The translations under genes and the position numbers were made by a program. Shown here piece by piece: positions 1-64,000 of a DNA stretch of 64,000 nt. This stretch comes from Acidobacteriota bacterium (GTDB lineage: Bacteria > Acidobacteriota > UBA890 > WLXD01): positions 416,001-480,000 of the forward strand of contig CAXWPH010000014.1 of the NCBI GenBank assembly GCA_963666055.2, given 5' to 3'. Positions within the stretch are counted from its first letter, which is position 1; the number at the start of each line of letters is the position of its first letter. The notes under the pieces were generated by a model. It did not search any database and had not been told where the DNA came from. It saw only the letters and a list, made by a program, of their open reading frames with translations.

Positions 1-66
1 TCCGCTCACGAAGTCGCGACGGTTGATTTCCCGGTTCATGCCCAGCTCACGATCGCTCTTCTTCAT
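1..66 (-). CDS. 5' end of an NAD(P)/FAD-dependent oxidoreductase (runs off the window); paralog of 39803..41767
   Basis: Minus strand reads MKKSDRELGMNREINRRDFVSG, near-identical to MSDRDLGMNRDITRRDFVNG at 41767; GAGGAG upstream. Confidence 0.75.
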   Translation of the reverse strand, partial: MKKSDRELGMNREINRRDFVSG

Positions 67-149
67 TTCATGTCTCCTCGAGCGTCAAGGTGGGGGCAGT
101 GAGACAGCGCCGCTGACGCAGTGATCGAAGAATTCCCTTGGGACAACAC

Positions 150-335
150 ACAGCTGTAAAAGTTTGCCGTGGCCAGGCGATCCCAGTCTACTAGATGCCC
201 AGACCGGGTCGATCCGGTGCCACTACGCTCCCGCGGTCCAGCAAGTTGCCGTTCTTCATTCCAAACTCGAAGGCCTCCTTGGGCATCGGCGCTTCGAAGT
301 ACCGGGTCCGCTCATTGGCAAGCATCAGGAGTTCG
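150..335 (-). pseudogene. C-terminal remnant of a mandelate racemase/muconate lactonizing enzyme family protein
   Basis: Minus frame LLMLANERTRYFEAP...VVAPDRPGLGI then a frameshift to VDWDRL (family C-terminal PGLG-x-x-D-W pattern); no start or N-terminus. Confidence 0.5.
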
Positions 336-430
336 ATTCGCGACGACCCGGCGTGCCCGCCTCTCCCGTGGACCCTCGATTGCCGCAGCGATAGGCTTCA
401 GGCGCTCACCCGCCCTACTTCGGGAGCGCC

Positions 431-3118
431 ATGGACCCCGGCACCAAACTAGGCCCCTACGAGATCACCGAGCTGCTCGGCGCGGGCGGCATGGGCGAGG
501 TGTATCTCGCCGAGGACACGCGCCTGGGCCGCAAGGTGGCCATCAAGGTGCTGCCCGCCGAGTTCGCCTCTGGCCCCGAGCGCCTCGCCCGCTTCGAGCA
601 GGAGGCACGAGCTGCCGCTGCTCTGAACCACCCGCACATCGCAGCCGTTCATGACGTAGGCGTCGAAGACGGCACCCACTTCATGGTGCAGGAGTACCTG
701 GAGGGCGACACGCTCCGGGAACCGCTGGGAAAGGGTGCGCTGCCGCTCAAGAAGGCGCTCGGTTTGGCCACCGAGATCGCCGAGGCTCTGGCAGCAGCAC
801 ATGCCGCCGGGATCATCCACCGGGATCTGAAACCGGAGAACATCTTCGTCACCAGACAGGGCCACGCCAAGGTGCTGGACTTCGGCCTGGCGAAGCTGAC
901 CGAGGTGGCCGCGACGGGTTCGCCCGACGATTTCACGCATTCACCCACAGCGATGGGCACTGCCGCCGGCCAGCTGATGGGCACTGCCGGCTACATGGCC
1001 CCGGAGCAAGTGGAGGGCTCCCCACAGATCGACCCATCGGGCCGATCTGTTCGCCTTCGGCTGCGTGCTGTACGAGATGGCCACGGGAACGCGACCCTTC
1101 GGTGGCAGGAACGTCGCCGAGGTTCTCCATCATCTGCTCAACAGCGAGCCCGAGCCGGTGAGCGACAGGCTACCACTGAAGCTGCAATGGACCCTCGACA
1201 AGTGCCTGGCAAAGGAGCCCGCTCGGCGCTACCAGCATGCCGATGATGTGGTGGTGGACCTGAAGGCGTTGGCCGGTGAGGTGGAGTCGGGTGCGGCACT
1301 TCCGACAACCCCTGTCGCCGTGGAAACGGCTCGCGGCATCCCATGGAAGCTGGCGGCCCCTGTGGCTGCCGCGCTCATGCTGGCGGTTCTTGCCACCTGG
1401 TGGACAATGCGACCGGAGCCCGGAAGCACCATCCGCCTGCAGCTCGACCCCCTCGTCGACACGATCCTGAGTCAGCTCGGCTCCGCAGTAGTGCTATCGC
1501 CCGATGGACGGCACGTTGCCTACGTCGAGGGTAGCAGGACGGGTGCAAGGGCGCTGTACCTTCGCGCTCTCGACCAGCAGGACTCGACGACACTCGCGTC
1601 GTCGGCAACCAGCGCGGGTTCGCCGTACCATCCCTTCTTCTCGCCCGACGGGCAGTGGGTAGGCTTTTCCACCACCACGGAGCTGAAGAAAGCGTCCATA
1701 GCCGGAGGCCCCCCGCAGTCGATCGCGCCGGTGGACCGTAACCGAGGTGCGGATTGGGGGCCCGACGATACGATCGTCTTCGCACCAACCTCCGCCAGCG
1801 GCCTGTCTCTCGTGTCGGCTGTCGAGGGTGAGCCGGGATCGCTCACCGAGCTTTCCGAGGGCGAGCGCAGCCACCGCTGGCCCCAGTTCTTACCCGGCGG
1901 AAAGGCCGTGCTATTCACTTCGGCGGAGACCGAAGACTTCGACAGGGCCAACCTCGAGGTCGTAGATCTCGAGACCGGCGAGCGCCAGGTCGTGCACCGG
2001 GGCGGCACCTACGGCCGATATGTGCCGACGGGCCATCTGGTGTATTCAAACGCCGGAGCGTTGTTCGCGGTGCCCTTCGACCTCGATACCTTGGAGACGA
2101 CCGGCTCGCCGCTACCCGTCGTCGAGAACCTCGCCGCCGACGCTGGAGGCGGGGTCTCGTTCGACTTCTCCGACACCGGGATGCTCGTCTATCACATGAG
2201 GGGTGGCGGCGCTTCGAGCGGTTTCCAACTCGCCTGGGTGGATCGTGACGGCCAAGTCGAGCCGCTGCCCTTCGAGCCGCGTCAGTCTCGGTACTTGGAC
2301 CTCTCGCCGGATGACCAGCGCATCGCGCTCCAAATCCCCGGAGATGATGGGGAGTGGGACATCTGGATCTACGAGGTTGAGCGAGGAGGTAGCCAGGTAC
2401 TGCTGACCACGGAGGGCAGCAACCAATTGCCCGTTTGGTCGCCCGATGGAGAGTGGGTCTTCTTCAGGTCGGATCGGGGTGGCGATAACGACATCTGGAA
2501 GCGCCGGGCTGACCGGAGTCTCGACGCCGAGCTGGTGTTGGATACAGAGGCTCCCGTGCACCCGTCGTCGATCTCGGACGACGGTGAGATGCTGCTATTT
2601 GTCAGCGGCCCCCAAGAGAGTCGTGACGTGGGGATACTGGCTCTCGATACAGGTGATACGGAATTGTTGGTCGATACCGCCGCCAATGAGGATTGGCCCA
2701 GTTTCTCGCCGGACGGTCGCTTCTTCGCCTTCATGTCGGGCGAGACCGGGCAATACGAGGTGTACGTGCGGGAGGTATCGAGCGGTCGGACATTTCCGGT
2801 CTCTACGAGTACCCGTGGTGGTGCTATCCCTCGCTGGTCACGGGATGGAAGGGAGATTTACTACCGCTCCCCCGTAAGCTCAGGCATCCTCGTTGCGGAA
2901 GTGGATTTGGAGTCGTTTTCCGCATCCGACCCTGTCGAAGTCTCGGACATCGTCATGCATGCAGTGTCCAACTTCGATGTCACCGCCGATGGCCAGAAGT
3001 TCCTGGTGACGGTGCCCGTTGGTACTGATGAGACTGGGGGCACGGCACCCAGCACACGACTCAACGTCGTCCTCAACTGGTTCGAGGAATTGAACCGGCT
3101 CGTGCCGACCGGCGGCTC

Positions 3119-3122
<4 letters not shown>
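431..3122 (+). CDS. Ser/Thr protein kinase with TM segment and TolB/PD40 beta-propeller; frameshift near 1033
   Basis: ORF 431..1246 has [30 protein letters not shown]; extra C in GACCCATCGG breaks [10 protein letters not shown]; ORF 1065..3122 continues with LYEMATG, a TM helix and SPDG repeats. Confidence 0.9.
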
Positions 3123-5695
<2,573 letters not shown>

Positions 5696-5749
5696 CGGTT
5701 ACCTATCGTTGTCCCGGATTCTCTGCCGTTGGATCTCGTACGCCCTGAC

Positions 5750-5902
5750 GATACGCTTCAGACGCTCACCCACCCCTCTGGGAGCGCCATGGAACCCGGC
5801 ACCAAACTAGGCCCCTACGAGATCCTCGAGCAGCTCGGTGCAGGCGGCATGGGAGAGGTGTACCTGGGGGCTTCCGTTATCGCATTGGCCACGGGTCACT
5901 AG
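5750..5902 (+). pseudogene. Truncated third kinase start; direct repeat of ~390-510
   Basis: GGGAGCGCCATGGAACCCGGCACCAAACTAGGCCCCTACGAGATC matches 422-465; [26 protein letters not shown], then unrelated sequence and TAG at 5900. Confidence 0.85.
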
Positions 5903-6109
5903 AATCCAGAATCAAGTTTCATAGTCCAAAATCGACGCGCGAGGCCCCGGGGGAGCGTGGTAGTAACGGAGATTTACGTGCACAAGGACGAACGCAAGCT
6001 ACGCCTTGGGATGGCGCAGCGAAGCGCAGAATTGAGCAGCCAAACACATGCCGCTGGCACTGATTTGGCCCCAGAAACCGAACGAGCCTTTAGCGACGGG
6101 TAACGACGC

Positions 6110-6412
6110 TTACCAGCGGTTGACCACCTTGCGCTCGTCCTTTTGGTGTTCCACTTCGGCAAAGGCATTATCGCCGCCGGCGTCGAGGAAGTCCTCGAGA
6201 GCCGATAGACGGAACCGCCATTGACGGCCGACGCGCGTTGCCGGGATACGTCCCGCCTTCGCCATCCGATACACCGTCGACTTGTTGATGCGGAGCATGT
6301 CCGCAACATCTTCGACGGTCATGAACTCGCCAAGAACACGCAGCGACCGCGGCCGCGCCTGCTCGTCGTACTGGCTGTCTCTTGCTCGTTTCATGTCGTG
6401 CCTCCTATCCAC
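6110..6412 (-). CDS. Excisionase-like helix-turn-helix DNA-binding protein (HTH_17 type)
   Basis: FMTVEDVADMLRINKSTVYRMAKAGRIPATRVGRQWRF pattern. Confidence 0.88.
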   Translation of the reverse strand: MDRRHDMKRARDSQYDEQARPRSLRVLGEFMTVEDVADMLRINKSTVYRMAKAGRIPATRVGRQWRFRLSALEDFLDAGGDNAFAEVEHQKDERKVVNRW

Positions 6413-8780
6413 TCGCTGTCTGGATGTCCGTGTGGTTGGGAACGTCGCTGTCGCTGACCGCCACTTGCAGGTACTCTCGCGCCACTAGGTCAAGGAACGC
6501 GCGCGCGACCTGCGGGTTCCAGTGTCGTCCGATCTCCTGTTCGATGAAGCCGCTGGCGCGGCGCATGCTCATCGCCGGGCGCTGCGCACGCGCTGATATC
6601 AAGGCGTTGTAGACGTCGCAGATACCGACGATCTGGGCGCCGAGCGGAATAGCGTCGCCCGCCAGGCGGCGCGGGTAGCCGCTGCCATCCCAGCGCTCCT
6701 GGTACGCACCCACGATATCCGCGACTTCGCTGAGTCCCGGCAAGGATGCCAAGATGTCGGCGCCCTCTCCGGGCACTCGCTCGACGATGCCGCGCTCGTC
6801 GGCGCTGAGCTCGCCTTCCTTGGTGAAAACCTCGGCCGGCAGCTTGATCTTGCCAATATCGTGCAGATGTCCGCTAATCTCCACCGTCAGGCCGTAGTCT
6901 TGAGATAGTCGCAGCTCGCGGGCCAGCTGGCCACAGAGCCGAGACACCTGCAACGAGTGCTCCTCGCTGTGCGGGTCGAAGAGCTCAACCGACTCCATCA
7001 GCGCGGCGATAGTTTCGCGCACCGCCGGCGCCTGAAGGCCAAGCATTGACCGACGCTTCAGCTCCCCGAGCTGCTCGTTGAAGCTCTCGATGGCATTCGG
7101 AACGATTCGACGCGTCTGCACATGGACAACCGCTTCGTAGAGCTCCGCCTCGTCCTGATCGAGCTCGGCCATGCGAATGCGATGACCGCCGCGGCCCTTG
7201 GCCAGATACATGGCCTGATCGGCTGCCTCGAGCAGCGTTTCGACCGTGTCTCCGTTGCCGGGGAACTCGGCGATTCCGATCGAGGCCCGAACGTTGAACG
7301 GCGCGTCCCACTCGAGCCCCGACAGCTCGTTGAGCATGTTCTTGAGCTCCTGCTTGGCATCGGCGCGTGAACCGTGCACCAGCGCCACGAACTCGTCACC
7401 GCCGTAGCGGCACATCGCCAACGCGTCGGGGAAGGTGTTGCGGAGGCGGTCGCCCAGCTCGGTAATGGCGCGGTTCCCGGCCATATGGCCGTGTTTGTCG
7501 TTGACCTGTTTGAGGTTGTCCATGTCGATCACCGCGATGGTAAGCGGCGCCAAGGTCCGCGCGTTCTCGGCCGACAGGGTGTTCTCCGCCTCCTCGGTGA
7601 ACGCCTGGAAGTTGAGCAGGCCGGTCAACCCGTCGATACGGCTTTGCTGTCGAAGCTGTTGCAACAAGCCGCGGCCGCGGATGAACGACGCAGTCATCAA
7701 TGCCGACGCCCAGCAGAAGTCGCGCTCCTCGTCGTCGAAGACACGGTCGGCCTTGCGATCACGCAGATAGAACGCGCCGAACACCTGCTCGTTGGCCTTG
7801 ATCGGCACCACCAGGAAGCTGTTGAAGGAGCTCGCGTTCGGCAGGAAGGTGGTTACCTTCGCCCACAGCTCCTCGGGCTCACCGCGACGAAACTCGGTGA
7901 TCTCGCCATGCGCCAGGGTTTCCTGAAGCTCGGGGTATTCGCGGATCTTGATGGGGCGAACCTCCACCGAGGAGTCATCGCTGCTGGCGGCCACGTAGCC
8001 GGTCTCGTCGTCGCCGCTGAACACCACCAGCGAGCACCGATCCACACCCACACCCTTTTGCACACGCTTGCTGATCTCGAACAACACGTCGCTGTCAGAG
8101 GCGGCGGCACCCACCAGGCCAAGACGTCCGATCTCCGATAGTGCGCGCAGCCGGTACTTGTCGCGCGCCAGTGAGCGCGCATGCACGGACACCGATTGCA
8201 TTCGAGTGGCGATCGTCTGGGCGCGACGCTTGTGACGCTTGGCCTCGTCGCCGATCAAGGCGAAGACAAACCCCAGCCCGCACAGGAAACCGAGCCGCAC
8301 CAGGTATTGCGGATCGGTGAACACCTCGTTGCCGACCTCGCGAAACAGCAGCGCACCGTAGATCGCCGCCACCAGCAGGCTGTGAGCGCCGGCGGCGACC
8401 GGACCCAGGCTCTGGGCGGCGAACGTCACCACCACCAGGTAGACGAGGAAGAACTCCGTGGAGGCGTTCTCCACCAGAACGATCGCCCCCGAAACGATGC
8501 CGATGTCGATCAGTGACACCAGGCTACGCAGCGCCTTGCTGCGGTTCTTGTGAAGCGCCCAGGTGGCCAGCAACGTAAAGCCCAACACCCCGCCCACGAA
8601 GCTCTGCTTGAGCGCCGGCACGATCGTGTCGGGGGCGTAAAAGAGGACGGTGTAGCAGACCGCGAGAGCGAGCACCCAACGCGCGATCAGCACCGGATTG
8701 CTGACCAGCCGGGCAGCCTCGGGCTCGGCGTCTAGCATCTCACCGAATGCCAGCTTCTCTTTGGATTGCTTCCTGTTCAT
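6405..8780 (-). CDS. Membrane GAF + GGDEF diguanylate cyclase with C-terminal HD-GYP-like domain
   Basis: N-terminal TM helices, GAF-like segment, DGLTGLLN...DMDNLKQVND...RYGGDEF, then HDIGK...ERWDGSGYP. Confidence 0.9.
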   Translation of the reverse strand: MNRKQSKEKLAFGEMLDAEPEAARLVSNPVLIARWVLALAVCYTVLFYAPDTIVPALKQSFVGGVLGFTLLATWALHKNRSKALRSLVSLIDIGIVSGAIVLVENASTEFFLVYLVVVTFAAQSLGPVAAGAHSLLVAAIYGALLFREVGNEVFTDPQYLVRLGFLCGLGFVFALIGDEAKRHKRRAQTIATRMQSVSVHARSLARDKYRLRALSEIGRLGLVGAAASDSDVLFEISKRVQKGVGVDRCSLVVFSGDDETGYVAASSDDSSVEVRPIKIREYPELQETLAHGEITEFRRGEPEELWAKVTTFLPNASSFNSFLVVPIKANEQVFGAFYLRDRKADRVFDDEERDFCWASALMTASFIRGRGLLQQLRQQSRIDGLTGLLNFQAFTEEAENTLSAENARTLAPLTIAVIDMDNLKQVNDKHGHMAGNRAITELGDRLRNTFPDALAMCRYGGDEFVALVHGSRADAKQELKNMLNELSGLEWDAPFNVRASIGIAEFPGNGDTVETLLEAADQAMYLAKGRGGHRIRMAELDQDEAELYEAVVHVQTRRIVPNAIESFNEQLGELKRRSMLGLQAPAVRETIAALMESVELFDPHSEEHSLQVSRLCGQLARELRLSQDYGLTVEISGHLHDIGKIKLPAEVFTKEGELSADERGIVERVPGEGADILASLPGLSEVADIVGAYQERWDGSGYPRRLAGDAIPLGAQIVGICDVYNALISARAQRPAMSMRRASGFIEQEIGRHWNPQVARAFLDLVAREYLQVAVSDSDVPNHTDIQTASG

Positions 8781-8859
8781 CGGGGCTGGCCCTTGCTGGA
8801 GTCTGGAGTGCTAAGGGGAGTACCTTTGTGCATTGGACAGGAAGATAGCTGAAAAGGCT

Positions 8860-8935
8860 TTCTTAGCTCAAGCTTATTCTTTAGTAGTTTATATTAATCT
8901 TTAATCTTCAAATCTTATTTTTAATAACTAGAACA
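8860..8935. promoter_or_regulatory. Strongly AT-rich tract upstream of the GGDEF gene with three AATCTT copies
   Basis: 8871-8930 has only 10 G/C in 60 nt; AATCTT at 8896, 8903 and 8911. Confidence 0.45.
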
Positions 8936-9188
8936 GATCATAACAGCGCACAGAGGCACCCATCCGCGGCGCTTGGTGGCCGCGTACGTCGTGGCAGGCC
9001 CGTTGTTGGCCGCTCCTGACCGTCGATGCCGCACCATCGGCGCGGCCGGCGTCAGAACGCCTTCAGATAGGTCAGCTTGACCACGCCGGTGCGGCGACGC
9101 CACAGCGTCTGGCGCGGATCGATGAGATCACGGGCAAGTGGCGGCGAGAGCTGCCGGCTCCGACGCCGGCGCGCTGCGGCAAAGCGTC

Positions 9189-10400
9189 TCAGTCGTAGCG
9201 CAACGCCTCGATCGGGTCGAGCCGCGAGGCCCGACGCGCCGGGTAGAAGCCGAAGACGATGCCGATGAGGGCCGAGAAGCCGAAGGCCAGGCCGACGGAG
9301 TTGGCCGACACCAGCATCTGCCAGCCGGCCGACTCGGCCATTTGCTGCGAGGTGAAGTAGCCCAGGGCGATGCCCATCGCGCCACCGAGACACGACAGCG
9401 CGATGGCCTCGATGAGGAACTGCAGCTGGATGCTGCTGCGGCGCGCCCCGATCGCCTTGCGGATGCCGATCTCACGGGTGCGCTCGGTAACCGACACCAA
9501 CATGATGTTCATGATGCCGATGCCACCCACAATCAGGCTCACCCCGGCGATGCCGGCGAGCAGGAAGGTGAAGCTCTCGGTGGCCGACTGCATGACGTTG
9601 AGAAACTCGGTTTGCCGGGTGATCGAGAAGTCGTTTTCGACCCCCGGGCGCAGCCGATGCTGGCGTCGCAGGATGCTCTCGATCTCCGCCATCGCCATGG
9701 TGAGGTGCTCTTCCGACAGCGCCTCCACGGTCATCGAGCTGATCAGCTCGGTGCCGAACAGCCGCCGCTGGGCGGTGGACATGGGGATGATGATGATGTT
9801 GTCGCGCGAGAAGAACGAGCTGCCGCCCTTCTCGCCCATCACGCCGATCACCTCGAAGGCGATGCTCTGGATGCGCAGCTCCTCGCCAATCGGATCGATG
9901 TTGGGCGGGAAGATAGTGGTGGCCGCCTCCGAGCCCAGCACCGCCACCCTTCGATGGCCCTCCTGCTCGGTGGGGGTGAAAAAGCGCCCCGCGGCCAGCG
10001 GCCAGTTCTCCATACGCAGGTAGTCGGCCCAGGTGCCGGTGATCGAGCTGGTGCCCTGGGTGTTCTTCCACTCCACTTGAACATTGTTGCGCGACAGCGA
10101 CGGCACCACCGCCTCGATCGAGGTGGCCTTCTGCTGCACCGCGTACGCATCTTCGACCTTCATCTGCGCGCCACGGTGCGAGAAGCCGCGGCGAAAACCG
10201 GAGCCGGCGCGCACCGTCAGACGGTTGGCACCCAGGCCAGCGAGCTGGTCTTGCACCGATGCCTGCGCCCCCTCGCCCAGCGCCACCATGGTGATCACCG
10301 CCGCCACACCGATGATCACCCCCAACATGGTGAGCATCGAGCGCATCAGGTTGGTGCGCAGCGAGGTGAGCGCCACGATGAGGATCTCGAAGCCGAGCAT
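9189..10400 (-). CDS. MacB/FtsX-family ABC transporter permease
   Basis: RSMLTMLGVIIGVAAVI and [29 protein letters not shown] motifs; ends PARRASRLDPIEALRYD. Confidence 0.93.
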   Translation of the reverse strand: MLGFEILIVALTSLRTNLMRSMLTMLGVIIGVAAVITMVALGEGAQASVQDQLAGLGANRLTVRAGSGFRRGFSHRGAQMKVEDAYAVQQKATSIEAVVPSLSRNNVQVEWKNTQGTSSITGTWADYLRMENWPLAAGRFFTPTEQEGHRRVAVLGSEAATTIFPPNIDPIGEELRIQSIAFEVIGVMGEKGGSSFFSRDNIIIIPMSTAQRRLFGTELISSMTVEALSEEHLTMAMAEIESILRRQHRLRPGVENDFSITRQTEFLNVMQSATESFTFLLAGIAGVSLIVGGIGIMNIMLVSVTERTREIGIRKAIGARRSSIQLQFLIEAIALSCLGGAMGIALGYFTSQQMAESAGWQMLVSANSVGLAFGFSALIGIVFGFYPARRASRLDPIEALRYD

Positions 10401-10420
10401 TAGCGCGCTCTCCTAGGCCA

Positions 10421-12100
10421 TCAACGACGGCTCGTGCCGGGGATCGAGCTGAAGCGCGAGAAGCGGTCGCGCAACGCCTGCTGCGACATCAACAGCGACG
10501 TGGAGGGCAACAGCACCACCTCGTCGCCGGGCCGCAGCCCGGAGACGATCTCGGTGAACTCCCAGTCCTGCACACCCATCATTACCTGGCGCGGCGCGAT
10601 CTGGCCGTCGGCCATCACAAACACCACCGCCGGCTGCGGCGCGCGACCGATACCGAACGCGTCCATCGACACGGTGTTTCCGGCCCGATCGTTACCCCCT
10701 GTCCCGCCGTCGAACCCGCCGTCGCCATGGTCATCGCCGCCGGGCCCTCCACCGCCGGGCCGGCCGCCTGAGCCGCCGTCGGGACGCGAGTTGCCACCCC
10801 CGCGGTTGCCGAAGCGCGACCCCATCTGCTGACGCATCTGGGTACGCTGCTTGTCGGTGAGGTTGTCCATGTACTTGCGGCGCTCTTCCTGGCTCATCGA
10901 GCGCATCTTGCTGAAGTCGAAGTCCTCTTCCTTGCCGTCTTCCTTGTCGCCGGCGCCCGAACCAGCGGAGTCCGCGCCGGGTTGCGCAACGGCGTTGCCG
11001 CGCTCCCCCGGCCCCGCCTCGTCGGCGTAGGCGGCGTTGGCCACCAAACCGCCGGCCGGCGGCTGGCGATCGTCGTCGGCCATGTTCCTGCTGCCCGAGC
11101 GCAGCTGATCCTCATCGAACGGAATGCCCAGCAAGCCCGCCACGGTGCCCGCATCGCGCATCGTCTTCACCGACTCGTTGGGCACCGCGATCACCTCATT
11201 GCGCCGGTGGATCACCACCTCCACATCGGCGTTCATGCCCGGCAGCAGCAAGCCGTCGCGGTTGGAAACGCGCGACAGCACCGGAAACGTCGTCACCTGG
11301 TTCTGCACCACCGCCTGCGGCTCGATCTTGATCACCTCGCCGATGAACGTGCGCTCCGGATACGCCTCCACGGTCATCTCCACCGGCAATCCCGGCTTCA
11401 CCCGGCCGATGTCGATCTCGTCGACCAGGGTGCGCACCTCCAGCACCGTCAGGTCGGCCATCTCCACCAGCGTGGTGCCGCCCTGCACGCTGTTGACCGA
11501 CGACTGGATGATCACGCCCTGCTCCACCGTCTTGCTGATAATCGTGCCGGCGCTGGGCGCCCGCACCGTGGCGTCGTCGAGGCGCTCCTCGCGCAGCTTG
11601 ATCTCCGCCTGGGCGCGCAGCAGGCTGCCCTTGGCGGTGGTGTAGTTCTGCTCCGAGGTATCCAGGTCCTGCATCGAAACCAGGTCCTGCTCCGACAGCG
11701 CCTGGGCGCGGTTGTACTGCCGCTCCGACACATCCAGACGAACCTGGGCCGACTCCAGGTCGGCCTGCGCCTGCGCCAGCTCCTGATCGAGCGTCTCGGT
11801 GTCGATCTGGGCAATCAGCGCGCCGGCTTCAATCCGATCGCCGAGCTCGGCCGGCATGCTGAGAATCTCCCCCGCCGCCTTGCTCTTCACCTGCACGATG
11901 CGCACCGGCCGCAGCGTGCCGGTGGCCGACACGCTCACCGTAATATCGCGAATCTCCGCCGCTTGAGTAGGAACCTCACCCAGCCCCTCCTCCTCCTCGG
12001 CAGCCTGGCGCTCCTGCCAGTACATCCAGCCGAAGTAGCCCACCCCGGCCACGATGGCCAGCGTGACTACCTGCTTGAGTAGCTTGATGACAGTCTTCAC
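10421..12100 (-). CDS. MacA-like efflux periplasmic adaptor (membrane fusion protein)
   Basis: N-terminal TM, ATGTLRP..VQVKSKAAGEI, coiled coil, VDEIDIGRV, LLPGMNADV; Gly-rich insert. Confidence 0.9.
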   Translation of the reverse strand: MKTVIKLLKQVVTLAIVAGVGYFGWMYWQERQAAEEEEGLGEVPTQAAEIRDITVSVSATGTLRPVRIVQVKSKAAGEILSMPAELGDRIEAGALIAQIDTETLDQELAQAQADLESAQVRLDVSERQYNRAQALSEQDLVSMQDLDTSEQNYTTAKGSLLRAQAEIKLREERLDDATVRAPSAGTIISKTVEQGVIIQSSVNSVQGGTTLVEMADLTVLEVRTLVDEIDIGRVKPGLPVEMTVEAYPERTFIGEVIKIEPQAVVQNQVTTFPVLSRVSNRDGLLLPGMNADVEVVIHRRNEVIAVPNESVKTMRDAGTVAGLLGIPFDEDQLRSGSRNMADDDRQPPAGGLVANAAYADEAGPGERGNAVAQPGADSAGSGAGDKEDGKEEDFDFSKMRSMSQEERRKYMDNLTDKQRTQMRQQMGSRFGNRGGGNSRPDGGSGGRPGGGGPGGDDHGDGGFDGGTGGNDRAGNTVSMDAFGIGRAPQPAVVFVMADGQIAPRQVMMGVQDWEFTEIVSGLRPGDEVVLLPSTSLLMSQQALRDRFSRFSSIPGTSRR

Positions 12101-12267
12101 CGCCCCACCTCGAGGAATGGAGATTGTGCGTCAGGAGAGGAAACCCCGATGACAATAGCGTGCCTGGTGGCATGGTGGGGGCACAAGTTAAGAGGTGTAA
12201 AGAGTTGTAAAGACGAGCACAAGTCCCCACAGCTCTCCGTCCACAAGGATGAGCTGGTCGGTCTTTC

Positions 12268-14987
12268 CTACTCAAGTCCTCGCGGAGCTCCTTGCCAAAC
12301 AGCCCCGGCCCAACGGAAGGGCTCGCTAGGGTATCGTTCTCGCAGCGCCCTTTTCGCCGTCGCGAGGCTGGCCGCCCCGATTCTGGTCCGCCAGCGGAAT
12401 AGAAGAGCTGTGCGAGCTCGCCAGCAGTGCGCTCGTCCAGTGGCCACAGGCTACCGACTACGTTGCGGCTCCCCGCGGCCATGAAAGCATCGGCGAGGCT
12501 CGTCGGAAGCCCGCCTAAGTCGCCCGCGCCGAGAATCGTCGCCCGCGCTGTGTCGCAGCCGAGGAGCACCACCGTCGCCCCATCAAGATCGAGCGCAGCG
12601 ATCTCAGCGAAACTCAGGAAGCCGTTGTGCGAGGCGGACGAGCGCAACGTTAGCCCACCCGCATCCTTTCCGGCGCTCGGCGAACGTGAATGACCGCCGA
12701 AATGGATCAGGCTGCTCTGCGGCGCATGGTCTACGAAGGCTGCCTCCGTGGCATCGGCTCCCAGGAATGCCCGACCCAAGGTGCGCACGAGAATACCTTC
12801 CACTTCGGGCAAGGCAGTTGCCCTCCCGCTCGGTATGAACGCCACGGCCAAATGTCCGCGCGGCCGGCGATGCATCGAACGATCCAGGTCAGAAATCGTA
12901 CGCGAGCGGGCGAATACGATCCCATCCCCGTAAAAGCTGTTGACTGGCGCCATGGAAGGCAACGAGTCCAAAGGGAGCGTTGCCAACCCTCCACCTGGAA
13001 GAACAATAAGAGTCTGTAGCCCATCGAGCCAACCTACAGCCTCGACTTGATGCATCGTCAATCGAGCAAGTTGCCTTCCGAGCAGTCTCCAGGCGCTGTT
13101 CGGACGGGCGGTGCTTATGCTCTCAACCCAAAGATCAGCGGCACCCTGAATCTCAGCGGCCGATGCTGCCAGCCGCATCGCATGCACTTTCGACGACCGT
13201 ACTAGCCATACCCAAGCCTCAGTACCCAAGAACCGAAACGTCACTACTGCTTCGTCTGCCTGCAGATGGGTTTGGAGATGAGCCAATCGGATCGACCGTT
13301 CGTCGCGAAGGCTACTTCGGGATCGATCAAGAGCCTCTAATCCCGCCGCCCACCTCCCGGCGTCAAGCTCAAGGCGTGCCCGACGCCGTCCGAGGCCTTC
13401 CCACGCGGACAAGGCACTCAGCCGGGTCGCAAAATCACCTACCTCTGCGATCCATTTCCCGAGTTCCACCTCTGCCCTGGCGTAGGCCTGCACCGCGAAC
13501 TCCGGTCGCCCCGCTTTCTCGGCTAACACAGCATCCGCCGTTGCCTGCGCCAAGGGGAAGGGGGCGCCGCTCGACGGAAGATTAGAGACAAGATCCGGCG
13601 AGTCGAGCTCCCACCAACCCAAGTCGGCGTCGCCGATCTCCAGTTTGGTAAGTGTGACCAGCGTGCGTGCAGAATCCGACGCACGCATCGCGCTGAAGTG
13701 CGCTTTGCGCAGATGATCGACTACCTCTGCTTGCCGAGAGGAAGCCGACGCGAGGCGGGCGCGCTCGAGCCAGATCCGTGTTTCGAGTTCCGCCGAAGAC
13801 TTGGTCTCGCCGAGTGCCGCCAGCCGCTCGCTCGCCTCCGCGGTTCTGCCAAAAGCACGCAATGCCGCGACTCTCATGAGTTCAATACGAGTCGCGGCGT
13901 CATGGCGCCCCAGCCGGTTCGCAGCCCATGCGCCGCGATCGAGTGTCTCCTCCAACGCTTGCCAGCGACCGAGAAAAAGGAGCAACGGTGCCGCGACATC
14001 AGCGAACCGCCCGATCAGAATGGGTGAGCTGTCGTGTCGTGGGATCGCGGCGAGCCGCTCGTAAATGGCAATCGCTGGCTCCAATTCGCCCCTACTCCAG
14101 AGCTCGGCAAGACGCTGCAGCCGGCAGTCGACAGCTAGCTGCGGGGCAGTTCCAACGAGCGCATCGCAGACTGTCGGGAAGCCGTCGCGATCCGCGAAGG
14201 ACTGAAATGACTGAACGAGGCTCAAGTACACTCCCCGCCGATCGCCGGCAACAATCGATCGGCGTCTCGCCTCGCGTGCGAGCGTCGACGCACGTTGCAT
14301 CGAGCCTTTCGCGGAGTCGATCGCGGCGACGACAGTTAGATAGTCGGCGAGCCCAGAGACGGACCCCGACGCCACAGCTTCGCGCAACCCCTCCCACGCC
14401 AGCTGGGCGCCGCGCTGCGGTAGCGCCGCCGATACTAGCCGGACGAACCGGTAGGAATGGGCATGCTGCTCGGGGTACCCGAGATGAATCGACTCGGGTA
14501 GAGCATCCCCGAGCTTCGCGAACGCATCAACAACGCTGGCGGGGCCGCTCCTAAGGAGTCCGGCCACCGCAGTCAACACTACGGCGTGCCGGCGCGCGCG
14601 CGCGTGCGATCCAGGACGCAGAGCAAGCATCGATACTTTATGTTCATGTCCGAGCTCCAGCGACAGTTCGGCCAGCGCTGCGCGAACGGCAATGCCGGGG
14701 TGCCGCCTGTTCATCGCCAACGCAACCTGATGCGCCTCTGCTAGCAACCCGATATCCGATGCCACCGACGCGTACCCGAGGCCTGCTCGCAGATTCCGAG
14801 GCTCCCGGATCATGGTGTGTGCGTACTTCGACAACGCTCTCCGCGACTGGCCGCGCTGTCGAGCCCGAGCCGCCTCCTCTATGGCTGCGCTTCCGGGCAA
14901 GGTCGGCAGTGCACTGCCCCACAACACCGGAAGATCGACTCGCGCGCCACCGCCGTCGGATGCTCCTGCAACGAAGAGGAGGAGCAC
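12268..14987 (-). CDS. TPR-like + CHAT (caspase HetF-associated) domain protein; frameshift near 12376
   Basis: LIHFGGHS and VVLLGCDTA dyad motifs, VVGSLWPLD; the alternative frame gives the expected CHAT end ...EPFRWAGAVWQG..* (TAG 12268), so the ORF-track extension into macA is spurious. Confidence 0.8.
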
Positions 14988-15027
14988 AGCGAGGTATAGA
15001 TTGCCGACCGTTGAGGAACTCCTCCAG

Positions 15028-15720
15028 CTACCGATAGCTCATTTCCGTTTCCCCCATTCCCGAACGGCCGACGCGCGAGTGGCCAGCCCAAGCGTCGACC
15101 GCCCAGTACACTCGCGGCGTTCCCGAACGAATCGATAGATCAATCGCGGTGGCTCGTGACGTGAGCGTTCGCTCGGCCAACAGCCGACCTTCACTGTTCC
15201 AGGCGCGCACGGTATAGCGATCTACGCCCGGTACTGCACGCCAAACCAGCCTCAAGGTCTCCGTCGCGGGCTCGAAAGTCGCGGTGGCTATCAACATCAT
15301 CGTTTGCCCACGCAGTTCGCCACCCTGAGGGAGCTGCACCGGTGTTGCCAGGAAGGCCCCGATGCCCACGCCGAGCCCCGCGAGGATCGCGGCCACGACC
15401 CGGCGAGGCCGGTTCCGGATGAAGGAGGGTTGAAGGGCTGGCGAGACTTCGGGCCGTCCGTGCGGAGGGCGGCGAGGTGGCCTGGCCACTGGTGGGCCGA
15501 CGCTGCCAAGCAGTTCGACACCTGGCTCTGCCGTCGGGTCGAAGATCTCGTCAGCACATGTCCTGAGCAGCGTCGCAACGGCATCGAGTTCGCCGGCAGT
15601 TCGAATGCAGTTTGGACACTGACTCAGGTGGCGCAGACCAACGGGATCGGAGGAGAGAACCCATTCGGCCAACATCTGGGGCTCTGGGCACGCCGGGGTC
15701 CGCGATGCGGTCGAGCTCAT
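15028..15720 (-). CDS. Putative zinc-finger anti-sigma factor with TM and small extracytoplasmic domain
   Basis: CPEPQMLAEW...HLSQCPNC (HxxxCxxC), hydrophobic TM; ATGA overlap with the sigma gene. Confidence 0.7.
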   Translation of the reverse strand: MSSTASRTPACPEPQMLAEWVLSSDPVGLRHLSQCPNCIRTAGELDAVATLLRTCADEIFDPTAEPGVELLGSVGPPVARPPRRPPHGRPEVSPALQPSFIRNRPRRVVAAILAGLGVGIGAFLATPVQLPQGGELRGQTMMLIATATFEPATETLRLVWRAVPGVDRYTVRAWNSEGRLLAERTLTSRATAIDLSIRSGTPRVYWAVDAWAGHSRVGRSGMGETEMSYR

Positions 15721-16832
15721 CTGAGCGCCTCCATCAGTGCCGGCCGGGTGCCAAAATCGCCAAGTCGGAGGCCCGCAGCGAGCAGGTCTTCGCGAAGTGC
15801 AGCCAAGCCCCTCGCCTGAAGCTCATACACCTGCTTGTAGTTCCCTATCTCGAGAAATACGGCGATCTTTCGCGCCGACATGCCGTGGCGGAATCGTAGA
15901 CTCACAGCGGTCCGCTCGGCGTTCGACAGCCTCCCTATGGCTTCGCGGAGCACAACCACGGCACGCTCCTGGGTCACCAGCTCCTCCGGGGCGACCGTGG
16001 AGACGGCCAGTTCGCGAACTCTCTTGGGTTCTCCGTCCCGCGGCTCCGCGTCCAGCGACACCATGCTGCCGCGTCCCGGGCCAGCGAGGGTCAACCGCCA
16101 GTGATGATCACGGCTGAGCGTCTCGCGGATGACCGCTAGACTCTCCTCTACGTCCGTTTCCGTGCACTCCATCCCGTGATTGGTCCGCAACATCTGCGCA
16201 ACCTCATGGGCCGAGTACCCCTCCCAGTAGTAGTAGCGAAACACCATACGACGTACCTGCGGCAAGGCCTGGACACCTAGGTACATGCGTCGTCGACCAC
16301 GCGAAGTCCGAATCCACTCGCGACCGAGATTGAACGTCACGGCAGCCAACCAGGTCGTGAACTTGCAAGCGCCGCTAGGACCGCTTCCCCTGAACTGCTT
16401 CACTCGCCTGCAATCCTCGGCCCTTAGCCGTTCGCAGATATGAGCGTAGATCTCCATTCGCTCGTCGTATTGCCGTGTCAAACGCCGGATACAAGCGAAC
16501 AAGAACGGTGAAAACTCTTCGATGAATGGTTTCCATGCCGCCGCGCCGTGACGGAAAACCTCCGCAACCGCATCAGGCAAGGCGGCCGGTCGATACATGT
16601 CTCCCGACGATTCCGCTCTCGCATCGCCGACAGGGTCGCTCGCATTTGCCCGCTTCGGACTGGCGCGCGACACGCCCCGGCACGGTGCAGTGGGATCTGG
16701 ATCTTCAGTCAGAGGTTCAGTCGGCACCGGGTAACTCGCCTTCGCCTGGGGTGCATCACGCCCGTCGTGACCCTCATCAGAGATGGACGGCCATCGAGCC
16801 AATGGTTCTCCGTAGAAAGCAGCTAGCGCCAC
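15717..16832 (-). CDS. ECF-type RNA polymerase sigma-70 factor (start may be downstream, ~16598)
   Basis: AWKPFIEEFSPFL, KFTTWLAAVTFNL (region 2), LSNAERTAVSLRFRHGMSARKIA (region 4). Confidence 0.8.
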   Translation of the reverse strand: MALAAFYGEPLARWPSISDEGHDGRDAPQAKASYPVPTEPLTEDPDPTAPCRGVSRASPKRANASDPVGDARAESSGDMYRPAALPDAVAEVFRHGAAAWKPFIEEFSPFLFACIRRLTRQYDERMEIYAHICERLRAEDCRRVKQFRGSGPSGACKFTTWLAAVTFNLGREWIRTSRGRRRMYLGVQALPQVRRMVFRYYYWEGYSAHEVAQMLRTNHGMECTETDVEESLAVIRETLSRDHHWRLTLAGPGRGSMVSLDAEPRDGEPKRVRELAVSTVAPEELVTQERAVVVLREAIGRLSNAERTAVSLRFRHGMSARKIAVFLEIGNYKQVYELQARGLAALREDLLAAGLRLGDFGTRPALMEALR

Positions 16833-16967
16833 GGATTCCGACCGATTCGGCCACTATTACATGCAACCCTTCGAGGCACCGGCGCCACTTACAACCGAAT
16901 CGTCGGGTAGCCGCGCCTGCGGAGCGCCGCGCCCGACCCATGAGACTCTCCCTGCAAGGTGGCGACG

Positions 16968-17498
16968 ATGCGACTCGCTAGATTGACGCGGCTCCCGCAC
17001 ATCGGCCTGATCCTCGGACTCTTGACAGCCCCCGCGTTGGCACCAGCTGCAGAGCCCGACGCCGCGAGCCGGCTCTTCGAACGCTTCAAAGCGCTCGAAG
17101 GTAGCTGGCAGGCCGAAAGCACCGCCGGCTGGAACGAGGTGAGCACCTTCGAGATCATCGCGCGCGGCTCAGTGGTGATGGCCTCCGTGTCGTTCCGCGA
17201 TGCTCCCGACCGCAAGATGGTGACGATGTACTACCTCGACGGCACGGAGCTGGTCGCGGTGCATTACTGCGAGGCTCGCAACCAGCCGGCGCTGCGGGCC
17301 ACCGAGCTCGATGCCGAGGCCGGCACGGTTACCTTCACGTTTGCCGGTGGTGGCAACATTCCGACGCGCGATTACGGGCACATGGACAGCGCGGTCTACC
17401 GCTTCATCGACGAGGACAGCTTCACATCGCGCTGGACTTGGTTTCAGGACGGCGAGGAACAGTGGCTCGAAGATGTCGAGTATCGGCGCATCGACTAA
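16968..17498 (+). CDS. Secreted hypothetical protein
   Basis: Signal-peptide-like LILGLLTAPALAPA; conserved-looking MVTMYYLDG..HYC..NQP. Confidence 0.7.
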   Translation: MRLARLTRLPHIGLILGLLTAPALAPAAEPDAASRLFERFKALEGSWQAESTAGWNEVSTFEIIARGSVVMASVSFRDAPDRKMVTMYYLDGTELVAVHYCEARNQPALRATELDAEAGTVTFTFAGGGNIPTRDYGHMDSAVYRFIDEDSFTSRWTWFQDGEEQWLEDVEYRRID

Positions 17499-17514
17499 AC
17501 GCGACCCGCGACGA

Positions 17515-18045
17515 GTGAGCAACGACGAGGCGCCCGACCGCTTGCTCGTGGAAGCCTATCTGCGCGGTCGCTCGGAGCGGGCCTTCAGGCAACTGTACCG
17601 GCGGCACACGAGCTCGCTGTATCGGTTCGCGGTGCTGCGAGTGGGTGCCGACAGCGCCGAGGATGTGGTGCAGGAAACCTGGATTCGGGCGGCGCGCCAG
17701 CTCCACCGGTTCCAGTGGCAGGCCTCGTTGCGTAGCTGGCTCACCGGCATCGCGCTCAACTGCTGCCGCGAGGTCTGGCGGAAACAGCAGCGTTCACCTC
17801 CGCCAGCGGCCGCGAGCCAAGCTCTGGCACGCGGCGAGAGTCTGCGTCTCGATCTGGCGCGTGCGGTGGAGGAGCTGCCGGAGCGCGCTCGCGAGGTGCT
17901 GCTACTGCACGACGTTCAAGGCTTCACGCACCTGGAGATCGGCGCCACTCTCGGCATCGAGGCGGGCACCTCCAAGAGCCAGTTGTTGCGGGCGCTCCTC
18001 GACAGCAGCCCCCTTGACCAGAAAGGAACACCCCGACATGGATGA
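17515..18045 (+). CDS. ECF sigma factor
   Basis: AFRQLYRRH, AEDVVQETW, SLRSWLTGIALN, LHDVQGFTHLEIG..LGIEAGTSKSQL. Confidence 0.88.
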   Translation: MSNDEAPDRLLVEAYLRGRSERAFRQLYRRHTSSLYRFAVLRVGADSAEDVVQETWIRAARQLHRFQWQASLRSWLTGIALNCCREVWRKQQRSPPPAAASQALARGESLRLDLARAVEELPERAREVLLLHDVQGFTHLEIGATLGIEAGTSKSQLLRALLDSSPLDQKGTPRHG

Positions 18046-18604
18046 TCAGCTGAGTGGAGAGGAGCGTGAGCAGCTCGCGGCAATCGGCAAGCACTTGCAC
18101 CCTCCGGCCGGGTTGGAAGACCGAGTGGCGGCGTCGCTGCGCCAGCACAAGCTGATTGCGGCGCCACCGGGATGGTCGCCACTTTGGCGCCTGACCGCGG
18201 CGGCAGCAGCGGCGACCGTGGCATTCGCGGCGTTCGCCCTCGGGGTGCGATACGAACGCTCCGGCCCGGCGCCGGCGCCCGAAGGCCGCCGCTTCCTGCT
18301 CATGCTGCTGGAGCCGGCCGACGCGCCGTTGCCCGCCGCCGAGGAGGCAGCGCGGGTTGTCGAGTATCGCAACTGGGCCGGCGAGCTGGCACAAGACGGC
18401 ATGCTGGATGCCGGCGAGAAGCTCGCCTGGGACGGCAATGTGGTGGGTGGCACCGAAATCCCGGTGGCGGCCGCTGTCGAGCGCGTCACCGGCTTCTTCA
18501 TCGTCCGCGCCGAGTCACTGGATGAAGCCCTGGGGCTGGCGCGCGCATGCCCCCATGCGGTGCACGGCGGCCGCGTGGAGGTGCGCGAGATCGAGCCCAC
18601 CTGA
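18038..18604 (+). CDS. Anti-sigma-like membrane protein with C-terminal YCII-related domain
   Basis: TM helix, then FLLML...W...GEKL...VTGFFIVRAESLDEALGLARACPH...GGRVEVREI (YCII signature); overlaps the sigma stop. Confidence 0.8.
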   Translation: MDDQLSGEEREQLAAIGKHLHPPAGLEDRVAASLRQHKLIAAPPGWSPLWRLTAAAAAATVAFAAFALGVRYERSGPAPAPEGRRFLLMLLEPADAPLPAAEEAARVVEYRNWAGELAQDGMLDAGEKLAWDGNVVGGTEIPVAAAVERVTGFFIVRAESLDEALGLARACPHAVHGGRVEVREIEPT

Positions 18605-18831
18605 GCCGCCAGGTGGCCGATAGATGCCCCGCTCCTCCGGGGTCGGATCAGCGGCGCTGCAGGGTGCTCGTGCGAGAATGTCGAAGCCGTTCGCCGGTTC
18701 TCCGCGACAGAGAGCGCACTCCAGATCGGAATCTTGCGTCCAGGCTCGTCTATTAGGGCGAGTGGATCCAAACCGGCGGCGACACGTCCCGGTCGGGACC
18801 CCTGCGGACCAACCTCGGGGAGATCAGCGCC

Positions 18832-21060
18832 ATGCCAAGAGCTCATACAGAGGAGCCATTCGAGCGCAGCTGCGATGCGCTCGTAGTTCAGGTCGGTCGG
18901 GCGGAGCCGGACGACGCCAGCGCCCTGCGACTTGCCCGCCAGGTGGTTCGCCAAACGCTGCGCGGCAAGTGGCGCGTCCAGCCGCTCGGTGCGGGCTCGC
19001 GGGACTTCGAGGTGCGCCGCGCTCGCGCCGACAAGAGCATCCGTATCTCGACCGCCTGGAACCTGACCAGCAAGCTCAACGCGCACCGCGACGTCATCGC
19101 GGCGGAGCCGGCATTCGTGCTGCCGGGTCACGCGCCGGACGAGGCGCAGGTAGGGAAACTCTTCACGCAGGCCGAGCAGCTGGCAGCGAAGAGCAGCGGC
19201 GACAATGCTGACCTGCCCTGCGCCAAGGTAGACAACTGGGCCATCAAGTTGGTCTCCGCCGACGACGCCTGGAACCTGGTGCCGACCGACCCCAGCGGCC
19301 GCGCCATGGGCAAGGGCGTCATCGTCGGTCACCCGGATACCGGCTACACGCAGCACCCGGAGATCCTACCGATCAAGGCGCAGGGTGGGCGGCTTCGCGT
19401 TGCCGATGGCTACGATTTCGAAGACGGCAAGAAGGACCCACGCGACCCTCTCGAAGACGGCGTGCTGGAAAACCCGTCGCACGGCACCAGCACCTCGAGC
19501 GTGATCATGAGCGGTATCGGTGCGCCGGTGGCGAACGCCATGGCAGGCCCGGCAGCCGTAACCGGGGTGGCGCCGCTCGTCGAGCTCGTCCCGATTCGGG
19601 TGACTACGAGCGTCGTTCTGCTGTCGTTTAGAAACCTTGCCAAGGGCATCCTCCACGCCACGGCGAAAGGTGCCCACGTGATCTCGATCAGCTTGGGCGG
19701 GCCGCTCCGGTCCGGCTTTCTCGAGCGCGCCATCGAGCACGCCGTCGACAGCGGCGTCGTCGTTCTGTCCGCCGCGGGCAACGTATGGCCCTGGGTCGTC
19801 TACCCGGCGCGGTTGGATCGAGTGATCGGTGTCGGCGCCTGCAATTGCGAACGGGAACGCTGGTCGAAGTCGGCGCGCGGCTCGAAGGTGGATGTCTCCG
19901 CCCCGGGCGCGGCGGTGTGGCGGGCGAAGACCGAGAAGGCCCACTCGGGTAGCCCGTTCGACGTGAAACCCAGCTCGGGAACGTCATACGCGGTCGCAGT
20001 GGTGGCGGGCATCTGCGCTCTATGGCAGGCGCACCATGGCCGCAAGCGGCTGGTCGACAAGTACGGCCTCCCCCGCTTGGCGGCCGTGTTCAAGGAGATT
20101 CTCATCAATCATGGGGTCGATACGCCGCCGGGCTGGAACACGACCAAGGACGGCGCTGGGATCGTCAACGCCGTGAAGGTGTTGAGCGCCACGCTACCGA
20201 ATAGGGCGCCGGCAGGCGGGATGAAGACATTGGCGGGCGGCGGCGCACCGCCGCTCAGCGGCCGGCTCGAGCCCTTCGTGCCGCACTTTCCGGACGTCGA
20301 TCGTGCCGGGCTACGCGCGGCGCTGATCGACTTCTTGTCGACCGACGAGACCAGCCTCGGCGCAGTGCTCGCCAGGCACGGACACGAGCTGCTGTTCCAT
20401 GTGACCACCAATCCCTCGGTGCGTGAAGCGCTCGGCGCGAAGGCGACCAACAAGATGCCGAAGCGCAAGACGCCCAAGAGCGTCCTGGCGGCGGACAAGT
20501 CGTTCACCGACTGTCTATCGCGCGGGCTGCGCAAGCAGATCGGATCGAAGACTTCACCGGGGCCGAGCCCGGCAGCCCCCAACGGCACGGCGCAGCCATC
20601 AGGCGGTGGCACAGGGGGAAGCCCGCCTGCATCGCCAGGCTCGATGAAGCTGATCGTGACCAACAGGAAGGCGATGCGCAGCAAGCACGGCAACGCCGGC
20701 TGGAAGAGCATCGCCGGGGCAATCCAGGCGATGGTCGCGGCCGACCGCGCACGAGGCATTGCCACCCGCTTGGTGGCGCTCGACAGCGTTACGCGTGCCG
20801 CGGTCGAGGGGATGTCGGTGCGCGACGAGATTGCCTCGCGCGGTGGGCGCTCGCTGTCGGTAGCGGCGGTATACGGAGCGCTCGACCGCTTGGCGCGTGG
20901 CGGGCTCGTGCAGTCGCGCCTGTCGGAGCCGACCCCCGAGCGGGGCGGGCGATCCAAGAAGCACTTTCGCATTCGGGCGGCCGGGGTTCGGGCGCTGCGC
21001 AAGGAGCGACAGCTCATGGAGCGCATGTGGAAGGACGTCAAGCTGACGGCCCAGCCATGA
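18832..21060 (+). CDS. S8 (subtilisin-family) serine peptidase fused in frame to an N-terminally truncated PadR domain
   Basis: Triad GHPDTG / SHGT / SGTSYA; C-terminus [28 protein letters not shown]...[13 protein letters not shown] is acidobacterial PadR-like. Confidence 0.85.
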
Positions 21061-23809
21061 AGCAGCGCCGTTCGACCCCGCCTCCGCCATCCGGTCGCAG
21101 CGGGCTGGGACTACGCCCGGAGCCGGGGTCGGGGCCGCGCCCGCCGCGGCTCGCCAGCCTGATTCTGTCGCTCGCCCTGCACCCGGACGATCGCGACTTC
21201 ATTCTCGGCGACCTCGAGGAGGCGTTCCGGCGCCGCGCCCGAGTCGGGCGAGCCGCCGCAATCCTCTGGTACTGGGCGCGGCTGCCCGCGAACACGGCAT
21301 CGAGCTTGCGCCGGCGTGCCGTGGGCAGGGCTAACCCTTCGGGGCGAGGACATTCCGAACAGCGGAGAGAGAGACAGTCGATGACCGACGTGCTCATGCA
21401 GGACTTCATTATTTCCGCCCGCGCGCTGCGGCACCGTCCGGGCTTTGCGCTGGCGGCGGTTCTGACGCTGGCCCTCGGCATTGGTGCGAGCACGGCGATC
21501 TTCTCGGTGGTGCGGGGAGTGCTGCTGAAGCCCCTGCCCTATCCGCAGGCCGAGCGTATCGGAGTCCTGTGGCACGAGTTCGGTAGCGCGCCCAGAATCT
21601 GCCGCTCGTGCACTCCCTGGACTTGCGCGACTATCGGGATCGCACCGAGCTTTTCGAGACGTTCACCATGGCCAGCGGGTTCGAGGCGATTCTGGATGAA
21701 GACGACAACCCTGAGATCGTCGACGTGGCCAACGCGGAGGCTGGCTTCTTCGAGTTCTTCGGAGCATCGCCGATCCATGGTCGAACGTTCTCACGAGAAG
21801 ATGACTCGCCCGGCGCCGCACGTGTGGCGGCCCTCAGCCACCGACTCTGGGTGCGCCGCTTCGGGTCCGATCCCGCCGTCATCGGCGATGTGATCGCGGT
21901 GAACGGGACGGCCATGGAGGTCGTGGGGGTCCTACCGGCGACGTTCCGGTTGATTCTGCCACCCGAGGCACTCTTCCTGCGGGATCCCGACGTGTGGACC
22001 ACGGCGCGTATCGACGCCGCCAACGAGCCAGCCCGCAACGTCACCTTCTACACTGGCTTCGGTCGACTCAAAGCGGGCGTGACCTTCGAGCAGGCGCAGC
22101 AGGAGCTCGACGTCGTCGAAGCCCAGCTGAAGGCCGAGCATCCGGTGCACGCCAGCGCCAACCTGCAAGCTCGCATCGTTCCCCTGCTGGAGGATGTGGT
22201 CAAGAACGCCGAAGCGACACTGTTTCTACTGTTGAGCGCGGTGGGGTTCGTGCTGGTGATCGCATGTGCCAACGTGGCGAACCTGCTGATCGTACGAGGC
22301 CATGCTCGACGGCAGGAGTACTCGCTCAGGACCGCCCTCGGTGCCAGGAAAGGCAGCCTCGTGCGGCTGGCCCTCGTCGAGAGCGCGATACTGGCCGGGG
22401 CCGGAGCCGCACTGGGCGGACTGCTGGCCTGGGGGTGCGTGGCGGCCTTGAAAGTGGTGGGCTCGGCCAGCGTGCCGCGGCTCGAGTCGGTGCAGATGGA
22501 CGGCATGGTGCTGCTGTTTGCGGTCGGCGTAACGGTGGGAAGCGCCACGCTGTTCGGCCTTGTTCCGGCGCTCAGGACAACGGCGAGCGATCCGGCAATG
22601 GGGTTCGCCCGCTCCACTGCTGGACGGCGCGACCGACGCTTTCGAGACATGCTGATCGTCGGGGAGATCGCCGCAAGCCTGATGCTGCTCATCGGCACCG
22701 GCTTGATGGTCAGGTCGTTCGCCGAGCTGATGTCGGTGGAGCCCGGCTACTCCACCAAGGGCGCTCTGACCTTTCGCGTGTCACTCCCCGCCGAACGGTT
22801 TGCCGACAGCGAATCGCGTCGTGCCTTCGTCGACGAGCTGTCCACCGGCCTTTGGCGCCTTCCGGGGGTGACCGGGGTGAGCGCTATCGACCAGCTGCCG
22901 CTGACCGGCTCGGGGCCAATGCAGCCTTTCGCCTACGACGAGGAGACCGCCTCCAACTGGGAGAGCGTCAGTGCCGATGCGCGCTCCGTCGTGCCCGGAT
23001 TCTTCGAGGTCGTCGGCGCCGAAGTCGTTTCAGGCCGCCTCTTCGACAGCACCGACCTCGGCGGATCCGCCGTGGTGATCATCGACGATCAGCTTGCCGA
23101 GCGGGCTTTCCCCGGCCAGGAAGCGGTTGGTCAGGCCCTCCAGGTCGGGCCGAATGCGGCGCCAGAGGAGCAGCGCTACACCCAGGTGGTCGGGGTGGTG
23201 TCGCATCTGCGCCTCCACGATCTGAGTCGGCCGCATAATATGCAGATCTACTGGCCGATGAACGGCTCTCGCCGCTTCAGCGTCATCGTCCGTACCTCGG
23301 GTGATCCGAACGCGCTGGTCTCTGGAGTGCGGGCCGAAATGAGCCGACTCGCCCCCGGGGCTCCGGTCGAGGACATCCGCGCCATCGAAGAGCTGGTAGG
23401 TGACGCGCTCGCGCCTGCCCGACTGGCCCTGGGAGTCATGACCGCGTTCGGCATGGTGGCGATGCTGCTGGCGGCGGTAGGCATCTACGGCGTGCTGTCG
23501 TACGCCGTTGCGCAGCGCACCCGCGAGATCGGCATTCGCATGGCGCTGGGACAGAAGCCCGCCGCCGTTCGTTGGGTCGTGCTAACGGAGGGAGGGCGCC
23601 TGATCGCAGTAGCGGTGGCACTGGGCCTGGCTGGCGCGGTTGCGATGAGCAGGTTGGTTGGCACCCTGCTGTACGAAGTGACGCCGGTCGACCCGCTCAC
23701 CTACCTCACCATGACCGCAGTGCTGGTGTTGACCGCCGGACTGGCCTGCTGGGTGCCAGCGGGTCGGGCTACGCGCGTTGATCCGCTCATCGCCCTACGG
23801 GGCGACTGA
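21057..23809 (+). CDS. ADOP-type duplicated ABC permease; frameshift near 21590
   Basis: GDLEE prefix, [17 protein letters not shown] in ORF 21027..21893; [10 protein letters not shown] and [13 protein letters not shown] in ORF 21608..23809. Confidence 0.88.
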
Positions 23810-23889
23810 GGGCAGATCCCCGCTCGAGGTTTGCTGCCTTCGACCGGCGACCCTGAGTTCCTTGCTGCGGGCAAACGAGACGCCGCCCC

Positions 23890-26511
23890 TCACTCACCCC
23901 TGAGGGCCTCCACCGGATCAGTGCGGCTGGCGCGGTACCCGGGAATCGCGGCGGCCAGCGCGCCCGCCCCCAGCAAGACGAGGCCGGCGAGCGCGAAGCT
24001 TGCTGGGTCCGTGCGCTCCACCCCGAACAAGAAGCTGGCAAGAGCTCCCGCGAAGATGATCGAGGCAACGATACCGCCCAAGATCCCACCCACGACAGGG
24101 ACGATTCCCCCCTGAACCACCTCTCTGAGGAGTACCGCGGGCTGAGCTCCGAGCGCCATTCGGATGCCGAACTCGGCCTTCCGGCGCGTTACCGAGTAGG
24201 ACACGACTCCGTAGACACCGACCGTGCCGAGAACCAGTCCGAGCAGTGCGAAGAGGCTCAGGAGGAACCGGATTCGCAGCGGCTCGACCATGGCATCCGC
24301 AACCACTGCTTGCATGGAGGTGATGCGGTCGATCGCCACGCCGGAGCTCAGTCGGCGGATGAGCCCGCGGGCCTGGGCCGCCAGCGCCGTCGGTTCGATG
24401 TCTGTCCGAAGGACAAGCACGTTTCCGGATGCGGGCGCCAGCTGGGCTTTGGGCCGATACATCGCCATGGTGTTGGGTCCTACGAGGCCGTACATCCGTA
24501 CCTCTTCGGCAACCCCCACCACGGTGACCGACTCGGTGCCCGATATGCGGTCGCCCACGCGCTTGCCGATCGGGTCCTGTCCGGGCCACATGGTCGCTGC
24601 GAAGGAGCGGCTCACCATTGCCGTCGGCATCGCATCCGGGCCGTCGCGATCATCGAAGGCTCTACCCTGCACAATCTCGATCCCCATGGCTTGGAAATAG
24701 CCCGGTGACACGGTGCGCCACATGCTGTTGGGGCGCCGCTCGTCGCGCAGATCGGGTCGGTCCTCCACACCGACGGGGCCCTGCCAGCCGCCGTCGCGAA
24801 TCGGCAGCCGGTTGATCAGCCCGGCGGCCTGCACGCCCGGAAGGGCGGCGCCTTGTTCGACGACCTGCTCATGGAAGGCTCGTAGGGAGGCGTCGTCCAT
24901 GGTCTGCTCCGCCAACACATCCAATACCAACACCCCCTCGGGATCGATGCCCGAATCGAGCGATTGCAGGTGCGACACACTACGAACCAAGAGGGTCGCA
25001 CCGGTCACCAGCATGACCGCCAGCAGCACCTCGGCAACAACGAGCGCGCCCTGCATCCGCCCGTCGGGTGCGGCGTCGCCGCCCTGTCCGCGTGCGCCGC
25101 CGAGCGCTCCTTCGAGACGTCCAGCAAGTAAGCCCCGGATGGGAATGGCGGAGACCACGCCGCCGACCGCCAAGGAGAGCGCCAGGGCCACGGCGAACGT
25201 CGTCCAGTCGAGCGACAGCGTCTCTTGAAAGCCACCCTGAAGCGGAAGGCTCGCCACCAGCAGATCGAACAGCCCCACAGCAAGGGCCATTCCCACCGCA
25301 CCCGCCAGCAGCCCCAGGGTCAGCGATTCCGTGAGGAGCTGCCTCGCCAATCGAACGCGTCCGGCCCCGAGTGCGCTTCGTACCGCCAGCTCGCCACTCC
25401 GATCGCAGGTGCGCGTCAGGGTGAGCGCCGTTACGTTGGCGCAGGCCATCAGGAGAACCAGCGCTACCGATCCCAGTAACAGGAGCACTGCGGGGCGTAC
25501 ATCCCCGAGCAGGTGCTCGCGGAGCGGCGTGAAGTAGGCTCCTTTGGTCTTGTCCCAGGCATCCGGATAATCGAATCGCTCGCCGAGCGCCGTCGTCATC
25601 GACACCAGCTCCGTCTCGAGCTGGCTCGGCGCCACGTCGGCGCGAACCCTGCCGATGAGCTCCAGCCAGCCGTTCCCCTGGTAGTTCTGGTCGTCCGGAT
25701 CGCGCACCAGCGGAACCCACAGGCGGAATTCTGGAGTGGGGAAATAGAAACCCTCGGGCATCACGCCAACGACGGTGGTCGAAACACCACCCAGATCAAT
25801 CCGGGTGCCGAGGATCGCCGGGTCGGCGCCGAACTCCTGACTCCAGAGTCCGTGACTCAGCACCGCGACCGGCTCGGCCCCGGGCTGGTCGTCTCCAGTG
25901 ACAAAGGTGCGGCCCAGGTGCGCTGGGGTTCCGAGCACGTCGAACAGAGTCGCGGTGCCCTCCAACAACGTCACCAGAGTGCTGCCATCTCGTCCCCGGA
26001 GCGTGTTGCCGTTCTGACCGTAGGCGGCGAAGCCCTCGAACACGCTGACTCGCTCCTCCAGATAGTCGAACTCGGAGCCGCGCCAGTTCTGGGCACTCCA
26101 GAAAGTCAGGAGGCGCTCCTCGGCGTCGAAGGGGAGCGCCCGCAGCAGCACCCCGTCGACTACGCTGAACAGGGCTACCGTTCCGCCGATGCCGAGCGCC
26201 AGAGTCAGCGTCGCCAGCGTGGTGAAGGCAGGATGCCTGCGGAGCTGACGGACGGACTGCCTGAGATCCCACAGGGTCACGTCGACCATCCCGACACCCC
26301 ACGACGCCCGGACAAGCTCTCGTTGGGAATCCTTCCCGCCGAAGCTCGCATGAGCGCGACGGCGCGCCTCCTGCGGTTCCAATCCGCTGGCAAGGTTCTT
26401 CTTGGCCTCCATCTCGAGATGAAACGCCATCTCTTCGTCCAGCTCGCGGTTCATCTCGGAGCGGCGAAATATCGCCCGCAGCCGCCACCTCAGATTCGAA
26501 AGCCAGCGCAT
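23890..26511 (-). CDS. ADOP-type duplicated ABC permease
   Basis: ELDEEMAFHLEM..EARRRA prefix domain, [23 protein letters not shown], ends DPVEALRGE. Confidence 0.93.
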   Translation of the reverse strand: MRWLSNLRWRLRAIFRRSEMNRELDEEMAFHLEMEAKKNLASGLEPQEARRRAHASFGGKDSQRELVRASWGVGMVDVTLWDLRQSVRQLRRHPAFTTLATLTLALGIGGTVALFSVVDGVLLRALPFDAEERLLTFWSAQNWRGSEFDYLEERVSVFEGFAAYGQNGNTLRGRDGSTLVTLLEGTATLFDVLGTPAHLGRTFVTGDDQPGAEPVAVLSHGLWSQEFGADPAILGTRIDLGGVSTTVVGVMPEGFYFPTPEFRLWVPLVRDPDDQNYQGNGWLELIGRVRADVAPSQLETELVSMTTALGERFDYPDAWDKTKGAYFTPLREHLLGDVRPAVLLLLGSVALVLLMACANVTALTLTRTCDRSGELAVRSALGAGRVRLARQLLTESLTLGLLAGAVGMALAVGLFDLLVASLPLQGGFQETLSLDWTTFAVALALSLAVGGVVSAIPIRGLLAGRLEGALGGARGQGGDAAPDGRMQGALVVAEVLLAVMLVTGATLLVRSVSHLQSLDSGIDPEGVLVLDVLAEQTMDDASLRAFHEQVVEQGAALPGVQAAGLINRLPIRDGGWQGPVGVEDRPDLRDERRPNSMWRTVSPGYFQAMGIEIVQGRAFDDRDGPDAMPTAMVSRSFAATMWPGQDPIGKRVGDRISGTESVTVVGVAEEVRMYGLVGPNTMAMYRPKAQLAPASGNVLVLRTDIEPTALAAQARGLIRRLSSGVAIDRITSMQAVVADAMVEPLRIRFLLSLFALLGLVLGTVGVYGVVSYSVTRRKAEFGIRMALGAQPAVLLREVVQGGIVPVVGGILGGIVASIIFAGALASFLFGVERTDPASFALAGLVLLGAGALAAAIPGYRASRTDPVEALRGE

Positions 26512-26520
26512 GAATGCCTC

Positions 26521-26853
26521 CTAGTTCGCTTCGACGATGCGTTCGACGGCACCCGCGAGCCGAGCCCAATGTTGCAGCTCCGTTCCCAGGCGGCGTTGCC
26601 CGGCGCGCGTGATCAAGTAGTAGCGCGCCCGCCGGTTGTTGTCGGTCACGCGCCATTCAGATTTGAGCCATCCCTGCCGGGTCAAGCGATGGAGCGACGC
26701 GTAGAGCGAGCCCTGGTTCACCTGAAGCTCATCCTCGGAGATCTGCTGAATGCGCTCCGAGATTCCCCATCCGTGAATAGGCTCGAGCGACACGACCTTG
26801 AGGATCAGCATGTCGAGTGTGCCCTTGATCATGTCGGGCTTCCGACTTCCCAT
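26521..26853 (-). CDS. PadR family transcriptional regulator (acidobacterial type)
   Basis: KGTLDMLILK...HGWGISERI...VNQGSLYASLHRL...NNRRARYY; directly upstream of the ADOP permease. Confidence 0.93.
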   Translation of the reverse strand: MGSRKPDMIKGTLDMLILKVVSLEPIHGWGISERIQQISEDELQVNQGSLYASLHRLTRQGWLKSEWRVTDNNRRARYYLITRAGQRRLGTELQHWARLAGAVERIVEAN

Positions 26854-27009
26854 ACTCGCTCCATGTCCTGGTCGATGGCGTCCGTTCCCGGAGTTCCGCG
26901 CTTGTGCTCCACGGCGCTCGACACTCTCCTCTCGGTAAACAGGAGGAGTCAATGATTGGACGCTACCACGAACCGAATGGTTGGATCTCGCCGCCGTGCC
27001 ACGAGTTCC

Positions 27010-27346
27010 TTGCTGGCGACTATTCCCAGTCCGTTACCGAGCGCCTTCATGAATTCGGGATCCGCAAAGCCCTCGGCGCCGAAAGCGCCGACGGGCTACG
27101 CCTGACCGTTCACGAAGGGCTCCGCATCGTCGCGTGGGGAGCGCCACTCGGCCTCTCGGTGCTGTGGCGTTGAGCCGAGCGCTAGCGGGACTGATCTATG
27201 GCATCCCCGCGACCGACCCTCTGACCCTCATCGGGGTGGCCGTGGGCCTGCTGGAAGTTGTCATGGCGGCAAGCTCGATTCCCGGCATGCGAGCCATGCG
27301 CGCCGACCCAGCGGCAGCGCTCCGCGACCGATCGGGATTAGCCTAG
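27010..27346 (+). pseudogene. Degenerate C-terminal fragment of an ADOP permease
   Basis: SVTERLHEFGIRKALGA and LIYGIPATDPLT..IPGMRAMRADPAAALR lie in different frames. Confidence 0.75.
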
Positions 27347-27645
27347 TCTGATCAACCGCGGCAGCATTCGGTGATCCGCTCCGGGTGCATTTGGCAAGAG
27401 CTTTGGTCGCCGATGGTGCCGGGTCAGTCGGCCTGGTACACCGCCGTGCGACCCCAGAGTCGGCCGAACCTTCGCGACGACGAGCTGCCGTCGGTGCGAT
27501 TTCACTACGTGGTGAGAGCCCTTCTATTCCGCTAAGCTGAGCAGCTATTGCGCAGCACCGCCGACGGCAGGCCGGATCAGTGGAAGCGCTGGTCGTCGGC
27601 CATCGTGCTTGCTATCGATTCGGCCACGTCGAACCGAGAGCTCGA

Positions 27646-29814
27646 ATGCGTGACGTGTGGGCCCATCTCAAGGCCGACCCAATAATCAGAATCACGGGCC
27701 TGCTCCACATCGGCGTCGTGCTGGTGTACTGGACACCCTTGCTGTCGAGCCGGCAGCCGCCCAACCTCGATCACTAACCTGACATGGTTTCTTGCGTCCT
27801 CGCCGTCGGGGCACTTCTGTACGGAGTGAGACAGATCAAGCACCCGGAGGAACGAAGGTTTTGGTTATTGATCGCCTTTGGGCTCGCGGGCTGGTTGGTA
27901 GTCGAGCTCTTGTTATTCTTCGCGCCCGATGTTGAGGCAATGCAGCGCCAGACCAATGAGGGACTTCTGGCTTTGCTGTATTACGCAACGCTTTTCGTGG
28001 CAGTTGCAACGAACCCTCACCTAAAGCCCGGATGGAGCAGGGGAAACACACGGTATTGGACTGCGGGCGCCGCAAGCCTCGTCTTCGCACTGGGATCAAT
28101 AGCCTATGTTTTTCTCATTCAAACAAAATTCGTCCGCGGTGCTGAATCCTTTGTGCCGAATCAACTCACGTACCTTTTTCACGATCTCTTGGCCGCTGGA
28201 ACTTTCGCGTACCTCAGCAGAACGTGCGGGAGCATTCGTTGGAGAAACCTTTACGCCCTAATGGCAGTGGCGTCGGGTCTGTGGGTTTTTCGGACCTCTT
28301 CCGAACTCCTGGTGAATTCGGGCATAGTGCCGCTTGTATACGATCGAATGATCTTCAACTCTGTCGTGCCCTACCTGCCGATCCTCGCAGCCGCACGATT
28401 GCGGCACTACGCAGCTCCCCAACAAACGCCTGCCAAAGACGACCATCGGGTCTCTCGACAGAGTCCACTAAGACTTGGAGGCTCGCCGATCCTGTATCTC
28501 GCGGTAATCCCGGTATTACATTTCGGCGGCTACTGGACAGGTGTCTTTAATCCGGACGCGAGGCTATATCGAGAGTTCCTAGTACTGGCTGTGATTCTTG
28601 TCCTCGTAGTTCTAGCCTTCGTGAACCAGAAGCAGCTGGAGTCGGAGCGGCGAATCCTCGAGGAGCAGGCGCGCCAATCGCAGAAGATGGAAGCTGTCGG
28701 CACTCTTGCTGGAGGAGTGGCCCACGACTTCAACAACATGCTCACGGCCATCATTGGTAACGCCGAGCTTCTACGGAGCGACGATCTGAACCTCACCGAC
28801 CGGCAGCGCGCAGAGGTCGAGGAGATCAGGAAAGCCTCGGAGCGTGCCACCTCTTTGACCCAGCAGCTCCTGGCCTTCGGCCGTCGGCAGATGCTGGCGC
28901 CCGAGGTAGTCGATTTGAACGCCTCCGTGGCCGAAATGCAGAAGTTGCTCCGCCGCTTGATCGGCGAGGACGTCGAGCTGATCACCGAGCTCGACTCTGC
29001 GCTGGGCAGCGTCAAGGCCGACCCGGCACAGATCGATCAGGTGATCATGAACCTCGCAATCAACGCCCGAGACGCGATGCCCGAAGGCGGTGAGATCAGG
29101 ATCGGGACGGCGAACGCGGATGTGGACGAGGCCGAGGCACAAGTGCAGGACGGCATGGTGCCGGGCCGCTATGTGATGCTGGTGGTGAGCGATACGGGTT
29201 CCGGCATGGACGCGGAGACCCGGGAGAAGATCTTCGAGCCCTTCTTTACCACCAAGGACACGGGCGCAGGGACGGGTCTGGGACTATCGACGGTCTACGG
29301 GATCGTCAAACAGAGCGACGGCTTTATCGGCGTTGATAGCGAGCCGGGGCATGGCACGACGTTCAAGATCTACCTGCCGCGGGTCGATGAGCCCATCGAG
29401 CCGCCCGAACCCAGCACTGTCATCTCGCTGCAGGGCATGGAGACTGTGCTGCTGGTGGAAGACGAAGAGATGTTGCGCGCCCTGGCCCGCCAGGTCCTCC
29501 AGAGGAAGGGGCACCGGGTTCTAGAGGCGCCGGGGGGGCCAGAGGCCGTCGAGATCTTCGAGCGGCACGAGGGGCCGATCAACCTGCTGCTAACTGATGT
29601 GGTCATGCCGAAAATGAGCGGCCACGAGCTGGCGAAGCGGTTGACCATGCTGAGCCCGGAGCTGAAGGTGCTGTATATATCGGGCTATACGGAAGAGGCC
29701 CTCGTCGACCGCGACCTATCGAATCAGGGGAGGGCTTTCCTTCGGAAGCCGTTCACGTCGGACGCGCTGGCGCGCAGCGTGCGCGAGCTCCTGGAGCGTC
29801 CCGGCAACGGGTAG
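27646..29814 (+). CDS. Hybrid membrane histidine kinase/receiver; in-frame TAA at 27775 near the N-terminus (ORF 27784..29814 intact)
   Basis: Multi-TM N-terminus; [42 protein letters not shown]; receiver VEDE, TDVVMP, KPF. Confidence 0.9.
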
Positions 29815-30080
29815 AGCACGGCGCGCTACCCGTGCTCCTCGCGCCCGCGCGGTGCTGATGTCAGCCTGCCGGAGGCGCGGCGGGCGATCGAGGATACGGC
29901 GGGGGCGCGGAGGAAAGGATGAGCGACGGCGACACCGAAAAACCCCGGGCCATCCCGTGGCGTAAGTTCTTGGAGACTATTCCGCCGAACACACACCACG
30001 TGGTTTTGCACCTGACAACAAGGACGATCAGTGGGACCGGCGAGGGGAAGAAAGCCAGCGGGTAGCGCATCCAATCAACG

Positions 30081-30770
30081 ATGAGTCACGGCCAGATACC
30101 CAACGAGGCAGATGTCATTGCGGGCTGCAGGCGCGGCGCTCGATGGGCCCGGCAGGCCCTCTTCGAGCGCCATCACCGGGCGATCTACCGGTTTCTGATC
30201 GCTCAGTGCGGCGATACAGCGCTCGCGGAAGACATGACACAGGAGACCTTTCTGCGCGCTTACGAGGCCATGGCCACATTCCGGGGCGATGCGCGCGTGA
30301 GCTCTTGGATGACGCGCATCGCGCTGAACTGCCTGTATGAGGTACACCGACGCCGAGAGGTAAGGCGCCGCTACGTCGAGGGCATTCCTCGGGCTGATCC
30401 TCGGGGCGGCTGGGTCACGGGAGGCATCAGTCGCAGCGAGGAAGCGCGCTTGCAGCGCGATCTCGTCCGCCGAGCCCTGGCTCGGTTGGATCCCGACGAC
30501 GCCTCCATCATCGTGCTGCACGACCTGCAGGGCTACCGATACCGCGAGCTCGCTACCGCGCTGCAGATCGCCATTGGCACCGTAGGCTCGCGGCTGAGCC
30601 GCGCGCGCCAACGGCTGCGGGCCATCGTCAACGAGATTTCGCGACCGCCGGAAGAAAGCGACCTCGCTGCACATCCAACATCCGAATCCGAGGCAACGGA
30701 GTCGGGCGACGGGGTTGAAAGCAATTCACCGTCGACAGCATCCCATCGTGTGGTTTGGAGCGAGCCATGA
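30081..30770 (+). CDS. ECF sigma factor
   Basis: LAEDMTQETFLRAY, SSWMTRIALN, LHDLQGYRYRELA..IGTVGSRLSRAR. Confidence 0.9.
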   Translation: MSHGQIPNEADVIAGCRRGARWARQALFERHHRAIYRFLIAQCGDTALAEDMTQETFLRAYEAMATFRGDARVSSWMTRIALNCLYEVHRRREVRRRYVEGIPRADPRGGWVTGGISRSEEARLQRDLVRRALARLDPDDASIIVLHDLQGYRYRELATALQIAIGTVGSRLSRARQRLRAIVNEISRPPEESDLAAHPTSESEATESGDGVESNSPSTASHRVVWSEP

Positions 30771-31630
30771 GCAGTGCCCGCACACAGTGCGAAGAAGTCC
30801 GGGAGCTCGTTGGTGCGTTCGTCGATGGAGAGCTCGAGCGATCGTCTGCCTCGGCGGTTGAGGAGCATCTGATCGGTTGTCGCAGCTGCGCGCTGCTTCG
30901 TGACGACCTGGTGCGACTCCGTCAGGCCGTCGCAGAACTCGAGCTGCCCGAGCCGGAGCCGGTGAGGATGTGGGCAAACATCGAGCACCGTCTGGCGGAG
31001 CAAGAGCCCACCGCCGTTGGGGCATGGCTGGGCAGCGGACCTGGGGGCTGGAATCGGCAGTTGGTCCTCGCAGCCGCTACCTTCGCCGTCGCCTTTGGGT
31101 TGGGTGTGGCTTATCCCTACGTTTCGGCGCGGCTGCGTCAGCCGGCTCCGGCCACGTTGAATCAACCTCCCCTGACATTGACGGTTGGTGACTACGTGCA
31201 GCAGGTGTCGGGAGGATCACCCGACGCCTTCTGGATACGCTACGGGGCGATCGATACTCAGCCGGGCGCGCTCGCCGACAAGCTCGACTTTCGACCGAAC
31301 GTGCCCGATCGATTGCCGGGCGGCTTCCGAGTTACGAGCGCCAAGCTGCTCAAGGACGCGTGCTGCTACACGGTCCAACTTCGCTACGAGTCGCCGTCCG
31401 GCGTGCTCGATGTGTTCGAGTGCCACGATGATCACCCGGTGTCCTTTGGCGACGTGGAGGCTCGGCGAGCTGAGCTTTCGGGGCTCGCCTACACCAGCCT
31501 CCGTTGGGCCGGCACCAATCTCACGGCTCAGATATTCAACGACGACAACGTCAACATCATTGTCGTCGGCGAGCTCGAGCCAGACCTCGCCGACCGCGTA
31601 GTGCAGGGGTTCCGGGATGCGAGCGACTAG
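30767..31630 (+). CDS. zf-HC2 anti-sigma factor with TM and extracytoplasmic domain containing a Cys-Cys pair
   Basis: CEEVRELVGAFVDGEL...HLIGCRSC; TM; DACCYTV and ECHDDH after the TM; ATGA overlap with the sigma gene. Confidence 0.85.
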   Translation: MSSARTQCEEVRELVGAFVDGELERSSASAVEEHLIGCRSCALLRDDLVRLRQAVAELELPEPEPVRMWANIEHRLAEQEPTAVGAWLGSGPGGWNRQLVLAAATFAVAFGLGVAYPYVSARLRQPAPATLNQPPLTLTVGDYVQQVSGGSPDAFWIRYGAIDTQPGALADKLDFRPNVPDRLPGGFRVTSAKLLKDACCYTVQLRYESPSGVLDVFECHDDHPVSFGDVEARRAELSGLAYTSLRWAGTNLTAQIFNDDNVNIIVVGELEPDLADRVVQGFRDASD

Positions 31631-32174
31631 GCTCCTCGTCTTTCTCGCCGTCGCGGGCGCCGCCTATGCGGCCGCCGTCTTCGACCCCCGGCCTTCCGGC
31701 GAGGGCGTGGCTACCTCTTCCCTTTCCCTACCCGCGGCTTTCGACCGTGAGCCTCTACCTGCCGGCTACGACGGCGTGGAGCTAGACGGGATGCCGTTCG
31801 TGGCCGCGGAGTTGCACGGAAAGGTCGTGCTGCTGGACTTCTGGGCGGTGTGGTGTGCTCCGTGCATCACCGCCGTGCCGAAGCTCAATGGACTGCAGGC
31901 AGAGTTCGGCGGCGATGAGTTCGAGGTGATCGGCTATGCCGTGTACTCCGGGCCGGGCGAGGACGTCGCCAGCTTCGCCCAACAACACGGCATCGAGTAC
32001 CGGGTTGTCGTCGGCAACAACGATCTGACCTTTGACTACGGCGTCATCGGCTACCCCAGCTACTTCCTGATCGACCAAGAAGGTCGGAAGGTCCGCAAGT
32101 ACGTCGGCGCACTGCCCGACCTCCAAGAGCGCATCGGTGCCGACGTTCGCTTGCTGCTCGGAAACGTGCCTTGA
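31617..32174 (+). CDS. TlpA-family thiol:disulfide oxidoreductase (exported/membrane-anchored)
   Basis: GKVVLLDFWAVWCAPC, YGVIGYPSYFLIDQEG; hydrophobic N-terminus. Confidence 0.92.
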   Translation: MRATRLLVFLAVAGAAYAAAVFDPRPSGEGVATSSLSLPAAFDREPLPAGYDGVELDGMPFVAAELHGKVVLLDFWAVWCAPCITAVPKLNGLQAEFGGDEFEVIGYAVYSGPGEDVASFAQQHGIEYRVVVGNNDLTFDYGVIGYPSYFLIDQEGRKVRKYVGALPDLQERIGADVRLLLGNVP

Positions 32175-32197
32175 ATCACTATCAGACAGGAGGAGCC

Positions 32198-33058
32198 ATG
32201 CGACGAATGATCACACGAGCCGTGGTGCTGCTGGTCAGCGTGAGCCTCTGGGCCATACCAGCGGTTCACGGACAGGAGCTCTCGGCGGAGGCCGGCCGCG
32301 TCGTCGACTATCTGCTGCAGGATTGGCAACGCCAGTTCAGCTCGACGACGATTCCACACGCCATGCAGTTCATGGGAATGGACGTTGAAGACGACCTACG
32401 GCTCGAGGTGGTGGCGCACCTACGCGACAACGATGGGCTGGCCCGCAACCTCCAGTGGTGGGGGGCCAACAACTACCTGTTCTCGAACCTCGAGAAGCGA
32501 CTCGCCAAGTACTTGGTCCTCCTCCAGAAGCGCGCCGAGAAGCTGCCGACGGCCACCGAGGCCGCGCAGGCACTCGAGATTTCTGAGGCCGAGCTGCGTG
32601 CCCGAATGGCGTTCATGGCGCAGTCCGGCTTCCTGGAGACGGCTGCCAACGACCTCGGCTTCGCACTAGCACCCGGGTTTCAACGGTGGGCCGGGCCTCT
32701 TCAGCACAACTTCCATACCGTGCGGATCGACGGCAACGCGCCACTCGACGTTTGGTGAGCAATAGACTTCCTGCTGTTGGTCAACAGCGACGAGTACAAA
32801 GACAAGCACATCACCCTAGAGGACTCCTGCGCGCACGGTTATCTGCCGATCAACGTCGAGATCGACGCCGCCGAGATCACCCACCTCATTCCGGACACGG
32901 TGTGGGTTCAGCGGGGCGGTGGCTGAGCGGTCGACAATCTCTTCTGGTCAGAAGAGCACCTGAATGAGTGGTTGGATGAGAACCTGGAATACCGCGAGCT
33001 CAACCAGCAGCCGATTGGCGATTTCCTCGAGGAAATGAAGGCCGGCACGGCCGAGTAA
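32198..33058 (+). CDS. Exported MerB (organomercurial lyase)-like selenoprotein with two UGA-encoded Sec (codons 187 and 243)
   Basis: AGGAGGAG RBS; signal peptide; frame stays open through TGA 32756 and TGA 32924 to TAA 33056; DVW-U-AID / EDSC / GGG-U-AVDNLFWSEEHLNEW aligns by eye to MerB YAW-C96-ALD99 / SHC117 / C159-CHVHFFASVPTAEDW. Confidence 0.85.
32773..32788 (+). promoter_or_regulatory. SECIS-like hairpin 1
   Basis: GCTGTT-GGTC-AACAGC perfect 6-bp stem; 20 nt between TGA 32756-32758 and the loop. Confidence 0.75.
32939..32956 (+). promoter_or_regulatory. SECIS-like hairpin 2
   Basis: CTCTTCT-GGTC-AGAAGAG perfect 7-bp stem; same GGUC loop, 19 nt between TGA 32924-32926 and the loop. 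Confidence 0.75.
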
Positions 33059-33490
33059 GGTCTCCTTCTGTCGGGCCTCACCCTGCTCGCCTTGGCGTCG
33101 TCCGCGCAGCGGTCGCCGAGGCTCAATCGGCGCGCAACGACCTCACCGCGTCAGCGTGTGGTCGGCCGAGTGCCGGACCGGCGATCGCCAGCAGATCGAT
33201 CTTGTCGGCGACCACGTCCTGGTTGGCGAAGGCCTCGTGCACATCGTCTCCCCCGATTGCGTTGACGGGTTCGCTCACGCATAGTCGCTATCATCAAACA
33301 CTTCAATCTTCTGGGACGATGGAGGCTGGTCGGACCCGGATCATGACGGCGTTTAGCTAGGTAGGCACCGAGGGCGAGCTGCTGGGCGGCGAACAGGACT
33401 AGTCGGCCGCCTTTCTGTCAATCTTGACGCCTTGTGCTGAGATGCACTCCGTGTGTCAGAGTGACCCGCGCCCAATCAGATCCTCGGTGG

Positions 33491-34642
33491 ATGCCGGCTG
33501 AGATGGACTTCTCGAGCGGATTTGGTAACTTCGAGGGCCGAGCCTGGCTCAACACGGCACACCAGGGTGCGCTTCCCCTCCGCGCCGCCGACGAGGTCCG
33601 TGAGGCCATCGAGTGGAAGCTCGCGCCGCGAAGTCTCACGCCGGAGCGTTTTCGAGGAGTGCCCGATCGGCTTCGCACCGCCATCGGTCGCCTGCTCCAT
33701 GCTCCGCCTGAAGAGATCATCCTCGCCAACAGCGCCTCGTACGGCCTGCACCTGGTCGCCCAAGCGTTCCCGTGGGAGGCCGGCGACGAGGTGCTGGTGA
33801 TGGCAGGCGACTTCCCCGCCGACATCCTCCCCTGGCTCGCCCTCGAACAACGGCAGGATGTGACCGTCCGTCGCATTCGCCCCGCGCACCGGGTCATCGA
33901 GCCGGAGGATCTCATCGCCGCACTAGGCCCAAGAACCCGCTTGTTGTGCACCACCTGGGTGCACTCCTTCTCCGGCTACACCATCGATCTGGCAGGCCTC
34001 GGGAAGATCTGCCGAGAGCACGGCATCATCTTTCTGCTCAACGTGTCTCAAGGCCTGGGCGCCGCGCCGCTGGATACGCGAACCGCTCCGATCGATGGGT
34101 TGGTGAGCGCCGGGCACAAATGGCTGTGCGGCCCATACGGCACGGGAATCTGTTGGCTCCGTCCCGACCTGCGCGAACGGCTCCGGCAGGTCAAGGCGTA
34201 TTGGCTCGCCATGCAGACGCAGGAAGAGCTCGGCGATGAAGTCGTCGACGTGGCCTTGAAAGAAGGTCTCGGCGCCCGCGCCTTCGATGTGTTCGGGACG
34301 GCGAACTTCTTCAACTTCAAGCCCGCCGCGGCAGCGGTCGAGCTGCTGCTGGAGCTCGGCGTCGAGCGAATTCGAGCGCACGACCAGGCGCTCGTATCGC
34401 GGCTCATTGCCGGACTCCCAGAGCCCTACGAGCTGCTGAGCCCGGCCGACGGGCCGCGCCGCTCGACCCTGGTCTTCATCTCGCACCGCGACCCGGGTCG
34501 GAACCGCGACGTGCATGCAGCGCTGGCCGCCGCAGGGGTGGACATCGCCTTTCGAAACGGCGCCCTGCGGGTTGCTCCGCATCTCTACAACACACCCGCC
34601 GATATCGACCGCGCACTCTCAGTTCTCGATTCGTTCGAATAA
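33491..34642 (+). CDS. Class V PLP-dependent aminotransferase-fold enzyme
   Basis: WLNTAHQG, SAGHKWLCGPYG (PLP Lys), LRVAPHLYNT. Confidence 0.88.
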   Translation: MPAEMDFSSGFGNFEGRAWLNTAHQGALPLRAADEVREAIEWKLAPRSLTPERFRGVPDRLRTAIGRLLHAPPEEIILANSASYGLHLVAQAFPWEAGDEVLVMAGDFPADILPWLALEQRQDVTVRRIRPAHRVIEPEDLIAALGPRTRLLCTTWVHSFSGYTIDLAGLGKICREHGIIFLLNVSQGLGAAPLDTRTAPIDGLVSAGHKWLCGPYGTGICWLRPDLRERLRQVKAYWLAMQTQEELGDEVVDVALKEGLGARAFDVFGTANFFNFKPAAAAVELLLELGVERIRAHDQALVSRLIAGLPEPYELLSPADGPRRSTLVFISHRDPGRNRDVHAALAAAGVDIAFRNGALRVAPHLYNTPADIDRALSVLDSFE

Positions 34643-35157
34643 CTCACATTGAGCGACAGGTCGTTGGCCGGCCCGTCCGCCTCAGGGACCTTGGCGAGCC
34701 CGAAGTCGAGCACCTTGACCTTGCCATCGGGTGCGACCTGCGCGTTCGCCGGCTTCAGGTCACGATGGATGATGCCAGCCTCGTGAGCCGCTTCGAGCGC
34801 TAGGGGGATCTGCCGAGTGATGTCGAGCGCCTCGTCTACCACGATCCGGCCGGAGGCAGCAATCCGCTCGACTAGGCTGTGACCTTCGGCCACCTCCATG
34901 ACGATGAAACGCACCCCGTCAGACTCTTCGAACCCGTGGATGGTAGCGATGTTGGGGTGACTCAAGGAGGTAAGGAGCTTAGCTTCGCGCTCGAATCGAG
35001 CCAGAGGAACGGGGTCGTTCGCGATCTCTTCCGATAGCACCTTGATGGCAACATCACGGTCCAGCGTCGTATCGCGTGCCCGGTACACCTCGCCCATCCC
35101 GCCTGCGCCGAGCGGGGCGATGATCTCGTAGTGGCCGAGCGTCTTGCCGATCATCAA
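34640..35157 (-). pseudogene. Truncated Ser/Thr kinase (paralog of 3119..5695)
   Basis: [12 protein letters not shown]...HRDLKPAN...DFGLAK then ends before the activation segment and C-lobe, running into the aminotransferase stop. Confidence 0.85.
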
Positions 35158-35366
35158 GAGCCGTCCGTCGGCACTAGCCGTTCAGTGCCTCGAACCAATT
35201 GAGGACGACGTTGAGTCGTGTGCCGGGTGCCGCGCCCCCAGTCTCCTCACTACCAGCAGGCACCGTCACCAGGAGCTTCTGGCCATCGGCGGTGACATCG
35301 AAGTTGCTAGCGGCACGCATGACGATGTCCGAGACTTCGACAGGGTCGGATGCGGAAAACGACTCC
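34680..35366 (-). repeat. Inverted imperfect copy of ~2909-3600 (kinase-1 3' end + kinase-2 5' end)
   Basis: Reverse complement reproduces GAGTCGTTTTCCGCATCCGACCCTGTCGAAGTCTCGGACATCGTC...GGCTCTTGATGATCGGCAAGACGCTCGGCCACTACGAGATC, including the TGATG junction. Confidence 0.9.
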
Positions 35367-35439
35367 TGGAGTTTTCCAACGCTCCACCCGGCCGTAATCG
35401 TGCCTACTTTTTCCTCGAAGCCGATCGCGGCACCATGTC

Positions 35440-35928
35440 CGTTCGCCGCGCCTCGTACGCCGTCGCCAGGGTAGGAGCCACGATAGCGATGCGCGTCTCT
35501 GACTACTCGACCCAGGGCCGCCACGCTTTCTTTCGCCTTCACGAGAAGGGCGGAAAGTTCCACAAGGTCCCCGCGCACCACGTGGCGGCCGAGTACGTTG
35601 AGGAGTATGTAGCCGCCGCCGACGATCGCCGCGGGCCTCGCTTTCGTACCGCCCGCGGTCGCACACGTGCTCTCACAACCAACCCGATGAGCCAGAGCGA
35701 CGTTTGGCGCATGATCCGCCGCCGGGCCGAGACGCCGGTATAACCTCAGACATCGGCTGCTACTCTTGGCGGGGGACTGGCATTACCGCTTTCCTCGAGG
35801 CTGGTGGCGAGCTCGCCGTCGCACAGCAGCTCGCTGGCCATGAGTCGCCACGCACGACCAAGCTCTACGCCCGCCGGGCGGAGAAGATCAGCATCGGCGA
35901 GATCGAGCGGATTCGGCTCGGCAGCTGA
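35440..35928 (+). pseudogene. Tyrosine recombinase/integrase C-terminal remnant, frameshifted near 35735
   Basis: RLHEKGGKFHKVP, VWRMIRRRA / GCYSWRGTGITAFLEAGG..AQQLAGHESPRTTKLY; N-terminal half absent. Confidence 0.85.
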
Positions 35929-35993
35929 CTCTTTTCTGTCCCGTCTTGCCGGTGAAGAGCGGGCGGGTGTGGAAGACGTAGGGGGCAAAAGCA

Positions 35994-36770
35994 ATGATGG
36001 CCACGGGACAAATGGGGTGCCGGCCGTATCTCGAGCGTGTCTCGTTGGCCGAGAGCGACGAACCAGTCTTCCAGGAGCACCTGGCACGTTACCAGTTTGC
36101 GATGCACTTGGCAGACGGCAAGCTCGTGCTCGATGCGGCTTCGGGAACTGGATACGGGGCGGCGCTTCTGGCCCGCACGGCACGGTACGTGGTGGGCGTG
36201 GACATCGCTCGTGAAGCGGTAGTCGCGAGCCTACGCGATTTCTACAGCCCGAACCTGGGCTTCTTTCAGATGGATTGCAACCACCTGGGGTTCACGACGG
36301 CTGCCTTCGACCTTGTTTGCGCCTTCGAGATCATCGAGCACGTTGCAGGTCATCGCGAGATGATCCGGGAAATCGAACGCGTGCTGCGCCCCGGCGGAAG
36401 GTTTGTGGTATCCACCCCCAACCGCCGCCCGGAGGATCCTGTACCCCCTGCCAACCCACACCATGTCCAGGAGTTCTCGTCCAAGGAGCTAGCGGCCCTG
36501 CTCCGCGAGTTCTTCCCGCAGGTGGACCTGTACGGTCAGTGCGGAAGTCAGCGGGCGCATTCATGGAAACACGGAACGCCCCTCGAGCAACGGCTTGCCC
36601 GGCTCGATCCGCTGGGGATCCGGCGTCTGGTACCCAGCCCCCTGTATCGCGGCCTCCACCACCTGTTCCGAGTGCCCCTTCCCGAAGATCTCCGGCCATC
36701 CGACTATCCGATCACGCGTGAGGGATTGGAAACCGCGGACTTCGTGGTGGCCGTATGCGTGAGCGCTTGA
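35994..36770 (+). CDS. Class I SAM-dependent methyltransferase
   Basis: EHLARYQFA, VLDAASGTGYG, FEIIEHV, RVLRPGGRFVVSTPN, NPHHVQEF. Confidence 0.9.
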   Translation: MMATGQMGCRPYLERVSLAESDEPVFQEHLARYQFAMHLADGKLVLDAASGTGYGAALLARTARYVVGVDIAREAVVASLRDFYSPNLGFFQMDCNHLGFTTAAFDLVCAFEIIEHVAGHREMIREIERVLRPGGRFVVSTPNRRPEDPVPPANPHHVQEFSSKELAALLREFFPQVDLYGQCGSQRAHSWKHGTPLEQRLARLDPLGIRRLVPSPLYRGLHHLFRVPLPEDLRPSDYPITREGLETADFVVAVCVSA

Positions 36771-36823
36771 TGAGTGAAACGGAGAGCGCTTCAGCGGGGC
36801 GAGCGGTGTCCAGACTTGAAGCC

Positions 36824-36889
36824 ACCGGTATTACAGCCTTCCTCGAAGCCGGCGGAGAGCTCGCCGTCGCCCAGCAGCTCGCCGGCCAT
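36824..36889 (+). repeat. Second copy of an integrase segment (direct repeat of 35776-35841)
   Basis: Both encode TGITAFLEAGGELAVAQQLAGH and differ only at synonymous sites. Confidence 0.85.
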
Positions 36890-37100
36890 AGCTGCTGGTT
36901 GGCGTTGAACACCACCGAGCTGCCATCGGGTGAGATCGCAACACCCAGGGTGGAAGTGCTCTCGAAAGCAGTCTCTGGTGGATAGTCGATGTAGAAGCGG
37001 CGAATGAGGGACTCTGGCGGCTCTGGCGCTGACGGGGTCGTGATCCAGACTCCGAAAGCCCCCAGAAGGGGAGGCTTCTCAGGGCTCCTAAGAAGACATA
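36886..37100 (-). pseudogene. Internal fragment of a kinase-TolB gene (post-TM start of the propeller)
   Basis: APEPPESLIRRFYIDYPP...GVAISPDGSSVVFNANQQLW resembles the region after the TM in 1065..3122. Confidence 0.65.
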
Positions 37101-37308
37101 CGACTGGTATCGGCAAAGCATGCCTCATATTCTTGGGCGGATGGACTCACTACGACCAGTACACCTTCAATCTCGATGAGGCCGGCGAGGCGGAGAGCCT
37201 GACGGTGCATCAGTCCAGCCAGCAACGACGAGCCCGCAAGCGAGGCTAGCAGGCCGTCGTGAAAGTGTGGTGGGCCTGGTTACGGCGAGTTGGGGCCACC
37301 TCGCGGAG

Positions 37309-39738
37309 CTACTCTGCGCGCAAAACTCCCGCTGGTTCCTGCAGCGCCGCGCGCGTCGCGGGGAGCCAGCCCACGCCAACGGAGACCGCCATGACTGCCA
37401 TGGCGGCAGCTGCGAAGCTCCCCACGTCGCGGGCGGGCACGTCGACCAGCGATGCCACCAACGCGCCGGCCGCCAGATAGGCACCGACCAGGCCGGCCGC
37501 CACGCCGACCAGCACGCCACGGAGTGGCTTGGTCAGCGCCTCTCGACGTAGCTTGCCGGGAGTCGCCCCCACGGCCGACCGGATTGCGATCTCCCGGCGC
37601 CTGGCCGCCAACGAGTGCGCCACAGTTCCGTACAGACCGGTGACCGCAAGGATCAGTCCAAGCGAGCCGAATGCGCTGGCGATGGCTGCATTCGTGCGCG
37701 ACTCCGCCAGGGCCCTGTCGACCAGCGCGACCAGCGGCTTGGGGTCATCGATAGGAATCAGCCTGTCGAGGCGAGAGAGAGCGTCGCGCAGGGCCGCCAT
37801 GGCCGGGTTCAAGCCCGGCTCTCGCGCCCGCAGCAGTACGCTGAGCTGCGGCCAATACAACTGGTCGAGTGGAACGTGGACGAACGGGACACCGGCTCCT
37901 GTAAGGGAGTTGTATCGGTAGTCCGCAACGACTCCAATAATGGTGCGCGAGCCTGCGTCCCAGGAGAGCCGGATCTGGCTCCCCACCGGGGTGCCTCCCA
38001 GAAGTCGTGCCAGCGTTTCGCCGATGACCGCCACCTGCTCGCCATCGCGCCTATCCGAGTCGGTGATTGCTCGGCCCGCCAGAAGCGGAACCTCTAGAAG
38101 CTCGAGGTAACCGGAAGACACTGACGCCAGGCGCGCGTCGATCACGTCGAAAGCGTCCGCCGGTGACGTGATCTCGACGTTGGTGCGAACCGGCTGCAGC
38201 AGTAGAGAGGAGCTAAGTGCGACAGCCTCGACGCCCGGATGTCGGGCGAGCGCGCTCAGCAGCTGCGCATACAACGCACCGCCGTTGCTGTCGTCATAGG
38301 TATTGCGATCGAGTGTGATGCTGGCGGTGGTGATTCCCGACGTCCTGAAGCCCGGATCGATGGCCGCCGCGTTCCAGGCGCTGCGTAGGAGCAAGCTCAT
38401 GGCGACAAGCAATATGGTTGAGCCTGCCACTTGAGCGGTCACCAAGGTGGCTGCGACCCGCGACTGCCTGAGCCCACCCATGCTTGCTTGCGTCGCGTCG
38501 ACATCGCGCAGCTCAACCAAGCCCACCAGCAGGCCCAGAAGCAGGCAACCGCACACGCCGGCAAAGGCCCCGAGCGCCGCAGCGCCACCGTCGAACGACA
38601 GGTCAACATGAGCCGGCACGGGTAGCGGCAGGCCCACGACGAGCGGCGCGACGATCCTCATGAACACAAGACCCAGAAAGGTCCCCGCTGCCCCCAAGAT
38701 GCCGACTTCGGCGGCGAGCCGGCGCGACAACTGAGCCCGACCGGCTCCCAGCGCCCGACGGATGGCCATCTCTTCAGCCCTTACCTGGCCTTGGGCGATC
38801 ATCATCGTCGACAGATTGGCCGCCGCTGTCGCGAGCACCAATAGAGCCAGGATCCCGAAACCACCGAGTACACGGGCAACCGTGCCGCGGTAGGCGGGCC
38901 AGATGCGCAGCTGGCGCGCCGGCAACATCTCCAGAGCCCAGGTGTTCGCAGCGTCGTCGGTGTCGGGGTGGTCCATGCGGTCGAATACCGGGCCAGCGCC
39001 CGTTTCTGGAACAACACCCTGGCGCAATCGTCCGATGGTCTGTAGCCAGTGCAGCGACGCGTCCTGCAAGAGCTCCTCGTCACTACCCCAGATCGCTGCT
39101 TCCGCTTCGATCGGTGCCCAGAAATCGGGATCCCAGGCGGGCCCGCGGAAACCCGCCGGCGCCACGCCGATCACGGTGAAGGAATTGCGATTGAGGCGCA
39201 CCGTCCGTCCAATGACATCCGGTCTGCCCTCGAACTGTTGTCGCCACAGTCGGTGGCTCAGCACAACCAGATCGCTCGCTCCTTCAGCTGGATCGAAGAA
39301 CCTCCCGACGGCTGGTTCAACGCCGAGCACTGAGAAGTAATTCCGTGTTACTAGCTCGCCTACTGTTTGAGATGGGTGATCAGCCTCACCGAGTGGCGCC
39401 CATATCCGAGAGAAAGCGGCGAGCTGTGCTCGGTTGATCAGCTCGTGCTGAAGCGACAACACTTCCTGATATGAGAGTTCACGAAAGGCGTTCCGCTCGC
39501 TCTGCGTCTCATAGAGGGTGAACAGACTCGCGGGGTTCTCGAAAGGAAGCCGCCGCATCAGCATCTGCTCCAGCGTCGCCGCACCCAGCCCAACGGCGGT
39601 GATCCCGAGGCCAAGCGTCACGGCGGCGGCCACGGTGGTCGCGGGTCGCCGTCGGAGGCTCCTCAGCGCTGCGCGGATCTCGGCTAACACAGCTGACACA
39701 TCTGTTGGTTCGCTCGCTATAGGACGACGTGGGACCAT
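37309..39738 (-). CDS. ADOP-like duplicated ABC permease (divergent)
   Basis: AAVTLGLGI, YFSVLGVEPAVGRFF, EMAIRRALGA, REIAIRSAVGA, LPATRAA..P..VLRAE. Confidence 0.88.
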   Translation of the reverse strand: MVPRRPIASEPTDVSAVLAEIRAALRSLRRRPATTVAAAVTLGLGITAVGLGAATLEQMLMRRLPFENPASLFTLYETQSERNAFRELSYQEVLSLQHELINRAQLAAFSRIWAPLGEADHPSQTVGELVTRNYFSVLGVEPAVGRFFDPAEGASDLVVLSHRLWRQQFEGRPDVIGRTVRLNRNSFTVIGVAPAGFRGPAWDPDFWAPIEAEAAIWGSDEELLQDASLHWLQTIGRLRQGVVPETGAGPVFDRMDHPDTDDAANTWALEMLPARQLRIWPAYRGTVARVLGGFGILALLVLATAAANLSTMMIAQGQVRAEEMAIRRALGAGRAQLSRRLAAEVGILGAAGTFLGLVFMRIVAPLVVGLPLPVPAHVDLSFDGGAAALGAFAGVCGCLLLGLLVGLVELRDVDATQASMGGLRQSRVAATLVTAQVAGSTILLVAMSLLLRSAWNAAAIDPGFRTSGITTASITLDRNTYDDSNGGALYAQLLSALARHPGVEAVALSSSLLLQPVRTNVEITSPADAFDVIDARLASVSSGYLELLEVPLLAGRAITDSDRRDGEQVAVIGETLARLLGGTPVGSQIRLSWDAGSRTIIGVVADYRYNSLTGAGVPFVHVPLDQLYWPQLSVLLRAREPGLNPAMAALRDALSRLDRLIPIDDPKPLVALVDRALAESRTNAAIASAFGSLGLILAVTGLYGTVAHSLAARRREIAIRSAVGATPGKLRREALTKPLRGVLVGVAAGLVGAYLAAGALVASLVDVPARDVGSFAAAAMAVMAVSVGVGWLPATRAALQEPAGVLRAE

Positions 39739-39802
39739 GCCGCGGCCTGCTCTCCTGGCAGTCCGCTTACCGCAGCGGTGCTAGTGGCTATCGACGCGGA
39801 AC

Positions 39803-41767
39803 TCAGATCCGCGGGAACCAGCCGTGGCGCATTTGCATGAGCTCCCCGACGGCGCGGTGAGCCTCGTCGAAGGCGGTCTGGGTGAGGTCGATCCCCGAGG
39901 CATCCGTGTTGGCGATCGTGATCCGCCCGAACGGCTGACTGGCGACTTTCCAGGGCTCCTCGCCGGGAGCCCACTCCGGATCGAAGAGCGTGTTGGTCGC
40001 CAAGGCGTAGCCGTGCGGCCAGCGGTTCACGGTGATCGCCTCTATGTCGCGCGCCGGGTCGAAGCCCGCCGGCGATAGCACTCGCGCCATCTGCTCGCGA
40101 ATGCGCCGTTCGAAGTCCTCGAAGGATGTCTCCAGGAGCGCCTGTCGCACCGCGCGCATCTGCTCCCGAACCGGGGTGCCCGGTGGAATCGGCTCTCCAC
40201 GGCGTAGACCTCGAACCATCGGCTCCCAGGCGAGCACCCCGCCGGCAGAGTCCATCAAGACGACGATCGGGTCGGTGGGCGAGCGCGGTGGATCGTAGGT
40301 TCCCAGCGTGATCGATGCGCGAGGAATGATGTCGCTGTAGAACGAGCCCGGACACGAAATGCTGGAGACCCCCAGTTCCTCGAACGGCCTCCAGTCGCGC
40401 ACCAAGACGTTGGTTTTCATGTGCACGGCGCGTGCCGCGAGGCTCAGCGCTTCCTTTTGCTCGGTCGGGAGCTCGGGGCACAGATGCGGGATCATGGTGT
40501 GGTAGCAGGCCAGCACGCAGCCCTTGCCCCGCACCCGGTAGGCCTTCCCATCGCGCACGTAGGTGACCTCAGTCTCGCGGGGGTCCGAGCTCAGAAGCTC
40601 CCGTGGATCCCCGGCATGCCGTACCCCTACGGCGGCACTATTGAGCCGCAGGCGCACCGGCGAGCGCCGCTCGTCGAGCTTCGAGTAATCGGTTCGCCGC
40701 AACTCGAGGTCGGCCATCGACCCGGCCGGCAGGGTCGCCGGGATCAACGACCGCACGATCATCCGCGCAATGTCGGAGTTGCCGGCGGGAAAGTAGACAT
40801 CCGTCTTGCCGTGCTCGGGGAGCGCCGGCGACTCCGCCGGAATCGGGATCCCCAATCCCCGGAAACCCGGCAGGCCACGATAGAGCGCGAACCAGGCGCT
40901 CGAGGTATCGGCGCCCAGACACCAGACCCCACCCACCAGCGGCAGCACGTCTGGATGCACCTTGACGAGATCGAGCAGGTAATCGCGGTAGCTGATGCGT
41001 TGCAACCGCTGGATCTTGTCCTCCCTCGACAACCCCGGCAGATAGTCGCGCCGGTCGTTCCAGAGGCGCAGTAGGTCCCGGCGTACCGGCTCAGAGAGCG
41101 GCGTCTTGGCGAGGAACTCCTCGGTAGGTTGCCGGACACTGCCGCTGACCAGGACGTCCTTCCCGAAGCTCTCCTCGTGAAAGAACACGGCCGGCTCCAT
41201 CCCCAACGACCTGAACATCCCGCGATGCACGTTGTTGGTCGGATGGTCGAGCTCGACGCCGATGTCCTCGAGCATCTGCCGCGCCGGCAACGGGTAAAGC
41301 GCTGGTTGCACCATGTAATTCGTGCCGCCGGTGGCGAGCAGCACCTCGCCGTCGTGCTCGAACTCGTTGCGCTTGGCGTGGCCGCCGAAGTCGTCGTGGG
41401 TCTCGAGGATCAGGATGCGGGCGTCAGGGCTCGCCGCCTTGCGGAAGAAATACGCCGCAGCCAGACCACTGAGGCCGGCACCGACGACGATCAGATCGTA
41501 GGTCTCGCCGGTATCCTCGGCTCCATCAAACCTCATCCCGTCGCGGGCGGCATGCGCCGCTTCGAACGAGCCCGGATGGGAGCCGCGCATACCGGTGCGA
41601 GCCGGCGGGTAGTAGCCTGCCGCCTTCTCGGGTGCGTAGGTCTGTGTCATGCCAGCGGCGCGTAGTCTGGCCGGCAGCGCCAGCGCCCCGCCGACGGCAA
41701 CACTGACACCGTTGACGAAATCCCGTCGGGTGATATCGCGGTTCATTCCCAGGTCGCGGTCGCTCAT
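39803..41767 (-). CDS. NAD(P)/FAD-dependent oxidoreductase (spermidine dehydrogenase-like), Tat-like N-terminus
   Basis: TRRDF twin-arginine motif, YYPPARTGMRGSHPGSFE, VGAGLSGL, DDFGGHAKRNEF, ITVNRWPHGYA. Confidence 0.88.
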   Translation of the reverse strand: MSDRDLGMNRDITRRDFVNGVSVAVGGALALPARLRAAGMTQTYAPEKAAGYYPPARTGMRGSHPGSFEAAHAARDGMRFDGAEDTGETYDLIVVGAGLSGLAAAYFFRKAASPDARILILETHDDFGGHAKRNEFEHDGEVLLATGGTNYMVQPALYPLPARQMLEDIGVELDHPTNNVHRGMFRSLGMEPAVFFHEESFGKDVLVSGSVRQPTEEFLAKTPLSEPVRRDLLRLWNDRRDYLPGLSREDKIQRLQRISYRDYLLDLVKVHPDVLPLVGGVWCLGADTSSAWFALYRGLPGFRGLGIPIPAESPALPEHGKTDVYFPAGNSDIARMIVRSLIPATLPAGSMADLELRRTDYSKLDERRSPVRLRLNSAAVGVRHAGDPRELLSSDPRETEVTYVRDGKAYRVRGKGCVLACYHTMIPHLCPELPTEQKEALSLAARAVHMKTNVLVRDWRPFEELGVSSISCPGSFYSDIIPRASITLGTYDPPRSPTDPIVVLMDSAGGVLAWEPMVRGLRRGEPIPPGTPVREQMRAVRQALLETSFEDFERRIREQMARVLSPAGFDPARDIEAITVNRWPHGYALATNTLFDPEWAPGEEPWKVASQPFGRITIANTDASGIDLTQTAFDEAHRAVGELMQMRHGWFPRI

Positions 41768-41968
41768 GGCTTACCTCAGGCGTGGGGTGCGATTTCGGTC
41801 ATGTGCCACTTGATGAATCCCGCGGGTCCGCCTTCTCTCCCATGACCTGCGCCAAGTGTTTGGGCTACTTCGTAACTCATTGAATCGGTGCTGGCAAGAG
41901 GTTATTGGAGCCGGCAAAGCGGAGCGTAGCCGGTCGTGAGGCTGGACTCGTGAACAGCTGAACAAGGG

Positions 41969-42610
41969 TCAGGCGATGTCGCGGCGGATCAACTCGATGT
42001 TCAGGTCACTTCGGATGTAGATCTCGATGAATTCGGGTAGCCACACGTCGTTCGCTATGAGCGTAAATCGCTCGACCAACCTGTGCTCAGGCCTGTCGGT
42101 GAGGTGAACGATACGCCATGTGTTCAGGGGTCTCGATTCGTCGCCACCAACCGCGTGTTCGACGTGAAACAGGGGCTGTCTCTCACCGGCGCGAAGAAGG
42201 TTCTTGTCGCGATCCGGAAGCTCTGCCGCTCCGATGAAAGTGACCTTCTGCTCCGTGGAATCGAGACGGACGTGTTCCAGGACCAGCCCGTACTCGGTAG
42301 GTTCGAGCCAAAGCCGCTGCTGCGACGATCTTACGAAGCACTCGGTTCCGTCGGCCGCCGAGCGCCCGCCCCAAGCGTGGGCGCTCCCATGCCGTACAAC
42401 GGAGGGAATATAGCGGTCGGGCCTCCATCCCTTCTGAACCTCCATGTCCCATAGCATGGTGCAGGTGAATAGGAGCGGTTCGCTCGTGCGGTAGCGCTCG
42501 GCGAGCACCCGGTTGACGTCGACCGGAGGCAGGTCGGACCGCGTATTGTTGGGATCGCTCCAGGCCCGCTCAAACTCGCCTTCATGATCAGACTTACTGA
42601 TCGAGTTCAT
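41969..42610 (-). CDS. Hypothetical protein
   Basis: Clean ORF with GGAG RBS, co-oriented with its neighbours; no family recognised with confidence. Confidence 0.6.
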   Translation of the reverse strand: MNSISKSDHEGEFERAWSDPNNTRSDLPPVDVNRVLAERYRTSEPLLFTCTMLWDMEVQKGWRPDRYIPSVVRHGSAHAWGGRSAADGTECFVRSSQQRLWLEPTEYGLVLEHVRLDSTEQKVTFIGAAELPDRDKNLLRAGERQPLFHVEHAVGGDESRPLNTWRIVHLTDRPEHRLVERFTLIANDVWLPEFIEIYIRSDLNIELIRRDIA

Positions 42611-42685
42611 CGTCGACTCCTGCAACTTTGTAGTGGCGCCCAACTATTAATTGTCTTGCGAAAGCCCGCCGCGCGAGAGTACGAC

Positions 42686-43567
42686 CTACTTCCGAAGGTA
42701 CGTGAAGTCTTTCAGAACCCTCGGCGCCTGGCGCCACGACGTATTCGGCTCGGCGACCCGCGCGGCAACGGAAACCGTGAGCGGTGCCTCGTCGAACGGG
42801 TACGGATCGATCACTAGCTGGCCGGCGCCCGCCGGGTTGAGCTCGATCGAAACTCGATCCTCCCAGCTTCGCCGCGGCACGTCTTCAAACACGATATGGT
42901 CCTCCCCGAGCCCTTTCGCTTCGCCCTCCAGCGGCGCGATGGCCGCAGCGCATATCGCCAGCGAGAAGGCGTCCAGAGTCTGTAGCAGGCGCGCATGGGG
43001 GTTTCGCTGTTCCGGCTCGAGTGCGGCGCTCCAGAAACTGTCCTCTTCGAGCCGACGCTGGAACGCTCCCTGCATCTCGCGCACGTCGGCCAGAAACCGG
43101 CGCGCCTCCGACTCCAGCTCCTTCGAATACAGCGCACGGCGGCCGCGCTGCAGGTGGTGGGTGAACTCCGGCGGCGGATCGGTATCGAACTGCACCGCGT
43201 AGAGCCAATAAGCATGATCGCTCATCAGCAGACTGGCATACGGATGCTGTTCGGCCAGCCGCGGAATGCCCAGCAGCCATCTTTCCATGCCCGCCACCGG
43301 GTCAGCGAGCACCTCGGCCAAGCCTTGCGGCAGCCCGTCTTCGGCGGAAAGCGGCGGGTCCGCCTCCCACTCCCACCAGCCGTTGTCGTGCTCAGCTACA
43401 GCGAGCACCACTTCCTGGCGCAGGCGCTCCGAGTCTTCCGACGCGGCGAAATCGCCGGGGCGCTTGAACTCCTCGTTGCCCCAATGCACCGCCATCGTCC
43501 CGGCCAGTTCCGCGTGCGCCGGCTGCGTGATCAACCATACCTCCGAGCCGCGTGTCGTCTTCAACAT
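42686..43567 (-). CDS. DUF3891-family protein
   Basis: LITQPAHAELAG..WGN, AEHDNGWWEWE, LVIDPYPF. Confidence 0.8.
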   Translation of the reverse strand: MLKTTRGSEVWLITQPAHAELAGTMAVHWGNEEFKRPGDFAASEDSERLRQEVVLAVAEHDNGWWEWEADPPLSAEDGLPQGLAEVLADPVAGMERWLLGIPRLAEQHPYASLLMSDHAYWLYAVQFDTDPPPEFTHHLQRGRRALYSKELESEARRFLADVREMQGAFQRRLEEDSFWSAALEPEQRNPHARLLQTLDAFSLAICAAAIAPLEGEAKGLGEDHIVFEDVPRRSWEDRVSIELNPAGAGQLVIDPYPFDEAPLTVSVAARVAEPNTSWRQAPRVLKDFTYLRK

Positions 43568-43620
43568 GATTACTCCCTTTGACGCCTAACAGGCGGTCAG
43601 CACATCGGTCGTCCAGATCG

Positions 43621-44223
43621 TCACGCGGCGCCTGAGCGCACCATGGCCTCCAGAGCTATGCGCGGACAGATGTTGTCGTGGATGTAGTCGAGGAGGCTCG
43701 TGGCCACGCCGCGGATCCGTTTCTCCGTGGCCTCATCAAGGCAGTTGCCCTCTTCGTCGAAGACTTTCTGGACTCCGGCCACAGAGACCGGCCCCGGCAG
43801 GACGATGGCCCCAACGTGGGAGCAAATGCCGCGCAAGGCCTCGAGCGACTTGATGGCGCCGATCTGGCCAGCCGCTACCCCGAGCAGCGCAACGGGCTTG
43901 CCCGCCAGGACGGACGGGAATCCCAAGTTCTCGATCACCAGCTTGATGACGCTGCTGTAACCACCGTGGTACTCGGGCGTGGAGAGGATGACGCCGGTAG
44001 CCTGAGAGACGGCCTCACGCAAACTCTCGCCGGAGCCGTCTGTGTCCTCCCGTCCCGGAAAAGGAAGCGTCAGGGTGGATGGGTCGATTACCTCCACCGT
44101 GGCATCGTCGCGCCGGCGGATCTCAGCGGCGACCAAGTTGAGGGCCTTGCCAGTGTAGTTGCCGGGCCTCACGGTGCCGATCACCGCGACGATGCGGATC
44201 CCTGCTTTTGATCCCGTGCTCAT
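43621..44223 (-). CDS. NADPH-dependent FMN reductase (flavodoxin-like)
   Basis: GTVRPG, STPEYHGGYSSVIK, LAGKPVAL. Confidence 0.9.
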   Translation of the reverse strand: MSTGSKAGIRIVAVIGTVRPGNYTGKALNLVAAEIRRRDDATVEVIDPSTLTLPFPGREDTDGSGESLREAVSQATGVILSTPEYHGGYSSVIKLVIENLGFPSVLAGKPVALLGVAAGQIGAIKSLEALRGICSHVGAIVLPGPVSVAGVQKVFDEEGNCLDEATEKRIRGVATSLLDYIHDNICPRIALEAMVRSGAA

Positions 44224-44258
44224 GATCTGTCTCCTCCTTACAAGGTTTACCTCGCGGC

Positions 44259-44345
44259 GTGCACGTGCCGGGGCACACGTTCTGTTCTCATCTCGCGATG
44301 AGGGGAGCCCCGGCCAGGGCCGTTCAAGAGCTCGCCGGCACGGCG
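44259..44345 (+). pseudogene. Tyrosine integrase catalytic-box fragment
   Basis: VHVPGHTFCSHLAMRGAPARAVQELAG is a degenerate H-x-L-R-H-T-F...QELAGH box. Confidence 0.65.
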
Positions 44346-44377
44346 CTGGCGTCTCGACCTAGAACTAGTGCTCCTGA

Positions 44378-44929
44378 TCATAAGTACGGTGACGTTGCAG
44401 GAGCGAGATGTGGGAGAAAATCAAGGAAGCGCGAGGTAGGCGATGTCTGGGGCCATCGTGGAGGAGCGCTGACGCGGAGTTCGCCCACATATCGGTCCTG
44501 CCCTCGGCTGGTTCCGGCATCGTCGACCAGCCTCATCCTGCCGTTCTCGAAGCCGCCATTGATGTATAGCGGTGCCCCGTCAACATCGATCCATGTTTGG
44601 TGCCACTTGCCGTTGGCAGCATCGTAGAAGTTGTAGCTAGAACCGCGATGACCCGTGCTCCCGCGCCAGCTTTCGTGCAGAGCACAGCCGCCCAGGACCT
44701 TGTCGATTCGATTGCTCCCGACTCGCTGTCCCTGCGGGTTGAAGACCTCCCAATCGCCGATCCAGAAATCGAACTGCCGATGTTCGGGCGTCGAGCACGG
44801 ACGCTGCTGCTGCTGCGGGCTGGCCGGCAAGGTGGCGTCGCGCTCAGGCTCGATGAGCGCTTGAGGATTCGCGGGGGCGGCCGCCAACAGTACGACGGCG
44901 GTGATCAGGGCAGTGTGTCGGATCTGCAT
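44378..44929 (-). CDS. Secreted hypothetical protein (DUF1579-like), C-terminus probably truncated
   Basis: Signal peptide; CSTPEHRQFDFWIGDWEV, GGCALHESW, WHQTWID. Confidence 0.65.
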   Translation of the reverse strand: MQIRHTALITAVVLLAAAPANPQALIEPERDATLPASPQQQQRPCSTPEHRQFDFWIGDWEVFNPQGQRVGSNRIDKVLGGCALHESWRGSTGHRGSSYNFYDAANGKWHQTWIDVDGAPLYINGGFENGRMRLVDDAGTSRGQDRYVGELRVSAPPRWPQTSPTSRFLDFLPHLAPATSPYL

Positions 44930-46773
44930 GATGATGCTCCCGGGGATGACGTGTGGGCGTCTTCGGTCGATCCTTCGAAGCCGCGCCAACTCCTGTCGAA
45001 TACGGCCTTCTGCTTGTCGTAATGCGGATCGTCCTCAATGGTCTTGAGCAGGCGCCAATACGATTTGTAGGTGGTGTAGTTCTCGAGCACATCGAGGATG
45101 AACCCCTCCTCGATGGCCTGGCGCATGCTATACAGATGAAAAGGGTGGAACTCGCCTGCGTCGTCCCTCCTGCCAAACAGCTCGAGGGTCTTCTCCTTCG
45201 GAGTGGCGGTGAAGGCGAAGAAGCTCATGTTGGGTGGGAAGCGCCGTCCCTCGGCAGCCTCGACCCATAGGCGCTGGCCGTCGTCTTCCTCTTCGCCCAG
45301 ATCAGCGCGGGCCGCCGCCTCGAGGCTATCGGCCGTGAAGACGCGCTTGATGGCCTCGGGGCTGTCGCCCGCCTGTGAGGAATGGGCTTCGTCGACAATC
45401 ACCGCGAACTGGCCACCGGGCACCTCTTGGGCGGGACCGAGTGCCTTGCCCTGCTTGGCGTCCTTGCGCGCCATCTCGCGAATCGCCTCCAGCATGGCAG
45501 GGAACTTCTGTAGCGTCGTCACGATGATGGTCTTGCCGGAGGCCACAGCTTCTCTCAGCTGGCGCGAGGTCGTATCGATGTTCTCCACCACCCCGAGGGT
45601 CTGCTCGAATTGGCGCACGCTGCGCTGTAGTTGACGGTCGAGAACCCGGCGATCGGTGATCACGAGGATGGAGTCGAAGACCCGGCGATCGTCGCGGTCG
45701 AAGAGGAGCGAGAGCTGGTGGGCAAGCCAGGCGATCGTAAAGCTCTTGCCGCTGCCCGCCGAGTGCTGGATGAGGTAGCGCTGCCCCGGGCCGCGGCGAC
45801 GCGCATCGGCCACCAGCTTGCGTACCGCCTCGAGTTGCTGGTAGCGGGGGAAGATAATGAATCGCTTGCCCGTCTTGCGGCCCTTGTCGTTCTCTTCCTC
45901 CACTTCGTGGATGAACTGGCGGATCAGGTCCAGCACGCTGTCGCGCGCCCAGATACGTTCCCACAGGTAGCGGGTGGCGTAGCCTTGCTCGGTGGGAGGC
46001 ACCGGAGGGTTGCCAGCGCCGCGGAATTTCCCCTGGTTGAAGGGCAGGAACAGGGTCTTCTCACCTCGCAACACCGTGGTGACGTAGACGAGATCGGGAT
46101 CAACGGCGAAATGGGCCAGGCAGCGCCCGTAGGTGAAGAGCGGCTCACGGGGGTCGCGGTCTTCTTGGTACTGCTCGATGGCGTCCTGGACATTCTGCCC
46201 GGTAAGCGGGTTCTTGAGCTCCGCAGTGAAGATCGGAATGCCGTTCAGAAACAGTCCCAGGTCGACGCTGGGCCCGGTCAGTTTCTTGTCCTCGTCGTCG
46301 CTGGTCGGCCGGTAATACAGCTGGCGCAGCACGGCAAAGAGGTTGGCGGCGTGTAGTCGTTGGAGCTCCTCGTTGAGCCCGCTCGGCGGCCGGAAGTAGG
46401 CGAGCTGGAACCTACAGCCCGAGTCCTTGATACCGTTGCGAAGCACATCGAGGGCGCCCCGCCGACCGATCTCGCGGGAGAGGCGCTTCAGGAAGCGGTC
46501 CCGCAAATCCGCCCCGTGGTGCTGCTCGAGCTTCTCCCACTCCTTCGGTTGGGTGGCGAGGATGAAGTTGAGGACGTCCACCGGGACGAGGCACAGCCCT
46601 GCTTCGTAGTCGCGGGACGAACGCTTGCGGTAACCGCCAGGCGCGTCCTCGCCGTAGGTGGGCGCCACCTCGCGCACGAGCGACGAATCGCCCACGCAGG
46701 CATCCGGCCCACGCTCGAGCAGCGCACACTCGATAGCGTCTTCGAAGGCGCGTTCCGAGATCTCGGGACTCAT
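44905..46773 (-). pseudogene. hsdR: Type I restriction subunit R, C-terminally truncated near 45000
   Basis: NGIPIFTAELKN, HSAGSGKS, DEAH, FTATP, YSMRQAIEEGFILDVL; only 622 aa, with later helicase motifs missing. Confidence 0.88.
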
Positions 46774-48113
46774 GCGACTTTCACTCGAACGTCGATCTTG
46801 CCGGTGACTGCCGCGGAAATAAGGGAGGTGCGGAGTTCCGCGAGCCTCTCTATCGCGGTGCCAATTCGCGCGACCACCTTCTGCAGATGTTCAAGCTGAC
46901 AGTTCAAGCGATTCGCGAGCACTTGCTGTTCCGCAATCGGAGGAATAGGGACGGTCGCATTTCGCAGGTCCACGAGATGAATGTGAGGCAGCGCTGATCC
47001 GACCTTTGTTGACTGAAGTTGCTCTTGCACAGGGCAAGATTCAATAGCGAACCGCATGAAGTCAGAGGCAATGTTCTCGGTGCGGAGCTTCATCAGAGCG
47101 ACCGAAACGAAGATGCTGAACTCGTGGTCTGTGTCTACTACGCGCGGGATTCCCAGTGTCGCGCCGTCCTTTGTGAGGAGAATGTCACCCCTCTGCGGAT
47201 TCGCACGTTTCACGAATTCCCGGTGATCATCTTCTGAGATGTAGTTGAGGTCGTCGAACGATATTCCTTCCGCCCTACTAAGGTTCTTCACTGTTACGAA
47301 CGGCACGCCCACTTCCACATACCTGGGGGTGTGATGAACACCGTCAACAATTCGAGTACACAGGAACTTTGTTCGAGAGGTCCCCCAATGCGCTGGGATC
47401 TCGCCCAACCACTCGATACCGGAGTCCTTCATGGGGGCGCTCGGGTCGAGGCCCTTGGTGACGGCGTGGCTGATGAGGGCGTTGCGCTGCTCTTGGAGCA
47501 GCTTGATCAGCTCCTCCTTCTTCGCCACCAACACATCAATCTTCCCTGTCTCCCGAGTCAGGAACGCCACGATAGCTCGCTGTTCGTTGAGAGGCGGCAG
47601 CGCCGCCTCGCTGTTCGCGACCCGTTCGGGATTGGCGCGCGGCATCTTGGCGCCATACGTTGCTGCGTTGATCCAGGCAACGAACCCGCGACTCAGGAGT
47701 TGGTAACAGAGAAACTCCGGCTCTATCTCCGGCGAGGCCCTCAGAACCAGAAGTTCGGTTGAGCAGGTCCCCGAGGAGCGGGTCCGAACTACCTTTGCTA
47801 GATAAGGTCGGAGCTTGCCGAACAGCACATCGCCCTTGAGAAATCTGGCCGTTACGCTCTCGGCGATTTCGCGGCCCTTGGTTGCCAGGAGTCGCCCGGT
47901 GCCGGATTCAATGTGCTCGAGACCAACGTACGGAGTATCTGGCTCTGGAGCGTAGGCTCGCTCATCAGAAATCGGCGCCACGTACTTGAGTCTCTTCACG
48001 CGCCAGTGAGTGGGAACGTCTCCGATCCAAGCACAACCTGACGGCCTCATACTTGGGTACCCACTGATGGCATCACCAGACATCTCATGCCACTCGCTCT
48101 TTTGTTCAGACAT
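46770..48113 (-). CDS. hsdS: Type I RM specificity subunit
   Basis: Two TRDs with conserved PPLNEQRAI..., AVTKGLD..MKDSGIEWLGEIPAHW, LISAAVTGKIDVR. Confidence 0.93.
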   Translation of the reverse strand: MSEQKSEWHEMSGDAISGYPSMRPSGCAWIGDVPTHWRVKRLKYVAPISDERAYAPEPDTPYVGLEHIESGTGRLLATKGREIAESVTARFLKGDVLFGKLRPYLAKVVRTRSSGTCSTELLVLRASPEIEPEFLCYQLLSRGFVAWINAATYGAKMPRANPERVANSEAALPPLNEQRAIVAFLTRETGKIDVLVAKKEELIKLLQEQRNALISHAVTKGLDPSAPMKDSGIEWLGEIPAHWGTSRTKFLCTRIVDGVHHTPRYVEVGVPFVTVKNLSRAEGISFDDLNYISEDDHREFVKRANPQRGDILLTKDGATLGIPRVVDTDHEFSIFVSVALMKLRTENIASDFMRFAIESCPVQEQLQSTKVGSALPHIHLVDLRNATVPIPPIAEQQVLANRLNCQLEHLQKVVARIGTAIERLAELRTSLISAAVTGKIDVRVKVA

Positions 48114-49089
48114 TTCTGTCCACTCCGCCAAGGCCGCGCGCCCCAAACTCGCCGTGCCCACGCGTCGTTTGCCACGGGCCTCCCCTGGGCCATGCTCGAG
48201 CGAAGTCGTCACCGTGCGCCAGGCTCTCTCGCAACGGCCCGAGGAACGCGATCACTCGCTCACCCACATCTGCGAAGGAGTCGGGGACTTCTAGTCTCAC
48301 AAAGGAATTCTGTCGAAACGCCTGCCACATCTGGGTGCGACGCTCGTCCTGATAGAACATGGGGCTTAACGCCTCGGGCACAGCGTCCCCCATCGGCGTC
48401 CCGCGCTGCCGGAAAGTCTCGTCGACTGCCGTCTGCAGCGTCTCCCCGTCGAAGTCGAACTGCTGCGAAAGAACGACCACATCCCAGAAGTCCTTCATGC
48501 GCGTGTTGCCCACACCGAGACTCACCATCGCCTCGAACTTCTCGGCGATCACGGTCTCGCGCGGATAGACCCAGACGCGCGGAGCGGCATGATCGAGCAG
48601 CGTCGGATACTCGGCCACCTCGCGGCCGGGGTGGATGGTGTCGCCGAAGCCGACATCGACCTGGAGCGGTATCCTCGCGTTGCCGAGTTGGAACACGAGC
48701 TTCACGCGCAGACCTGCGTCACCATGCTCACTGCGAATGTCTTCGATGCGAATCGTGGCCGGATCGAAGGTGAGGCCGTCCCGGGGATCCTCGATAGCGC
48801 AGATTGCTGCGATGGCCTCGCGGATGGCCTCGTGGTCAGCTGCCCCGGTGCCGAGGAGATCCACATCGCGGGTGGCCCGGAACTCGTCGCCGCCCCAGAT
48901 CAGAAAGAGAGCCGCGCCCTTCAATGTGAAGCGGTCGACCTCGCTGGAAACGCCGAGTCGATAGAGGAATCGCTCTGCCGCGTAGCGCTGCAGGACGAGG
49001 TCGAAGACCGCGTTGTTTGCGTCCGCCCAGTTCTTGAGCCGCTGGCGCACCGACGCGACGACATTCTTGATTTTATTCGCGTTTGTCAT
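48106..49089 (-). CDS. abiEii: AbiEii-family nucleotidyltransferase toxin (type IV TA)
   Basis: ASVRQRL, ERFLYRL, LKGA, RATRDVDL, ETVIAEKFEA, NTRMKDFWD. Confidence 0.9.
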   Translation of the reverse strand: MTNANKIKNVVASVRQRLKNWADANNAVFDLVLQRYAAERFLYRLGVSSEVDRFTLKGAALFLIWGGDEFRATRDVDLLGTGAADHEAIREAIAAICAIEDPRDGLTFDPATIRIEDIRSEHGDAGLRVKLVFQLGNARIPLQVDVGFGDTIHPGREVAEYPTLLDHAAPRVWVYPRETVIAEKFEAMVSLGVGNTRMKDFWDVVVLSQQFDFDGETLQTAVDETFRQRGTPMGDAVPEALSPMFYQDERRTQMWQAFRQNSFVRLEVPDSFADVGERVIAFLGPLRESLAHGDDFARAWPRGGPWQTTRGHGEFGARGLGGVDRNV

Positions 49090-49706
49090 CGCGCCAGCGC
49101 CTCCAGGTACGGGGTGATGACGGATGTCGACTTGCTCGTGCGACAGACTTCGTCGGCTCGAGCGATCTCCGCCGGGGTGGCCTTGCGCTGGCGAATGGCA
49201 TCGCGCAGCGCTTCGATGGCTATGTCTTTGCCCACGAGGCGGAGCTTCCAGGGGTGGAAACAGTCGGCCACGGTGCGGGCAGGATTGGTTATGCGGGCGG
49301 GGACGCCTTCCAGCCGCACCTCCTCCACGCCGTATTGAAGTTGGGCGGCATTGAACCGAACGACCCGGACCGGCAGCTCTGGAATGTGAGGCGCCCGCGC
49401 CTTGCGGGCGATTCCGATCCAGACCTTGCGTGGAAGCTGGGTGCCGAGCTCGTGGTACCGCAGCGCCGTGAGGAGGCAGAGCACTGCCTCGGGTACGCGC
49501 GCGCTGACGGCAGCCAGGGAATAGTCCTCGGTGGGCTCGGCCTCGGCGAGGTGGTAGAGACCTCGAGAGATGCGCTCGACGACCCCAGCGGCGACGAGCT
49601 GCCGCAGCTCGGCCGGACCGATGCCGAGAAGCTCGAGATCCCGCGAGCGGAAGAAGGCTCCCAGATCAACCTGCTGGAGTTGGCTCAATGTGAGTTCGGG
49701 CTTCAT
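49086..49706 (-). CDS. abiEi: AbiEi-family antitoxin (type IV TA)
   Basis: ERISRGLY, CLLTALRYHELGTQLP, TNPARTVADCF; ATGA overlap with the toxin. Confidence 0.88.
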   Translation of the reverse strand: MKPELTLSQLQQVDLGAFFRSRDLELLGIGPAELRQLVAAGVVERISRGLYHLAEAEPTEDYSLAAVSARVPEAVLCLLTALRYHELGTQLPRKVWIGIARKARAPHIPELPVRVVRFNAAQLQYGVEEVRLEGVPARITNPARTVADCFHPWKLRLVGKDIAIEALRDAIRQRKATPAEIARADEVCRTSKSTSVITPYLEALAR

Positions 49707-49715
49707 AGTGCAGGG

Positions 49716-49786
49716 ATTATGAAACTGAACACAAAAATGCGCAAGCGCCGACGTTTTCAGCGACCGAAAGGCCGGAAACGTCGGCG
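49716..49786 (-). promoter_or_regulatory. Sigma70-like promoter for abiEi with adjacent 11-bp inverted repeat
   Basis: Minus strand TTGCGC-N17-CATAAT, 9 nt before the ATG; CGCCGACGTTT (49746-56) / AAACGTCGGCG (49776-86). Confidence 0.6.
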
Positions 49787-49881
49787 AGAAGCGGAATTGT
49801 AAACGTTTCGAATGGGAAGTGTCTCGTGGACGCAGGCACCGGGAGCTAGGCGCCAAGCGGCAACACGTCCATCCCCGCGAT

Positions 49882-52077
49882 TTAGCAGAGCAGATCTTCG
49901 GAGGCGCTGCCGGTGATCTCAGCAAGCATCCGAACGATGTCCTTCTCGATCGCTCGGATATCGCCCTCGATGTCGGCCAGTTCACGCGGCGGCGTGTAGC
50001 GATAGAAGTAACGGTTGAAGTTGATCTCGTAGCCGACGATTCCGACTTCCCCGTCTTTCTCGTCGTACTTGCCAAGGCTTATCCACGCGTCCGGCACGTG
50101 TGGTTTCACCTCGCGTTCGAAGAACGCCTCGATGGCCTCGGACAGGGGCACACTCTCCGTGTCGCGCAGCTCGGGATCGGGCTCCAGCTCGCCGTCGCTA
50201 TTGTGGCAGGGGGGCGCCTCGGGGTCGCGTTCGGAAAGGGTCGCGAGGATCGCCTTCTTGATCGGGCTTGGCAGCTTGATCTGCGCGTCCTTGGCGGCGC
50301 TCACCAGCACTGCTTCAAACGCGTCGCGATCGTCCATACGCGCGCTCGGCAGTGCTGCGAGAAGCTGGCGGATCTCGCCCTGTTGCTCGCGGCCCGCCTC
50401 CTCCTCCTTCTCGCGGGCGGCAGTCTGCTTCTTCTTCGAAGTAGCGAGGTTCGCAAAGGCGCGCACGTCGTCAAGCCGGGCGATGCGCTCTGCACTGGCC
50501 TCGAAGTTGAGCCGCAGGGGGCGCTCGACCGTGATCTTGCGAAACCCGAAGTGTGGGGTCGGAAAGATCTTGCTGACCGTCACCTCGCGCGCCTTCTCCG
50601 GATCGCCATCCGGTGCGGGGATCGTTCGCACTGCGTCGTGCTCGAAGTCAGCGAAGATCTGGAGGATCTCCTGGGCGCGGTCGAAAGGGATGCGGCGGCG
50701 CTTGTCGCCCAGGCTCTTCCTCATCTTGCGCCAAAAGTACTCGGAGCTGGCGTCGATGAGGTGCACCTGGCCCTTGCGCTCCGGCACTTTGCGATTGCTC
50801 AGGATCCACACGTAGGTCGCAATGCCCGTGTTGTAGAAGAGCTGCTCGGGTAGCGCGACCAGCGCCTCGAGCCAGTCGTTCTCGAGAATGAAGCGGCGGA
50901 TCTCACTCTCGCCGCTACCCGCATCGCCGGCGAAGAGCGGCGACCCATTCATGATTATGGCTACGCGAGAGCCCCCCTGCTCAGGCTCTTTGGCGTGCGC
51001 GAGCATGTGGAGAAGGAAAAGGAGCTGTCCATCGCTGATGCGCGGTAGCCCCGGACCGAAGCGCCCGCTGATGTTCTCGTGCTCGGCGCGGACGGCATCC
51101 TGATCGCGCTTCCAATCCTTGCCGTAGGGCGGGTTCGCGATCAGGTAGTCAAAGCCAGGCTGATCTGCGTGACGATCGTTCGAGAGCACGCTTCCGTAAA
51201 GGATCTGTTCGGCGTCGCCACCGTCCTTGGACTTCATGTAGAGATCAGACTTGCAGACGGCGAAAGTCTCCGGATTTACCTCCTGACCAAAGAGATGGAT
51301 GTCGGCCGTGTCGTTGATCGCGCCTCGCTCGAACTCCACCTCAGCGCCATTGGCGCCGCTCTGCTCTTCCTTGCGAATCCCGGCGGTGATGTGCTCCTTC
51401 GCGATGGTGAGCATGCCGCCCGAGCCACAGCACGGGTCATAGACGGTCAGCGTCTTGTTGGGCGTGCGAAGTTGTTCTTCGTCGCCGGCGAGCAACAGAT
51501 CGACCATGAGGTGTACGACATCGCGGGGCGTGAAGTGCTCGCCCGGGTTCTCGTTGAGGGCTTCGTTGAACTTGCGGATGAGCTCTTCGAAGATTGTGCC
51601 CATGGTGGCGTTGTCGACGCCGCCCTGTGCAGGGTCAGGGTGCAGGTTCACCTTCGGATCGTTGAAGCGCTGCATGACCTGAAAGAGAAGCCCAGCCTCG
51701 TCGAGCTTGCTGATGGTGTTGTCGAAGTCAAACTTTTCGACGACTTCGCGCATGTTGGGGCTAAAGCCGGCAATGTACTTGCGCAGGTTGGCGGCGAGAT
51801 TGTCGTGATCGGCGAGTAGACGATCGAAATCGAAGCTCGAGGTGTTGTAGAACGCGAAACCCGAGGCTGTGCGGAGCAGGCCATCGCGATTCTCGAGCTC
51901 GTCCTTGTACTTCGCCTCAGTCTCGAGGACAGCCTGCTTACTCTCTGCAAGGACGGAGTCCAGGCGACGCAGGACGGTGAGGGGCAGAATCACGTCCTGG
52001 TACTTGCCTCGCTTGAACGTATCGCGGATTAGGTTTGCGACATCCCAGAGGAACGAGACGATTTTGGAGTGATTCAC
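49882..52077 (-). CDS. hsdM: Type I RM N6-adenine methyltransferase subunit
   Basis: ILPLTVLRRLD, GEHFTPRDVV, YDPCCGSGGML, NPPY, FYNTGIATY, VGYEINFNRYFY. Confidence 0.95.
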   Translation of the reverse strand: MNHSKIVSFLWDVANLIRDTFKRGKYQDVILPLTVLRRLDSVLAESKQAVLETEAKYKDELENRDGLLRTASGFAFYNTSSFDFDRLLADHDNLAANLRKYIAGFSPNMREVVEKFDFDNTISKLDEAGLLFQVMQRFNDPKVNLHPDPAQGGVDNATMGTIFEELIRKFNEALNENPGEHFTPRDVVHLMVDLLLAGDEEQLRTPNKTLTVYDPCCGSGGMLTIAKEHITAGIRKEEQSGANGAEVEFERGAINDTADIHLFGQEVNPETFAVCKSDLYMKSKDGGDAEQILYGSVLSNDRHADQPGFDYLIANPPYGKDWKRDQDAVRAEHENISGRFGPGLPRISDGQLLFLLHMLAHAKEPEQGGSRVAIIMNGSPLFAGDAGSGESEIRRFILENDWLEALVALPEQLFYNTGIATYVWILSNRKVPERKGQVHLIDASSEYFWRKMRKSLGDKRRRIPFDRAQEILQIFADFEHDAVRTIPAPDGDPEKAREVTVSKIFPTPHFGFRKITVERPLRLNFEASAERIARLDDVRAFANLATSKKKQTAAREKEEEAGREQQGEIRQLLAALPSARMDDRDAFEAVLVSAAKDAQIKLPSPIKKAILATLSERDPEAPPCHNSDGELEPDPELRDTESVPLSEAIEAFFEREVKPHVPDAWISLGKYDEKDGEVGIVGYEINFNRYFYRYTPPRELADIEGDIRAIEKDIVRMLAEITGSASEDLLC

Positions 52078-52183
52078 CGTGGGGATCCTGCAGTGGACTC
52101 CTGCCGTCGAGGCAGGAGCGCTGCACGGAATAGTGACAGATCATGGTACCGGCCGCCGCGGGAACATCCGGTTGAATCAGGAT

Positions 52184-53209
52184 CTAGCGACCGACCGCAA
52201 GCACGATCTTTCCGAAGTGGCGGCTTTGCTCCATCGTTTCGTGCGCCTCGCTGACCTTGTCGAGCGGAAACACTTCGTGGATCAACGGCTCGATGGTGCG
52301 ATCCGCGAGCCGTGGCATCACGGCTTGGGTGAACTCGGCGACGATCCGCGCTTTCTCCTCGACGGGGCGCGAACGGAGCACTGACCCGATGATGCGCTGG
52401 CGCTTGACCATCATGCGCACCAGGTTGAGCTCGGCCTTGATGCCGCCCATCACCCCGATGATGATGAGGCTGCCACCCAGGGCCAGGGCTTTCATGTTGC
52501 CGGCCAGATATTTGGCGCCGATGTGATCGAGGATCAAGTCGGCGCCCTGGCCGTCGGTAAGCTCGCCGACGGCGGCGGCAAACTCTTGCGACGTATAGTC
52601 GATGGCCCGATGCGCTCCGAGCGCTTCGACGCGCTCGAGCTTGTGCGGCGAAGCGGTGACGAGAATCCTGGCATGCGGTGTGAGCAAGCGGCAAAGCTGG
52701 ATCGCTGCCGTGTTCACACCGCCGCCGCCACCGTGCAGCAGCGCGGTACGACCGTCTTCGAAGCCGCCGATCAGGAAGACATTGAGGAACGCGGTGATGT
52801 ACGTCTCGCACACACAAGCCGCTTCCTCGAAGCTCATGTTCTCGGGAATGGCGATCAGATGCTCGGCGTACGCGGCCGCGTATTCCGCGTACCCGCCACC
52901 GCCCACCAGGCACATCACCCGGTCGCCGAGCTTCCAGCCAGCGCCCTCGGCGCCATCCAGGCCCTCACCCGGCCCCTCACCTACCCCCTCGCCAAGCTGG
53001 GCGATCAACCCGGCCACCTCCAGCCCGAGGATCTCCGACTCGCCCGGCGGCGCCGGATAGTTGCCCTGGCGCTGGGTGATATCGGCGCGATTGACCGAGC
53101 TGGCGATCACCCTGATCAGCACCTGCCCGGGACCCAGAGCTGGCCGGTCGGTCTCGCCGACACGCAGCATATCGGCCCCACCGAATCCCTTGAGCAGGAC
53201 GGCCCTCAT
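52184..53209 (-). CDS. NAD(P)H-quinone oxidoreductase (PIG3/zeta-crystallin type)
   Basis: VNRADITQRQGNYPAPPGESEILGLEVAG, GGGYAEY, HFGKIVL. Confidence 0.9.
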   Translation of the reverse strand: MRAVLLKGFGGADMLRVGETDRPALGPGQVLIRVIASSVNRADITQRQGNYPAPPGESEILGLEVAGLIAQLGEGVGEGPGEGLDGAEGAGWKLGDRVMCLVGGGGYAEYAAAYAEHLIAIPENMSFEEAACVCETYITAFLNVFLIGGFEDGRTALLHGGGGGVNTAAIQLCRLLTPHARILVTASPHKLERVEALGAHRAIDYTSQEFAAAVGELTDGQGADLILDHIGAKYLAGNMKALALGGSLIIIGVMGGIKAELNLVRMMVKRQRIIGSVLRSRPVEEKARIVAEFTQAVMPRLADRTIEPLIHEVFPLDKVSEAHETMEQSRHFGKIVLAVGR

Positions 53210-53234
53210 AGCGATTGCGGTGTGGTTGGCGGGG

Positions 53235-54311
53235 TCACTGGGCGACGCGGTTGGCTTCCAGACGCTGGTCCACGAGCATGACGATCTCGTCGACCGTGTC
53301 GGACTGGAGACCTTGCTGTTGGGCGATCTGGCGAACCAGGCAGTCCACCCGTTCGATGTGCTTGGCGCCGGCGAACAGCGCCCGCGCCGCCGAAGAGGGC
53401 TTGCGTAGCCCTTCGGCCGCCTTGGCGTATTTCTCGAAGGGCACCATGTCGGCATCCGCCGCGCCCAGGCTGCCACATAGCTGTCGAGTCCAATCGTAAG
53501 TCTGGCGCGACAGCCCCAGGTCGGCGTGCACCGCGTCGCGGATCGGGATCATGTCGTCGCGCCGGATACACCGGTAGTTGCCGGCCATCAACATCGGCCA
53601 CTTCGCCAGCGGCACGAAGATGGAGTCGTGCACTCGAAGCTTCACCGGCAACTCGATGGCGCCGTCGCCGGGGTCGTGACGGGTGGCAAGGATGCCGGCC
53701 TCGATGTTGCGGAGCATCTCGGTGTGCTCGTCGGCCTCGAACCGAGCACTCTTGAAATTGGTGGGTAGGCCCACCTGGAGAACGTTCTTCGGTTCGTCCG
53801 GTGGGCGAAACGCCTGCGGGTCGGGGCTGGCGAGTGTCACCAGCCCGGGCTCGAAGCCCTTCCAGACGCTGGCGTCGGTGTAGCACTGGATCAGCGGTGC
53901 TGTCTGCAGCCCCGGAATCCGCTCCAGGTACGGGAGCGGCGGCATGTTCATGATCGCCAGGCTCGGCACGTGTGCGGCGGCGACCCGCGCCATCAGCTCG
54001 CGAACGCCTGGTGCGCCGTATTGCGCCTCCTGCATGGCGAGTACCACCAGGTCGAACGCCTCGGGGTCGACATCACCCGGTGTACAGGCCGATAGCTCAC
54101 CGTCACACCCCTGTGAGGAGATCTCCACGGGAGTCTCGCGGCCACGGATCGGCAGGCGGACCATAGTCCCATCGCGGTTGATCAGCTCGGCGGTGGGTGC
54201 GGTACATACCAGCGTCACCGAGTGCCCGGCCAGCAGCGACTTCGTGCCGAACAAGGAACCGTAGGAAGCGCCCAGAATGAGTACGTTGTATTTCTCCACT
54301 GCATCTCCCAA
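53235..54311 (-). CDS. Conserved protein with ketopantoate-reductase-like N-terminal Rossmann motif
   Basis: NVLILGASYGSL, DLVVLAMQE, IMNMPPL, LPTNFK; co-oriented downstream of frc. Confidence 0.65.
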   Translation of the reverse strand: MGDAVEKYNVLILGASYGSLFGTKSLLAGHSVTLVCTAPTAELINRDGTMVRLPIRGRETPVEISSQGCDGELSACTPGDVDPEAFDLVVLAMQEAQYGAPGVRELMARVAAAHVPSLAIMNMPPLPYLERIPGLQTAPLIQCYTDASVWKGFEPGLVTLASPDPQAFRPPDEPKNVLQVGLPTNFKSARFEADEHTEMLRNIEAGILATRHDPGDGAIELPVKLRVHDSIFVPLAKWPMLMAGNYRCIRRDDMIPIRDAVHADLGLSRQTYDWTRQLCGSLGAADADMVPFEKYAKAAEGLRKPSSAARALFAGAKHIERVDCLVRQIAQQQGLQSDTVDEIVMLVDQRLEANRVAQ

Positions 54312-54331
54312 ACGGTGGCGCCGAGACTGCC

Positions 54332-55579
54332 TCAGATGGCGCCCTGCTGGCGCGCCGCCTCGATGTCGTCGTCATCGAGGCCAACGACAGTCTTGAGAAT
54401 CTCTTCCGTGTGTTCACCCAGTAGCGGCGAGCGGTCGACCTGGGTGGGCGAATCCGACAGCTTTATCGGGTTACCGACGGTCAGATACGGGCCGCGTTCC
54501 GGGTGGTCCACCTCGACGACGGTCCCGGTCTGCCGCAGCGACGGCTCAACCGCCAGCTCCTTCATGGACAGCACGGGGCCACACGGCACGTTCAGCGGAT
54601 TGAGCGTGTTCATGACCTCCATCTTGTCCTTGGTCATCGTCCACTTTTCAATTTCCGCGAACATCTCGTCGAGCTTGGGTAGGCGGGCGGCCGGGGTGTT
54701 CCACTCCGGATCCTCGAGCCACTCCTCTCGGCCGATCGCCTTGGCGAGCGCCGGGAACGCCGCCGCCTGGGTGATCAGATAGGTGTAGGCGTCGGGATCG
54801 GTCTCCCACCCCTTGCACTTGAGAATCCACCCCGGCTGGCCTCCGCCCGAGGCGTTGCCGGCGCGCGGCACGGCCTCGCCAAAGGTACCGCCCGGATACT
54901 GCGGATACTCCTCGAGCGGGCCATGCGCCAGGCGCTGCTGATCGCGCAGCTTCACGCGACACAGATTCAGCACGGCATCCTGCATGGCGCACGAGACCCG
55001 CTGTCCCCTGCCGCTCTTCTCCCGCTGCAACAGCGCCGCCAGGATGCCCGCCACAAGGTGTATGCCGGTGCCGGTGTCGCCGATCTGGGCGCCGGTTACC
55101 GTCGGCACGCGGTCGATCTCGCCGGTCGTCGACACTGCGCCACCGGTGCACTGGGCGACGTTCTCGTACACCTTGCAGTCTTCGAACGGACCGGGGCCGA
55201 ATCCCTTGACGGAGGCATAGATCATCCGCGGGTTGAGCGCCTGGATCGTCTCCCACGGAAAGCCCATACGATCGATCGCGCCGGGCGCGAAGTTCTCCAC
55301 CAGCACGTCGCATTTCTCGATCAGCTTGGCGAAGATCTTGTTGCCCGCTTCCGTTTTGGGGTTCAACGTGATGCTGCGCTTGTTGGCGTTCAGCATGGTG
55401 AAGTAGAGGCTGTCGACGTCCGGGATATCGCGCAGCTGGCCACGCGTCGCGTCGCCGGAGCCAGGCCGCTCCACCTTGATGACGTCGGCGCCGAGCCACG
55501 CCAGGATCTGCGTGCACGTCGGTCCTGACTGCACATGGGTCATATCGAGGATACGAACACCATCCAGAGCTCTTCCCAC
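54332..55579 (-). CDS. frc: Formyl-CoA transferase (family III CoA-transferase)
   Basis: [67 protein letters not shown]. Confidence 0.92.
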
Positions 55580-55779
55580 AGCTAGCCTCGTCTTCGCCGG
55601 ATGTTTGGGGCCCGTGCGTCGGGTCGTGCGGCGAGCCTGCCGCTCGACCACGGCCACGTCAAGCACCGACGTTGAACAGCTGTTGTGCGCAGTGGACGAC
55701 CTCGTCGATCTCCTCGATCCAAGAAAGTACTGTCCTGGAAACCAGGCCGGTGAGCAGGCTCCCGTTGCAGCAGGCGATC

Positions 55780-55853
55780 GGTGCGGTCTGCCGGCGGCTC
55801 ACTCACGCCGCGCCAGCCGGGTCGCCCCGCAGATCGCGCTGCGCGCCGACTGA
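55780..55853 (+). pseudogene. Tiny ADOP permease C-terminal remnant
   Basis: [21 protein letters not shown] matches the family terminus seen in the intact permeases. Confidence 0.45.
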
Positions 55854-55902
55854 GCCGGCCAACGCCAGGCCCATTTGACTTCGGACCCGCGGGGTTCGAT
55901 GC

Positions 55903-58409
55903 TTGCGCGTCCAGTGTCGGGATCCCGAGGAGGCGACAAGGGTGGCAGGCTCGAGCCAGCAGCGTTCCCTCGTCGGCGCCGGCGCGCTCGCCACGGCGCT
56001 GTCGTTGCTGGGCGCGCTGACTCCCGCGTCCCAGGCCGCCGCGCAGGCGCTTCCGGTGGTTCGTATCGGCGTGGTGCTCGACGCGCCGACCGGCATCGAG
56101 GACATTGTCGATCTCATGCGCGCCGAGATCATCGCGCTGAACCGCCGTGACTTCGACCTACGCTTCCCGGAGGATAAGACCCTCGACGGTAACTGGACGG
56201 CGTCGGGGGCGGTGGCGGCGCTCGATCGGCTGCTGGCCGACCCCGAGGTCGACATCGTGCTCGCCATGGGGGTGCTGGCCGCCGGCGAGCTAGCTCGCCG
56301 GGAGGATTTCCCAAAGCCGGTCATCGCGCCGTTCGTGATCGATCAGGAGCTGCAGGGCTTCCACCCGCAGGTGAGGCGCCGACCGGACGGCCGCACGATC
56401 CGGGTGAGCGGCATCGACAACCTCAACTACCTGATTCCGCCGTGGAACACCGACCGTGACCTGTTCGAGCTGCGTCGCATCACTGGCTTCGACCGCGTTG
56501 CGCTGCTCATCGACGAGCGCTTGGTCGCCGGCTTCCCCGCACTACAGGAACATGTGCGGCTAGCGGCTGAGGCCGGCAACTACGATCTGCGGGTGGTTCC
56601 CGTGACCGACAATATCCCGGCCACGGTGGCGGCGATTCCGGATGACGTCCAGGCGGTCATGGTGGGCTTCATGGGGTACCTGTCGGCCGAACAGTTCGCC
56701 GCGCTGTCCGACGGCCTGATCTCGCGCCGGCTGCCGAGCTACGCGGTTTTCGGGCGCCCCGACGTGGAGCGCGGTTTGATGCTCGGGGTAGCGCCGGGGT
56801 CGGATTTTCAGCGCATCGGGCGACGGGTGGCAATCAACATCCAGCGAATCTTGCTGGGCGAGAACGCCAGCGAGCTGTCGATCGACCTGGCACAAAACAA
56901 CGACGTGACGTTCAACATGGCCACGGCGCGAGCAATCGGCTTCTCGCCCTCGTTCGAGCTGCTCACCGAGGCCACCGTGCTGTTCGAGGAGCGCCTCGAT
57001 CTGGCACGCGAGATCACGCTGGCGCAGGCGGTGCAAGAGGCGCTCGACGTCAATCTCAACCTGATGGCCTTCGACCGAGCCGTGGCGGCGGGCGAACAGC
57101 AGGTTCGCAGCGTACGGTCGAACCTGTTGCCGCAGCTCGACGTGACCCTCACCGGTGTGCAGATCGATGCCGATCGCGCCGAGGCGAGCTTCGGCACCCA
57201 GCGCCAGCGCACGTTGACCGGCGAGCTCGGTCTGACGCAGCTGATCTGTCGGACGCGCTGCGCACCCAGATCTCGGGACAGGAATACGGCCAGCAGGCGC
57301 TCGAGCACCAACGCGAGCAACTGCGGCTCGATGTGATCGCCGAGGCTGCCATAGCTTTTCTCGACGTACTCCGCGCCGGAACGGGCGAGGGCGTGCGCAA
57401 GCAGAACCTGTCGCTCACCCGCACCAACCTCGACCTGTCGCGGGTACGCCAGAGCATCGGCGCCGCCAACCCGGCCGAGGTGTTCCGCTGGGAAAGCCAG
57501 GTGGCCACGGAGCGCAGCCAGGTGATCAACGCCAGCGCCCTGCGTAACCAGGCCGAGATCGCCCTCAACCGCATTCTCAACCGGCCGCTCGAGGAGCGCT
57601 TCCGCGCCGTCGACCAGGGCATCGCTGCCAACCCATTGGAAAGCGACGAGTCGACGGCGCTGCGGGCGCAGCTCGACCCCTATCTCAACGACCAGACCAG
57701 CTTCAGCATCTTCCGTGACTTCATGGCCCTGGAGGCCCTGCGCGACTCCCCGGAGCTGGGCCAGCTCGACGCCTTCATCGCCGCCCAGCAGCGCGTGCTA
57801 CGCGGTGCCCGGCGGGCTTTCTGGGCGCCGACGGTCGGCCTGTCGGGGCAGCTGTCGCAGGTGCTCGGGCGAGGCGGCGCCGGTGATCCGTCGTCCAGCG
57901 GTGTCGAGCTGCCGTTCACCTTCCCGGTGCCGGGAAACAACAGCTGGAGCCTAGGTATCTCAGCGAGCCTGCCGCTGGTGACCGGCGGATTTCGTATCAG
58001 CGAGCGGCAGCGAGCCTTGTACGAGCTCGATCGACTCAACCTCGAGCGCCGTGCCACCTCCGAGCGCATCGAGCAGCGCGTTCGCTCGGCCATGCACGCT
58101 ACCCGCGCTTCGTTTGCCGCCCTCGAGCTAACCGAGCAAGCCGCCCTCGCCGCAGCCCGTAATTTCGAGCTCGTACAAGACGGCTACTCACAGGGGGTCG
58201 CCGACATTATCGATTTGCTCGACGCACAGAACGCCGCTCTGGTAGCCGACCTGGGCGCCGCCACCGCGGTCTACGACTACCTGATCGACTTGGTGAGCGT
58301 CGAGCGCGCGGTGGCCAAGTTCAACCTGTTCTCGAGCCAGCAAGAGGCGCGTGACTTCCTACGACGCTTGAACGATTTCTACGACCAGAGCACGGAGTCC
58401 AAACGATGA
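55903..58409 (+). CDS. TolC-family outer membrane protein with N-terminal substrate-binding-like domain; frameshift near 57247
   Basis: ITLAQAVQEAL..N, SNLLPQL; one base missing in ATCTGTCGGAC (LTQLIWSD); YSQGVADIIDLLDAQN. Confidence 0.85.
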
Positions 58410-59506
58410 ACCGAACGCTCCTGACGGTGCTCACGACGCTATGCCTGGCCGGCTGCGCCACCGAGGAGCCGCCGCCCGAGGCGGTACTGCGACCGGTGCG
58501 CTCGCAGGCGGTCGAGCCGGCCGGGGCGGCCCGTGAGCGCATCTTCTCGGGCGTGGCCGTCGCGAGCATCGAATCGCAGCTCAGCTTCCGGGTGGGCGGC
58601 ACCGTGATACGCGTCGCTGTCGAGGTGGGCGACCGGGTACGGGCCGGTCAGATAATCGCCGAGCTCGACCCCAGCGACCTGCAGCTGGAGCTGGAGAGCT
58701 CCCAGGCTGCACTCGATCAGGCGCAGGCGAGCCGGCGCAACGCCGAAGCAAACTTCGAGCGCGCCCGTGAGCTGTACGAAAACAACAACGCCTCGCAGAA
58801 CGAGTATGATGCCGCACGGGCGCAGGCCGAATCGGCAACGGCCGGCGTAGATTCGGCGCAGAAACAGCTGCAGCTCGCAAGACTGCGGCTCGGCTACGCG
58901 ACGTTGCGGGCGTCGATTGCCGGGGCGATCGCCGCGGTCGACATCGACGCGAACGAGAACGTCAGTGCCGGCTCGGTAGTGGCGATGCTGACTTCCGGAT
59001 CACGGCCGGAGGTGCGCGTCGCCATTCCGGAGAACCTCATCAGTCGCGTCGAGCGCGGCAGCCGTGTGGACGTGGAGTTCGACGCGCTTCCCGGGCGCCG
59101 CCTCGCAGCCACGGTGACCGAGGTTGGAGTAGCTGCCTTGGGCACCGCGACCACCTTCCCGGTAACTGTGCGCCTCGACGTCGACGTACCGGAGGTGCGT
59201 TCGGGCATGGCCGCCGACGTGCGCTTCCGCTTTGGTGACGACGGCAGCGCTGACACACTCCTGGTACCCCTGGTGGCGGTGGGCGAGGATCGCCAGGGTC
59301 GGTTCGTGTTCGTGTTGCAGCCCAGCGGCGAGGGGCGTGGGGTGGTGCGGCGGCGGCCGGTAACCATCGGTGAGATTCGTGGCACCGGCGTGGAGGTCTT
59401 GTCGGGCCTGCGCGCTGGCGAGCGCATTGTTACCGCCGGCCTGCGGCGCATCACCGACGGCCAGGAAGTACGGCTCGCCGACACCCGACTCGGAGAGGCA
59501 GGGTAG
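58406..59506 (+). CDS. RND efflux periplasmic adaptor subunit (lipoprotein)
   Basis: LAGC lipobox, LSFRVGG, LRASIAG, RSGMAADV. Confidence 0.92.
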   Translation: MNRTLLTVLTTLCLAGCATEEPPPEAVLRPVRSQAVEPAGAARERIFSGVAVASIESQLSFRVGGTVIRVAVEVGDRVRAGQIIAELDPSDLQLELESSQAALDQAQASRRNAEANFERARELYENNNASQNEYDAARAQAESATAGVDSAQKQLQLARLRLGYATLRASIAGAIAAVDIDANENVSAGSVVAMLTSGSRPEVRVAIPENLISRVERGSRVDVEFDALPGRRLAATVTEVGVAALGTATTFPVTVRLDVDVPEVRSGMAADVRFRFGDDGSADTLLVPLVAVGEDRQGRFVFVLQPSGEGRGVVRRRPVTIGEIRGTGVEVLSGLRAGERIVTAGLRRITDGQEVRLADTRLGEAG

Positions 59507-59512
59507 AACGCC

Positions 59513-62500
59513 GTGGGACTCACCGCCTGGGCCATCGACAAGTCGCGCGTCACGCTAGTTACAGCGCTGGTGGTTGTCGGCGCTGGCTACCAAGCGTACG
59601 TGAACATGCCGCGCGCCGAAGACCCCGGTTTCATCATCCGCACCGCGCTGGTAATCACGCGCTTTCCGGGCGCCAGCCCGGAGCGCGTCGAGCAGCTAAT
59701 CACCGACAAGCTCGAGAAAGCGGTGCAGGAGATGCCCGAGCTCGACTACATCGTGAGCAACTCCAAGACCGGCGTGTCGGAGCTCATCGTCGAATTCAAG
59801 GAGAGCTACCGCAACATGCGGCCGATCTTCGACTCGCTGCGGCGCAAGATCGACTCGGCGCGCGGTGAGCTGCCCGACGGAGTCATCGGGCCGTTCGTCA
59901 ACGACGAGTTCGGCGACGTATTCGGAACCATCGTCACGATCACCGGGGAAGACTTCGAGTACGCCGAGCTCAAGCAGATCGCCGACGAGGTGCGCGACGA
60001 GCTGCTGCTCGCCACCGATGTGGCAAAGGTGGAAATCTACGGCGCCCAGGACGAGCGCATCTTCGTGGGGTACAACAACGCTCGCCTGTCGGAAATAGGC
60101 CTGTCGCCGGAACAGCTGCGCAATATTCTGGCGGCGCGCAACATCGTCTCACCGGGCGGCAACATCGACACCGGCGATGAGATCCTCGTGCTCGAGCCAT
60201 CGGGCAATTTCGAGACCATCGACGACCTGCGCCAGACAGTGATCAACCTCCCGGGCAGTCGCGACTTGCTGCTGCTGCGCGACGTGGCAGAGATCTACCG
60301 TGGCTACGTCGACCCGCCGGAGAGCAAGGTGCGCGTGTCCGGCGTGCAGGGTTTGGCACTGGCGATCTCGATGCGCGAGGGCGGCAACATCCTGCTGCTC
60401 GGCGAGGCCGTGCGCGCCAAGATCGACGAGCTGACAGCTTTCTACCCGATCGGTATCGACTTCGACTACGTGCAGTTTCAGGCCGCCGATGTTCAGACCC
60501 TGGTCGACGGTTTGATCGGCAATCTGCTGCAAGCCGTGGCGATCGTCGCTGCGATAATGCTGCTGTTCCTGGGCGTGCGCACCGGGCTGGTGGTGGCCAG
60601 CCTGATTCCGGCCGCCATCCTGACGTCGCTCACGCTGATGGGATTCTTCGCCATCGGCCTGGATCAGATGTCGATCGCGGCGCTGATCATCTCGCTTGGT
60701 CTGCTGGTCGACAACGCCATCGTCATGTCGGAGTCGATCATGGTGGCGATGGCCGAGGGTAAGCCTCGGGTGCGGGCAGCGGTGGATTCAGCCAACGAGC
60801 TGCGCATTCCGCTGCTTACCTCGTCGCTCACCACGGCGGCAGCCTTCCTGCCGATCTACCTGGCGGAGAACGCCACCGGCGAGTACACCGCGCCGCTGTT
60901 CAAGGTGGTGTCGATCACGCTGCTGTCATCGTGGCTCATCTCGATGACCTTGATTCCGCTGCTGTGCGTGCTCTTCCTTAAGGTCAAGCCGGTATCGCAG
61001 GGTGGCTCTGGAGGGATGTTCGACACGGCGTTCTATCGCTTCTACCGCCGCACGCTGGTGCTCGCAGTCGGCTGGCGCTGGGCGTCGCTGGCCGCTGTAG
61101 CGGTCGTCTTCGTCGCCACGATGAGCCTCTTCGGGCTGATCCCCAACATCTTCTTCCCACCGGGGTCGCGAGCCACGATGACCGTCGAGCTGGAGCTGCC
61201 CGCCGGCACGCCGATCGCCCGCACCGAGCAAATGGTGCAGCGCTTCGATGCGTTCATCGCCGAGGAGCTGGTCGCCGGTGCCGACCGTCCCGAAGGGGTG
61301 ACCAACTGGGCGTCGTTCATCGGACAGGGGGCGCCACGCTACGTGTTGCCGTATGCACCCGAACAGCCGAACCCGTCCTACGCCTACTTACTGGTCAACA
61401 CGACGTCCCGACCGGTGGTCGACGAGATCATGCCGCGTGTGGAGCGCTTCGGTGCCGATCACTTCCCCGACCTGAAGATCACGGCGCGGCCGATCCCGCT
61501 CGGGCCGCCTGCCTGGCCGCCGGTGGCGGTGCGGATCTCCGGCCGCGACAGCGAGGTGCTGTTCGACATCGTCGAACAGGTAAAGGGACGGCTGCATGAG
61601 GTTCGCGGCACAAAGCTCATCGACGACGACTGGGGTGCACGCTCCAAGAAGCTCGTCGTGCAGGTCGACCAGCCGCGGGCGTTGCGCGCCGGGGTGTCGA
61701 GTCGGGACATCGCCGTCTCGCTGCAGTCGTTTCTGAGCGGCATCGTGACCACGGAATACCGTGAGGGCGACAAGATCATCCCGGTCACGCTGCGCTCGGT
61801 GGCTGCCCAGCGCAACAACCTCGACCGGCTCGAGAGCCTCAACGTGTACTCGCAGAGCAGCGGGCTGTCGGTGCCGCTCAAGCAGGTCGCCGATGTGCGG
61901 CTCGAATGGCAGCCGAGCACCATCCGACGACGCTCGCGGCTGCGCACCGTGACGGTGGAAGCCGGGACCGAGCCCGGCGTAACGGCCGCCGACGTCAACG
62001 CGCAGCTGCGCCCCTGGCTCGACGAAATCAGCGCCGATTGGGGGCCCGGCTACTCCTGGGAGTTCGGCGGCGAGGAGGAAAACTCCGGCGATGCCAACGC
62101 CGCCATCGGCGCCAAGCTGCCCATCGCGGCGATGATCATCGTGCTGCTGCTGGTCGGGCAGTTCAACTCGGTGCGTAAACCACTGATCGTGCTCATCACG
62201 ATCCCCCTGGGTCTCATCGGTGTGGTGTTCGGCCTGCTAGCCACGCAGCTGTACTTCGGCTTCATGACCCTGCTCGGCATCATCTCGCTGTCGGGAATCG
62301 TCATCAACAACGCCATCGTGCTGATCGACCGTATCAACATCGAGATCGAGGACAATGGCCTGGAGCCCGCCGCGGCGATCATCGAGTCGGCCCAGCGGCG
62401 CTTGCGGCCAATCGTCATGACCACCTGCACCACGGTGGGTGGACTGCTGCCGCTGTACCTCGGCGGCGGTCCGATGTGGGAGCCGCTAGCGGTGGCCATC

Positions 62501-62599
62501 ATGGGCGGGCTGATCTTCGCCACCGTCCTGACGCTGGGTGTGGTGCCGATCCTCTACGCGGTGTTCTTCCGCGTGAGCTTCACCGACTACACGGTCTGA
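59513..62599 (+). CDS. AcrB/AcrD/AcrF-family RND efflux permease
   Basis: [35 protein letters not shown], 1028 aa. Confidence 0.95.
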
Positions 62600-62780
62600 C
62601 GCTCGGCGGAATGTTCGTCGCGGTGGCCCTGATCCTCGCGGTCACCGGCCTGTACGGTGTGATCTCGTACTGGGTCACTCAGCAGACGCGGCAAATCGGC
62701 GTACGGATGGCCCTCGGCGCCCGCGGCGCGGACGTGATGCGCATGATCCTGGCGCGCACCGGGTTGATGATCGCTGCCTA
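62600..62780 (+). pseudogene. ADOP permease C-terminal fragment
   Basis: [37 protein letters not shown], with no start or end. Confidence 0.75.
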
Positions 62781-62816
62781 CGAGGGCGGATCTCGGCCCG
62801 GAACGACGATCGCCCG

Positions 62817-64000
62817 CTACGGCCCGCACAGGCCGGCACCGAACGACCCGTCTCGGCGAGCGGCGCACGTGCGTTCGCCTCCCGCGACCGTTTCGACAAC
62901 AAAGCGATGGCGGTCGGCGAAGTCGTTGGCCATCCACTTCACGCCCGGCGGAGGCATCCAGATCGCACACCACACTGCTCGATTCCGGTCGTCGCGGGCG
63001 GCAGGAACATATCGGTTTACCGAAGCAACATGCGGACGGAGGCTTGCTGCCACGGTTACGAGACGGAGGCCGAAATTATCTTCCAAGACACCGTGGTGGC
63101 GGAAATCAGTCCAGGGCCCATCTATCCCGGTGCGCGACTGGATCTTAACGTAGGGGTTAATCCTCAGATCCATCACCGTAGAGATGTTCAGGCGATTGGC
63201 GTCGGGTAGGTCGCGAACCGTGTCTATCCAGCACGCCCGCGGATAATCGCGGACCGGCCGGCCGGTGGCCAGATCGTTGACGATTCCGCCCAGTCCATCG
63301 TCCGGTAACGAGGCGCTGTCGCCGATGCGTTCGAAGCGGAACTCTTCACGCTTGCCCGGCTTGTAGGTCCTCTTTCCAGGCTTGGCAGATGACGACGCGG
63401 ACTGGGCAAGCATCGCCAGTCGCGCGCTCAGGACGGGACCGACGGCAGGTCCCCAGAGAGTCGACGCGCCTTCGTAATGCTGTGCCTCGTACTCTTCTGG
63501 CGTGGCAACGTAGGAGATGTATTCGTTGGCCAGACCGACCGGCACCACCAGTGAATCGTCGACCTCGACTGCGGCTGCTACAGTCTTCAAGATACGGCGC
63601 CCCATTGTCATGGTGAACTCACCCGGCAGCGTGACGAGGGTGAGGTCACCGATTCGGTGGACGCCGAGCGGTACGTCCGATGGAACGTCGGTCTTGCCGA
63701 GCAGCAACTTCGTGAGGTCGCCACTCAGCGGCCAGGGGAGCGGAAGGGTCGCTTCGAAGGGTGGATGTTTGGATCCCTGGCGAAGCTTATTGTCCTTGTC
63801 GAGCCGCCCGGCCCGTTTGACTCCCTCTTTGAATCCGAGCTCGTACAGCGGACTGCGCCCGTCCTCGGCACCACCGACGAGCGCAGTGCCGGCGGCCGGC
63901 TCATCGGGTGTGCAGGGCTCGAGTGCGGGGAACGACCACGCGCTTGTTGCTGGAACACACACACCTCTGATCGAGGCCCGCACGAAACGCGATCGCAGTT
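62817..64000 (-). CDS. Neutral/alkaline ceramidase-family protein (5' end outside the window)
   Basis: [51 protein letters not shown]. Confidence 0.85.

Follow-up and report, generated by a model that had tools for sequence, protein, structure and literature searches.

A MerB-fold gene with two in-frame TGA codons, very probably read as selenocysteine, next to a TlpA-like thioredoxin gene in an Acidobacteriota genome

MerB (EC 4.99.1.2; PF03243; PDB 3F0O, 3F2F and 3F2G; MerB2, 5C17) places a winged helix ahead of its catalytic domain, resides in the cytoplasm and passes its product to MerA. For its signature we follow PMC8261052, and for its mechanism, in which two Cys are metal ligands, the account given in PMC10114901. 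SaoL (NF040728) is a MerB homolog with a single selenocysteine (Sec), which lies in a CU motif at the Cys159 position, and with Cys at the Cys96 position; it is described as cytosolic, belongs to a nine-gene SAO locus of anaerobes and is truncated in databases (10.1101/2022.07.06.499078). Among the 119 prokaryotic selenoprotein families in Table 1 of a 2026 review, SaoL, with one Sec, is the only MerB-like entry (PMC13188914), and it is likewise listed in PMC9312934. Other bacterial proteins with two Sec are also known. NosL (7OG7) has a MerB-related core and is exported, lacks the winged helix and holds Zn or Cu through Cys, Met and Asp ligands, as described in PMC8457098. The thioredoxin TlpA of Bradyrhizobium reduces the copper-binding dithiols of ScoI and CoxB, according to PMC6669012. 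In the literature searched, we found no account of a MerB homolog that is exported or has two Sec, and a term search of the main texts of BSepDB (PMC13326102) and deep-Sep (PMC12013277) did not return MerB. NCBIfam (June 2026) holds no model dedicated to the family described below; the best E-value among 72 family members was weak, 6.6e-10 to SaoL.

We analyzed a 64,000-nucleotide stretch of an Acidobacteriota genome (the window), in which a MerB-fold gene is the last of four co-oriented genes, after those for an ECF sigma factor, an anti-sigma factor and a TlpA-like protein. The features discussed are the following.

30081..30770, + strand: ECF sigma factor, first gene of an apparent four-gene operon (ORF list, family searches, neighborhood comparison)
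30755..31630, + strand: zf-HC2 anti-sigma factor with a predicted membrane helix (family search, homolog alignment)
31617..32174, + strand: TlpA/ResA-like thioredoxin with WCAPC and a hydrophobic N-terminus (family searches, neighborhood comparison)
32188..32193, + strand: Shine-Dalgarno sequence AGGAGG, 4 nt ahead of the ATG at 32198 (sequence)
32198..33058, + strand: MerB-fold gene, 286 aa with two TGA codons read through; from N to C, signal peptide, helical N-domain (residues 26-95), winged helix and MerB-type metal-binding domain (sequence, profile search, structure comparison)
32198..32272, + strand: predicted Sec-pathway signal peptide, residues 1-25, cleavage before Q26 (hydrophobicity heuristic)
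32486..32689, + strand: winged-helix-like part, about residues 97-164 (profile search, AlphaFold2 model, VIA-align)
32756..32758, + strand: TGA, codon 187 (U187), likely Sec, equivalent to MerB Cys96 (profile alignment, 40-locus alignment)
32765..32767, + strand: Asp190, equivalent to MerB Asp99; Asp in 34/35 loci (profile alignment)
32772..32789, + strand: SECIS-like hairpin 1, 7-pair stem, GGUC loop at 32779-32782 (covariation)
32828..32830, + strand: Cys211, equivalent to MerB Cys117; Cys in 35/35 loci (profile alignment)
32924..32926, + strand: TGA, codon 243 (U243), likely Sec, equivalent to MerB Cys159 (profile alignment, 40-locus alignment)
32939..32956, + strand: SECIS-like hairpin 2, 7-pair stem, GGUC loop at 32946-32949 (covariation)

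With TGA read as U, the frame runs from the ATG at 32198 through 186 codons, a TGA, 55 codons, a second TGA and 43 codons to the TAA at 33056-33058. Retranslation of 32198-33058 matched, letter for letter, the 286-aa read-through product given in a preliminary description of the window. The table-11 ORF list ends this frame at 32758, that is, at the first TGA. Third-position GC is 0.81, 0.84 and 0.79 in the three segments of the frame and 0.58 in the same frame beyond the TAA. The GC codon-position pattern runs on through both TGA codons. The read-through frame is not due to chance.

We aligned 40 loci, comprising the window's own, four from genomes and all 35 from a metagenome scan. Both codons are TGA in 35 of them (27 distinct sequences, with identity among two-TGA loci down to about 47%); two of the other five have an in-frame deletion between the sites and three do not reach the sites. 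No locus of this alignment that reaches a site has a codon other than TGA there. Amino-acid identity was higher past the first TGA than before it in six of six pairwise comparisons. In an example pair, 48/55 and 31/37 residues are identical past the TGAs versus 112/157 before, with many synonymous changes. We read these patterns as purifying selection past both TGA codons.

An alignment of 158 proteins (the query plus homology-search matches, with the window's own truncated entry excluded) revealed how such genes enter the databases. Just as the preliminary description had expected of standard gene callers, 108 of the proteins break off immediately ahead of a site, 83 at site 1 and 25 at site 2, as read from the protein entries. 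Ends of the other 20 incomplete proteins are scattered, with at most two per position, and a few end calls are alignment artefacts. Because so many entries stop exactly before a site, surveys for merB would miss the family. Cys occupies both sites in 12 of the 158 proteins, which are natural homologs of 263-342 aa. Trp occupies both in two database proteins, P0004 and P0112, which are best read as code-4 gene calls. One locus (L059) has an extra TGA at a Trp column; otherwise TGA codons sit only at Cys columns. Haft & Gwadz (10.1101/2022.07.06.499078) ask of a new selenoprotein family that it have ten or more examples, 100% of them with TGA at the site, that similarity run through U and that Cys homologs of like length exist. 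Here, TGA stands at both sites in 35/35 loci that span them (27 distinct), similarity runs through both U positions and the Cys homologs are of like length.

Some copies are rearranged. L063 and L066 have lost, in frame, the 56 codons between the two TGA sites. The first 12 nt of the two sites are alike in many copies (U-A-V-D at both). The deletion reflects either recombination or an assembly artefact. The repeated U-A-V-D motif may stem from SECIS constraints or from an internal duplication of the fold. About ten fetched copies are broken (deleted, frameshifted or truncated); they include L018/G014, L075/G039, L076/G228, L077/G317, L059, L064, L068 and L071. The copy in G039 adjoins an IS630-like transposase. 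G317 has only a 3' remnant of the MerB-fold gene and no selA over cut-off.

The TGA codons could instead be real stops or errors, in a pseudogene or a split gene, or be read as Trp or Cys. The broken copies in relatives and the Trp/Trp proteins P0004 and P0112 are what such readings would predict. However, TGA recurs at exactly these two codons in 27 distinct sequences that diverge to about 47% identity, and purifying selection extends beyond both. In addition, neighboring genes terminate in TGA, and the tRNA with anticodon TCA in this genome was identified as tRNA-Sec. We consider stops, errors or Trp/Cys recoding extremely improbable.

The source genome (5.7 Mb, 95.7% complete) contains selA, selB and selD over curated cut-offs and tRNA-Sec, so the machinery that the preliminary description had named as worth searching for is all present. 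The two tRNA-Sec calls lie in one 8-kb stretch that is present twice at 99.9% (C6:1-8030 and the end of C13), probably a contig overlap. Among the 11 other genomes that match the family profile, selA is over cut-off in 10, with G317 as the exception. In the source genome, in-frame TGA also occurs in 8/17 AhpC/TSA matches and 1/7 molybdopterin matches, in U-x-x-C-type or UHGP contexts. The eight TGA-bearing AhpC/TSA-like genes, on contigs C15, C6, C5, C12 and C14, are probably unannotated selenoproteins of a Sec-rich Acidobacteriota genome. ARAGORN also called a tRNA with a CTA anticodon, labeled tRNA-Pyl, at G000:C5:65608-65685.

Each TGA is followed by a SECIS-like hairpin, whose GGUC loop begins 21 nt (hairpin 1) or 20 nt (hairpin 2) past its TGA. 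A GGUC loop is also found in the SECIS of E. coli fdhF. Across 22 distinct sequences per site, 97.4% of the cells of hairpin 1 and 100% of those of hairpin 2 are paired. We counted eight and five double-sided compensatory changes, respectively, which represent few independent covariation events because the sequences are related. The covariation score was reached by 0/500 shuffles, and slid controls scored lower. Some of the paired changes in the stems are not silent in the protein (L-V-N to V-V-T; W to R), which fits selection acting on the RNA. In three more distant loci, L031, L034 and L036, the TGA codons are followed by this loop at this spacing, as is the second TGA of L033. Folding energies of the two 50-nt hairpin windows were no better than those of shuffles (z -0.66 and +0.63), and no Rfam family matched 32600-33200. 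A genome-wide scan for the hairpin pattern matched 54 of 135,924 TGA triplets; this shows rarity only, since the pattern was derived from the two sites themselves and the genome's other Sec codons, which have other loops, escaped it. The two-Sec read-through suggested in the preliminary description is thus backed by TGA at both codons in relatives, Cys/Cys homologs, Sec machinery and covarying hairpins. Our analyses predict, close to certainty, that Sec is inserted at both UGA codons of the MerB-fold gene.

The single sequence gave only weak matches to MerB, in Pfam (PF03243, E 8e-4, 19.8 bits, cut-off 27) and in the PDB (E 0.043). A 72-sequence profile matched MerB2 5C17 at E 1.8e-13, across both the winged helix and the catalytic domain, and MerB 3F2G at E 1e-4. 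We built an AlphaFold2 model with Cys in place of Sec (pLDDT 93.2, pTM 0.88). All 11 Foldseek matches at E<=0.001 were MerB or MerB2, and VIA-align returned MerB at Z 8.5 (rmsd 2.1, 114 aligned) and MerB2 at Z 8.3. Profile search, Foldseek and VIA-align agree on a MerB fold with an upstream winged helix. The profile alignment pairs W-C-A-L-D of MerB with site 1 and D190, S-H-C with C211, and Cys159 with site 2. The residue mapping previously made by eye (U187 to Cys96, D190 to Asp99, C211 to Cys117, U243 to Cys159) came out the same in the profile and structure searches.

Residues 1-25 have the basic, hydrophobic and small-residue parts of a signal peptide, pLDDT is low at residues 1-20, and homologs show, by eye, a small-x-small|Q cleavage pattern. 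A quick midpoint-rooted tree, which supports no order of events, was built from the 129 of 158 rows that cover at least 120 residues of the common core. The query falls inside a 66-row clade (SH-aLRT 98), in which the hydrophobicity heuristic is positive for 62 rows. Within this clade, one member has Cys at both sites and another has Cys at site 1. Other MerB-like branches lack the N-terminal extension, and one is lipoprotein-like. Together, the heuristic and the homologs favor the signal peptide noted in the preliminary description, and the MerB-fold protein is very likely exported.

The TlpA partner and the sensor pair, which the preliminary description did not mention, bear most on the mechanism. 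In 34 of 43 loci, some of them near duplicates, the MerB-fold gene is preceded on its own strand by a TlpA homolog, which adjoins it or is fused to it in 28 and is separated from it by one gene in 6. Among the nine loci without it, six have about 200 nt or less of upstream sequence and three are 5'-truncated remnants. In G134, TlpA and the MerB-fold protein form one protein. By analogy with its known partners, TlpA is likely the reductant of the MerB-fold protein. The sigma/anti-sigma pair is kept in G006, G009, G010 and G014, and BlaI/M56 pairs occur in other loci. Beyond its membrane helix, the anti-sigma factor has an invariant Cys-Cys and Cys-His-Asp-x-His in 5/5 sequences, with no Pfam match to this extracytoplasmic part, which makes it a candidate metal or thiol sensor domain. 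A distant anti-sigma factor in L054:59-592 keeps the Cys-Cys.

At the locus itself, we found neither a sigma-70 promoter nor a convincing terminator. Downstream of the MerB-fold gene, an aminotransferase class V gene (33434-34642) was considered as a Sec lyase, a role that its score does not support (65.7 bits, cut-off 525); it is also far below the cut-offs of desulfurase models. Upstream of the sigma gene, L016:3307-3810 and L073:4874-5455 encode an exported-looking protein with a single Met-Pro-Cys and no meaningful Pfam match, which looks HMA-like by eye. In L059 (about 3900-4100), a thioredoxin-like gene with S-P-T-U-P-V-C lies upstream of TlpA and is probably another selenoprotein; a similar gene occurs at L058:5698-6069.

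A thioredoxin as the constant neighbor also raises the possibility of a redox enzyme, in which U187 and U243 would cycle between selenolate and diselenide with TlpA as the stoichiometric electron donor. Its substrate would be an oxidized metalloid, a peroxide, or an oxidized thiol or thioether in the envelope. Consistent with this, the one near-constant neighbor is a thiol-disulfide oxidoreductase (34/43 loci, one fusion) and not a metal gene, and the Cys-Cys anti-sigma factor could sense oxidants as well as metals. We know of no redox-catalytic protein with the MerB fold, however. Most characterized selenoproteins do combine a thioredoxin-like fold with a redox motif (PMC13188914), but the two Cys of MerB act as metal ligands in the account of PMC10114901, and metal-handling genes recur around several unrelated copies. 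On balance, a redox enzyme seems unlikely to us.

We profiled the neighborhoods for metal genes, running Pfam on 105 of the 203 called neighbor ORFs. In three genomes of one genus (G006, G009 and G010), a second, cytoplasmic MerB-like gene lacking Asp99 lies within 5 kb, and the same span contains a CopZ-like gene and a MerR-family regulator that matches the MerR/ZntR models best but stays below cut-off. G006 adds a weak MerT match in that neighborhood. MerB-like neighbors over the Pfam cut-off, with Cys-Cys-Ala-Val/Leu and without Asp99, are found at L074:9090-9725, L016:6898-7656 and L073:11349-11966. Elsewhere, L048 has a MerB-like gene nearby, L045 has CusA/CzcA over cut-off, L057 has CusF, and L071 has a CopZ-like gene and a flavoprotein without the C-terminal cysteines of MerA. 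Several other loci have no metal gene among their neighbors. The richest metal context comes from one genus with three related genomes, and the neighbors point to Cu as much as to Hg.

The source genome, at 95.7% completeness, yielded no MerA or MerR over cut-off, no MerT and no other MerB, which extends to the whole genome the earlier remark that merA and merT are missing. It has one DsbD_TM-family gene. Of 12 genomes searched for MerA, one had a match over cut-off, and the MerB-like gene there is of a different branch. HgcA, which would link the family to mercury methylation, was found in 0/5 genomes, including the source genome. The family is patchily distributed. The broad family profile matched 13 of 401 genomes of the phylum, some of which have other MerB-like branches and one of which (G023) has only a helix-turn-helix protein. 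Among four other genomes of the source genus, three had no match and G001 had another branch only. In G001, a shorter MerB-like gene (L033, G001:C93:4116-4358) has TGA at both ligand positions and Glu replacing Asp99. Short MerB-like genes in L034 (G103) and L036 (G270) combine Cys-x-x-Asp at site 1 with a TGA where MerB has Cys159.

These neighborhoods would also suit a non-catalytic metal chaperone or buffer of the envelope, similar to NosL or ScoI, that cleaves no carbon-metal bond. Once reduced by TlpA, its two selenols would take up Cu(I), Ag(I) or Hg(II) for delivery to efflux or a client protein. NosL 7OG7, an exported Cu(I) chaperone that the preliminary description did not mention, was the third match in VIA-align (Z 5.4, rmsd 3.6, 111 aligned), below the tool's distinctive level. 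The known role of TlpA is to reduce metal-binding dithiols (as described in PMC6669012), CusF, CusA/CzcA and CopZ-like neighbors occur in relatives, and the source genome has no mer operon. The reported copper binding of a MerB D99S mutant (PMC10114901) indicates that the MerB site is adaptable. Against a chaperone, MerB scored clearly above NosL in every search, and the acid equivalent to the catalytic Asp99 is kept in 34/35 loci. The ligands of NosL are Cys and Met of its own N-terminal region, as described in PMC8457098. We view a chaperone or buffer as somewhat unlikely.

At a little under even odds (about 0.45), we propose that the MerB-fold protein is an exported bis-selenolate site for soft metals that is kept reduced by TlpA, probably with MerB-type chemistry. 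An envelope trap with MerB-type protonolysis is preferred on two grounds, the intact triad and the repeated presence of metal genes in the neighborhood. SelB and tRNA-Sec would decode both UGA codons through the hairpin behind each, and the chain would leave the cell unfolded by way of its predicted signal peptide. The envelope is oxidizing, and a diselenide would form there between U187 and U243; TlpA, fed by the genome's DsbD/CcdA-type protein, could reopen it. R-Hg(II) or another soft metal(loid) would then be ligated by the two selenolates, with Asp190 protonating the carbon as Asp99 does in MerB. As no MerA was found, the metal would not be reduced in the cytoplasm; the protein would hold it or pass it on to carriers in the envelope and to efflux. 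Metal or thiol stress may induce the operon through the ECF sigma factor and its Cys/His-bearing anti-sigma factor.

Hg is held very tightly by selenium, and thioredoxins reduce diselenides with difficulty; on both counts turnover is doubtful. We retain the chaperone and the redox enzyme as alternatives for three reasons: the constant partner is TlpA and not a metal gene, no MerA was found, and selenolates should release Hg only with difficulty. A bolder version of the preferred soft-metal site, which we rate as improbable, is a MerA-independent envelope module. In it, an exported two-Sec lyase would cut carbon-metal bonds before uptake, and TlpA, wired to DsbD/CcdA, would replace MerA and strip or reduce the bound metal. 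Such a module would occur widely in marine and subsurface bacteria, and merB surveys would overlook it, since a UGA truncates every copy.

A real two-Sec MerB-fold family is well supported by the sequence evidence, with a probable location in the envelope and a thioredoxin that appears dedicated to it. Sec/Sec, Cys/Sec and Cys/Cys members form a natural series within one family, in which the role of selenium in a mercury-binding site could be studied. Hg-Se chemistry demethylates methylmercury abiotically, as reported in PMC10114901. If the protein turns out to be a chaperone or reductase, it would represent a second use of the MerB/NosL fold.

Compared with known systems, the two-Sec protein is MerB-like in architecture and lies outside the membership of both MerB and SaoL. 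The MerB models all score below their cut-offs (PF03243 19.8/27, NF033555 18.5/200 and NF009710 18.1/193 bits), as does the SaoL model NF040728 (13.2 bits, cut-off 140). Like MerB, the protein has a winged helix followed by a catalytic-type domain, and the positions of Cys96, Asp99, Cys117 and Cys159 are conserved but occupied by likely Sec, Asp, Cys and likely Sec, with TGA at the Cys96 and Cys159 positions. Identity to MerB is 16-21%, and the protein adds a signal-peptide-like N-terminus and an extra helical N-domain of about 70 aa. With SaoL it shares Sec at the Cys159 position and truncation in databases. However, it has two Sec, site 2 reads G-G-G-U-A with no CU motif, and it has a predicted signal peptide and a TlpA/ECF context. 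Its flanking genes encode the sigma factor, the anti-sigma factor, TlpA and the aminotransferase; SaoC matched in 0/7 genomes, and the control likewise had no match anywhere. NosL shares export and the MerB-related core (Z 5.4) but has 7% identity to the MerB-fold protein and no winged helix, and no nos families occur among the 105 scanned neighbor ORFs. TlpA with ScoI and CoxB, a periplasmic thioredoxin dedicated to the metal-binding pair of its partner (as described in PMC6669012), provides the model for the pairing proposed here. In this locus, the partner would be a MerB-fold selenoprotein rather than a Sco protein or a cupredoxin, as gene order and one fusion suggest, and coupling to TlpA would take the place of the cytoplasmic transfer from MerB to MerA.
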